A stretch of 57,402 nt of DNA, counting the filler, from Sphacelaria rigidula (lineage: Eukaryota), in the NCBI GenBank assembly GCA_964200075.2. It is 7 parts of 7 records of this genome, joined end to end, with 100 filler letters (N's around TTAATTAATTAA, not from the genome) between each part and the next. Parts side by side here need not be neighbours in the genome. Positions count along the whole stretch, not along the records: positions 1 to 8,115 come from CAXNAA020012247.1; 6 more parts are not named here. One strand, 5' to 3'. Both the position numbers and the translations under genes were made by a program. The notes beneath the pieces were generated by a model, which was given only the letters and a program-made list of their open reading frames with translations, ran no database searches and was not told the origin of the DNA. Every line of letters begins with the position of its first letter. The stretch's first letter is position 1. Positions 1 to 57,402 of this stretch are shown one piece after another.

Positions 1-400
1 ACTAAAATCAAGTAGTTTGCGGTTTCACCGCGGTACGGCAAACTTCATCGCACAAAGGCCAGAAACCTCACGCAGTTTTAAGGAGTTAGACCCTGAAATT
101 TTGCGCAACTATGCTTTGGGATATTACGCAACTTTGGATGGACGGTTTTTTTTAATTTTAAATTTTGTTGCCGTTTCACGGGGGTCCGCTTGGCTCGAGG
201 TTTCCCCCCAAAAAACTGGGACCCCCGAAAAACGGTGAAATGAGTCAAAAAGAAAAAACTTGACCATCAAAAGTTGCGTGATTACCCATAGAACATTTGT
301 GCAAAATTTCAGGGTCTAACTCCTTCAAACGGCGTGAGGTTTTGCCGATGAGTGTTTTTTCGGTGATAAACGTGAACCAGCCTGTAGTAGTTTTAAGTGG
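1..400. mobile_element. Foldback/MITE-like element with long imperfect terminal inverted repeats (left end cut by window edge)
   Basis: 62-150 (aaacctcacgc..aaggagttagaccctgaaattttgc..cgcaacttt) is the reverse complement of about 255-342. The ORF track mirrors this, with KELDPEIL on both strands. Confidence 0.75.
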
Positions 401-1592
401 GTACATTCCCAATTCTGCCCTTTGACACTCTATTACTCGTCGTTTTTGAACACAAGTATTTTCTTGGCTGCTATCACCTGTACTGTTTCCAGGACTTTGT
501 CTTCCTGTTTTTACACTCTTGGACAATAGCATCAAGCCTCAGTTTTCCAATCTTGGTATCTTTTGTCGGTGGCGGGGCAGCCTCTGTTCTCTTGATTCAT
601 CGATTGATTAATTGTCCGGTTAATTTGTATTTGGGCCGCGTCTGCTCGAGACCCCAAAAAAATCAGTGTCCAAAATCAGCTTCGCCTGTGATGGGTCTTG
701 GCGATATAACCCCTACCCCCCCCCCTCCGAATAAAAAACAGGAGATCGCGAACCCGATTTCTGGTAGCGGGCATCTGATTCCCGACAAGTGCCGTTGTGC
801 CTTTTGAAAACTAGTTGGGCTGTATAAGGAAGCACGTTCCTCGTCGGAGAACATCAAAGTGCGGCGTAACCCCTCTACTGTACTACTGATATTCTCAGTT
901 CCGCTGTACTACTAGCATGCTGAATTGCCATACAACATAGGTATTGTTCGATAATTCAAGATCAATCGCTCTTGGTTGAAGCAGTTTTGCCCTACATGAT
1001 TAAGAATACGTAAATCATCAATCATCGTGTTGGCGAGATGAGAGAGTGAGTAACGTCAGCAGCGTTCACGGTCCGTTGAAAGTTTTTGAATCTTTCCAGG
1101 AAAAGGCGTCATCGCCCTGAATGACGTCACCGGTGGACCAGGGATTTTCCACCAATCAGAAATTTACTTCTGAAACACGATCGATCAAGCAGAGAACTGA
1201 GGGCATCTTTCATCTCTCTACTGGCATGCTCCTCAAGAGACGCACCAGATCACTTCACTTGATAGAAAAGTGTACACTGTACTGCTGCTGTACAGGACTG
1301 TGCAACACTTTCATTGGCGGAGTTGATAGCGGCTGAGCTCGTGTGTCTAACAGTTGGATCTAACGCGAGGCCATCGCAGAAATGCAGGGATGTGGACACC
1401 AAACGAATAATGGGGAGAACATGGATCGGTCGCTAAGAAGCCGGCCATGATAAGATAGATGGACCTCACCAAGGTACAAAATAAATCAATGGAATAACCT
1501 TTGACTCGCTCTGTAACAAAACTCGAATAGCGACAAAGGACAACACGGGTAGAAGGAGAAGATGAGTGTACTGCAGTAACGTTGACACTTTT

Positions 1593-1723
1593 CCCCTAGT
1601 GTACGGACGTTGGGCCATGAGAAGGTAACCCGATTCCCAGGGCGCTGATTTCCCCCCTTCCGCGACCCGAATGTGCCGTGAAATCGTTTCGTACAGGCGA
1701 GGAAACGGTCGCTATACTAGGGG
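1593..1723. mobile_element. Small MITE-like element with ~20-bp imperfect TIR
   Basis: cccctagtgtacggacgtt ... aacggtcgctatactagggg. Confidence 0.45.
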
Positions 1724-1848
1724 ATGGATGGTGGCCACAAACGGCGAAACAGGAAGGGGATAAGTGATGTATAATTACTTTGCGTTATATATGGAAACAT
1801 CGTAATGATCGCCCAAATGTAGAGGTGTCTGTATCAGGAGTAGGAGCG

Positions 1849-1914
1849 GTGCTCCGTCTCGACAGGGATGCGTGGTCAATGGCCAAATGACCAAGGCAAG
1901 CAACAAATGAGTAC
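1849..1914 (+). repeat. 66-bp dispersed structured repeat, copy 1 (candidate structured RNA)
   Basis: Near-identical, same-length copies at 37831-37896 (+) and 49302-49367 (-), plus a degraded copy at about 27925-27985 (-). Confidence 0.85.
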
Positions 1915-2066
1915 GCGTCGAGCGCCGCCAACCGACCTAAAATCGGAATCGAGGAGAAACAAACCGGCACACAGAAAGATTGCATCAACCNNNNNNNNNC
2001 CTCCCACCCCCCACCAACTTTTCACGGCTCTTTTCATCGCTCGACCTGTGCTGCTTTCTCGCCCAG

Positions 2067-2153
2067 GTGCAAATAGACGAAAACAACCGGGGTTTCCAGC
2101 TGCTGGAAGGCATGGGTTGGAAGCTGGATGAAGGGGTAGGCGCGCGCAAGCAG
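2067..2153 (+). CDS. G-patch domain protein, internal exon (VQIDENNRGFQLLEGMGWKLDEGVGARKQ)
   Basis: Acceptor ctttctcgcccag. Typical G-patch pattern N-x-G-F-x-L-L-x-x-M-G-W-x4-G-x-G. Ends CAG|GCAAGC (GC donor) and continues in frame at 5132. Confidence 0.85.
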
Positions 2154-2209
2154 GCAAGCAAAACTCACAGCAGAGTTATTTAATCTGCAGTACAATACTA
2201 TATTAATAC

Positions 2210-2605
2210 ACAAGGTTCCCCTTCGGGAGGTTGGTACTGGCCTCCCAGGGGTGACGCAAGTCGAAAATATATCAGTGCCATTTTTTTTCCATATTATGGA
2301 GGCATTTGTGTGGGAGAATATTTACCTTCCAGTAGATACTGTCACATTCCGCAGTTTCAATTGTCTCAGACCAAGAGTGGAGACCATCACGGGAAGAGGG
2401 GTGGGCACTTCCAGCATGAAAAGCTCGTATCACGGGCGGTGTGCGGAGGTGGAAAAAGCACCATCACGCACGAGACCCGTCACAGCACACATCGCAAGTG
2501 ATTGCTACTGTAAAAGGTCGCGTCCCGGTAGTACTCGGCGAACTTGTGCAGGGTTCTCTACATGCCGACCCCACCCCGCGCGCACGGATTTCAAATCACA
2601 CTTGG
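2210..2605. repeat. ~380-bp dispersed repeat (probable non-autonomous TE), copy 1
   Basis: Highly similar to 17719-18093. Ends ACAAG...CTTG(T/G). Confidence 0.85.
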
Positions 2606-3190
2606 TAGACCTTAAGAGATGTACGTGAACAATGAATGGTACTCGATTTTACTTTATTTTAGACTGAAGAAAGTTCTAAGAAAGTTCATGATTTGGGACA
2701 GGTGAGTAGTGGTGAGCAGTAGACCCAGCTCGTCCAGAACGTGTCTTGGTCCAGAGTTGGCTCAAAGGTGTCGATCTGAGCTCTCGCAACGCACACTTTA
2801 CTTAAGAAACACTCTTGACCCCCCTAGCCCGAGAGTTTTCGGTATGCCTTGGTCGGTGTTAGGGTTAGCGTTAGGGTTGGCGGCATCTACAGGGTATCAA
2901 CCATTTTTTACGTACATTTCTTCAGGTCCCCTCTGTGAAATACCTGCGTAGGGATGCATCCCCGTCACAAGGACATCTCTGTAATCCCTGTCACAAGAAA
3001 ACCCCTGCGCCGGTACTACACAGGTGCATCCTGTGAGGGAACTCTCTCTTACGGGTTGCATGATCACTGGGATTTTGGTACCCCCTGCGCTGGTCCTCCA
3101 CAACAGGTGACCCACAGCGGGGACGTTTGCCCACGTGTGTGCCTCGTTCAACTCGCCAACGGCTCATTGCACGGTCTTGTGTTCGCTGGT

Positions 3191-3594
3191 GACTAAGGCG
3201 AAGGCAGTGTTCAATTGTTTGTACTGCTTTTGCTCTCATGTTCTCGTGACATTCGCTGCATACCCGCCGTCTTCGTGCTCCCAAATCAACGAGATCTAAA
3301 AAGAATCGCGGTGAAAAAATACCCCGCAATGAACAGGCTTTTGTGATTCAATTTCCTGTTTGAAGTTTTCCATCGGCTTGAAGAGGCTTTGGTGGTTTGG
3401 GATCGACACCCCGCGAAAAAGAGCCAGTTTGACCGACTTTCGATGGCCAGAATACGCGCCACAGGTATCAGATGGCATCCAAATCTGAACATTAACATAC
3501 CGCTGCGCCTTCTTCGTGCGCTGTAAAGGAAGCGCGGGATAAAATGCCTTACTGTCAGAGAAAAATTGGCAAAAGTGGTGAAAAATGTGAAATG
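3191..3594. repeat. ~400-bp dispersed repeat, copy 1
   Basis: Colinear with 19232-19637 (gttctcgtgacattcgctgcata...gatcgacaccccgcgaaaaa...aaaaatgtgaaatg). Confidence 0.85.
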
Positions 3595-3978
3595 ATACAT
3601 GTACGTATAGGACATGATTATGGCACCCATTTCAGCTGTATAGACGTCTGGTAGTAAAGATCACCACTCAGCGAGTGTTGGGGAATAAAAGTGCACGCCG
3701 CAGCGAGTGGAACTATCAAAGCGTTTCAGCTTTCATGCAATGCTTAATCCGTCGTAAATGGCCGCTTCAGCAGGCGGTGTTGTCGATTCCAAGCTGCATA
3801 CTAGGCCATCCGATAGATCTCATCTCGGTTCGGTGTCGATTGATTGATTGTCGAACATTAACTGATCCCCAGAGGACCCAGCGGTGGTCATTATCCATAA
3901 CTATCCTAAAGGTGAAGAGAACGACAACACTCGCAAAAGGACAGTCAAGGTAGGTAAACATGAAAAAAAAGAACAAAC

Positions 3979-4180
3979 GGTGTGTGTATGTGTGTGTGCA
4001 GTCATGTAATAAATTCTAGACGCCAGTTCACACCTTGCGGTATTTCGTGCACGAACCAGCCGGGTTCGCACGGAAGGTCAACACAGCATTTGTTGTTCCA
4101 TCCTTATTTCTTTAGCACTCCGCCTTCCTCCTGCGGTGCTTGCCTTGTCGTTGTTTTTCCTCGTCGCGAGGAGGGTTCAG
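3979..4180 (-). mobile_element. SINE family A, diverged 5'-truncated copy
   Basis: (TG)n on + followed by cgccagt..cacacc..cctgcggtgcttgcctt..tcgcgaggagggttcag, matching 26230-26440. Confidence 0.65.
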
Positions 4181-4685
4181 GGGAGAAAATTCAACAGAAA
4201 TACGAGGAGACAATCTACAAAACATGCAGATGCACAGTGACGAAAGCCGAGTGACGTGGAGAAACTACGAACTCCCAAGCTTGGGATCGTTTTCGTCAAT
4301 GTAGCCCGTATGAGACACCTTCTTTCAGTCTCAAACCAGCTATCACGCGTTGTATGGCCATTTTTTTGTGACAGTTTTGGGCCTGGTTTGGGGAGGGGGG
4401 CTATCGCGTTATCTCTTGAAAGTTCGTACGTATGAAGAATGACTGTCGTAAAAAACATGAAGAAATTGCTGGGCTGGGGATAAGAGGCCATAATAGGAAA
4501 CCATGAAATAAGAAATAACGCTCATATCTGCTGCCAAAGTAAGACTTTGAGCCTCGCTCAAATGGCTGTTTCCTATGAACGGCCGGCCACTGTGTGTGCA
4601 AAATACGGCATCGAGCTGCTTCTATTTAATATTTTGTTGGGCTGAAACTGGTCCTATTTGTTACTACAACAGAAAACAGGTCGCT

Positions 4686-4915
4686 ATGTGTCTGTGTGTG
4701 TTGTCATTCCATCTATTCTGGGCGCCAGTCTACACCCTTTGGTATATGTTGGCGTATCAGCCAGGGTCACACAGGAGGAAGGCCAACACAGGATTTTTTT
4801 TTTTCTTGTTTCTAGTACTTCACCTTCCTTCTGCGGTGCTTGCCTTATTTTTTTATCGCGAGAGGGGTTCAGCAGTCCCTTCCCCTCGTCGAACGTGAAG
4901 TCGATTTTTTTGCTT
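4686..4915 (-). mobile_element. SINE family A, 5'-truncated copy
   Basis: ttctgggcgccagtctacacc...gtcacacaggaggaaggccaa...tcccttcccctcgtcg matches the body of 26230-26480. Confidence 0.8.
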
Positions 4916-5131
4916 CTGTAGCAAGATAGTAAGTGTCAACATCAGTCGATACATCACTGTGTACTGGCGTATACACATCTGCAGCTGCAGCGTCCGTGAT
5001 ATTCTCTCGTGCAGGGTACAGACTCGGGAGTTGATCAACCCCCCCCCCCCTGGCTAATGCTTCTCTCTTCCCCATTCCCACCCATGCCTGTCCCGTGACA
5101 TGATGACAACACACCCTGCAACGTTCTACAG

Positions 5132-5872
5132 GGGCGTGTGAACCCTCTCCAGACTACGTTCAATACGTATACGAGCGGACTCGGGGCGGGCAGGAAGCTC
5201 AAGCCGAGGGTGACCCACTTTCCGTCACACGTGCCGTCGCAGGCCCGAAATTTGTCCGACGGGAAAAGTGACGCGGTTCGCGCGCACGAACGCTTGTCCG
5301 CTGGCAACGGCGACGGTCATTGTGGTCGTTGCGTCAGCGACCGGCGGGTTAATAACGATCAACGTCATAAGCGGCGACGAGGGGGGCGAGGTGTTGGTCG
5401 CAGTTATCCTGACGGTGATGGTCATGACATGGTGCTCGGTGAAGGGCAGGGAAATCGGCGAGGACGTTGTAAAGCCTTCCCGCAAGTGGGCGAAAATGGA
5501 TGTTGCCACAGAAATGACTGTCGTGTTGTGGATGATGGCGGAGAGAGCGGGAAAGCACGAAGTGGTGGGAGTACTGATGGCGGTGCGGGTGGAGCTAGGG
5601 GATTGGGTGCCGGGGCAGTCAGTAATGATGATGGCAGAGTTTCCTGTCGTGGTACGGGTGCGGACGCTGATGGGAGATACAGTCACGCAGCGCACTGTGC
5701 ATACAGGAAACGTGGTGTTGGCGGTGCTGGTGTTGGGAAGAGGACTGGTCGTGGAGTGTTTCTAACGAGGGTGGAGCGAGAGGCAGAGGGCGAGAGGGAG
5801 CGGCGCAAAGATCGTCGGAGGAGGTTCGAATTGTTCTCGGATATTCCGGAGGAATACGCTGCTCTATCATGA
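5132..5872 (+). CDS. G-patch domain protein, terminal exon (GRVNPLQTTFNTYTSGLG...FSDIPEEYAALS*)
   Basis: Acceptor ttctacag ends at 5131. The first residues complete the G-patch (G-x3-P-L-x8-GLG). The frame is open for 741 bp to TGA, with a G/R/D-rich low-complexity tail. Confidence 0.8.
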   Translation, partial: GRVNPLQTTFNTYTSGLGAGRKLKPRVTHFPSHVPSQARNLSDGKSDAVRAHERLSAGNGDGHCGRCVSDRRVNNDQRHKRRRGGRGVGRSYPDGDGHDMVLGEGQGNRRGRCKAFPQVGENGCCHRNDCRVVDDGGESGKARSGGSTDGGAGGARGLGAGAVSNDDGRVSCRGTGADADGRYSHAAHCAYRKRGVGGAGVGKRTGRGVFLTRVEREAEGERERRKDRRRRFELFSDIPEEYAALS

Positions 5873-8115
5873 CTGACGGCTGACTTGTTTTGTGCCTACC
5901 TTTTATTGCGTTTTTTTGTGGGCGTTTGTTTTTCTCGCACAACACGTCTCAGATTTTAATTCCACGTTGATTTGATTCGATCGATCAATTGGTTGGTTGA
6001 TCGATTGGACTGATTGGTGAATTGGTTCGGTTGTCGCACGCCATCAGCTAATCCGCTGCGCATGCAGACATTATCACAAGATGACGAACCCAAGGCAAAC
6101 AAATGAATGCAAGCACTCCCTGAAACGTAACCAGAGGCTCCAAGGGCGAAATGAAACGAAGGGAGAAAACAAATGGCGTACATTGACGTGAACGCCAGGC
6201 TAGGGTCCTGATCTAGGTACGTACCGGTCCCGAGGACATGAACCGGAAGATCCCTGCCAGGGTTTGGGGTAAGGAGGTCCTGCGAAACGCAAGGCCAGGG
6301 GACCAATTGATGTCTTCCCCTGCATACGCCTCAAGTACTGAAAAATATGCAGGGTGCGCGGAGACGTATACGGGGGAAAGGCCGAAAAAATGTGCCTCTG
6401 GAATGCGCCTAGAATGTTGTGAAATTTCCAGGTTTCAGATGGGTTGTGGGCGAAAAATGCGCTGTTTCATGAGCCTTTTTTTGCGTATATACATAATGAC
6501 TACCAAATATTACCTTTTGGTATATCATGATATTTATCATGGTGACGCAATGCGAGGTGGTGTCAAGGTAGGGGGGCAATTTTAAGGCCAGAACATGTCT
6601 GAGGTTGAACACTCAGATTGAGCCCCGATGTTTCTCATCTAGGAGCTCCTGAAGTAGAGGGCACACACCGTAGTTTTTTCGTGCACCCGTGCCGTGACAG
6701 CACTCCAAGGGGTACAATGCATGTTGTGTGCCCTCCATACAACTGTACGTACTCCCCTACCTCCTATCGGCGTACATGTTGTGGCTCTTTACTCTTTATC
6801 CTCCGTCTGCAGCGCGTGAGAGGCAGTTTTTTCAATCGGACCATGATCAAAGGTTACGAGCTGGGCCAGCTTAAAAGCTGCTGAAACTTGCTCACACCAC
6901 AGTTTCCCTAGTTTCCCGAATGAAGCCGATGTAAGCATATCACTATGAAGTGTATACCAACCTGGTGACACACGGCACCGCCGCTAAACGAACAGAAAAT
7001 GAAAAAAGTGTACTGCATAATGTATGACTTTAACGATGGACGAGAAAAAAAGAGAATCTGTCGGGATTCGAAGTCAAGACCTTCATAATTGGAGTCTCCC
7101 ATCACTTGATCAATAGGGGTGCAGCAGTGTCACGGAAAATGTTGAATGCACGGCCCAATTCGACGAGTCTTGAGCTTCTTCAGCTGAAATATCAGGAAGA
7201 CCTCCTGCACCCAAGGAACTGGTACTTCACGTGTCGAGCCGCAGATTCTCCTTCTTTTCCTGGACTTATGACATTATCTTGTTTTTGCTACAATTTCAAA
7301 TGCCCTTGGCTGGCCCAGCTTGTTGTGGCGAAATAGATTGGAAAATGATATTTTCCAATTCCAATTTTACAAAGTGAACTTGGTTTCTGTTGCGGGTAAA
7401 AATCCAACCAAACGTTTTTCTGCGACAGGATTTCTGCCACACTTTTTGCTAGATTTTTTTTCTCTGAAACCCCTATTGATTTCAATTTTTTTGGGAGATA
7501 ACTTTGTCAAATAGACACCAAACGCATCTTGCTTCAAGGGGCACCTGGACACACCGTGGTTGCTGCTACCTGCCTAGTATCACCCTCTAAATCTAAGTCT
7601 GCGTGAGAACGCCCAGCGTTTGGTGTCCATGTACAAGGATGATCTACATCTTGTATCATCCTCTCAAACGTACCCGACAAGGGGGCAACATCCCCGTACG
7701 GACAGTAGCAATGCTCCGTAGCGGATTCTACGTCCTGACAGTCTGGCAGCCGGCAAGGTGGTTATGGTAGTGTCCTAGCGATATCAACTTAGAGCTACTG
7801 TGCACTGGAGCAGTGTTTGAAGATCAATATTTTGGCGATTACCTCACCTGCAGTTCGCCCAGATATTGCGGATTTTATTCACGATATCACTGAGTAACAT
7901 TACGTAGATTTGCATGCGGAAATTTACCAGACCCTCCGTTACATTATAAGTGGAGATGTACCAGACCCTGCATTATCTATGGAGATGTACCCAACCGTGG
8001 ACAGAGATTGAACATTTCTACAGTCAGCACCGTCCTTCCTGGCGTATGTGTGTGACAGAGAACAGTAGTAGCGGTGACGGGAACATTGCCCTATTTTTTC
8101 AACATGGTTTTCAGC

Positions 8116-8215
8116 NNNNNNNNNNNNNNNNNNNNNNNNNNNNNNNNNNNNNNNNNNNNTTAATTAATTAANNNNNNNNNNNNNNNNNNNNNNNNNNNNN
8201 NNNNNNNNNNNNNNN
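8116..8215. other. Artificial contig linker
   Basis: N44-TTAATTAATTAA-N44, which gives stops in all six frames. Confidence 0.98.
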
Positions 8216-9204
8216 GGTATCGCCACTTCCAGAGACAGCCGCAGCTTTTATACTGCCTCACGGGTGTCTACGCGGGGGGGGGGGGAGAGAGGGGGGGGCG
8301 GGGCGTCCACAGGATCTCGGAGGGTTTTTCGTCGGGCACTCCTGTGTCACCCATGACTTTCAGCTCCTCAATGTGAGGGGTCGCATTTTCTACATTTCTC
8401 CACATTTTTGAAGGAGAAACAAGCCGAATAACGCAATTTTTCTCGCCTCCGGCGGCGCTCCCGCGGGGCCCCTTCACCAGCCGCCTGGGCCCCGATTGAC
8501 TGGAAAACAATCGATGTACTGGCTGCTGGCGCGGCCAGTTGACTCTTCACTGGTCAGAGCAGCCGGTTCACATTCCTAATTATTGCCCTTAACTCATTAC
8601 GAAATCTTTGCGTGCAGAGGTGATGTTTTTTATAGCGCCCTACTCATTCTTTAAACAAAATTTTAGGGGCCAACTTCAAATATTGGCCGACGAATGGGCC
8701 GTTTAGTAACCGGGTCGGTAGAAATTCGGAACAGTACTTTGCAGGCCACTTGCTGGCCAACGTTTGGTGTTTGTGTATTGAAATTCTGTGTGGGACTTCG
8801 CTGGAGTATAATGAACCGAAAGAATAAGCACGGGTTGATCTTTATATATATATATATATATATTCACTGGTTTGGGGTGTTCTAGTATCGTAACGGCCAC
8901 TCTTCTCAGGACAATGCCGGTCCGGCGTGAACCCGGCGTGCTTCGTCCCGGATTCGTAGGGGCGGACCCCCGATGGGGTTGACGTCGGTTGACGATGACG
9001 CTATAAAACACGCGACTCACGACGGAAGCTAGGCAACCAGGTCACCGTTTTTTTCTTGCGCGCTTGGGTTTTTTTTGCGGTAACCATGTCGGTAGTCGAG
9101 CTAGATCATATTGCGCGGCGTGGGAGAACCTCAACTCCGCACGATGAGGATGATCGTACCACGCAATGTGTAAATGGTGGGGCACCCATGAAAATGTCCA
9201 AGCC

Positions 9205-9460
9205 GTGGCTGTCTCTGGAAGTGGCGATACCAGACAGGAAAGCAAATCATTGGAGGCTGTCATCCAAATGCAAGATAATCAGTGGGCTTCGGGCCGAACA
9301 ATCTCAGCAGGATGCAGCTCACCCTTCATACGGCTCAAACACACCACGGCGCTTCGCGCTTGGTGATTGGGTGCATGCCTGGTCCGGCGAAAACCCGGCG
9401 TGGTCCGTCCCGACTTTGTGGGGATGCGAGGTCTTGACTATGGCATGCATGATCATTGAG
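9205..9460 (+). repeat. ~250-bp dispersed repeat family C
   Basis: Copies at 50680-50935 (+), 41075-41228 (-), 8216-8240 (-) and a partial at about 8915-8965. Shared tctggaagtggcgataccaga and cgcttcgcgcttggtgatt...cctggtccggcgaaaacccggcg. Confidence 0.85.
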
Positions 9461-10082
9461 TACATCCCCCATGGAAATGAAGGCCCCCATTTTTTTCAAT
9501 CAGCATACCTCCGTGGTTCTTCATGATGAGTTTCAAATCATAATTCCAAAAATTGAGCTAAACAATTGGGGTAAGGCGTGAGAGCAGTGTTCATGTACCC
9601 TCAAAACTCTCCTCGAGAAACGAACACCCCCCCGACAAGAGCTGTTTTTTCGTTACAATGTGTACCAGCGGTTTTCCATACAGATTTCATATCCAACTCT
9701 CGGAAACTGAGACAAGATATCCAGATTCAGGGCAGCTAGTGCCGCTGCTCGCAATACATCGATTCACGTTTGGAACCTTATATGCGCAATATCTCGAGAT
9801 AGATCACGAAATAGGTGAAGTTGAGGTGCCGTCTCCCCGTATTCCAAGGAATGTTCACACCAAAAATCGTCATCATCCGGTGAATGTAACGTTCGAGATT
9901 TCATTACTTGACATGGGGTTTCATCGACGAGAAAAATATTGGCCCAGACTTCTGAGCAGATGATCATCTTTCTCTTGTTCAGACGATTAGTACGATATGC
10001 GGATCACGGCCCAACTCGTCTGTGTCGATGAGATATCGCCTTGAGCGCTTACATCCGCGTCTAGGCTAGCCTAGCTCGTGAA

Positions 10083-10146
10083 GGTTATCTCAAACTCGAA
10101 TTTCCCGGTATACTTGACAGATGTATATAAGTTTGAGATACCTCCA
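10083..10146. mobile_element. Tiny hairpin MITE
   Basis: tatctcaaact...agtttgagata inverted repeat. A related copy lies in the opposite orientation at 14882-14956. Confidence 0.6.
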
Positions 10147-11972
10147 ACAAGGACCTTGACCCATACACCGCGGGGGCAGTCCATCTGGAACATGCGTACT
10201 TGTATCAAGTGAAGATTAATGCCGATTCCGCACGTGACCAACCCTCGCGGTCCAGGGTCAAGAGTATGAGTTTTCAAAAGACCCGGGTATCGGGTATAAC
10301 AAACCCAACACGCTCTTGAAAAGTTTGAAGAGCCACAATTTTTGTATGGTAGATATGCTGGCAACAATACTGCGCTGCGGGTGAGAAATCAAGACAAGAT
10401 ACGGGATGCTTCTCATCCATTGCGAGTCAACGATCTACTTCATGTATAGCTGCTCAGTGGCATGAAATACAACTGTACGGAAGAGTTGTCGTCTGTCATG
10501 AAGTCGATTCTCAGATCCACGGTATATTGCTATAACGTCCGTGCCTCGATCCGAATCCGCACGCCACTCACTCGCAACACGAACCAGCAGCTTCATGCTA
10601 AGCCAACATCACGCAACAGAGGTCAAACCACGCCGAGTGGAACACCGCTACGGACGACGACGCCAGAGAGAGCAACTACCTTAGTACGATAGATTCTGCG
10701 ATACTCGGAAGACACATCGCCCCCGGTTCATGTTTGATCGAAATTTCGAAATTTCGAGTCGTTACCTTATTTGAACTTCATCTCCTCCCATGCTACGGCC
10801 GGGTCATCTTTCGACTCGGCTCAATAGTCGTCACTCGAAAACTGACTGCGCGATCCAGACGGACAGCCGTGAGTCTGTTGTCAGCCTTGGAAGCCAGGAT
10901 ATATGCAGATTCAAAAGACGGACACAGCATCCCTGGTCGGTCGAAGACCCCAACCTTCAGCCGCGACGGTACTTCGTCTGGGTCTTGCAAAGTATTTTCA
11001 AGTGAATTTGATGCTGGTTGAACAGATGACCTCTGCTGGTGGTGGAAGGGTAAACGTACCGCAGCAGAGATACTCCTTCCATTTGAAGTTCAACATCGTG
11101 TGGAAAAGGCTAAAGGTGCAAGTAAAAGTCTCACCCATGATACAAGCAGCAATCTGTGTGTTCCAAACATGCCAACAAACACAGCACGATCATTCCAGAG
11201 CACAAGTTACGACGCTTTCGCGAGATTGAGAGTGTTGAGCGGTCAACTGGTCAATGAATCGTTTCAATTCCGAAATGCCTCTCCACGAGGCCCGATATTC
11301 TTCCTGTTGTAGCTTGGCACTGAGGCCCTTGATATCCCTGAGGAGGATATCGACGTGAAGCCAAGCACACCTCAGTGATGGAGGCGAAGAGAAGCACAGA
11401 CGGGATAAAAAAATGGCCTAGTTAACGCGAATGACCGAAGCCACTCCCAATCAGCGCTCTACTCTCGATCTCACGAAAACGTTGTTAACTGCGGATTTCG
11501 TCCCGACGATTAGCTGGCGGAAGCAGACGGGGCAGCTGTTGTTTCAGTTCGCTCATCCTTGCTGCTGCTGATGCGCATACGCTTGTAATCTACAGTGCAG
11601 TATAGTAATACGTTGAGTCTATCTCGGCATTTTGGCATGGGACAAGATATAATAGACACGCACAGAAAGTTGCAACAACCACACGTACAAGAACAGAGCG
11701 GGTGGGCGGAGGAAAAGTGTTGAAGTTCTGCCGCCTAAACTAAACGACCTGCATCACACGAACAAATCGGCAAAAAATTGTATACCTAACGCGGTACACT
11801 TTTGTCAACCATTGCACAACCATTATCCATGGTGCGGGCTGCATGCACAGACAGAGCATGACCCCCGCGCCAACGTGCATCAAAGGCAGCTGAGGGTGCA
11901 GCCCACACAAGTCGTCACGAACCCCGCGAAAGTGCAATCAAATGTTACAAAACATACATTTTCCAACCATAC

Positions 11973-12171
11973 CTCGTTGTCCTTGGTGATGTCTTCCGTG
12001 CAGGCGTACAATACGTTGTACTCGGGGTGAAATCTTAGAAACGCAGGATTTTCCAAATTCGAGTTGACCGCCAGCAGCGTGAGGGTCCCGGTGCTGCGGT
12101 GCAGACGGTACACCCTCAGCGTATGTTTTTTCGCCGGGACTCCGGAAGGCGCATGCGCTAGATTGTCGAAC
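11973..12171 (-). CDS. Lactonase family 7-bladed beta-propeller (6-phosphogluconolactonase Pgl/YkgB-like), exon
   Basis: FDNLAHAPSGVPAKKHTLRVYRLHRSTGTLTLLAVNSNLENPAFLRFHPEYNVLYACTEDITKDNE carries the G-x-L...NP-x-F-x3-HP-x4-LYA-x2-E motif. Acceptor caacag, donor GAG|gtatgg. Confidence 0.8.
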
Positions 12172-13738
12172 CTGTTGTCAATGTGGCAGTAGGGAAAATG
12201 ATCGCGACGTTGAATGCGGCGGCGTGTTTTGTCTCGATTAGCGATGATACTTGGTGTTTGTGTTGTTGTGTGTTTTGTGTGTTGTCGTCCCATTTATTCT
12301 GGGCACCAATCTACACCATTCTGGTGCGGGGTATTATTGATCTTTCGAATGACCCCTGTTGTAATATATCATATTCTTCCCTCCGCATTTTCAAGGAAGC
12401 CAGCAGAGGTTGGTGCGGAGCAGACCTCGTTCGATCTCCACTAAAAATTTCGTGGAAGTGCAGTTGAGGTGCAACAAAGAGCGGGCATGGCGTCAGAAAT
12501 ATTTCGCGGAGATTTGCCGATGATACCAGCCCTTGGTCGTCTGGAAGATCGTACCGCAGTCAAAATCGAGAGAGGTTCATTCAGAACCATCCGCACCCAA
12601 TCGTCGGCAATCCGGTGTGCTGTCACGGTGTTGAGAGCCGCAAGTCATGAACATGAAAAAAACGCGTGCACTCAAGATAGGTGCAGCGACAGTACAGTGT
12701 AAATGTGGTGGATTGTGGAGAGTGCACGATCTGCCGTATACGATGATGAAGTTGAACTTGGCCGTTACTCTTTTCGAATTTTTGAAAACTGCAGGTATGA
12801 TGTGGAATCCTCACGTGATACATGGAACAACAATCGGGTGCAGCTGACACCATGGGAAGGAATTGATCGTGATGCTGATGAGAGGGAATACAGTATTGTG
12901 GCGATGAGCCTTGGGCTGATGAAGAATCCTGCACTGCAGCAGAGTGCGACGGTGCAAGCCGGGTGCAATGGCCCGTCGGAGTCAAGTTGAACTTGCTTCA
13001 CGAGCAGGGAGGACGACCTAGTTAGAATCAGTATCCTGTCTCGAAGGCCATGAAGCCGCCATCGCACCAGGGGAGCATGCTGCAGTCACAGAGGTAGGCA
13101 TGCATGATATGAAGTAAGTGGCGATGCATGATGAGAGCGTGAGCGCTGAAATACTTTACATCGTGGCTGTGATCGAGTGCAGCTCCACCGGATGTTGGTC
13201 AACCAGGAGTAGTCACAAAGTAGTCACGGCCGAGAACAGTGAAAATACAATGGGAGCAAAAGTGTACTATATTAGTGTATTATCGTCATCAACAACTTAC
13301 GGTCGACTCCCTGCAGCAGCCGCACACAGCAGCCGCACATGACGGTACATCAGTGCCGTACCATACGGTGCTAGGAGACAGCTAAGAGAATACTCTTCAG
13401 CACGACAAGCTTTCCTACATGTACAGTTGCTTTGCTTGCTTTCTTCAAATGTCCTCGTGCTGTTGTTATTTGTTCGATAGAGAAGCGTAGTTCAAGCTTC
13501 TCGACTAAAGTGCCTCAGGAGGCATGACACACCAAGAGTCAGATGGGACGAGAGGTAGCGTCTTATCTCGAACCGGGAGCGTTGACGGGAGCAGTCTCCA
13601 GAATGTAGTCAAGATAGAGGTCAATGATCACCAGTTCGAGTAGAAGTCTAGTCCTGCATTCGCTGCAGGCAATCTGTCCTTCTACATGTTCTCTGTCGGT
13701 TGAGGCAAGACGGTGCGGCAGAATCTCTACTCACTCAC

Positions 13739-13836
13739 CGATCATATGACGAGACGACCACAAGCGGATCCTCCTCCTCTCGCGGCACCGATGAACTGCT
13801 TGGGGACTCGACCAGCATACCGTGTTCAGCCAACAT
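13739..13836 (-). CDS. Lactonase-family gene, upstream (probably first coding) exon MLAEHGMLVESPSSSSVPREEEDPLVVVSSYDR
   Basis: Donor cg|gtgagt is phase 2 and matches the next exon, giving LVVVSSYDRFDNLAH, which resembles the family's N-terminal VG(S/T)Y strand. The frame is also open upstream to a possible acceptor at 13982. Confidence 0.7.
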
Positions 13837-14477
13837 TGTAGTGAACTTTATGTGGGTGAATTGACGTTTGTTGTTATTGCTGCTGTTGCTGCTGCTGCTG
13901 TTGCTGCTGTGTGTTGTTGTTGTTGTTTGTTGTTGGGGAGGATTTTGAGAGTGAAGAGTGGGGCTCGGACTTCTTCCTTGTCCTGTACACTGCGGCAGAA
14001 CCTGTTTATCTAAGAACGACCAGGCGAAACGTGTTATGACGCGGTCATGTGAACCGTTACAAAATCAGCGGTTTGTATGCGAGATTTGGACACGCCAGTG
14101 ACTGTCATCAGACTGTCATCAGTTGTACGGTAAGAGATGAACCCGCATGCACGCCTCCAAGGCTGCATAACCAATGGTGCGGTAGGATAACGGGCATGTC
14201 GGATGTCTTTGGCATGCTGTACCAACTTTCCCCCAATTTGAGGAGGGTGGCGACGGGTTTGCCCTGGCCATCTCACGCCAGAGCGCGGCCACCACAAAGA
14301 AAGTCGTCAAAGCTTCTTGGCAACAAAGCTGCGTTTCTCATGCAGCCGGTTTTTGGTTCCGAAAACCACCCTTATTCTTCAGGATATGACTAGTGGTAAG
14401 CCACGGCTAACGCGCGTGACAGTAGTGCCGGAGGTATCAACACGACGTACCCTGATAAAGGTTACACTTCGCCGCCC

Positions 14478-14560
14478 TCATTTTTTCTTGTCGCACTTCG
14501 AACCCCCCCCTTCGTCGGGATGAGTCCGTGGTCTCAGGGGATCAACCCATCTCTCCCCCA
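14478..14560 (-). mobile_element. SINE family B, 3' fragment
   Basis: Reverse complement of ggggagagatgggttgatcccctgagaccacggactca...gttcgaagtgcgacaaga, as at 19683-19770 and 20645-20725. Confidence 0.7.
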
Positions 14561-14677
14561 ATATAATTGAATCAATTAAAATGGAAAAAGAGCACAGACG
14601 GAGGGAACTGGGGAGAAGACGTCGAAGGGGAGATCTGAGTAGATAACTACATAATCATTCCGAAAGAAGAAAGTAAG

Positions 14678-15798
14678 CGTGTCCATTAGGGATGCTAAAC
14701 GGGGAGTGTTATCCCCCGAAAAATGTCTGGGCTGTTCGCCCACACGTCACCGCCCAGAAACCATTCTTGACGGAGGATCCTGAGGAATGGGGTTGAACGT
14801 TCAAATGAGGTTCAACTTCAGAACACAATGTTTTCCCGACCTAAACTAATGACATATGGCTATGTATATAATCAGCAAGGGGGTATCTCGAACTCGAGGT
14901 TGGCGGAATGTTTTACAGTAAAATATACCGGGAACCCCGAGTTTGAGATACCTCCAGCAACCGCCCCCCATCGGAAGAGTGATGCTGCGATAGGGTCTGC
15001 ACTTTTGGGGCCAAAACCGGCCTGGTGCAGGGGTTCCTAAAATTAGGAACTACACAAGAATATGGGTCAGGATATCCCCGTTTGCAAATTCATTCGGGAT
15101 ATCCCTAGCAAATTGGAAGAAAAACCCTGGCGTACTCTCACCTATTATTTCGAAAGTCGTGTTTTGGATGAGATAAAGGGTTCCTAACGATTCTACTCTC
15201 AGGCCGTAAAAGTGCTGACCCTATCGCAGCATCACTCGGAAATTTTCTCAGCAGTACTGCAGAATTTGAGGGAAGCTTGAAAAAAACTTGAAGAAAAATG
15301 TTCAACCCCGGGATGTGTCAGCGTTGTGGAGGTGGAGGTGTAGCGTCTGAATACCAAGGGGCGTCACCAAAACCCTTGGACATCGAGCATCGCCTCGGAA
15401 CAGTTTCACAGGCTGACAGTCCACGGACATCCAGAGTTGTCCTCTAATAATAAGCAGACGCACAGCAGCATGCAGTTGGCTGTGTTCAGTGAGAGCAATG
15501 GCACGCTGAGTGTATCTTGCCGTCATATCCAGCAAAGACACACAGCATACACATACTGACTCTGTACTTACATAACCACTACGAAAAAAGGGAGTCAGCG
15601 TGACCGTTAGGGATGCTAAACGGACGGGGGGTGGTGTTAGCCCTCGGAAAGTGTCCGGGTTGTTCGACGATACCTCACCGACCATATATATATACCACTC
15701 TCAACCGAGGATCCTGCGAAATGGGGTTGAACCAGATTGAACATTAAGATGAACTTCAACTTCAACCACTGCTTCGCTGACCTAAAGTAGTGACATAT
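14678..15798. repeat. Pair of ~180-200-bp diverged direct repeats (14678-14856 and 15598-15798)
   Basis: Both contain ttagggatgctaaacgg...gaggatcctg.g.aatggggttgaac...ttcaacttca...gacctaaa.ta.tgacatat. Confidence 0.8.
14977..15237. mobile_element. MITE with GAG termini, ~36-bp TIR and 4-bp TSD (Sola-like)
   Basis: gagtgatgctgcgatagggtc... / ...gaccctatcgcagcatcactc, flanked by GGAA on both sides. Confidence 0.8.
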
Positions 15799-16179
15799 TA
15801 CTTTCATATATGGACCACCTCATCCACTCCGATCTTCCCCAATCTATTTTGAGGAGTTTCCATAGCCTTCCGTTCTCGCAGAGGGTGTATGTGCGAAAAC
15901 ACATTTTGGCCTCGATTTGGGGGGTGAATAGGGGGACGCTTTTTAGCCCGATAATGGTTTGTTGCACATGGTCATACTCTGCGGGGAAACGGAAGCCTCG
16001 AAACCCCCCAAAAAAGTTTCAGGGAGATTCGGGGGGGGAGGGGGAGGGTAAGGTCGGTCATATTTACTACTCGTATCGCAAACATCGCCGAGGACTACAG
16101 TTTTTAATATTATAAATCTTTCTGTGAATATATGCAGATCCGGTTTCTTTCCTATTTCGTTATGGATACAGAAGTAAGT

Positions 16180-16330
16180 GAGTGATGCTACGATAGGGGT
16201 AGAGAAATAATTTCTGATATTAGAGTGATGCTACGATAGGGGTAGAGAAATAATTTCTGATATTAGAATTGTTAGGAGCCCCTTATCTCATTCAAAACAC
16301 GAGTTATAAAAATATGCGAGAGTACACCAG
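16180..16330. mobile_element. Partial copy of the GAG-terminus MITE with an exact 43-bp tandem duplication of the TIR
   Basis: gagtgatgctacgataggggtagagaaataatttctgatatta occurs twice (16180, 16223). The following sequence resembles the reverse complement of 15128-15195. Confidence 0.75.
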
Positions 16331-16430
16331 NNNNNNNNNNNNNNNNNNNNNNNNNNNNNNNNNNNNNNNNNNNNTTAATTAATTAANNNNNNNNNNNNNN
16401 NNNNNNNNNNNNNNNNNNNNNNNNNNNNNN
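16331..16430. other. Artificial contig linker
   Basis: N44-TTAATTAATTAA-N44. Confidence 0.98.
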
Positions 16431-16499
16431 TTTTTTTTTTGTTGGTGGTGAGCTGGTTTGTGCCCGGGTGCGGCGCAGGGGTTTTGGTGAGGTTGGGCT

Positions 16500-16583
16500 A
16501 TTGTAAAAAGTGTCAGCCTCGAACCCAGATCCGAACCGTTAGGGGGGTTCGAGGTTACCAACTATGCTACCTGGGAGACCGGC
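16500..16583 (-). mobile_element. SINE family A tRNA-like head
   Basis: Reverse complement gccggtctcccaggtagcatagttggtaacctcgaa...gggttcga matches 49045-49112. Confidence 0.65.
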
Positions 16584-17455
16584 CGATGACGGCCGGTCGA
16601 AATTTCGGCACGCAAAAGTGAAGTTTTAACGCTGCACGAATCCGGCGAAGTTTTGACGTTTTTGTCAGCATTTACACTTCATCCAAATCTAATGCACGGG
16701 GTATATTATACTTACTGATTTACTTGTGACTTCTCCACATGAACACAAGCGGGTCCTGTAAGGAGCATGTATCAAACCCGATGTACCATCCCAAATTCGA
16801 AGAAAATACACACACACATACACACAAAATATATATGTACGAGTTGTGTGCAACATCAAAAACAGCTGTGACGACAGTGCTGATATTTCTCATCACGAGG
16901 AGCAAAATGGTTATTACAGGGCGATCGCATGCACCACTACTGCTCCCCAAACGTTGAACTAGATTTACCGTAGGTGACCCCCCAATGACTTGTCGCCGGG
17001 TATGATATACACGGTAGGGTCATGCACTACGTACCAAGGGGTCCTACCAATCGCAGGTCGGTAACTCCTTTTCACTCCCTCCGTCTCCCCTTCGAACGCT
17101 GTCGATAACGAAGAAGCAGTTTGAATGCCCGGCAGATATCTTGTTGCTGATAGTACACTTCTCAATATCGCAATCATCTACGGTATATGTAGACTCTGGC
17201 CACCATTGTTACTCAGGATGGGTACACGAATGCAGTCGGGTCCCTGTGCAGCAGGCACGTCTACGGCTCATTCAAAATCATAGAACTTTACCCACTGGGT
17301 GCGGTGCAGTGCTATATACATATATACCGACAACATGCCAAAAATGAACTAGAACGTATCACCTGGTGGGGTGTTCTTCAGGGGGGGCGTGTTGTACTCC
17401 GTACGTACCGATAATATACACCGCCACCTGTGCTACCGCACCGTGAAAAATTCAC

Positions 17456-17626
17456 CTTTTGGATTGAGTCCCACGCGCAAAGGGCGACCGGCCAGCTGCT
17501 GTGGCCGCGGTTGTGCATGCTGGCGGGAGAATTGTCGTGCGCCCTGAGCCAGCCCGCCTCGTACGTGCTCACGTGGCCGTCAGACCACGTTATCCTTACT
17601 TCGTTGGAATTCGTCGGGTTTACGAC
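17456..17626 (-). CDS. GBBH-like N-terminal domain (DUF971; gamma-butyrobetaine/trimethyllysine dioxygenase family), internal exon
   Basis: EVRITWSDGHVSTYEAGWLRAH matches the I-x-W-x-DGH-x-S-x-Y-x3-WL motif. Acceptor cctccag, donor AAG|gtgaat, 171 bp, phase 0/0. Confidence 0.85.
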
Positions 17627-17718
17627 CTGGAGGATGTGTACGACAAAGAGAGAGAGAGAGAGGGAAGCACACAGCACAGAGCATAGAGCAGAGGGAATAT
17701 ATATATATATATATACAT

Positions 17719-18093
17719 ACAAGGTTGCCCTTCCGGGGGTGATGCAAGTCGAAAATATATCAGTGTTTTTCATTTTCCATATCATGGAGGCATTTGTGTG
17801 GGAGAATGTGTACCTTCCAGTAGATACTGTCATATTCCGCAGTTTCATTTGTCCCAAGCCAAGAGTGGTGATCATCACGGGAAGAGGGGTGGGCACTTCC
17901 AGCATGAAGAGCTCGCTTCACGGGCGGTGTGCGAAGGTGGGAAAAGCACAATCACGCACGAGACCCGTCACAGCACACATCGCGAGTGATTGCTACTGAG
18001 AAAGGTCGCGTACCGGTCGTACACGGCGAACTTGCGCAGGGTTCTTTACATGCCGGCCCCACCCCGCGCACACGGATTCCAAATCTCACTTGT
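17719..18093. repeat. ~380-bp dispersed repeat, copy 2
   Basis: Matches 2210-2605. Lies next to a (TA)n tract in an intron. Confidence 0.85.
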
Positions 18094-19231
18094 TTACGGT
18101 ATATATGTATGATACTGCTTGCTGTCTGTGTGTACATGGTGTACCACCCCTCGCTCCGCCAGCGGTCGGTGTTGCAGCTAAGCGTGCATTTTCCCGAGGT
18201 GGCGCACGCAGGAGTAATAGGCCGCCTCTGCCGCTATGATTCCTGCCTGTATCTTGAACGGAGCTGTATGGCAACACAGCCGCTGTGGCGCGCAAGCCCG
18301 TTTTGACAAGAAGTACCGCGTGAAGGTTTCTACACTGTCTTGAAGTGATACTGCGCGCAGTTCCCACTACGAGTATTTCGCACGTCGCAGTAAGCAATAG
18401 TTCCATACGGTGCACAGTGCATTATTTTCAATCGTATACTGACTGTAGAAAGCTCTTATCTAGGGTGTAATAAGCTTCCACACATATTAGGCGGTGAGAT
18501 CGTGAAATAATCCACTGCACATGACCGAAGTGGAAGTGAGGCAACCACCGAAATATTCACGTGCAAAGCCTGTGCGGCCGTACTCTATGTTGATAACGCT
18601 AGAAGAACACCAGCGCAACGAACATCCCGGCTGCCGGCCTGTTTGCACCGCCGTCCCCGTAGTGATGGAACTGTCTGCATCGGCATGTCGCCCCTAGTGC
18701 CAGGTACGCTGGGAAGGGTCCATGGCACTACCCACTGGTCGCGCGACAGGAGCTCAACCTTCGACTGTCGAGATTTTTGAAGCGGAAATGTCCAGCTCCC
18801 AACCCTGACATAGATAGCGGACCATAAACGATGCTTGTTTACTGGGTTTCTTCGAGCGTTCATCCATAACTGGGCGAATATTAATAATGAAGCCGCCAGG
18901 ATCCGTCGCAGCCTGCGAGCTCAACTGTCACTGTACCGACTATGGTCGTCATCAGACAGCAGGGTGGTGAAAAAATAGTATCCCACGCACCGTGGGTATC
19001 AACCGTATCAATGCAGACCGGGCCACCAGCGACTTCCCCTGCTGCAGCTGCGACTGTGACACCTTCCTCTTATACCAATCCACACATTCTCCAATGATCT
19101 TCGACATGCTTTTGTTGACTGTTGGGTTCGCATGACTGGGACTCACATAACGCAGATATGACAATGTTAGAGGCTTCACGTCGACACTTAAGAATAATGG
19201 GTCTCAGATCATTCGACTTGCGTTTGCTGCT

Positions 19232-19637
19232 GACCAAGGCCAAGGCAATGTTCAACTATTCTCAACTGCTTTGCTCCCATGTTCTCGTGACATTCGCTGC
19301 ATAACCGCTGTCTCCGTGCTCTCAAATCAACGAGAACGCAAAGAAAAACACGGTGAAAACATACCCCACCATGAACAGGCTTTTGTGGTTCAAGTTCCTG
19401 TTCAAAGGTTTCCACTATCTTGAAAAAGCTTCTGTGGTTCGGGATCGACACCCCGCGAAAAATAGCCAGTTTGGGCGACTTTCGGTGACCAGAACACGCA
19501 CCATAGGTATCAGATGGCACCCAAACGTGAACGGTAGTGTACCGCTGCGCCTTCTTCATGCGCTGCGAAAGAAAGCGCGGGATAAAATGCCTTGCTGCCA
19601 GAGAAAACTCAGCAAAAATGGTGAAAAATGTGAAATG
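19232..19637. repeat. ~400-bp dispersed repeat, copy 2
   Basis: Matches 3191-3594. Confidence 0.85.
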
Positions 19638-19682
19638 GTTTATGTACACATATATATACATACATATGGGTATGCATCATAC

Positions 19683-19770
19683 CGGGGGAGAAATGGCTTG
19701 ATCCCGTGAGACCACGGACTCATGCCGAAGAAGGGGAGGGGTTCGAAGTGCGACAAGATGCAAAAATAAA
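19683..19770 (+). mobile_element. SINE family B, 3' fragment
   Basis: ggggagaaatggcttgatcccgtgagaccacggactca...aagtgcgacaa followed by an A-rich tail. Confidence 0.7.
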
Positions 19771-20257
19771 GTATGAATGAAAAGTAGTATATCAGCGTTG
19801 AAATAGAAGAGGAAAAAATATCATGTATCCGCGAAAGCGAGAAGAAACAATCACACGCACATAACGAAATCACATTCAGAGTGGGCTCTTCAGGGTGGGC
19901 GAGGATACGTCATCATTGAGCCATGACGTACATAACAAAAGAACCTGAAAAAAGTGAGGTTGAACACTCAAAGGGAGTTGAAGTCACCTTGCGAAAAGTC
20001 ACGTGTTACGTTGAACTGTTTTGCAAATAACAACCAACTGAGGATTTTTTTTTTTTTTGTGAAGCTTCCTATAGCTTGCCTCTTCGCGTATTGTTGCTTC
20101 GGTGTCTGCAACTCCTTTAGTACATTCGAAAGCCGCTTTCATCGGATTCCCTCATCTTGAAAAAAATAGTGCTCGAGTTTTGGTCCAGTCCTAGGAAACT
20201 TCGCAAGGGGCAGGGATTTTCCACCTGTGGAATTTCCTATTTGTCCATCTATAAACT

Positions 20258-20770
20258 GCCGCCGCACCCCGGTGGTGTAATGGTCCGACTGTCGCCATTA
20301 TGGTGGAGAGAACGAGGGTTCGATTCCCGATGCGTCGGGTTTTTTTTCGTAATATCTTATTACCACCGTGGAAAGCGTGAGAACGTGAGTGAATGAAGTA
20401 GTTGGCTGTGTTTGTTTGACGTGAGTTGACGCGGTGCGGGATTGTTTGGTCATGATCCAATCCGCGAGACTAAAGTGCAAGGAGTGTACCGGGGAGATTT
20501 CGTAATATCTTATTTCCACCGTGGAAAGCGTGAGAACGTGAGTGAACAAAGTAGTTGACTGTGCTTGTTTGACGTGAGTTGGCGCGGTGCGAGAGTATTT
20601 GGTCGTGACGATCCAATCCGCGAGACCAAAGTACAAGGCGTGTACCGGGGAGATATGAATAGGTTGATCCCTTGAGACCACGGACTCAGCTCGAGGGAGG
20701 GGATGGGTTAAAAATGCGACAAATGAATAAGAAATGAAATAACACGAAAGAAAAGGAATTAAAAGAAAAG
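20258..20770 (+). mobile_element. tRNA-derived SINE family B with an internal ~150-bp tandem duplication
   Basis: A-box-like tggtgtaatgg and B box ggttcgattcc. The body unit ttcgtaatatcttatt..ccaccgtggaaagcgtgagaacgtgagt..tgtaccggggagat occurs twice. A-rich tail. Confidence 0.8.
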
Positions 20771-21691
20771 AAAACGATTCCAGCAACGGGAAGGAATCTT
20801 ATCCGAAAGGCCAACATCGACACCTTACTTTTCATGAGAGTATTTCCCCTTGTATCATCTCGGGAGAGTTCGAAAAACTCCGGAACAATTCTTAACGAGA
20901 CCCGAAGGAAATCGACGGCAGCATCCTCCTCTCACCTGGTGAGAGCCGTTTCGAATATGCAAAGGAGATACATCGTTTTAGACACCGGAGCAACAATGTG
21001 CGACAAAGCAAGCTAGGAAGGGGAAGAAGTTCCAAAGTTTCAACAGACAAACGAAATCTTCACTGAGTTGTATTGGGAAATATGTTCCCAATAAAGTATG
21101 ACTTTTCGGAAGGCGACTCCAACCCCATTTGAGTGTTATACCTCATTTTTTCAGGATTCTTTGTCACATATATTGTTGCAAGGCTCTTCGATGCATGTGC
21201 AATGAGGCAAACACACTACAGTGAATCAAAAGTTCACTTGTTTGCCGAAACAAAAGTTCACCTTCGTCGCTCACGACAGTGACTGCCAGTCTCACCTCTT
21301 CAATTGGGGGGGGCGCAGGGGAGGGGCCGGAGAGGGGAGGAGGTCCTCGGTTGTGTGTTCAATTCGGATCTGGGTCTACCCTCCATCCTGAGGGGCTCGC
21401 ATCCATCCAACTCAAGACTTCTAACCGGTAATGATTGACTGCCAAAGCTCCGGCGAGAACTGTTTTCGTGAGGGTTAGTCATTTCGGCTCATTCGCGAAA
21501 ACAGCCCATACGTATCAACTTTGTTTGCCGGTAGATGGTATGAAAAAAGAGCATAAGACATGGAGGGAGCACAACCCCTCCCCTCTCCCCAAGACACTTT
21601 GGCCAAACAGGTGCACATAAAATTTTGGTCAAGAGTAGTCCGAGTTGGTCGCTACAGGCCTCTCACGTCATCTACACTATGTGAAAGCATG

Positions 21692-21953
21692 CCCCGACTA
21701 ATGCCGAGATAGCCCCTCCCCACAAAAAGTGCACCGGAGACCGTCCGACAAACCGGCTGCGATCACACTATTGGGCTTGTTAACAGCAATTTCGCCCACA
21801 TGAGAGGCGTGTAGCAGTCTAAAATCAGCTATAACGCCCAAATGAATTGCGTCGTGCAGCACGAAACCAGCTCTAACGGCATTTATGATCATCTCGCCTT
21901 CGTGCACTTTGTTGGCCGGTTCGGGGAGGGGCTATCTCGGCAGCAGTCCCGGG
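21692..21953. mobile_element. MITE with a 20-bp perfect core TIR
   Basis: tgccgagatagcccctcccc (from 21702) and ggggaggggctatctcggca (ends 21942). Pairing extends imperfectly to aaagtgcac/gtgcacttt. Confidence 0.75.
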
Positions 21954-22796
21954 ACAGGAGGGGATCGTTCCAAACGCTCAATCATCACAAGCGCATCATT
22001 ACTGGTTGCTAGTCTGCAGCTTCTCGCGTGTGACACCAAAGCGAACGACCACTGCCATGACGCGTGCCCAGCTCGGAGAACCGTCAAGGAGGGGGTACTG
22101 AATGTGAATAGAGGGCAATGAACAAAATGGGTGTATAGTAGCAGATTGGCGCGAAAGGGCCTGATGGGCACGGAGGGGCCTTTCCCAACGACAGCATCAA
22201 GAGAGGGGGTATACCCCGACGCTCATTGCCAGAAAGTGGTACAGTTCTTGAGGTGCACGAAGTGCCCCTCACGAGTCATCAATGCCGTAATCACCGCCGC
22301 CTTTTTTTTGGTTCAATACGCGGTTATAAACAAACAGCGTAGCCTAGGGAAGCGCGTCAGGGCGAAAAAAATAGAGCGATAGTCTTCTGAGCCCGCGTGT
22401 TGAGCCCCCCCCGTTTGATGTGCTCACTTTTGGCGCAACTTCGAGGAGGAGGACGGGGTACCCCTTTTTGTTCGAGGCCGTTACGGCCGAGAAGGCTCCT
22501 CCGCCGAAATTTATTATTTTTGTCTGTCCGCCCTTCATCACGAAGCTCCGAGCCATGCACGTTTTTGAGCCATATTAAGTCGAAGCCCCGCGGCGCGAGA
22601 CAATCATCCTACGGCCCATCTATGATCGCTCTACATGCCCTCACCAAGTGTCAGCACTTCATTGGGGCTCCCGGGTCTCTATTTCGACCGTGTGTTATTG
22701 ATGCACGGAACGAACAAATCCAGTCCGACCTTGTTCGAGGGGTATCGTCAGTCTTGGTTGTCGTAACTTGAATCGAGGCAATTTTCGACGGCTAAT

Positions 22797-23090
22797 GCCG
22801 CCGCGCCCGGGTAGTGTAATGGTCCGACTGTCGCCATTAGGGTCGAGAGGGCGAGGGTTCGACTAACGATGCGCTAGGAGTATTCTTCGTGATATCTGAT
22901 TTCCACTGTGGAAAGCGTGAACGCGTGAGTAAACGAAGTAGTCGACTGAGTTCGTTTGACGTGAGTTGACGCGCTTCGGAAGTGCTGGCCCAATCCGCGG
23001 GACAAGAATGCAGAGCGTGTGCTGGGGAGAGATGGGTTGATCCCTTGAGACAAAGTGCGACAAACGAATGGTAATAAATAATAACAGAAA
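22797..23090 (+). mobile_element. tRNA-derived SINE family B (single body unit)
   Basis: gtagtgtaatggtccgactgtcgccatta...gagggttcga. Body and 3' end match the 20258 copy. Confidence 0.8.
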
Positions 23091-24545
23091 TAAATTGATG
23101 TATTGGGTCTATCATCATCGAAAGAACGTTTTGTGGACAAGTCCTGCAAATTTCGGAGATATCCATACGGCCCATTCTTGTCGAGTTCTGCCGACGCCGT
23201 TAGGCTTCTCATCGCGGACGAAGTTCTCATCTCTATCATTGGATCGCCGTCGCCGGCCTAAGGACGCAACTCCCGCCAAGCCACGGCGCTTCCCCCTCCG
23301 CGACATGCCCTGGGGTGTCATTGGCAAGGTTCCTTATGACTCTCGAACGCCTGGGAGCGCCACGGCCTACACATGGGGCAGCTCTCCGAAGTGCTTCGTT
23401 GTCATCGGAATTGTTCGGACTTCTCCAACAACTAAAGTTCCGGGGGAAAAAATCATGCCGCTTCATTTTCGGGCACGTCCAAACGCAGAAGTCCAAACTG
23501 TCCGAAATGTTCGAATGATCACCAGGAAAACGGTGTGGATGATGATGGGCCTTCACTTTCGCACTCCCAAAGTTCTGCCTTGTTCGTGCTTCCGGCGTTG
23601 TGCTCCGCTTGTGTATCCGATCCCCTTCACTCGGAAGGCTGGAGGAGGATGTCAACGTACGTCACCAGCACAGCCCGGGAGAAAAATGTGCTAGAAGAAT
23701 CGCGCTGGGCGCGTAGACGCGTGTGCTGTGCTGTACTTCAACTGTGCTCCCGGCGTCGGAAGCAGTGTGCGAACGCAACCCATTTCCCCGCCTCGCGATG
23801 GGTTTGGGTTTTAACCCTTCGACGGCGACCCCCCCCCGCTGGTAGACTGAGGTAGACACTCCACTGTTTGGGTTCAGAATCATTCCTTTGTCACAACTCA
23901 AAACGCCTACTCTACGGCGGAAGCGACCGGGAGTGCATAAGAGGCACATAGTTTCGAGGGTCAGAACACCGACGGTGGTGTGGTTGTCGACCACCTGATT
24001 ATTACGCCTCATGGTGTTGCTGTGCAGTCTGCCGTGTATCGTGCCGCGGCTGCACGCGCGGTCTGCAGGGTACTGGATCTTACAGTGTTGAACGTGCCGA
24101 GTGCACGCAGCGTGCGTTTCGAATATCGCACCGTGACTTACCGCCACGAACGCCCCTGACTACCCTAGAGCAATTGCTCGGCGATGGCGGTCGCCTCACC
24201 GTCGTAGTACTTGTCTACATCTACGTGCGTAGGATACTCCTGGCCGCCGCTCGCGTGTTGCGCCATGACGTTTTATACCAGATGGGGGTGTGGAGCTAGT
24301 AGGACGCTCAGGCAGTACTGAATAAACAGACACAGTAGTGTACCGAAGATGCTCGAACACCTGCTTTTTGGTTATATGGTCTATGGTTGATTTGGCATTA
24401 TCAAAATGAGATTCGAGGGTAGACGGTGAATGTGTCTACCAGCTGTCCACCTCTACCGGAACAAAAGTGCTCATTTTGACGACCGTGATTGGTCAGAAAG
24501 GTCATCCCGCGCCTCTCCGGCCTCGTGCACGGCTCATAATTTTCC

Positions 24546-24645
24546 NNNNNNNNNNNNNNNNNNNNNNNNNNNNNNNNNNNNNNNNNNNNTTAATTAATTA
24601 ANNNNNNNNNNNNNNNNNNNNNNNNNNNNNNNNNNNNNNNNNNNN
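24546..24645. other. Artificial contig linker
   Basis: N44-TTAATTAATTAA-N44. Confidence 0.98.
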
Positions 24646-24718
24646 TCTAGAATCGTTAGGAGCCCCTGAACCAGACAAAATTTCGCGAAAAAAGTGCACC
24701 CCTACCGTAGCATTGCTC
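24646..24718. mobile_element. End of a GAG-terminus MITE
   Basis: aaaaagtgcacccctaccgtagcattgctc matches the family TIR. Confidence 0.7.
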
Positions 24719-25735
24719 GGTCCTGGGTGAGAAACTAGTTTCGGAACCATGTTGGCGTCCGTTCGGGTACCCGGAATTCTCCAAAAATGGTTTTTCACCT
24801 AGGACCCCAACATCTCGGTGATCGAAACCCAAATTTCTATGGCATGTAGCAGTTGTCAAGATCTATTAGTAGGTGAAGAAATGGAACCATATTTCGACGA
24901 TTTGGTGTGGATGCGAAGATTTCAATTTTCCGGGTTTCTCATACCCAATAAAAGACCCATCCCCAATTCGTAAGATCCCGTGTTCGTAGCTGAAACCGGA
25001 CCGACGGCAACGGCGTCGCATGATCTAAGATTCATGATGATGCCGTACCCGATGCTGGTCATTGTTGTGGTTGTCGAAGTTCACTTTTACACCCAGGATT
25101 ATTATGTCGGTGTGTACGATGGACAGAGTGTATAACTGTAGAGTCGTACTGCCTCTTCGAAGCTCTTGTCTTGAACGACGCTCGTGCATGTAATCACCTA
25201 CCTTACCGCGAGTGAAGCATATAATTTGGAATATTGACAATATCCCTGATGGTTCTACAGGAGAAGCTGTAATTATTGTACTATCTTGTCCATGCACCTT
25301 TCAGCCGATACTCTACGCTTTACTCGTCTTTTGTTTTCCACGCATGGTGGCCTCAATTCGTCTAGGCTGAAGCGTTGGTCTCTTTCAGCATTGTGCTCTA
25401 TATATAACTATAGTCATATGAACGGTCTTCACTCCATCAGTAGTAAGTCTTCGGATATTATGGTGTACCCGTATGGGCTCATCCGTCCCGAAGCTGACAC
25501 ACCTGTCTTAGAAGTACGGCGGAGTCTTGTCCCTGTAACGTTTTTAGTCTATTGAATCGCCGCATCAAGATATGGTGTCGTTGCGTCGACGAGTTTTTGT
25601 GATTGGAGGCTAAAGCTTCCCGGGTGATTTTGTCGTTTGGCTATGATAAACCCTTCGGCTCGAAAAACAAGAGGTAGCTGGCTGCTGCGCCAGTAGTATA
25701 GTCAGTACGGGATTTTTAACAGCTGTTCCTTGCAG

Positions 25736-25883
25736 CGGTCGAAATATCCTTCTTCCTGCGTATGTCGTACTGTTGCTGCATCGATTACGGCGCTTTCAGT
25801 TTTTCCTTGAAACGGTCGAAATATTACTTTTCTTGCGCATGTCTTACTGTACTGTTGCTGCATCGATTTTGGCGCGTTCAGTT
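25736..25883. repeat. Diverged ~77-bp tandem duplication
   Basis: cggtcgaaatat...gtactgttgctgcatcgatt..ggcgc.ttcagtt occurs twice. Confidence 0.75.
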
Positions 25884-26229
25884 ACGACGTTTCTACATCC
25901 TGTTAACAAACTCCCCCATTAATTTCCCGGGGGTGCCTTCCCCCATTAGCCGTGTCCGATCGCCCCGGATGGGTGAGTGGAATTATGGCGCGCGTAGCTT
26001 CCACTCTAGGTACGTTCTTGCGTCATATTTACTCATTCTCTTGACGTTTCTTAGCTGCTGCTGACGCCCATGATGGGCCGTCCGCTTCGCTCGTGCTAAC
26101 CACTGCAGTCACCTATCCATAGTTACAAACCCGTTGTCATGGGTATGTGGCTTGTGCTAGGAACAAGCTCACACGTTCGACTGTTTCACGGACAGGAACG
26201 GGTCCAACGTGTATATTATATACAGGATG

Positions 26230-26611
26230 TGTTGTGTGTGTGTGTGTGTCTTGTTGCCATCCCATCTGTTCTGGGCGCCAGTCTACACCTTTCAGTATAT
26301 TATGTGGGCGCATCAACCGAAGTCACACAGGAGGAAGGCCAATGCAGGAGCTTCTCCTTTCTTCTTTTGTTCCAGTACTCCCCTTTCCTCCTGCGGTGCT
26401 AGCGGTTTTGGTTTATCGCGAGAGGGGCGCGGCGGTCCCTTCCCTCGTCGGCCGCGAAGTCGAGTTTTGTGTACCCACGACAATGTCTCTCTCCACTGTT
26501 TGGCACGGTGTGAGAACAAAATCCTAGATTGTGTGACTGCATCGAGATTCGTACCCACGACCCGACCGTCAGAAGGTTTCGAGGTATCAACTGAGCCACC
26601 GGGGTGACCGC
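26230..26611 (-). mobile_element. tRNA-derived SINE family A, near full length, (CA)n tail
   Basis: Minus-strand head cggtcaccccggtggctcagttgatacctcgaaaccttctgacggtcgggtcgtgggtacgaatc (A and B boxes). Body shared with the 3979, 4686 and ~12270 copies. Ends in CA repeats. Confidence 0.85.
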
Positions 26612-27509
26612 CTACAGGATGGAAGCTTGAAATAACTTACTTCACTGCATGCATAAAAGGATGTCGACTAGCAGAGGGTCCACAGTGGTGGTCAAACTCA
26701 CCTGTGCTGTGCAGCAAGAAAGCATTCAATAGTTTCCACAGGCGCATATTTGGAGAACACGGAATAATATTTTCAGCCTCTACTTCAAACAAAAAAGCAG
26801 GAACGAGTTATAGAAAAAGAAAGTAGGAGCGTGGTAACCATGGGTGAAGCCTGGCGGTACGCTGACTGTGAGCTCTCAGAGCAAAAGTAAAAACCTTGTA
26901 ACGGAAGACCGGTACGTCCAACCCTTCGTTATATGAACTCGAACGCTTAACCTCTCGAACTATATAAAACTGTATATTCAACCATTCGTTCTAGAAACTG
27001 CGCGATTGACCTCTACGTACAACCTTTCGTGACTAAAGACCTTCACGTCTGACGAAATCGTATGTTAGCACAAGATAGACTGCACGTCTACTTTAATTCA
27101 AACTGAATAGTAGATCGAAAACGACCAAGATGAGCTGCCACGTTTTGTCCTTCCTCTTGCTTGACAAAACCCAAAACAGCAAAGCAAACAAAAACGTAAT
27201 TCCATTGTCTTGCATGTGTCATTTTAACTTTCAACACCTCCCGGTCAGCAGCGACACAACACGTCCAATTCCGGCAACAACTACAACAACGTTGGTCGAC
27301 ACGACCGGTCGCTACACGACTGTGGACCACATCGCTTTGCAAGCATCACCAACCATGGAGCCGGAAACACTGCACATGCTGTTGTGTTGTTGAGAGTCCG
27401 CCGCGAACGCCCTCGCGATTCCTGGTTTCTGATGTGCTCCCGAACAGGTTGTTGTGTAGACAACGCTACAACTACTCCTACAATCCCCGGTCCCGCCAAG
27501 ATAGAAACT

Positions 27510-27700
27510 TCCGTGGGGCGTGGGAGGGGGGGGGGGGGGGGGGGGAAAAAAAAAAAAAAAAAAAAACAAAAAAAAAAAAAAAAAAGGGAAAGGCAAACCC
27601 CCGACCTCCAATCCCGGCCNNNNNNNNNNCCCCACCCCACCCACCCCAAAACCACAAAGAAAGAACCAAAAAAAACAGAAAGGGAGAGAAGGAGGAGAGA

Positions 27701-27737
<37 letters not shown>

Positions 27738-28055
27738 AACATATCTATAATAACATAGCCAAAAACGAAAGTAGGCACGAACCAAACCAATTGTACAGAG
27801 CTAATGGCTTTGTGCGAAGACTGAGACACAAAACCAAGGAGTAACACCCTGCCTAAAAGATCGAACGTCCTTCCCATAAAAGCATTATCGTAGGGGAGGG
27901 CGCGCGCGGGGGGGGGGGGGGGGCGTACCTATTTTTTGCCTCCCTTAGTCGTTTTACCATTGACCACGCCTCCGTTTCGGAGAGGGGGGGGGGGGGGGGC
28001 GACGTTGTTCGGCGTCTCGCGGCCGGTCGGCGTGTTGGCGCGTCCCGCCCGCGGG

Positions 28056-28088
<33 letters not shown>

Positions 28089-28090
28089 CT
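27510..28090. other. Low-quality homopolymer-rich (poly-G/poly-A) sequence around a gap
   Basis: Very long G and A runs, a 10-N gap at 27620, and a corrupted copy of the 66-bp repeat. Confidence 0.7.
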
Positions 28091-29677
28091 ACTGCATACT
28101 GTACGTGCCGCTCTCTCAGCTCAAACGTGTAAGCAGGGGTCGTGACAATCCATCACCATTTGATTCTGGCGAAGATGTGTGAGTTTGACATACTGTACAA
28201 GAAACCCTGTCTCCCATCCCCAAAAGCCAAGAGGACAGCTGACGGGAATATGGCCTATGCCCCCCTCACTATGCCCCCATGCCCCTCCCTGCCCCTTCCT
28301 CCATTTTCACCGAGACAGAATACGTATGCTACAACGGAGCGGAAGGGGAGGAGGGGAGGGGAGTGAAAAGGACTATCACAGACGCCGTACGTAGTGTGTA
28401 TTTCCACTCTTTGTCGAATCACTTCTGGCTTACAAGAGGAACATCAACAGTCAATTCACCCCCTGTGACGCCCGCTGTTGCTTGTTCGTTCAGCGTGTTT
28501 GTCCGTACAAGAACATTGGTGCTCGCTCGCTGTTATGAAAACTATATGAAGGGATTCTGAGGGAGTTGTCCCGTACCTATCATACGCATTACTCAACGGG
28601 AGCGGTTTCGAAGGGAAACGTGAAAGTGTCAACACACACACATATATAAACATGCAAAAAACGTCATGCATGGCCACGTTACAATTCATGACCGACGGCT
28701 TCATCGGTAGGCACTACTGCTGTTCGGCATGCGATGAAGGATTCTCTGTGAACACTACAAAGCAAAATCCCTCGTCAAGCACGTATTTTTTGGTGGGTCA
28801 CACGCCATGTTGGGCGGTTCCCATTTCCATCAACAAATGCACGCGCGGAATAAAATAATCGCTCGCGCTCTATGCGCATGTTTTATCACTACTGCAGTAC
28901 ACGCACAATTGCGTCAAAATTCTACAGCCGGTACGATGGGGTGCGTATCCCTATGCATGGCATGTACTTCCACAAGAGAAGATAAAAGGGAAACCCGCCA
29001 CATGACAAGGTCCGAAAGCCGCTGGCGGACGGTCTTTCGCTCGACGTCTGATCCTGTGCTTCAAACGTATTTCAGAGTGTGTTGGGGGGAAGGTGCCGCC
29101 ATTGACCCTTTCCTTTTCAAAAATGGTCGTGGTGAGTAAGCGTGACCTGGGATACCCTGGGCGGTGGACGCAATACCCGAGTATTCGATAGTACGTTAGG
29201 TACCAACTGAGAAATACCTACAAAGTAATCGAGGGTAGTTACCCAAAAAGATGGATACCCGTACACGCCCGCGCGCCCGCGCTCGTTCCCGATCCCAGTA
29301 TTTGCTTAGCCTGTGCGAACCGCATTTGGAAAGAGAGACAGACGACGTTGTCTGACGCACGGCGGTGCATCGCGTGTGCAGACAATTGTGCCCACCCAAT
29401 CCGATACTGCGCCAGCCGTCGGACGCTTGATATAAGCCGGACCAAAAAAATGAAGTCGAACTCTCGAGCCCGCCACACGACCGTACCCCGTCATAATCCA
29501 CCATCTTCACCCATGCACCCTCTCTACATCTGAATGTGGAGTTCCCACTGTACTGCACTATCCAGTACAAGTCAGTTCACCCGGAGAAAGAACCATGGAG
29601 TATATACATTTTTCATACATAGCATGATCACAAGATGACAACGCGAGAACCCCGAGCTGACTGCTCGGCGGCACCGT

Positions 29678-29803
29678 CTAGTATTCGTACACGTTCATGG
29701 CGTATTCGCCACCGCACGTTTCTCCAGCGTCGCCAGCGCACGGCATGTCGCAGTCTGGGGAATTGCCGTGCCGTTCGTAGTCAGGGTCATCTCCGCACCA
29801 GCA
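29678..29803 (-). CDS. WSC domain protein, terminal exon (CWCGDDPDYERHGNSPDCDMPCAGDAGETCGGEYAMNVYEY*)
   Basis: Canonical second half of WSC: C-W-C-G...C-x3-C-x-G-x5-CGG-x5-VY. Acceptor ttttccgcag, TAG stop. Confidence 0.92.
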   Translation of the reverse strand, partial: CWCGDDPDYERHGNSPDCDMPCAGDAGETCGGEYAMNVYEY

Positions 29804-30361
29804 CTGCGGAAAATGGCACGGAAATCCGCATAAAGCACGATTTGAATATGACATATTATCGCAGCGAATGCTCAGCACACCCGAGAGTACTCTTTAGCTT
29901 GCTCTCCTGACAGGGCATATATTATTGAAGCAGATGCAAGCGGCTCAAACATGAAATTTTGATAGGGTGTCGAATGAAAACTGTGGTATGTGAATGATCC
30001 TACGATGTGTGGGGAGGGGGGGAGGCGTACTCATTTAGGGGGGGGGGGGGATTTTTGCACAAAAAATAGGGTCACGAATGTGCTACACAACCTCATACGC
30101 CAGTGATCAAGTTGAAAATGGGCGGAAACTGTGTCAAGGGGTTTGAGAAGGAACTCGGAAGTAAATAACAAGAAAAATGGTGCGCATATTTCACCTTGCC
30201 GCGACGTTCGCAAGAAGCCCCTTCGTGCAACAACTGGCCCAAACCAAGTCCCTGTCCTACTGTAGGTACCACTCATTTTCCAATTTTCAAATTGGTTGGT
30301 GTCTCGGGCCATTCCAAATTCGGCATTGGATTTCTGTGACAGAAAAGACTTTCATTTTTTC

Positions 30362-30645
30362 CAGGGCTATACACGTTACACGTGCCATAGCATTACACGT
30401 TACGTTCACGTTACTTTTTGGCCGAAACGTAACGTTAACGTAACGTTAATTTTTTTTAACCTGATGAACGTAACGTGAACGTAACGTTAAACGCCCAAAT
30501 ATAACGTTAACGTAACGTTAATTGTTTTTAACCTGATGAACGTAACGTGAACGTAGCGTTGAATCTTCGAACGTAACGTGAACGTTAATTTTTTCGTACG
30601 TGATAAACGTAACGTGAACGTGAACGTGTAACGTGTATAGCCCTG
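30362..30645. mobile_element. hAT-like MITE: 22-bp perfect TIR (CAGGG...) filled with AACGT/ACGTT subterminal repeats
   Basis: cagggctatacacgttacacgt / acgtgtaacgtgtatagccctg with dense taacgtgaacgtaacgtt repeats inside. No 8-bp TSD found. Confidence 0.8.
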
Positions 30646-31292
30646 GTAATTTTAGAATATATTTTCAGAACCAATCAGAACTTTTCAAGAACCTGCTCAG
30701 AACGTGACCCCTCTCCCATATACCCTCATCCACATTGTTGATACAGAAGTCCTACAGTATATGTAGCAGTACAGAATACTACACTGAACACAAGACATAA
30801 GTCCTACAGTGTTATTAAAACTTTTTAGAACTACTGTACATACAGATATTGGAGGTACTGAGGATCCAATCAATCCCGTAAGGGAGCTACGATACCGCTC
30901 ATCATCCGATCCCGCAAGGGAGCTATAACACTGTACATACCACTGTAGTGCTACTGTTGTGCAGCAAATCACTTCGTGCTTTAGTTGTGCTCGTCGTCGA
31001 TGAAGCAGCAAGCAGGGAGAGGCTAGTCGATTGCAACCAATATGTGAAGATGGCGTGAGAGGCGAAAATAAGCGGATAGCAGTGATCGTGTGTATTTGTG
31101 CCAGGCCAACAGACATGCCACAAATCAATTTGTGCCAACAGGCATTCCACATATCAATGTTTTCCCGACCAATTTGTGCCAACAGACATGACACGAATCA
31201 ATGTTTTTCCGACCAAAAGAAGGAACGTGTCTCCATTTCTCAGGCTCTCGCGCGTGCCACTCCTCCTGACACGTCACATTTTCCCCACCACC

Positions 31293-31552
31293 ATGTCCCT
31301 CTCCACAGCGCAAAAAGCCTACATCGCCAAGATGCCCGCCCGTCAGCAAGCCAAACTCAACGAGTATGACACTGCCAAGATCAAGGACATTTTGAAGATG
31401 ATGAGCGACGACGACATTCAGGCCAAGACGAAACCCCCCCCGAAAAGGAAGAAAGACTTCGACATGCTTTCGGCGTGGGACGTGACCGGCACCCACGATG
31501 GCTGCCTGGTCTGCGGGAACTGCAACCTGGTGCAGTCCACATTCAGCCTACA
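31293..31552 (+). CDS. First exon of a putative BED zinc-finger protein or hAT-transposase N-terminus (probably a truncated relic)
   Basis: ccaccaccATG start, GC3-rich codons, basic PPKRKK stretch, then S-A-W...L-V-C-G-N-C. Donor CA|GTAAGT. No downstream exon seen. Confidence 0.5.
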
Positions 31553-32011
31553 GTAAGTTGTGCAGTTTCTAGTTCCCCTTCCGTATCTATCTGTGATCTC
31601 GCTTAGTCGATCCAACCTACGCCGATGCTCACCAAAACGGTCAGGTGATCAAAATTCTCCCCTGTTTTTTTTATCGCCTGACCGTTTTTTGTTGAAAAAC
31701 CGTGTTTGGCCAAAAGTAAAAGTGCGGCCAGCGGGAAATGTAACGTTGCCCTGGAACGGTCTCAATGAGTAGAGCAAGTCACTCCGAGGCGTCAACAACC
31801 GCCTAGCCCTTTTTTAGGCGTAAAACGACGGAGAAGGACCAAAAAAGCAGTTTTAAACAAGATATTTGAACGGCTCCCATTATAGAGTTGGCCGAACAAA
31901 TTGTGTTCTTTGTTTTTTTAATTTCTTATTTCCTGTCTGCAGTTCCACGATTTCGGAGAAGAAGAGAGCTCGTCAACTCAGTGCAATAAGGCTCATAAAG
32001 CAGCTAGGACA

Positions 32012-32304
32012 CACGGGTGGCCACTGGGGTCTGTAACCTGGCCATTTTGGGACCTTATCCACCTTTGATAAGGTCCGCGGATTGGGTAGACAACTGAAGA
32101 GTATTCGCACAGCATGGACAGGACCGAAACAAAACATGTCCCAGTCTATAGGCGGGTGACTCCCCTGTAGACTGGAATATGTTTTGCTTCGAACTTGTCC
32201 ATGCTGTGCGAATGCTCTTCAGTTGTCCACCTAATCCGGGGACCTTACCAAATGTGCATAAGGTCCCAAAATGGACAGGTTACAGACCCCAGTGGCCACC
32301 CGTG
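32012..32304. mobile_element. 293-bp near-perfect palindrome (foldback MITE, CAC...GTG termini)
   Basis: Arms of about 140 bp are reverse complements with almost no spacer. Flanked by CA on both sides. Confidence 0.9.
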
Positions 32305-32760
32305 CAGCCTCTATCCTTCGTGACCGTCAACCCCCCCAATACGAATGCCACCGTCAACGAAGGGTAGACTACATACTTCCTCTGTCCTATAAGTGAAGGT
32401 ACCTAAATTTGTACGGGCCCTTAACGATGTCCGATCGTTTTTTTTTATTATGAACTCTACGGTGTTTTTTGAGTTAAGAAAATGTGTTTAAAATTTGCAG
32501 CTCGTGCATGAACCATGCCGCCGAACGTCTGCAAGAAAAGTAGTCGGCCCAAAAATGGCTGTTTTTTGCCCCTTTCCGAGGGGAAAAAAAGTGTCGAACT
32601 AAAAAAAAATCACCCCCGCCTTCACTGGGGCTTGCTGCCAGGAAGTCCCACGCGATTTAAAAAAAAAAAACAATCGACGCTTTTTTTCCCCTTTGGTGGG
32701 TTAAAAAAAAAGCCCGTTTTGGTGCGAATACTTTTTTTTTTCTATTAAAGGGCAAGGTTC

Positions 32761-32860
32761 NNNNNNNNNNNNNNNNNNNNNNNNNNNNNNNNNNNNNNNN
32801 NNNNTTAATTAATTAANNNNNNNNNNNNNNNNNNNNNNNNNNNNNNNNNNNNNNNNNNNN
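32761..32860. other. Artificial contig linker
   Basis: N44-TTAATTAATTAA-N44. Confidence 0.98.
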
Positions 32861-32999
32861 CTAGAACGAACCCAAGGGTGGGAATTTCCAGCTACCCATT
32901 GTGCTCGGCTTTTCCCATTTCGATTTACGTGAAGAGTTTGCCTCCCAAAACCATGCACATTTTTTTGGGGGGGGCTACCGTAGAAAGTGTAATCGTTGT

Positions 33000-34059
33000 T
33001 CATTTGGACGAAGGGGAGATGCAGATCCTAATCTGGTTGCCGTTCGTTTGTGACGGCTGACAGCATTTGCGCCATCGTATGGTTGACACGTTCCGTTCCA
33101 CCGTTCGTTTGGGGGTGGTACGGACTTGTAAAGATGCGGTGGGAACCCGAATGTGCACTGACCGCAGCAGAAAGTTTGCCAGAAAATTGTTGGCCGTTAT
33201 CGGACAACAATGTCCGGGGCACACCCCATTATGGCATGTAGTAATACACAAGGAAATTGGCAGTGCCCTCTGCGGAAACGTTGGTTCCAGAGACAGCATG
33301 CATGACGGCGTGGCGACTGAATCGATCAGTGATCAACAAAATGTAAATGTTGCCACTTCCCGTAAGAGGCAACGGTCCGAAATATTCCCAAGCTATAACT
33401 TCAAGGGGCCCATTGGGAAGCGGCATGGACATAACTGGCCAACGCACAGTCTGGCGAGACGTCTTGTGTGCCTGACAAATCAAAGAACGACGTACCCACC
33501 AACGGACACATTGATCGATACCTATCCACCAGTAGAATCGCTCGATGAACTGGGTCGTCCGAACTGTACCCAGATGGGTCGAAACGTTGCAATGGCACCC
33601 GTGCAGAACCCATGTTTGCATCAGCATTGGCACGTAAATGGGAAGAGGTTCTTGACCGAATAATGGAGCATATCTACCGGTAGGTCGGTCGGACTGAGGT
33701 GTCCACGTGGGTTTGCTGATCAAGAGTACAATACCATCATGATCCATGTCCAGTTTGTCTTTGCGGGCCAGCTCAACAGCTTCATCCTGTGTGGGTACCT
33801 GGCGCTGTCCGACAGATTTTAGAATATTCGCGGAGGGGAGTGGGAGGGGGCAATTTTGGGACAGGTAAAGTATCGCTGCGCGGCACACAGGCTTGGCTAT
33901 TTGTTCTCGCGCCCAACCTTGGCTGGAAAACAAGCTTAATCTTTCTTTTTGTTCACCGTCGACATTGGGGCCAAGGAGACAGTCGTAGGCATCGTTCACA
34001 TTGTCTGTTCGACTGCCACCCTCGGAAGGTAGGGCATAAGGGGGGGTATACTCCGACAA
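33000..34059 (-). pseudogene. Gypsy integrase (HHCC zinc finger plus DDE core), frameshifted
   Basis: ORF 33229-34059 continues into ORF 33028-33222 in another frame. One Cys of HHCC and other conserved residues are mutated. Confidence 0.9.
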
Positions 34060-35867
34060 TAGATCAGTACCTGCAGATTCGGCATCGCCAAGACATTAGT
34101 TGGGAGTGGAAAGCTCTGGGACAGCGAAGTCACTGGTACTGGAGAGGTCATTCATCGGAGCATCGTCCTCCGCGGATTCGTCGATCGTTGGCAGGCCAGC
34201 AGGAGGTGATCTCGCCCTAGGCGCTGATTTTTATCGACGTGGTTGGGGTGGGGCAAGAAAAATCGCCGGCACCGGAACTGGGGACGGCGGGGGAAGATTA
34301 GGTCCTGAAACAGCGGCGTGAGCGGCGGCTTCTGCCGCTCTGCGATCCCGCGTTCGACTAGAAATGAGATCGCGCACTTGTCCAGGAAAAACATATGGGG
34401 AACAGTGAGCTGCGGTACGGCGGCAACACTGATGCGGCGGCCTGTCACTCCGAAAAGGATTATATCCGAATATGGTACTTGCATTGGTGTTTGTATTCCA
34501 AGAAACCAGATGAAGGGATCGAGGGGGCAAGCCGTCGAGCGCCGCTTTCGGGGCAGAGGGTGTCAGCCCACCCATGCTTAAATCTGACGCCTCGGTGTCA
34601 GCCCACTCATGCTCAAACCCGGAGTCTCGGTGGAGGCGTACGCGGATGATCTCCGCCGCAAGGTAGCTATTTATGACTACTTCTACCTGATCAGCCAGCA
34701 GCGGGGTTCGTGCGATACGGGCGTGTGGTGATGGGGGGCGTTCCTCATAGCATGTTGATCTTAAACGGGGTCATCGTGCATCGACCTAAATCTAGATGTG
34801 GGGTGAAAAATCACGCGGCATAGCGGATCAAAACATCCAGAAGTTTGTCGATGACCGCTGCAGTCCAACGGGCACCGTCGAGATTGGAGATGATGTAACA
34901 GAGGTGTGATGGAACGTCATTCCATAGCCGCAAAAAACTTGCTCGCTGCTCAGGCTGGAAACAATCCAAGAGTTTTTGAGGAATGTCGGTTTCCGCATCG
35001 TCATCCGACGCGGTCACAAACATTGTGTCAGCTGAGACTGATCCATTACAGTCAGCATTTTGCTCGAAATCAGTTGGGGAAGTGGTATTGGTGCGGGGAC
35101 ATATCAGACAGAGGTGTACGTAGAAGCGGAGCCGAAGCATACCCCAACGACTCGAATCAATCCGGCGACGTCAGAAAAATCGTGACGTCCGTTCTTCACA
35201 AATACATCTTTCTGTCCGAACGTATGTGATGATGGAAAACGCAACCAGCTATTCTCTGCCCACCAAAACATCGAATGACATGGCATTGTGTGGAACAATC
35301 AAAACCCAAACCGAAGGTTGTGCCATGGGGTGCGTAACACAGAAACGCTGAACACTTAATCGCACAGCCTGGGTGGTACTCAAAAGTAGAACCTGACCCG
35401 AAGCCACCGAAGTCGCGTGGGGGGCACAAGGGACTGACATTTGTCATCGGCCGCACCCGTGCGGAGCATGTCCTTCCAGCAACTGGCGGTGGGAAAGGTC
35501 TGAGGTGAGCCCGAGTCCGATAATACCAGGGCCATAAGTTGATGGCTTGCACAAGATCCACTATGAAGTCCAATTCTAGTTGTTAAGAACGCGTCGTCCA
35601 ACTTGACAACGCCACTCGTAAGATCCGGGCCAATTTCTGGCAACGAATCGGTATGTGTTCGCTGTACCTTCTGAACTTTAGTACTGAGATATACTCTGAG
35701 GTGGTCTTGTGGGACCTGGGGATGTGGGCACTGGTTTCAAGTGTTTTCCAATGTTGGGGCGTCAGGGCTACGTATATCGTAAACCGCTTTGGGACTATGG
35801 GGGGTGCGACTATAGTGGTGACCGTCGTGGTAGAGGCGGGGTCGACTGTGATGTCGCCAGGGGGGGG

Positions 35868-36078
35868 TGTAATGCGTGAGAGGACCGCGTGCTAAGAGGA
35901 CCGCGCCCTAGTTCAAAACACCTCAGGATCGATGTTTTTCAAAACCAATCGGGCCGGTCCCTGCAGGTACCACGCCCCTGACCATAACACTAACACTAAC
36001 ACTAATCCTTACCCTTACCATAGGGATGTTCAGATCCCGATGCGGTCCTCTAAGCACGCGGTCTTCTCGTGCATTACA
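35868..36078. mobile_element. TGT...ACA MITE with ~37-bp TIR nested in the gypsy gag region
   Basis: tgtaatgcgtgagaggaccgcgtgctaagaggaccgc / gcggtcctctaagcacgcggtcttctcgtgcattaca. G-runs on both flanks. Internal CCCTAA-like hexamers. Confidence 0.8.
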
Positions 36079-37830
36079 GGGGGGCATGCACTACCGGCTT
36101 GGTAGTGGATGTCCCAAGTGCGGGGTCGGCAGAAAGTTCAGCCTTGCACTGCGATGTGTCTGCCGAATCATGTACAGTGGTGGACAAAAGGGGCGACTAG
36201 TTTTCGCCGTCGGACGTGGTTCCAGTGCCTACATCAGCGGAACTCACGTCCGAAACATCAACATATGCATTGGAAATAGACATGGTCACCTCGGATTTAT
36301 CGGGAGACACGTTGTCGGGAGCCAAACTTGGAACCACAGGGGACGAATCGTCTGTTACCCGCATGAGACTGTCGTGGTGTGAGGTCGCCAGGGGCAGACC
36401 CGCACGTGAAGGCGACAACGAACCGACAGTAGGTAGGGTGGACTTGTGGCTCAACACGTTCCGCCTCGACCGCTTTGTTGGTGCTGGCTCAGGGCACCCC
36501 GCTGTGCAGTTGTACCAAGCCCCGGCGCTTCCCGTTTCCACAGCATCGGGGAAAGCACGGAAGAAGGCTGTGCTCAACTCCTGGACGCCAACCTCACGCC
36601 GCACGAGTGTGAGACTCCGCCGGCGCATGCAGGGAAGAGATCGCTCGGGCCTCAGGGGTCCGGCGGACATCGTCTGGGGTCTCGGGGGCGGGCATGCATA
36701 CAGAGGAGGACCAGGCGCGATGGCACTGGGTTCACCGGACTGTGCGGTGCATTTCACGAGCGGCTGCTCCAGACCTTCGATTGTGCCGGGGCCTCGGCTA
36801 GCCATCGTGTGGAGGCGGGCGATGCTGCTTCACCCTTCGACTTCGTTGCCGGCGTCCGCGCCAGCAAGGTTGGGACGGATGCTGACGATACTACAGACCA
36901 ACGTCAATGACGTCCGCACACGGCGGTCGCGGAGGAGGGAAGGTGATCGGCATCACGCAAAACACAGCAGCTTGCCGCCCGCTGAAAGGCAGCACTATAC
37001 GCCCCTGTGGACTGGAGTACGACGTCTGAAAACGCACAAACGCCCACGACGAAAGCCAATATTGTTGTCAACCTATTTGAACACGCACACATCGACCCCA
37101 CAGGGAGGATCAATCGTCTTCTGTGAGTGTGTGACCCATCGACGGCCGACGAACACAGGTGCAAACGCAACTGCAAATACGCCAAGGTAAGGAAGGAATG
37201 TCATCCCATACTGTGTGGGTGAAAGGGGCCGTGCGATCCGGCTATCGACGCGCAAAGCGTACCGATTAGCGAAGGGTTGGATTAGTGATGGCGAATGAAG
37301 TGGATCCCAGGGGTGACAGTGGCGACGAAGCAGAGGCGACTTCGGATATAGACTGTGAGTGTTGTAGCAGCATGTTGTCGGAGGAGTCATGTGCTTCGTA
37401 CGGAGACACGGGCCAGGACGTACTGGAATGGTACTTACACCGGATGAGCGATGTGTAAGAGAGTGGTCAACGCACAGGTATGCTACCAAAAGCTTTGGTG
37501 AAGCAGGTTCCCGTCAATAGTCATTTGCCTCCGTCCCCCTTCGTTTCTTTTATCCCCGGACCCGTACACCAACCGCAATCTAGGAGAATACTTGTTCTGT
37601 TCGATATTTATTGGATGGATGGGGCTGCGATGGGTTTGCAGTAATTTTAGTGTTGAAATATGTGATTTTGTTGGATGAGGGGAGCACAATGTTGTGGCTG
37701 TCGTGTATGGTATTGGAGGCTGGCTGCCGATGAGTGAGCAACGGGAAACCAGACCTCGTGGGAGTTTCGCGAGCATGCTGCATCCGATTCATGCCTATTT
37801 CCGGTACTATCGTGAGGTATGTCTCCTCCC

Positions 37831-37896
37831 CTGCTCCGTCTCGAAAGGGGTGCGTGGTCGATGGTCACACGACCAAGGCAAGCAACAAATGAGTAC
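37831..37896 (+). repeat. 66-bp dispersed structured repeat, copy 2
   Basis: Matches 1849-1914. Confidence 0.85.
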
Positions 37897-39533
37897 GCCC
37901 CCTCCCCCTCCCCAAGGGCTAGAAAGGAACACGATTCAGGCTCGTCGACACTCTGTGCGTCCATTCATCACCGTGTGCGCTACATTTCGCCTCAGGTGCA
38001 ACAACAGCGGAGAACCCCGACTGTGACGCTGCCACGGGTTGTATCGCGGATGGGTGAAGACTATGTACACCGTAGGATGTAATCTTGTGTCATTCAAGGA
38101 TCGGTTGTCCTTCACATTATGCGCTTGACATCTCCGTGCAATATCTGCACATGTGTCCGCGGCGGCGGCGGTGGAGGGGCCGACGGGCGCGATTTCCTCT
38201 AGGCTTTTTTCCCATAGAAAGTCCGAGGGTTTGTTGAGCATCGAACGACGCCGGCGCATCGTGCGTTTTGATGTGGGCGGTCGACATTGTATCGAACAGC
38301 TTGACGACCTGAACTTCCCGCCGCTATGAAGGATACAGTGGTCATACCTGTACCATCAGAGTATTGAGTGTTGAGGGCAGGTGTTCTTCCTGCGGACACT
38401 GTGCGTTATTTCTTGGGATACCGGCACTTGTGCAGACTCCGCCAATATCTTCCTCCCTGGAAATTGAAAAATAATCCGACGCTAGATTGCGAGAGTCATG
38501 TGTTCCCGTTCCAAAAACAATGTATCATTGACGTCACCTCTTGAGTTGTCATATCATACTAGTCTTTTGGCTTCATCTTATATTCGGTGTGGATTTCGGG
38601 GATGTGTGCGGTGAAGATCCCGACCACAACGGGGCTGGTACCAGCTGGACAAGATATGTTATGAAAGTTTTTTGCCGGCGTTGTTCTATGTACGTGTTTC
38701 AGTTATTACGGAACTGTAATATCCGACAAAGCTCATTTCTTTTTCTTTACAAAGTTCGCCGCAATTCCTACCGTGAAGTCTCGATCCCAAGGCCACTGGT
38801 GATGTGTAATAGATGTATCTTATTGGCTCCTGGTATTTCGCTGTCGAGTTTCAGCCGACAAGAGGGTTGGGCGGATGCTGGCACCTCCGAATGACGAGCT
38901 TCATTCGTCGACACCGTTCTAAAAGACCTTGATAACCCTCGCAACACTACTTTGTTTGTGGCCGAACCCGCCTCTCCATAACAGGGGCAGTCACTCTAAC
39001 AGAAGTATTTTAGACTCGAGCACCGCTGCGTTTCGTGTACGTGGCAGTTTCGATTACGGCCGAAGTTGCAATTCCAAAAACAAACCATCAAGTTGTTGGA
39101 AAAAACAAACGGCCTGTTCTTCTTTGAGACAATTTCATGTTATTTTGTTGGGAAAAAATCGTGTCTTTTTTGCTTAATGTATGTTATTGAGTTGACCACT
39201 TCTTGCTGAGAGAGCAATTTCGGTCACGAATAGAACCGTGACATAACCCTCAATCGGAAAAATCGCTGTGGAACGGTATCAAGGAAGATATCCAATCGTT
39301 CCGAGAGGTCAACATCCGTCTAAACCTCATCTTCGGGATAATTACTCATGTAAGAGCCAAAAAAGCGATTTTCAACGAGATACTTTCTTACACGCGATAA
39401 GTGACCAAAGATAGATTTTTTTCATGGGTACACCAGAGAAATACGAAACGAAGGCCTTCGTAAAACCTGACATTCGTGAAGGCATCGGCTGAATATTTCG
39501 CGTGGACAAAGACCCATACTGAGTGCGCGAGGA

Positions 39534-39786
39534 GAGCAATGCTACGGTAGGGGTTGCACTTTTTGTTTCTGGGTCTCATTTTTGTAGGAGCCCAAATATA
39601 TGGGGCTTACTGCGCAACCCAAATCTCCGGGAACAGGACATGGAAATACAAACGGGGGCCTTTTCGTGAATCGGCATCATTTTCAGTCTTTTTCACGTGA
39701 AAATGATGCCGACTATTGAAATGATCCCTCCAACACCCCGAGAAAGATTTTCGCTCAAAAAGTGCAACCCTACCGTAGCATCACTC
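39534..39786. mobile_element. GAG-terminus MITE (same TIR family as 14977)
   Basis: gagcaatgctacggtaggggttgcactttttg / caaaaagtgcaaccctaccgtagcatcactc. TSD not preserved. Confidence 0.8.
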
Positions 39787-40600
39787 ATAACTCAGTCCGC
39801 AGTGCTTCTTGCTACAGACACCATGAGAACGAGAAACCATCGTAGGGTGAGCTATCGCACCCAAGACCCGACGCGTTCGCGGACCCTGCACTTGTTGCCA
39901 TCGTACTGGGTGGCGGGTGGCCGAAGGGGTGCGGATAGGATGGCGGTAACTCACCGCATCTGTGATATGCGGCGTAACCGCACCTTATGTATCTTTCGAT
40001 GGTTCAGTACCGCATTTTCTATTTTTGAAGCGTTACTTACTGAATTTCTCCACCGTATCCACACAAGCCGGCTTCAAACTTGGCACAGAGGTACAGCACA
40101 GCACAAGAAGCGTATTCACCATTCAGCGGCACGTGGTGGGGGGTGCGCAAGAAGCACGCGCGAACACGGATTTCAGGTGATGCCATCCATACGCCCTCAA
40201 AACGGCGTCTGCGCCGCCCAGACGGCGTGAGACATTGCTGAACGCATGTGATGACACGCGGGTGCGCTTCCTTCCGCGGTAATGACCTCCTACGCGGCTT
40301 CTGCGCCGTGAAACAAACGTCGATCTGAATCGGCACGCATTCTGAGTCTTGACATTCTGCGCGGTACACATTTCCTATTGTCTGTGAAGGTGCTCAATCA
40401 AAGAGGCACGGCCGTGCACGCGCTATCAGCACTTTCACGCTCTGAAACTTCGCCTGCATGTCCTGTAGAGCGTAGGCGACAACCTCATCATGTTGCTGAA
40501 TGTGGGATGGCGTTGTGTGTGCGTGCGTATCGGGGTGAAAAGAGCTCAGGTTCTGTTCCGAATTAATTATTATCTTTCGTTCGGCGTAACACTGGCCTAA

Positions 40601-40974
40601 ATAGTCCTCATGCGATTCAGCGGGGATGATATCATCGTCAAGAACATGGTATATCTCGATGACGAGACGGGGAGGGAGGCGTAGACACCGCTAGAACGTG
40701 TACGGAGAGTTGTGTGGGGAATACTGTATGCCGACGATGCCGGCGTCATCTCGAGATCCCCCGACAGACTGGCCAGGATGATGACCACCATAGTGGACGT
40801 GTTTGGGATCTTTGGACTGACCATATCGGAGAAGAAGACGGAGACTCTCTTGATGCGAATGCCGAGGCAAGCACGAAAGAAGAGGAAGTCACCAACATCG
40901 TCTCTCCCACCGCTGATAATCGAAACAGCGGGCCATAAGTACGCCCAGAGAAGTAGTTTCCGATACTTGGGCGG
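40601..40974 (+). mobile_element. Non-LTR (LINE, RTE-like) reverse transcriptase fragment, pseudogenised
   Basis: VWGILYADDAGVIS...FGLTISEKKTE...FRYLG (RT domains 5-7). In-frame TAG at 40682. Cut by the contig end. Confidence 0.92.
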
Positions 40975-41074
40975 NNNNNNNNNNNNNNNNNNNNNNNNNN
41001 NNNNNNNNNNNNNNNNNNTTAATTAATTAANNNNNNNNNNNNNNNNNNNNNNNNNNNNNNNNNNNNNNNNNNNN
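40975..41074. other. Artificial contig linker
   Basis: N44-TTAATTAATTAA-N44. Confidence 0.98.
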
Positions 41075-41228
41075 CAGGCTCGCACTTAGTCACCAAGTGC
41101 GAAGCGCCGTGGTGTGTTCGGCGAGTCGCATGAAGGATGAGCTGCATCCTGCTAAGATTGTTCGGCACAAAGCATCTTGCATTTACAGCCTACAATGAGT
41201 TGCTTTATTTTCTGGTATCGCCACTTTG
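41075..41228 (-). repeat. Dispersed repeat family C copy
   Basis: Reverse complement of 9213-9381. Confidence 0.8.
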
Positions 41229-41271
41229 GGGGGGCCTCCGTGTCCGACAAAATTATCTCGACAGACCCTTG

Positions 41272-41508
41272 CCCATACCCATAAATCAAACAGCCTGCAG
41301 AGGAAGGCAAGAAACAAATCATCTACACGAAAAAGGGCCCCTACACTACGATAGATCCGTGTAAGACCGATTGAACTACTGTACACCTAGTGGAATCCAA
41401 AAAGTCCCCGCGTGCGATCTCTCCGACTTTACCTTGCCACATACTACACGAAGTAGTAACAGCGAGTAAGCTGATAATTGAAACTGTCGCGTAGAACAGG
41501 TACCAATC
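41272..41508 (-). mobile_element. Copy of the (AAT)n-tailed element, lacking its 3' end
   Basis: Reverse complement matches 54107-54347 starting from the same gattggt. Confidence 0.8.
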
Positions 41509-42368
41509 CAAAAATAGATGTACTACTGTCTGGAGTGCTGTAAAGAGATCCTCTCTTCAGAGCCTGCGCACTGGAGACTGAACAATCTAGATACAGAAAA
41601 CGCAAAACTGACCGATATGAACATATTTTGGATAACAACGACCCGCACGAGCAAGCGAATAGTGCGGCAAGGCCAGATTTTTTCTGGTGTCCTTTGCCGT
41701 GGCGCTATTAGTGAAGATGCTGTTTCAAGGCCAATCAGCGGCCTTCAAGTTTTTCTGATGTTTGAAATGCGAGTTTCGGACTCAATTTGTACTCAATCTC
41801 ATCACGAATCGGAGCTTAGTAACCACCATCAGCTAGGGAATGTAACGCCAAAAGCAGATTTGAGAACGGTTTGCATGAGATCGAGTTATACCCGCAAAAC
41901 ATCGTATTTCGGCGATGTGGGGGTTTGACGTCGTCGGATTTACACAAATAATATATATCGAAAATCCAGAAGGCCTCTTGACGTTTTCCCTCGAAACTTT
42001 CGTAGAATAGCTCCGATCATCCTCAAACTTGGTAGTTTGGTAGATATGGGTGCTACGAATGAGGAAAAAATGTCGAATGTTTCAAGGTTTTATCGGCTCT
42101 CTAGCAGATTCCGGGGATCTCAGCATGAAGACCCCCAGAAATCGGTACAGATGTTCGAGATAAATATTCAAATATGACTCGCCCCCCGAAGTAGTCCAAG
42201 GAACAGTTGTACAAGTGTAGAACAAAGTTTCGTTGCGTAACTAGAAAAGCTGCGCAAGGAAAACGTCGATAGCATTCTATAATCAAGTAATTAGGGGGGT
42301 TACGCGTACATCTGTATAGTTCAACGCACAAACGGCCAATCGCTCACCCCGTTTCTTGGATTTAGATA

Positions 42369-42911
42369 ATTTTTTATGGCAACCAACGCGTATTTGTACA
42401 AAAATGAGGATTTCAGCCCGCCTACAGGCGATTTCTCCCCCGTTGACTGATTTTTCGAACCCCAGTCCGTTGGGCAAGTATTCCGGCTAGCTCTGAGGAA
42501 ACCAGATCAACTCTCTGATTTTCTGAACGATGTTGTTCCCGATCCAAGCAGGAAGGTGATGAATCAAAGGTCAGCATCCAGAGAACCGGCGATTTTATCT
42601 GGTTTCGTCAAAGCTAGTCGGAAAACATCGTCCAACGGACTGGGGTCGGAAAACTCACTCCACGGGAGAAAATCGCCTGTAGCCGGGCTGAAATCCTTTT
42701 ATTTGTACAAATACGGATTGGTTGCCATAAAAAATGGTCTCAGACCCTGAAAAATTGCGTACGGGCGCTCCGAGATATTTAGAAGGGCTGTATGAACGGG
42801 TCTCTCGGTTGTTCTTTTTCCGCCAGATATCTGGCAAGAAGAATAATCGAAAGATCCCATTGATACAACCCTTCTAGAACTGTCAAAGCACCCGTATGCA
42901 ATTTTTCAGGG
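42369..42911. mobile_element. Compound foldback element (two adjacent long inverted repeats)
   Basis: 42369-~42520 pairs with ~42590-42735, and 42745-42805 pairs with 42850-42911. Confidence 0.8.
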
Positions 42912-44135
42912 CCTATCTCCAAGAAACAGCGTGAGAAATCGCTGGGGAGCAAATTCCGGTCGTTCACCCTGACCGAGCCTGTGACAGGATTTTGGCTAGA
43001 TTGAGTTTTTGGCGCTGATTCAGAGTGAGTTTTGTGGTGCGCTCCTACACGACCGTCTTTCTCATTCACATGCATGGTTTTGCCTAGAACATTGTCGTGT
43101 GCTCACAGCTACACGTCGATGTCTTACTCAGGAATATCAGAGACTTCAGCAGCAAGCTACTAGAGAAAGGATGTAAGGCCTCGTAAAGACCTAGAGGGGC
43201 GTTTCGGACGTGAAACTGCTGTAGGCATTAATCGACCATTTCTGGAGTTCTTGAGTTCGAGATTCCCGCTGATTGACGAGGTCAATGCAATAAAAAGAAA
43301 ACTTGGATTCATCCCACGGCTACGAGCTTTCATTCGAGCTGCTCCTCGCCTGGCTCGGCGAAGTATCCCCCGAGAAACACATGTCGATGAATGGATTAAG
43401 AATTCCTATCATATGAGATCTCACGCTCAGTCAAACGCCAGACTCGATCTGGCAAAAACCCTGCTGTATGCCGTTTGCATGTATCGCAGCAGTGGTCGCT
43501 GCCACCGTGCGCCACTTGCAAAGCATGTAAACATGTACCCCACGAAAAACAACTCAGCGAAGATACACACACATGAATGCACGCACGTGGCTTGCGTCTC
43601 AAAATCGACCAGGCGTTCTCTAACACTGATTCCAATACAAACACCCATTGTGTTCATGGCGACAGGCGTTTTTTCCTTTGAAAAAATGGCTGTTCCAGAC
43701 CCCAAATGTGCCATAGGTCATCTGAGATCGTCTGCGGGGGGGGTCGAGGCCTCGGGGTTAAAAGTGGATTGAACCTCTGAACGCTAGAGTGAGTCATCTG
43801 TTGCATCGGCATGATTTCCACTTGAGACTATATATATACACGAACGAGATGACCCACCCTGTTAGCCAAAGGGTCACCCATTGTCACGAGCTATGTTTCG
43901 TGTCACACCGAAGCTCCCCGCCTTTCCTGTTAGGGAAGTAGATTTTATTCACCATCAGTGGTTACTCTGTGAACCTTCCGTACCCCCAGTACTAGATCCA
44001 CCCATACCCTTAGGTTGGTTGCACTGAAAAAAAGCGCTGCGTACATGGTGCTGATACCAGAATCCCCTTCCATATATGTTTTCGCGGCTTCCACAGTCGT
44101 TCTGATCGAGGACGCCGCGAGGCAATGCCAATCGG

Positions 44136-44260
44136 TCAAGCGCGTGGTGGAACTGGAGGCGCGGGCTCCGCACCGAATGGGTGCCCCGGGAAGACAGCGT
44201 GTAGTAGGATATCCCATCCGGCAATGTCGAATTCGTCCTTTTGGGTACTTAGAAGGCCGT
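44136..44260 (-). CDS. SnoaL/NTF2-like (DUF2358-like) protein, terminal exon (DGLLSTQKDEFDIAGWDILLHAVFPGHPFGAEPAPPVPPRA*)
   Basis: Acceptor ctcgtag. Phase 1 matches the previous exon. TGA stop. Confidence 0.8.
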
Positions 44261-44766
44261 CTACGAGCACGACGGGCGCGGAGCGGGAAGGAGGTTTTGC
44301 GGCGGCACTCAGAATACCCCGTTCTTTACAAGCGTCGCTAGCGATAGGTGCATTTTGATAAGCAGACATCCGTACCGTCGAAAAAGAGCATCGCATTTAA
44401 CGTATCGATCTACACAAAACAATGTTATCGCGGGATTGAGAGTCTAGGATAAGATTGAGAGTGAGAAGCGGTCTAGTGATGAATGATAGCTTCAGTTCTG
44501 AAATACCCCTCAGGGCTTTATACGAGGTCCGACACGCTTGCTGTTGTAGCTTGCCGCTGAAGCCTTTAAAATCCGTGAGTAGGATATGGACGTGTAGCTG
44601 TGAGCACAAAAAGGTGTTACAGGCAAAGAAGAGCACACACAAAATAAAAAAAATCGGTTGAAGTTAGAACGACTAGCTAAACTCGCTCTCAATCAACGCT
44701 AGACGTTCGATTTCACGAAAACATTGTGACAAGTGCATTAAATGGTAAAACCCAGAGCTTGCGCAC

Positions 44767-44900
44767 CTGCATCCCTCTCGAACGTGGTGGTAACGACGTA
44801 TGGTTTGATGGGCGGGTTAGTGGGCAGGTTCAATCTGCCCGCCAGCCGCCATCGTACCACGATGCGCTCGCCGTCCGCCTCTGACGAGATAACGTCACAC
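44767..44900 (-). CDS. SnoaL/DUF2358-like protein, exon (CDVISSEADGERIVVRWRLAGRLNLPTNPPIKPYVVTTTFERDA)
   Basis: I-x-VRW-x-L-x-G-x3-LP motif. Acceptor aagcag, donor gcag|gtgcgc, phases 2/1. Confidence 0.85.
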
Positions 44901-45659
44901 CTGCTTATGGCAGGTTGGTAAAACACATGTTTTTACAAATCAGAAGCTACAAACAAGTGTACCTCATGTACACGACTACCATATGGCATATACAGCAAGA
45001 CAAAATGGGACCAAGTGTGTTGCGTGGGGGTCAGTATTCGGAAGGGTGGAAAACATCGAGCATGGCCGTGCCTCCTGAACTTCCGTTCATGGTATGTTTA
45101 TATGTCGTGCAGACGAGTTGCGACGAGCGCCCACCCTCAGAGGTAATGCTCACGGCGTTCAGACAAGGCAGAAGAAGGCGCGCTTCTCCGCCAGGTGTGC
45201 ACGTGTTCTATACTTGCTGAAATTTTGTGGGACTTCAACACCCCCGACTCTCAGGACGAGTGCTCGGTCGCGAAGGACAAAGTCATCTCTCTCCCGCTAA
45301 TCGCCTTACACCGTACAAGTATTAACGAGCAGAAGTCCAGCTCTGCCGCAACCCGTTGAATTTCATCAGGTTGTGTATAGGGGAGAATCGTCGCCCCACG
45401 TTCTCGCTTTTTGGACGACGGACACGAGAAAAAGTGCCGATTGTCGGGGTTCGAGCCCACATTATCTCAAACAGTTGGTCCAAGTGTGGTCACCGGGATG
45501 GTTGCGGCGTCTGAGCATGTAGCTGCGTGCCCTTTTGTGGACGATGTACTGGGAAAGTGAGGCCTTTGTCCTGTCGGATCTACGTACGACAAGAGGAACC
45601 AGGTGAGTGCCGGGCCAAACATGACAACAGGGGTTCGAAGAACAGAAAGTGTTGTATAC

Positions 45660-45727
45660 CTTGATTCTTCCTGGTCGAACAGCTTGGCCACCCCTTCTGC
45701 GTACGTGCCCACACCTCTGAGCGACAC
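45660..45727 (-). CDS. SnoaL/DUF2358-like protein, exon (VSLRGVGTYAEGVAKLFDQEESR)
   Basis: Acceptor ctgacag, donor ag|gtatac. Phases 0/2 fit both neighbours. Confidence 0.8.
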
Positions 45728-46167
45728 CTGTCAGAACAGCGTACAGCATGTGCCCAGTTGTTGGATCGCACGACTGGCAAAACAACACTGGGCTGCTCGA
45801 CCAATTTCACCACATCTCGAGAACATCATACAATGAGCGCTATTTCGCGTGTAGTTGGTGGGGTTTATCTTGGCGATGCATTGAATATCCGCCAAACATT
45901 GCTCCAAGAAACGCAACGAAACTGCTCGCTGAGGACGGACGAAAATTCAGCTCGGCGCCACCCATCATAGCATAGGCCTCTGACGCGAAAATAGCGTCTA
46001 CCCAACAGCGAGCGTGCCATGAATACTGCAGGGTAGGGATCCCATGATTGCCCACGTAAAACTTCCGACATCAAACCCAGGAATGACACCGTGTCACCGT
46101 CCACATTTTGGAACAACCACCTCAAAATATACAGGGCGATCAAGCTTGCTCCGTCTTGATATCTCAC

Positions 46168-46323
46168 GTTTGGATCCTCGAAGAAAAAATCATCGCTGAA
46201 AAGAGACGCATCCATCCTACCCGTCACGAACCAGCCATTGCGCGTTAGACCCTCGTCCACCGCCGCCGCCATCTCCGTCGCCGACAAGCCCCGTCGCTTC
46301 GCCTCTGGTCCATCGTTGAATAC
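46168..46323 (-). CDS. SnoaL/DUF2358-like protein, exon (VFNDGPEAKRRGLSATEMAAAVDEGLTRNGWFVTGRMDASLFSDDFFFEDPN)
   Basis: F-V-T-G...L-F-x-D-D-x2-F-x-DP motif. Donor aac|gtgaga. Upstream exons not located. Confidence 0.85.
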
Positions 46324-49044
46324 CTACTCCGGCCATGAGCGGGGCGTTTTGGGTGTAACTTGATCTGACCAAGGCCGGTAGCTAGCGCGTTGTGAGTGGG
46401 ATTGCGTTCTTGTGGTCAAATGGAATAAGGTCGAGCAATAGTACCAAGAATGTATCAAACGGTGCTATCCCCGCTGGATCCCACAGCATTATCATGGCGT
46501 GGATCTACACAGGTGTGCATCACTAACTTTACATAAGTTGTACCGATCATTTCATACGATGCGTTGGAGTCGTACGCGATCATTTCATTTATGTTTCTTT
46601 GTCGTGCGTTCAACCTCTGTACGGGATAAACCCGTCTCTCCACGGTTCTCTACCGTACTTGCTGCCGAAACTCGTGAAGTAGATATGTTGCTCTCTCAAT
46701 TCAAACATGAGTCCGTGGGCCTCGCTCACAGTTATGGAACAGAGATTCGATGTTGCAAGGGCGCTTTCATGTCATGGCTTGTCTAGAGCTGTGGGGTAGC
46801 TCCTTTCGTACGTGGTTTAGAAGAGGGAGGAGGGTAGAGATCGTTTTGTGCCAGCAACGTGGTTCGCCGTGCGCATCAAAGCCCCAGCATCGGTGATCAT
46901 CATCTCGAGCGGTAAGACACCCTACATCACGCCTCCGGGCTGCGACTGACGATACTTCTATATATTGAGCCGTCACCAATGGAAAGACTGCAAGGGCAGC
47001 TTGACACAACATGGTGACAGCAGCCTGCGAAGTTCGGGTCAATGTGGAGGGACAAACCCGATCGCACTCTCGACTTGAGTCGATACTTGGAGCCTAGGCC
47101 GCAACACGCCACGGTCCTAGGCGCGATCGACGCCGGTTCTACCCCAACTACACAAACATTTCCGGGTGAATTGCGACGACTGCTAACCTAGCAGCAGTTG
47201 AGTAATCGCACGGTGTATACGTGAGCGGGAGGATCGTGGGACGTGGGTTTGTTTTTAGGGACTGGGGCTGGGCTTCGAGTTCAACCGTACGTCCACGATC
47301 ATGGATCTGATTGATTGGTTGGTTGATTGATGATCACAGATAAACTGACCACTCAGGGATTGAGCGATGGTCACATTATGGACGTACTCGAGATAAAACT
47401 AAACGGAAGCACTCTCTGAAGAAAAGCGAAGAGAACATGAATCGTGGCGCCTATAATGCTGCGTTTCAATGGTGGTGCCGACACACGAGGATATCTATGC
47501 TTTCCACGCTCCCTTGTAGATGGCTTGGGTTCGTCCAATAGCTACAGCGTTTGTACGGAGCAGTGGTCCCATCATTGTTGGTCCATCATTATACTGCCCG
47601 CCTAGGTTAATATCAGCACCTGTACTACCGTTTTTGCAGCACCAGGACGCTGGTTTCTCGTTGTGATGTTGACGTAAGAGACCCATTGTGCCTGCCTCGA
47701 CGAGCATCAGTAGCTTCTCTTACCGGCTCATCAATGCTCATCGGGGCTTACAGAGGCTCGTCGACAGATCGACGTGTAGTTGATAGCCCGTTGACCGCGA
47801 ATCCTTCCAGCGTGAATTACAGTGACCGCTGTCTTTCACCGTGAGGAACTATTGATCGTGTACGCAACCGAAATGTCTATTTCTGGTAGACGGTTTCGGA
47901 GAAAGTGAGAGGTTCTAACAGAAACTAGGACATGTTTCTTGCGCAACATTACCCACCTCGACTGTCTCAAAGCTAGGCCATATCTCGCCGTGACCTGTAG
48001 GCTATGCAAGCACGCCAGAAAGGAGGTACCGTTGTCCAGTCATGGTCACCTACCCCGCCCTAGCCGAAAAAGATGAATACAGCCAGTAAGTCATGATACA
48101 GAGCCATAGAGGCAGCAGAACGGAGCTGTCAGCGAGACTATTGGTCCGATAGGAGACTTTGCGGTCAACGGTTATATTATCTCGGTGATCCTGTGCTGCG
48201 GGGAGAATGGCGGGTCGTTTCAACACTGCCACTGCTGATATTGATACGCCGAGATCAGATCGCAGATGCAGCAGAAAATATGCGATCCAGCAGGGACTTT
48301 ATTCTCACGGCAAAATCAGGAAATCTACATTTCGGGACAGGTTGAGCCGCAAGACAAGCATGGGTACTTTTGACAATACCTACTGCTGTAGAGGTAGCCG
48401 TCAAAACACAGATATGTCGATGGTTAGCCAATAAATCCAGAGAGCTTGTAGGATTGTCGCAGATCTTGCTGCTATCCATACGACGAAGATTTTGCAGAAA
48501 GCGTTGAACCGACGAGATATTTCTTGGGCCAAAAAAATGGCACATCTCAAGATTAATTTCTGCCTGATCTTCTGTGCCGTGTTAGATCAGAAAACGGTTA
48601 CAGTCACAACCCTCAAGCGGATACTGTCATCCGAAAACTAATGGAACATATCACGGGTCGGCGAAACTCATGATCGCTCCTATTTCTGCGGCATGAGAGC
48701 CAAACGTACGATTCACGTATTTGACCGATGACAGATACACCGGTGGTCTTGTTTGCCGTAGTCACGGCTCGTCTTCCTTCGATCTCGTGTGTCGGTCGGA
48801 ATTTGGACCCAATCCCGAAACAGCTCCATGGCAACACTTCATGACCAACGATATCTGTGACAATCACGTGACGCTTGAGACCGCAGACCAAACTTCTGGT
48901 TTAGTATGGACAGTGTGCGGTGGCATGGTACCTGCGGTTGAGATTTCAAGGGTGTTTCTCAGTATGTTTGGCGTGAAACTGTTGGTTGCCACAAAAGCTG
49001 CTTGGCATCCAAGAAAAGGTAAATTGAAGGATCCACATTGAAGA

Positions 49045-49188
49045 GCCGGTCGCCGCGGTGGCTCAGTTGGTAACCTCGACACCTTCTGACGGTTGGGTCG
49101 TGGGTTCGATTCTCGGAGCGATCTGGGATTTTTTATCACACCATGCTCAACAGTGGAGAGCGGCTATGTCGTGGGTACACAAAATTCG
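49045..49188 (+). mobile_element. SINE family A, 5' part (tRNA-like head)
   Basis: tggctcagttgg (A box) and ggttcgattc (B box), continuing into sequence matching the reverse complement of 26461-26530. Cut by the contig end. Confidence 0.85.
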
Positions 49189-49288
49189 NNNNNNNNNNNN
49201 NNNNNNNNNNNNNNNNNNNNNNNNNNNNNNNNTTAATTAATTAANNNNNNNNNNNNNNNNNNNNNNNNNNNNNNNNNNNNNNNNNNNN
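49189..49288. other. Artificial contig linker
   Basis: N44-TTAATTAATTAA-N44. Confidence 0.98.
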
Positions 49289-49301
49289 GGTTGGTGTTTT
49301 C

Positions 49302-49367
49302 GTGCTCATTTGTTGCGTGGCTTAGTCATTTGCCCATTGACCACGCATCCCTTTCGAGACGGAGCAC
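49302..49367 (-). repeat. 66-bp dispersed structured repeat, copy 3
   Basis: Reverse complement: gtgctccgtctcgaaagggatgcgtggtcaatgggcaaatgactaagccacgcaacaaatgagcac. Confidence 0.85.
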
Positions 49368-49599
49368 AAGCATGAAGGGAGGGGGGGAAGGAAAGGAGAG
49401 GGAGCAACAAAGTGTGAACTCGTTTGCTGCCGCCATGTGCAATAGTTGTGCTCGTAAGCCCCCATCACGCGAGCGGGCGACATCGCGGGACCGTCTGGAG
49501 CACTATCATCAGCACGGAGTTTTTCCCCTCCTAACTATCAACCATGGCAATTTTTCGCTGCTCACCACCCGTCGCTAACGCCTGCGGGTCTGCACACAT

Positions 49600-49880
49600 C
49601 CAACGAGTCATCACGAGTCATTACAAAAAAGATGGGGAACAGTCTGACTCACTCACGTCCCATGAGTCTTTCGGGAATAATTAGGAAGAGTTTGGCCCAA
49701 GTCTCATACCTGTCATTTCGGAAAAATAGAGCCGAGTCTGACTCAAATCCTATGAAGTCGTATATATGTATATATATATATATACTCAATGACTCGTAGG
49801 ACTCGACTTGAGCAGGTACTATGCGTCATTCAGAAAAGTGAGAACGAGTCTGACTTGAGTCCTAGGATTAGGACTTATGG
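49600..49880. repeat. GAGTC/GACTC-motif-rich repeat (related segment at 50565-50655)
   Basis: Many gagtca, gagtctgact and gactc motifs in both orientations. Confidence 0.55.
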
Positions 49881-50679
49881 ATTGGTCCATCCCACCAATA
49901 AACCAACGCGTCGGCACTACACTGGCGGAGCTAACATATTGCGATACGGCGATGCTGCGGTGGTGTTGTGGCGGTGCAGCCGCCACGCGAAAGTGCCCCC
50001 TTCTCCTCCCCGGCTGATGAGAGGGCTCTGCCGGAGGCGCCAGTGGTGAATAAAAAAAGCGTCCTGCTTTAGCCTCCCTTCAAAATCCAGCTCATTAATT
50101 CCATTACTGGCAAAAAAATGCGATTTGGTTAGCGAGGTCATTTTGGATCTTCAAACGGTAGCATTCTACGCGCACGGATTTGAATTTTGAAGAGAAAAAT
50201 GAAGCAGAAAAAACAGATAGTATGAAAAAATAAAGAAATGATACGTGCCTGTTCTGTAGCGTTTACTCAGGTGTATCCTATATCTGTGCGCTGAGAAACA
50301 AAAAGCAGCTAGAGTGGTGGCTTACATGCTCCTGGTCTCCGGCTGGGGGTTGCGCTGCTACAGCAACACCTCCTCAGGCCATCCTTACAGCGAGATAGTA
50401 TTCATTACATAGAGCACTCTTTAGAAAGCAAGCATGAGACGTGCACGTTCAATGACTTACGTAGATATATAGCCGCTGATGATGATCAATGTCAACACAG
50501 TGCGCAAGGTATTGACATCCTCCGGTGTGCACTGTACCGGTTCCAGTACATATAATAGCTCTATTTTAGAGTCACTCAGAAAAATGAGGACGAGTCCGAG
50601 TGGAGTCATTCGAGTCATTGACAAAAAAAACGGTGAATCTGACATGCGGTCAGTCACACAGTGGGTGCTGCTAGGTCGG

Positions 50680-50935
50680 TTCTGGAAGTGGCGATACCAG
50701 AAAATGAAACAACCCATTCGAAGCTGTCGTCCGTATGCAAGACGTTCAGTAAGCTTCGGGCCAAACAATCTAAGCAGCATGCAGTCCACCCCTCATGCGA
50801 CTCGCCGAACACATCACAGCGCTTCGCGCTTGGTGATTGCAAGCCTGGTCCGGCGAAAACCCGGCGCGGTCCGTCTCGGCTTTGTAGTGATGTGAGGTCA
50901 ATGGTCTTATGACTACGGCATGCAAGATCATAAGC
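50680..50935 (+). repeat. Dispersed repeat family C copy
   Basis: Colinear with 9213-9460. Confidence 0.85.
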
Positions 50936-51244
50936 ACACTTCCCCCCCCCCCCTCCCAGCGTTCACGAAAATTGTGTACCGATCCCCTCTATCAAGGAAA
51001 TTATTGCTTAACCCTGTGGCCGCGAGGGTAGGTCACCTTCTGAATCGGCATCAATTTCACTTGAAAAATATGCGTGATACGGATGGACTACCCGCATCGC
51101 GGTCTAGGGATCAACACACTCACGGGAGAGAACATCTGCAAAACCCAAGAAGTTGGAATGCATCAAAGATGCTTATAAGATGGGGTAGTAGAGTCCGAGT
51201 ACGGGTAATCTGACTTGTCGACACTCCACAGGTTGTCTCAAATA

Positions 51245-51690
51245 TCCACTATTCTCAGCGGTCGATATCCCCCGATATTCACATATATCGGAAGGTGTAG
51301 ACTGGCGTCCAGAATAGATGATATGGCAACACAGCACACTCTGGACTGCCCATTATTTTCGGCAGTCGACATTCCCAGGATAATCTGGAACACTCAGTAC
51401 CTTTAGAGGATACAATGCTTCATGGATTCCAGTACTTTCGGTAGTGATGCTCAGTATTTTTCACAGTCAAAACTCCGGGTACTCTCTGGGATATCCAGTA
51501 TTTTCAGTAGTCCATACCTCCATGTACTTGGAATACTCGGTATTTTCGGCAGTCGATACTCCAGGTACTCTGAAATAACCAGCATTTTCGGGGGGTCGAT
51601 ACTCTTCGGGTACTCTGGGATACTCACAACGCCCGGCGGTCGATACTCCAAGTGCTCCGGGGTACTCAAATACGTCGGCGGGTATTATCG
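51245..51690. repeat. Degenerate ~45-bp minisatellite
   Basis: Recurring ttttcggcagtcgatactcc.ggtactctg..ata. A related tract lies at about 54556-54750. Confidence 0.7.
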
Positions 51691-51704
51691 GCGGACCGCA
51701 TGAT

Positions 51705-51885
51705 ATTTTTTTCTCGATGGTATGAGGTTATTTTCTCGCTATGTGGGAGGAGCAGTTGGGATGCTGCTCTCCGGTATAATGAACACATAGGGTTAATATA
51801 TGAATAATTGCAGCTGCTGAAGTCTACGTGCCCCACATGGGAGGAGTCCACGTAGCCGAGTGGCCTCGAGTGACAAAACTCTACA
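51705..51885 (+). repeat. ~180-bp dispersed repeat (uninterrupted copy)
   Basis: Left half matches 53999-54106 and right half matches 54480-54556. Confidence 0.8.
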
Positions 51886-52937
51886 AGATACGTTATTTGA
51901 TCCGCTGTTGAACGGTCGACACTTCAAGCAAGGGGTGAGTGTGTAGGTCTGCTCAGCTTGCAGCAAACAAAATCAGCTTGAGGCGTATCTACTCCGAGAG
52001 GGACTGGCCGGAGTAGAGCCAAAGAGGTTCTGAGGTAGTGTAAGGGCGAGTTGTGGTATCGCTCGTGCGGAAGGCGCGGGCGGTTGATTAACAGCTGGCG
52101 TGACCCGATTGCGTGCCCAAAACGCGGCGCAATTACTGCACGCGTGGGTCGGGAGGATCGCGCGAGGGTTGGCTCATGGTTGGTCAGCCGCGGACAAGAA
52201 GAGTCAAAGGACTTCAAGACGTGCTAAGACCTATGCGAGAGAGAGGCGCTGTGGTCGACGTTGTATGGTGGCAAAACGCGTCTTGGTGTACGGGTAAGAG
52301 TTGTACAGTTCTGTGATTGGGAAATGGCAACGGCTTTCTAGAAACGCTGTCGTGTTGCATTTTGATTGCTCATGATGTATGCATGTCATGATCGCCCGGC
52401 GCTTGGCGAGAAGCGCGGAGGTAGCGGCAAAGCTTGTTCGACTGCTCAACCCTTGGACAGCGAGAGTAGGTCATCTGTTGAATCGGCATCAATATCACTT
52501 GAGAAAAGTATGCATGATGCAGATGGACTACCCTCGCGGTCTAAGGGTATAGGTGACGATGTGCAGCAATATGTTCGATCCATAGTTAAGTTTGTCCTTG
52601 TGCTGACGCGGGACATGCCACACTACGGCCGTTTGTCATCTAGTTCGATATTCGCCGAGTTCTTACCGCGGTATGAGGATTATGTGCGTAAGTACACTGC
52701 TAGGTGAACGCGGGTGGGACAGACTCGAACGTTTTTTGAGGTGCCAACAGTTTCACATCTCATGCCCATTCATACCGAGAGATATCTTTGTTCGACGATC
52801 TTGAATCATGCTCGTGATGATCGGCACAAACAGTTGCTAATCGTGTTGCGCAAGCATGCGTCCTACGCGAGCGCTGATGCGCACCGGACGTCAAGACAGA
52901 AGCCATCTCCGCGTGTGATGCACGGCGCTGGGACCGC

Positions 52938-53062
52938 AGATGGTGGTAGTTGGGATGTTGGTCATCCCCGGATGCACACGCCGCGCCCGCGTCTAAAGCA
53001 AAGATGGTGGTGGCTGAGATGGTCGTCCCCGGATGCGCACGCCGTGCCCGCGTCTAACGCAA
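52938..53062. repeat. ~63-bp tandem duplication
   Basis: agatggtggt...tggtc.tccccggatgc.cacgccg.gcccgcgtctaa.gcaa occurs twice. Confidence 0.8.
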
Positions 53063-54106
53063 CGACGCCGGATGGCTGCCTGCACTGTGGAGACGACGAA
53101 GGTCACGCAGCATTTGTCCGTCCGAGGGGACAGGTACGACAGCACGCCGGCTGAGAGCACAGGAGTAGGGACACGCACAAGAACGCTGGAAAAGGTACAG
53201 CTGCCGCTGTTGCCATCGAGGAGCTAGCTGGGCAGAAGGCGGTGGCCAGAGCGTGTCATCGTGGATTGATTGGCGAAATAAATATTTCAAGCTTTTCACG
53301 AAGGAGGGGTGTGCGATGCATGCGCTATCCCGGAGTTGAACAACCAAGAGGGTCAGCTGCATTTGAGACGTGTTGGACATTTACTTCATTCCTAGTTTCG
53401 GGGTGGTGTATCGGTTGGCTGGTGCACTCCGTTGCGCGCAGGTGATGAACGTACGAGTGTGCATTCTACAGGTTGAAAAAAGTACTTCATCTCGAAAAGG
53501 AGAGACGAGTATTCACGAACGCTTTGGAATTTGATGTTAATTGACGTTTGAGCTTTTTCTTTGCCGGTTCAGCGCGAATGGACTTGTTTGGGCAAGGATT
53601 TGGGAATATCGCGTCAGCTATGGCTCCGTAACTCGGAGTGGTGGAAGTGTTGGGACTATCGCAAGATTGCATGTTTATGATAGATGTTCTGTACCTCGTG
53701 CGGGTTGTTCGGAAAACGAACAGGCTTGTATAAAGCTGTCACCGTATGCAGCGACAGGTATTACCATTTTACGTGAAAAATGACGATACTGCTAGGCAGC
53801 AATGATGTCCGAGTTTGTCAAGCTCTAGTTTGAATACTTGTCGGTAGGTACCGAGCGTTGAGGGTGCTGTAGACTCTGTCCACCATTGTTAACTGCATTC
53901 GACACACGAATGCAGTCGGGATAACGTGTAGTAGGCATGTGTTTACGGCTAGTTGATGGATCGCGGGTCTATGGGTATAATTGGTGGGCCCTGTGAATGT
54001 TTTTTCTCGATGGTATGATGTTGTCTCCTCACTCTGTGGGAGGAGCAGCTGGGATGCTGCTCTCCGGGATAGTGAACACCGATGGTTAATTATATGAATA
54101 ACTACA

Positions 54107-54412
54107 GATTGGTCTGTTCTACGCGACCGATTCGGTTATCGGCTTACTCGCTGTTACTACTCTGTGTATACACCAGTACGTGGCAAGGTAGTCGGAGAGA
54201 TCGCACTCGGGGAGTTTTAAAATCCCAGTAGGTCTCCTGCAGTTCAATCGGTCTTGTACGGATCTATCGTAGTGTAGGTGCCCTTTTTTGGTGTAGATGC
54301 TTTATTCCTTGCCTTCCTCTGCGGGCTATTTGATTTATGGGTATGGGTGGTACGCTCCTTGCACTCTGTGACCACGGGTTCGAGAGATCGAGCTAATGTG
54401 ACGAACACAACG

Positions 54413-54480
<68 letters not shown>
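54107..54480 (+). mobile_element. ~370-bp insertion ending in a long (AAT)n tract (SINE/retroposon-like)
   Basis: Absent from the paralogous site at about 51810. Second copy at 41272-41508. AAT run at about 54414-54480. Confidence 0.75.
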
Positions 54481-54482
<2 letters not shown>

Positions 54483-57402
54483 GCCGCTGAAGTCTACGTG
54501 CTCATCACGCGAGGAGTCCGCGTAGCCGAGTGGCCATGAGTGAGAAAACTCTACAGTACTCTGGGATACTTGATATTTCGGCAGCCGATACTCAAGGTAC
54601 CCCTGAATGCCCAATATTTTCGGTAGTCCTGTCTCGTCGATACTCTGAAATACTCAGTACGACAATCGATACTTCAGGCCCTCTTCGTACTGGAAAGGCT
54701 CTAGAAATCCAGAGCCCCTGAAGTATCGTACTCCATCCGAAGTACCTCTGGAATGCACAGGTATCCTACGTTCTGAACACATTTGCAAAGAGAACGAGCA
54801 CCAACAAGCCTCCCGGGTATCCGCCAAACGTCCGTAAGGTTTAACGCAAATCCACCACAGCTTGTTGTTTCGAGTGAAGGAAAGCGATGTCCTCCAGGTG
54901 GGTGTCCTTTACACTCAGGTCTAACCCTAATTCTGAGCTGCAGGGCGTATCTTGTTCGCACTACGTGCGTACGTATGTAGAGCGTTCTATTGCCATCGAC
55001 CAGCAGAACGCCTCTTGGTTCGTCATATCAATATCCAATATTTTGATCACATTACCATCTGGAGGAAAGCCAGTATCAGAACAAATGTTATGGATACATA
55101 ACGCTGATTTTTTTCATCAGATCGCACATGGCTATCCCTTGTGGATATGAAATCAAGAAAACGCCACTGGTTAGATATTGTTTTGTGTCATCAATCATTT
55201 TGACCAACTTGACACAAGATGGAGTGGCCATTTTGTATCGCGTCGCCCGCCAATGCAAAGTCACAATATCATTGAATGATTACAAATCGAAACATATCAT
55301 GCTCTATACCGTATGCTACAGCACAGAACCACATCAGCATCGCTGATTTTGACAGTCACCGTAGAGAAACGCGACAACCCACGATGGAGGCGTTGAGTGC
55401 GCCGTGATTTGTTTGGGCCTTTCAGGTGTAAAAAATGTGAAGAAACAAGAGCTTTCGTGTTTGCATTCGTGCGTGTATTGACAATAGCGGACAGGCGCTC
55501 AGATGCCTTGCATGTAATGTTTTTCCCGGGAGGTTTATACAGTCGCTCCGTTCAGGACGAAGCAAGCAGAAGTTGGCATGTGTTTTAAATATTTGTGATG
55601 CCACAAACGGAATGTTTTCGGGATGGGCATTTTGGAGATTTGATAGCCTCGCTTCACTTCGTCCGAACTTGTCATGCGGCCAGAGATATTTCCAGGGCCT
55701 GTCACAGCAAAAAGTCTCGACAGGAGAACTGCACGGGACGGAATTTCAGTCCCGTCCTACCCTCACGCGAAAATTGCCGGGAATTCTTGTCAGATTGGAC
55801 GATTCCGTCCAATCCGACCGGGACTATATATTTGCACCAGTGATGTGTGGGAACATGTTTTTGGTTTCGAGCCTCCGGCCCCTTCCATCAGATTGTCTTA
55901 CATTTCTAAGATCAGATGAACGGCCGAGATTATTTTACCCAGTACTTGTCACGGGACTTCGGAACGGGATGGGGATTCCCGTCTTGCTGAAGGCCATGGG
56001 ATGGAACGGGATCATTTCCCCGTCGTTGTTATGACGCAATTCGATCGCTGTTGCCGAAAGTTGCAACTCAAAACCAGTGATTAGTTCTTCGTAATTGTGT
56101 CCAGAATCGCTGCACTATCATAGATTATGGAATCATGGCGCTTTTTTCAGGGGAGTCAGATACATGTTCTCGTTCCGCCATTTTTCGTCGATTGTATATC
56201 ACTCGTGTCCTATTGGATTCTGTCTTTTTTTGGCGACGGGAAAGTGATGTTACGTCTCAGGGCAGGTCTGATTAAAAGTATTCGAGCCGACAAAAAAGCG
56301 GCGAAATTGAGTCAGGGCGACTTCGTCTATTTTGCGCGGTTTGGATCCGAGCGAATTTGCAAGTGCACGACAAGAAAACTACGGTGGGTGTTGGCAACTA
56401 AGGGCAGATAGCCCCCCCCACTTCACAGTTGTTCACATGGTTATCAGGAGACACGGGAACGGTCCTTTTCCTGTCTAAACGCCGATACCTAGAGCTTCGT
56501 TCGATATCCCGGTGCAGCATATGGGTAATGGCCAGAAATGATATAAACTGTAAATCAACAGTTCTTCAGGTGTTGGCAGTCACAACTGTGCGGCGCGTCT
56601 CACGTTGTTGCTCACAACTCGACAAGCCCGTTGCTGTTGTTGTTTGGCCGAGCAGCCACAACGTTGGTGATACGTGGCTTGCACGAGCTGTCTTTCCCTC
56701 TCGCCTTATCCCGAGCTGCGAGTTGAAACCGCGATGCCAGCACGGGAGTCAAGGCGGTAACCGTCCAGGAAGTAGTGTCGTTTCAACAGAGAACAGCCCG
56801 AGGCCGATCCCTAAACACAAAGTTATACAAATGATTACCTAGCCTGGTTATGGGGGTAGTCCACCAGGGCATTTGTTTTTTATGCGCGCACATGATTCGC
56901 ATAAATGATGAGTTGTTGTGTTTCGGTGTTCCACACTAAAATCAAGTAATTGTAACGCTTCGGCGGGGTTTCCGCTGCAAAATGACCCCCTTTAAGCGAG
57001 ACGCATAAGTTTTTGGGAAAAAAACGCATAAGAAACAAAAGCCTAAAGTCTACCTCTCAGATCACCCGAATTTCTCGGGACAGAAAAAAAAGGAATCGAA
57101 AATGTTCCGGTTCAAGCGGACTATCGCTCCCTGAAATTCGCTGAGGTGATTCAACTCACCCGTGATCTGGCGAACCGTAACATTTTACATCTCAATCACC
57201 TGCCACAAGAGTCGACCTAAGGGCGTGTGTTCGCACATTTTTTTCGATCGAAAAAAAGGGGCGGTGGAAGTGATTTGAGCAAAGTTCGTTCGTTTTTCTC
57301 GAGTTGGGTCCGAGCGAATTTGTAAGCTTTCACGCTTAGGACGAATCATCACGACTAAAAACCACCAAATTCACGATTTCTTCGGCCTGATTGCCCAAAA
57401 GG

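Follow-up and report, generated by a model that had tools for sequence, protein, structure and literature searches.

A 66-nt repeat of the brown alga Sphacelaria rigidula as the likely 3' end of an abundant C-tailed LINE family

Results

The window considered here, i.e. the whole stretch of DNA that was analysed (57,402 nucleotides of Sphacelaria rigidula, filler included), is composed of seven pieces, each ~8.1 kb long and separated from the next by N/TTAATTAATTAA linkers, and it contains many repeats and few long ORFs. Among the repeats is a short unit, hereafter the module, that is present in three clean copies of 66 nt, at positions 1849-1914 (+), 37831-37896 (+) and 49302-49367 (-), with a mutual identity of 86-91%, and in a decayed fourth copy at 27925-27979 (-). 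All four had been reported in a preliminary description of the window, which read them as a candidate mobile structured RNA, and their presence was confirmed; the chance expectation for an exact 67-mer, as estimated from 100 shuffles, is 0. Two diverged modules missing from that description were found as well, at 9401-9463 and 50867-50937, each forming the end of a repeat of ~255 bp.

The same description held that every clean copy was exactly 66 bp long, that the flanks of the copies were unrelated, and that neither a tail nor target-site duplications (TSDs) accompanied them. The copy at 1849 contradicts the first two of these points, being the end of a 248-bp front-truncated copy of a LINE (1669..1916, +) that comprises the last ~80 codons of the element and has in-frame stops in translation. 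Within it, the module (1849-1914) carries the stop codon of the family, TGA, at 1908-1910 and is followed by a G at 1915 and by 11 C in the next 25 nt, with no clean C run. Its upstream flank, as far as ~1669, is LINE coding sequence common to four loci from outside the window (L001-L003 and L005, see below), all of which thus resemble the copy beyond the module itself. When compared with the full-length relative described below (contig L015, encoding the protein P0011), the copy is 85.7% identical to the 3' end over the last 223 nt (blastn) and matches protein residues 1300-1382 (tblastn). Given the match to the L015 3' end at this identity together with the in-frame stops, it is a dead, front-truncated LINE copy.

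In the other copies only the module is present, usually embedded in C-rich sequence. The copy at 37831..37914 (+) consists of the module (37831-37896), a G at 37897 and a C-rich tail at 37898-37914, with C-rich sequence also immediately upstream (37822-37830), and its match to L015 begins at module position 2. On the opposite strand, the copy at 49301..49400 (-) runs from 49367 down to 49302 and then to a G at 49301; on the element strand it is preceded by a C-rich tract (49373-49400), only 12 nt of the piece remain downstream, too few for a tail to be read, and the match to L015 begins at module position 1. The decayed copy (27907..27996, -) retains module positions 12-66 at 27979-27925, has a C run on each side, and shows 79% identity over 57 nt, with a match to L015 that starts at module position 12. 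A further trace of the LINE, at 382..492 (-), corresponds to the interior of the same ORF, with 80.5% identity to L015 over 113 nt and a tblastn match to residues 1077-1114; it is the remnant of a separate insertion in the opposite orientation.

Several other features of the window deserve a record of their own. Very long G runs (up to ~32) and A runs are found at 27508-27591, 27688-27753 and 28045-28102, around a gap of 10 N; the G runs are on the strand opposite to the C runs of the decayed module, and may represent either stacked C tails of RTE-X insertions or assembly-prone homopolymers. A repeated unit at 20257-20654 and 22796-23031 has a first part of ~78 nt that is tRNA-derived in look, with a T-arm-like GGTTCGATTCC box; ARAGORN reports no tRNA there, and possible readings of the unit are a tRNA-derived SINE and an array of pseudo-tRNAs. 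An ORF at 33229-34095 (-) contains an integrase H2C2 zinc-binding domain (E=5e-10) and probably represents a piece of an LTR retrotransposon or of some related element. The window also holds a near-perfect palindrome at 31993-32323, with two 165-nt arms that are 84% complementary and 1 nt apart, a ~1.4-kb repeat of an unclassified element in two pieces (2238-3609 and 17726-19652, 82-90% identity), and three tandem units of ~70 nt built of AACGT-type short motifs (30421-30631).

A degenerate pattern of the module was searched for in marine metagenome contigs, viral contigs and genome contigs. The metagenome scan gave three true loci, all in marine contigs (L001-L003), and one chance match (L004), while the viral contigs yielded no true match (L006-L008 are chance 17-mers). 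Among genome contigs there was a single one, of 5259 bp, assigned to a "bacterial" MAG (locus L005; L015 as the whole contig), and a profile scan of 401 genomes of the phylum of that MAG matched one of the 401, namely the same MAG. The contig is evidently eukaryotic. A second LINE-like frame, open over 754 aa, was noted in the same MAG (L016, G001:C51:1-1933), so that this bin holds at least two contigs of eukaryotic transposable elements.

The contig L015 contains a single frame of 1382 aa without stops (P0011), in which an endonuclease (Exo_endo_phos, residues 193-415, E=8e-11) precedes a reverse transcriptase (RVT_1, residues 763-1012, E=7e-32) and a Cys/His motif is found near the C-terminus; the closest solved structures are LINE-1 ORF2p and R2 proteins. 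The element is at least 5.2 kb long, with an ORF of 4.15 kb, and this ORF crosses the 66-nt module and ends at a TGA within it, beyond which there are four bases, a G and then 13 C. Since the reading frame passes through the module to its TGA and a C run starts five bases further on, the module is the terminal part of a LINE, comprising its final 20 codons, the stop and the 3' end. The stand-alone mobile structured RNA of the preliminary description therefore has to be given up, the unit being a fragment of a longer known transposable element whose endonuclease-reverse transcriptase ORF runs across it. As a separate observation, a module-like stretch in inverted orientation is present at ~4735-4800 of L015 on the element strand, ~500 nt before the ORF begins. 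A 12-nt part of it exactly matches the beginning of the module in reverse complement, and the stretch could be an old inverted insertion or a part of the 5' region.

One may still consider a free-standing structured RNA or a small self-cleaving ribozyme that spreads independently of any protein-coding element, a notion that would sit well with a strand-specific fold and with module-only boundaries that are sharp at the base of the closing stem. That the unit is the end of an endonuclease-reverse transcriptase ORF speaks directly against it, as do the structure searches: Rfam, whose library includes hammerhead, HDV-like, twister, pistol and hatchet families, gave no match at gathering score in the whole window and none at E<=10 in 1750-1990, and by inspection only, the order of the helices is unlike the nested double pseudoknot of HDV-like ribozymes. 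A tRNA-like reading was dropped, as ARAGORN found no tRNA gene in the window. We therefore regard the free-standing RNA as very improbable, and of the two options named earlier, a "ribozyme-like or retroelement-recognition module", it is the second that fits, in the sense of a retroelement 3' end common to autonomous and non-autonomous families, whereas the ribozyme is unsupported.

The relatives of P0011 tell us how far the coding part of the module is conserved. Homologues of its last 250 residues occur in Ectocarpus sp. and in Sphacelaria rigidula, and its reverse transcriptase region has 242 relatives at E<=1e-10. The protein relatives of P0011 in Ectocarpus sp. have 64-69% identity. An ending of the type G[CR]VVNG is present in 16 of the 23 fetched relatives whose reverse transcriptase identity is ~44% or more, always shortly before the stop (within 45 residues of the C-terminus) and behind a hypervariable low-complexity linker; the remaining seven are mostly predictions cut short at the C-terminus, and the motif was not found in relatives at 43% identity or below. 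Forms that read through the stop continue in a proline-rich sequence, as expected from the C run that follows it. Such conservation of a C-terminal peptide could be explained by a role of the protein, and this brings in an alternative for the module as a whole: it could be simply a coding remnant, in which the likeness among copies comes from recent bursts and from protein constraint on the LINE C-terminus, the three-way junction is incidental, and the module-only copies are extreme 5' truncations that later multiplied or were duplicated as DNA between C tracts.

The ~255-bp repeats bear on this alternative. The first of them (9214..9470, +) is a non-autonomous, SINE-like element that ends in a diverged module (9401-9463) followed by 5 C, its last ~63 nt being the module with a 9-nt deletion in hairpin 2. 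The second (50681..50958, +) has its module at 50867-50937, 77-78% identical to that of L015, and a 12-C run in the tail; of the third (41075..41231, -) only the 5' part is seen, a piece boundary preceding its module. The family has a fixed 5' start and shares with the LINE (L015) only the module, at 70-78% identity; no Rfam match was found at E<=10 in 9150-9520, and an ORF over 9214..9470 had no Pfam match. By inspection, the stem of hairpin 1 is kept while its loop is 5 nt longer, so that the LINE reading frame would break; five of six and three of six pairs of the closing stem are kept, and one copy is without hairpin 2. A mere coding remnant is not what one would expect to be retained by a non-coding family that keeps nothing else of the LINE, still less with a frame-breaking loop.

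As to the third claim, that of a missing tail, a C run of at least 5 follows within 25 nt in eight of ten copies examined, versus 2% of random 25-mers from the window, and all three module-only copies have C-rich sequence upstream as well. With C-rich sequence on both sides of these copies, exact TSDs are not delimitable inside the homopolymers; no 5' junction from a full-length copy was found.

The abundance of the family was assessed from Logan contigs of two DNA-type runs (X1 and X2), which were aligned to 1400-1990 at a likeness of at least 82%. There were 20,037 matching contig pieces in X1 and 17,628 in X2, and the summed depth, which does not equal copy number, was ~7.3 million (X1) and ~5.9 million (X2) over the module, ~1.5 and ~1.2 million 100 nt upstream of it, and ~40 in the unique flank. 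Loose ends in poly-C occur behind 1913-1916 (141-582 contigs per position entry) and before 1847-1849 (135-147 contigs), among the entries listed for the two runs, and among the joints listed, 1914/1916 is connected back to 1848-1855 with 2-7 C in between, which implies tandem module-(C)n-module arrays. The LINE is present as very many front-truncated copies. Most copies of the module are young, and likeness alone is no proof of selection. The 5' ends of module-only units cluster at module positions 1-2, adjoining C runs, rather than being spread as the extreme truncations of a coding remnant would be.

A short, dispersed and at times tandem repeat may also call to mind a MITE (miniature DNA transposon) or a piece of a satellite. 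Terminal inverted repeats are absent, however, and a single shared end and strand relative to the reverse transcriptase ORF, a homopolymer tail and 5' truncation are hallmarks of reverse transcription, which leaves this explanation with hardly any credibility.

The fold of the module was re-examined on both strands. The three-way junction proposed for the element strand is the minimum-energy fold in two of the three clean copies, and to this extent the proposal stands, but covariation is unproven. The fold z-scores of the three clean copies are -1.39, -0.77 and -4.13 on that strand (+0.27, -0.03 and -1.77 on the opposite one), so that, by the customary threshold, the first two copies are no more stable than shuffled sequences, in line with a fold that is incidental to a coding remnant. 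The loop difference in hairpin 1 (GACA/GAAA) and the A-U to G-C swap in the copy at 37831 are present as described; the swap is a genuine compensatory change, although it is confined to one copy and is no general feature of the population. Across a set of eight sequences (seven distinct), which is underpowered and partly fed by the misaligned decayed copy, three pairs have changed on both sides, two of these coming from the decayed copy, whose 5' part is a C tract. The proposed structure pairs in 92.9% of cells versus at most 47% with slid partners, the structure having been drawn from the same sequences, and RNAalifold picks another hairpin 2. This preference, along with the single genuine compensatory change, likewise favours the coding remnant.

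Variation within the population points the other way. The variant table covers the module up to 1888, ending before its 3' third, and in module positions 1-40 it contains five variants with a share of at least 5%, at positions 15, 35, 37, 38 and 40, all of which fall in hairpin loops or in a loop-closing pair (P=0.007-0.04, simple binomial). Three of the five alter the amino acid, and no four-fold-degenerate stem site is among the variants listed; common variants that mostly change amino acids and lie in loops are not what protein constraint would predict. Against the fold, position 40 is C in 71% of the summed depth, and its partner (position 30) has no listed variant of at least 5%; this pair, which closes the loop of hairpin 2, therefore appears to be mismatched in most copies. 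Taken together, the fold is plausible and the variant pattern suggestive, with covariation unproven, and we consider the coding remnant possible but unlikely.

Discussion

With a probability of roughly 0.9, the 66-nt unit forms the 3' terminus of a non-LTR retrotransposon with a single ORF and an APE-type endonuclease. This element most likely belongs to the RTE-X clade, an assignment that is based on shared anatomy and host group rather than on an alignment or tree; a clade search of P0011 in Atlas returned generic EN-RT clusters only. The repeat is thus real and was rightly spotted, but it was misread, and it belongs to a known kind of element that has already been described in a related alga. 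In Ectocarpus, seven RTE-X families with 16,418 copies make up 3.41% of the genome (PMC12477816, Genome Biol 2025). According to that paper, RTEX-1_Ec32 has a "single EN-RT ORF; (C)n 3'" and a C-rich TSD, RTEX-2_Ec32 has "(C)n termini/TSD", and the non-autonomous RTEX-N1_Ec32, of 607 bp, "can be present in tandem" and is annotated "60 bp 3' end 83% RTEX-1/RTEX-2".

The element described here resembles RTEX-1/2_Ec32, as far as these are described in that source, in its single ORF, in which an APE-type endonuclease at the N-terminus precedes the reverse transcriptase, and in its (C)n 3' tail, seen both in the copies with a downstream C run and in the poly-C loose ends; its length (at least 5.2 kb in L015) compares with ~5.5-5.9 kb in Ectocarpus. 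The ~255-bp family in turn corresponds to RTEX-N1/N2_Ec32 as characterised there, i.e. short non-autonomous families of obscure 5' origin that have a ~60-bp 3' end in common with the LINE, and tandem arrangement and a brown-algal host are further points of agreement with the Ectocarpus families. Where the source gives a C-rich TSD, one sees here C-rich flanks in which duplications are not delimitable. Unlike what would be expected of the same element, P0011 is only 64-69% identical to the Ectocarpus sp. protein, and the likeness to the Ectocarpus families is one of described anatomy, the identity between module and consensus being presumed from it rather than read from an alignment. A stop codon inside the shared module, a three-way junction and bare 66-nt units between C tracts are not mentioned in the available part of PMC12477816. 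Our literature search gave no other relevant account of poly-C-tailed retrotransposons, and none for an 18-nt string of the module; a preprint on Ectocarpus subulatus and a paper on Saccharina contain general statements on LINEs only.

Short 3' ends shared between autonomous and non-autonomous elements are familiar from "stringent" LINE/SINE pairs, such as UnaL2/UnaSINE1 of the eel, in which the common 3' tail is recognised by the reverse transcriptase of the LINE. As in such pairs, it is the short structured 3' end alone that is shared here, and front-truncated copies are seen, recognition by the reverse transcriptase being putative in our case. In contrast to them, the module here includes the stop codon and the 20 codons before it, and a C homopolymer takes the place of a short tandem repeat as the tail. 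LINE-1, on the other hand, carries out target-primed reverse transcription with a homopolymer tail and needs no specific 3' structure. The present element is similar to it in having a homopolymer tail that is able to anneal to the nicked strand and, as it seems, a target or TSD rich in the same base, but poly(A) is a post-transcriptional addition, and a C tail has to come from a template or be renewed when the element integrates. Finally, self-cleaving ribozymes are known from retroelements, HDV-like ones at the 5' ends of R2 and L1Tc and hammerheads in Penelope-like elements and retrozymes. Like these, the module is a small structured RNA within a retroelement and its fold is sharply bounded at one end, yet it has no covariance-model match and no identified conserved catalytic core, and it is located at the 3' end, not the 5' end.

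We infer that the element would be copied through target-primed reverse transcription. Its endonuclease would nick G/C-rich targets, the G run of the nicked strand would anneal to the C tail of the RNA, and the reverse transcriptase would enter at the folded module, recognising its three-way junction with the closing stem GUGCUC/GAGUAC; the fold would most likely serve as the 3' recognition signal of the enzyme. The C-rich tail would be templated, and any RNA ending in the module and a C tail would be mobilised, from short non-autonomous elements down to the 66-nt unit on its own. Several routes could lead to the recurrent 5' boundary of the module-only units next to C runs: they may descend from a single truncated master, be joined at the 5' end through G/C microhomology whenever the reverse transcriptase copies a C tract lying upstream, or result from jumps of the enzyme from one short RNA template to another. 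An origin of that boundary by processing or by a ribozyme is unsupported.

A bolder scenario can also be drawn, which we consider improbable when taken as a whole. Here, the module plus C tail would be a self-sufficient, minimal retrotransposable RNA, whose 5' end is formed by RNA processing exactly at the foot of the closing stem, through self-cleavage or a cut of the RNase-P type on an end made of the stem, a single G and a C run; the C tail would be renewed, either at the RNA level or through slippage of the reverse transcriptase, jumps of that enzyme from each such short RNA to another would give rise to the tandem arrays, and the last 20 codons of the LINE would serve a dual use and be selected mainly as RNA.

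Conclusions

The finding is mostly one of correct annotation, by which a "structured RNA repeat" becomes the 3' end of an abundant C-tailed LINE family. For specialists in transposable elements, three details are of interest: the stop codon and last 20 codons lie inside a module that is copied by non-autonomous elements; the C-terminal motif is conserved past a hypervariable linker, down to ~44% reverse transcriptase identity; and 66-nt units on their own, whose 5' boundary is recurrent, are found flanked by C tracts and in tandem arrays. In combination, the three details provide a compact system for asking how the RTE-X reverse transcriptase chooses its template.
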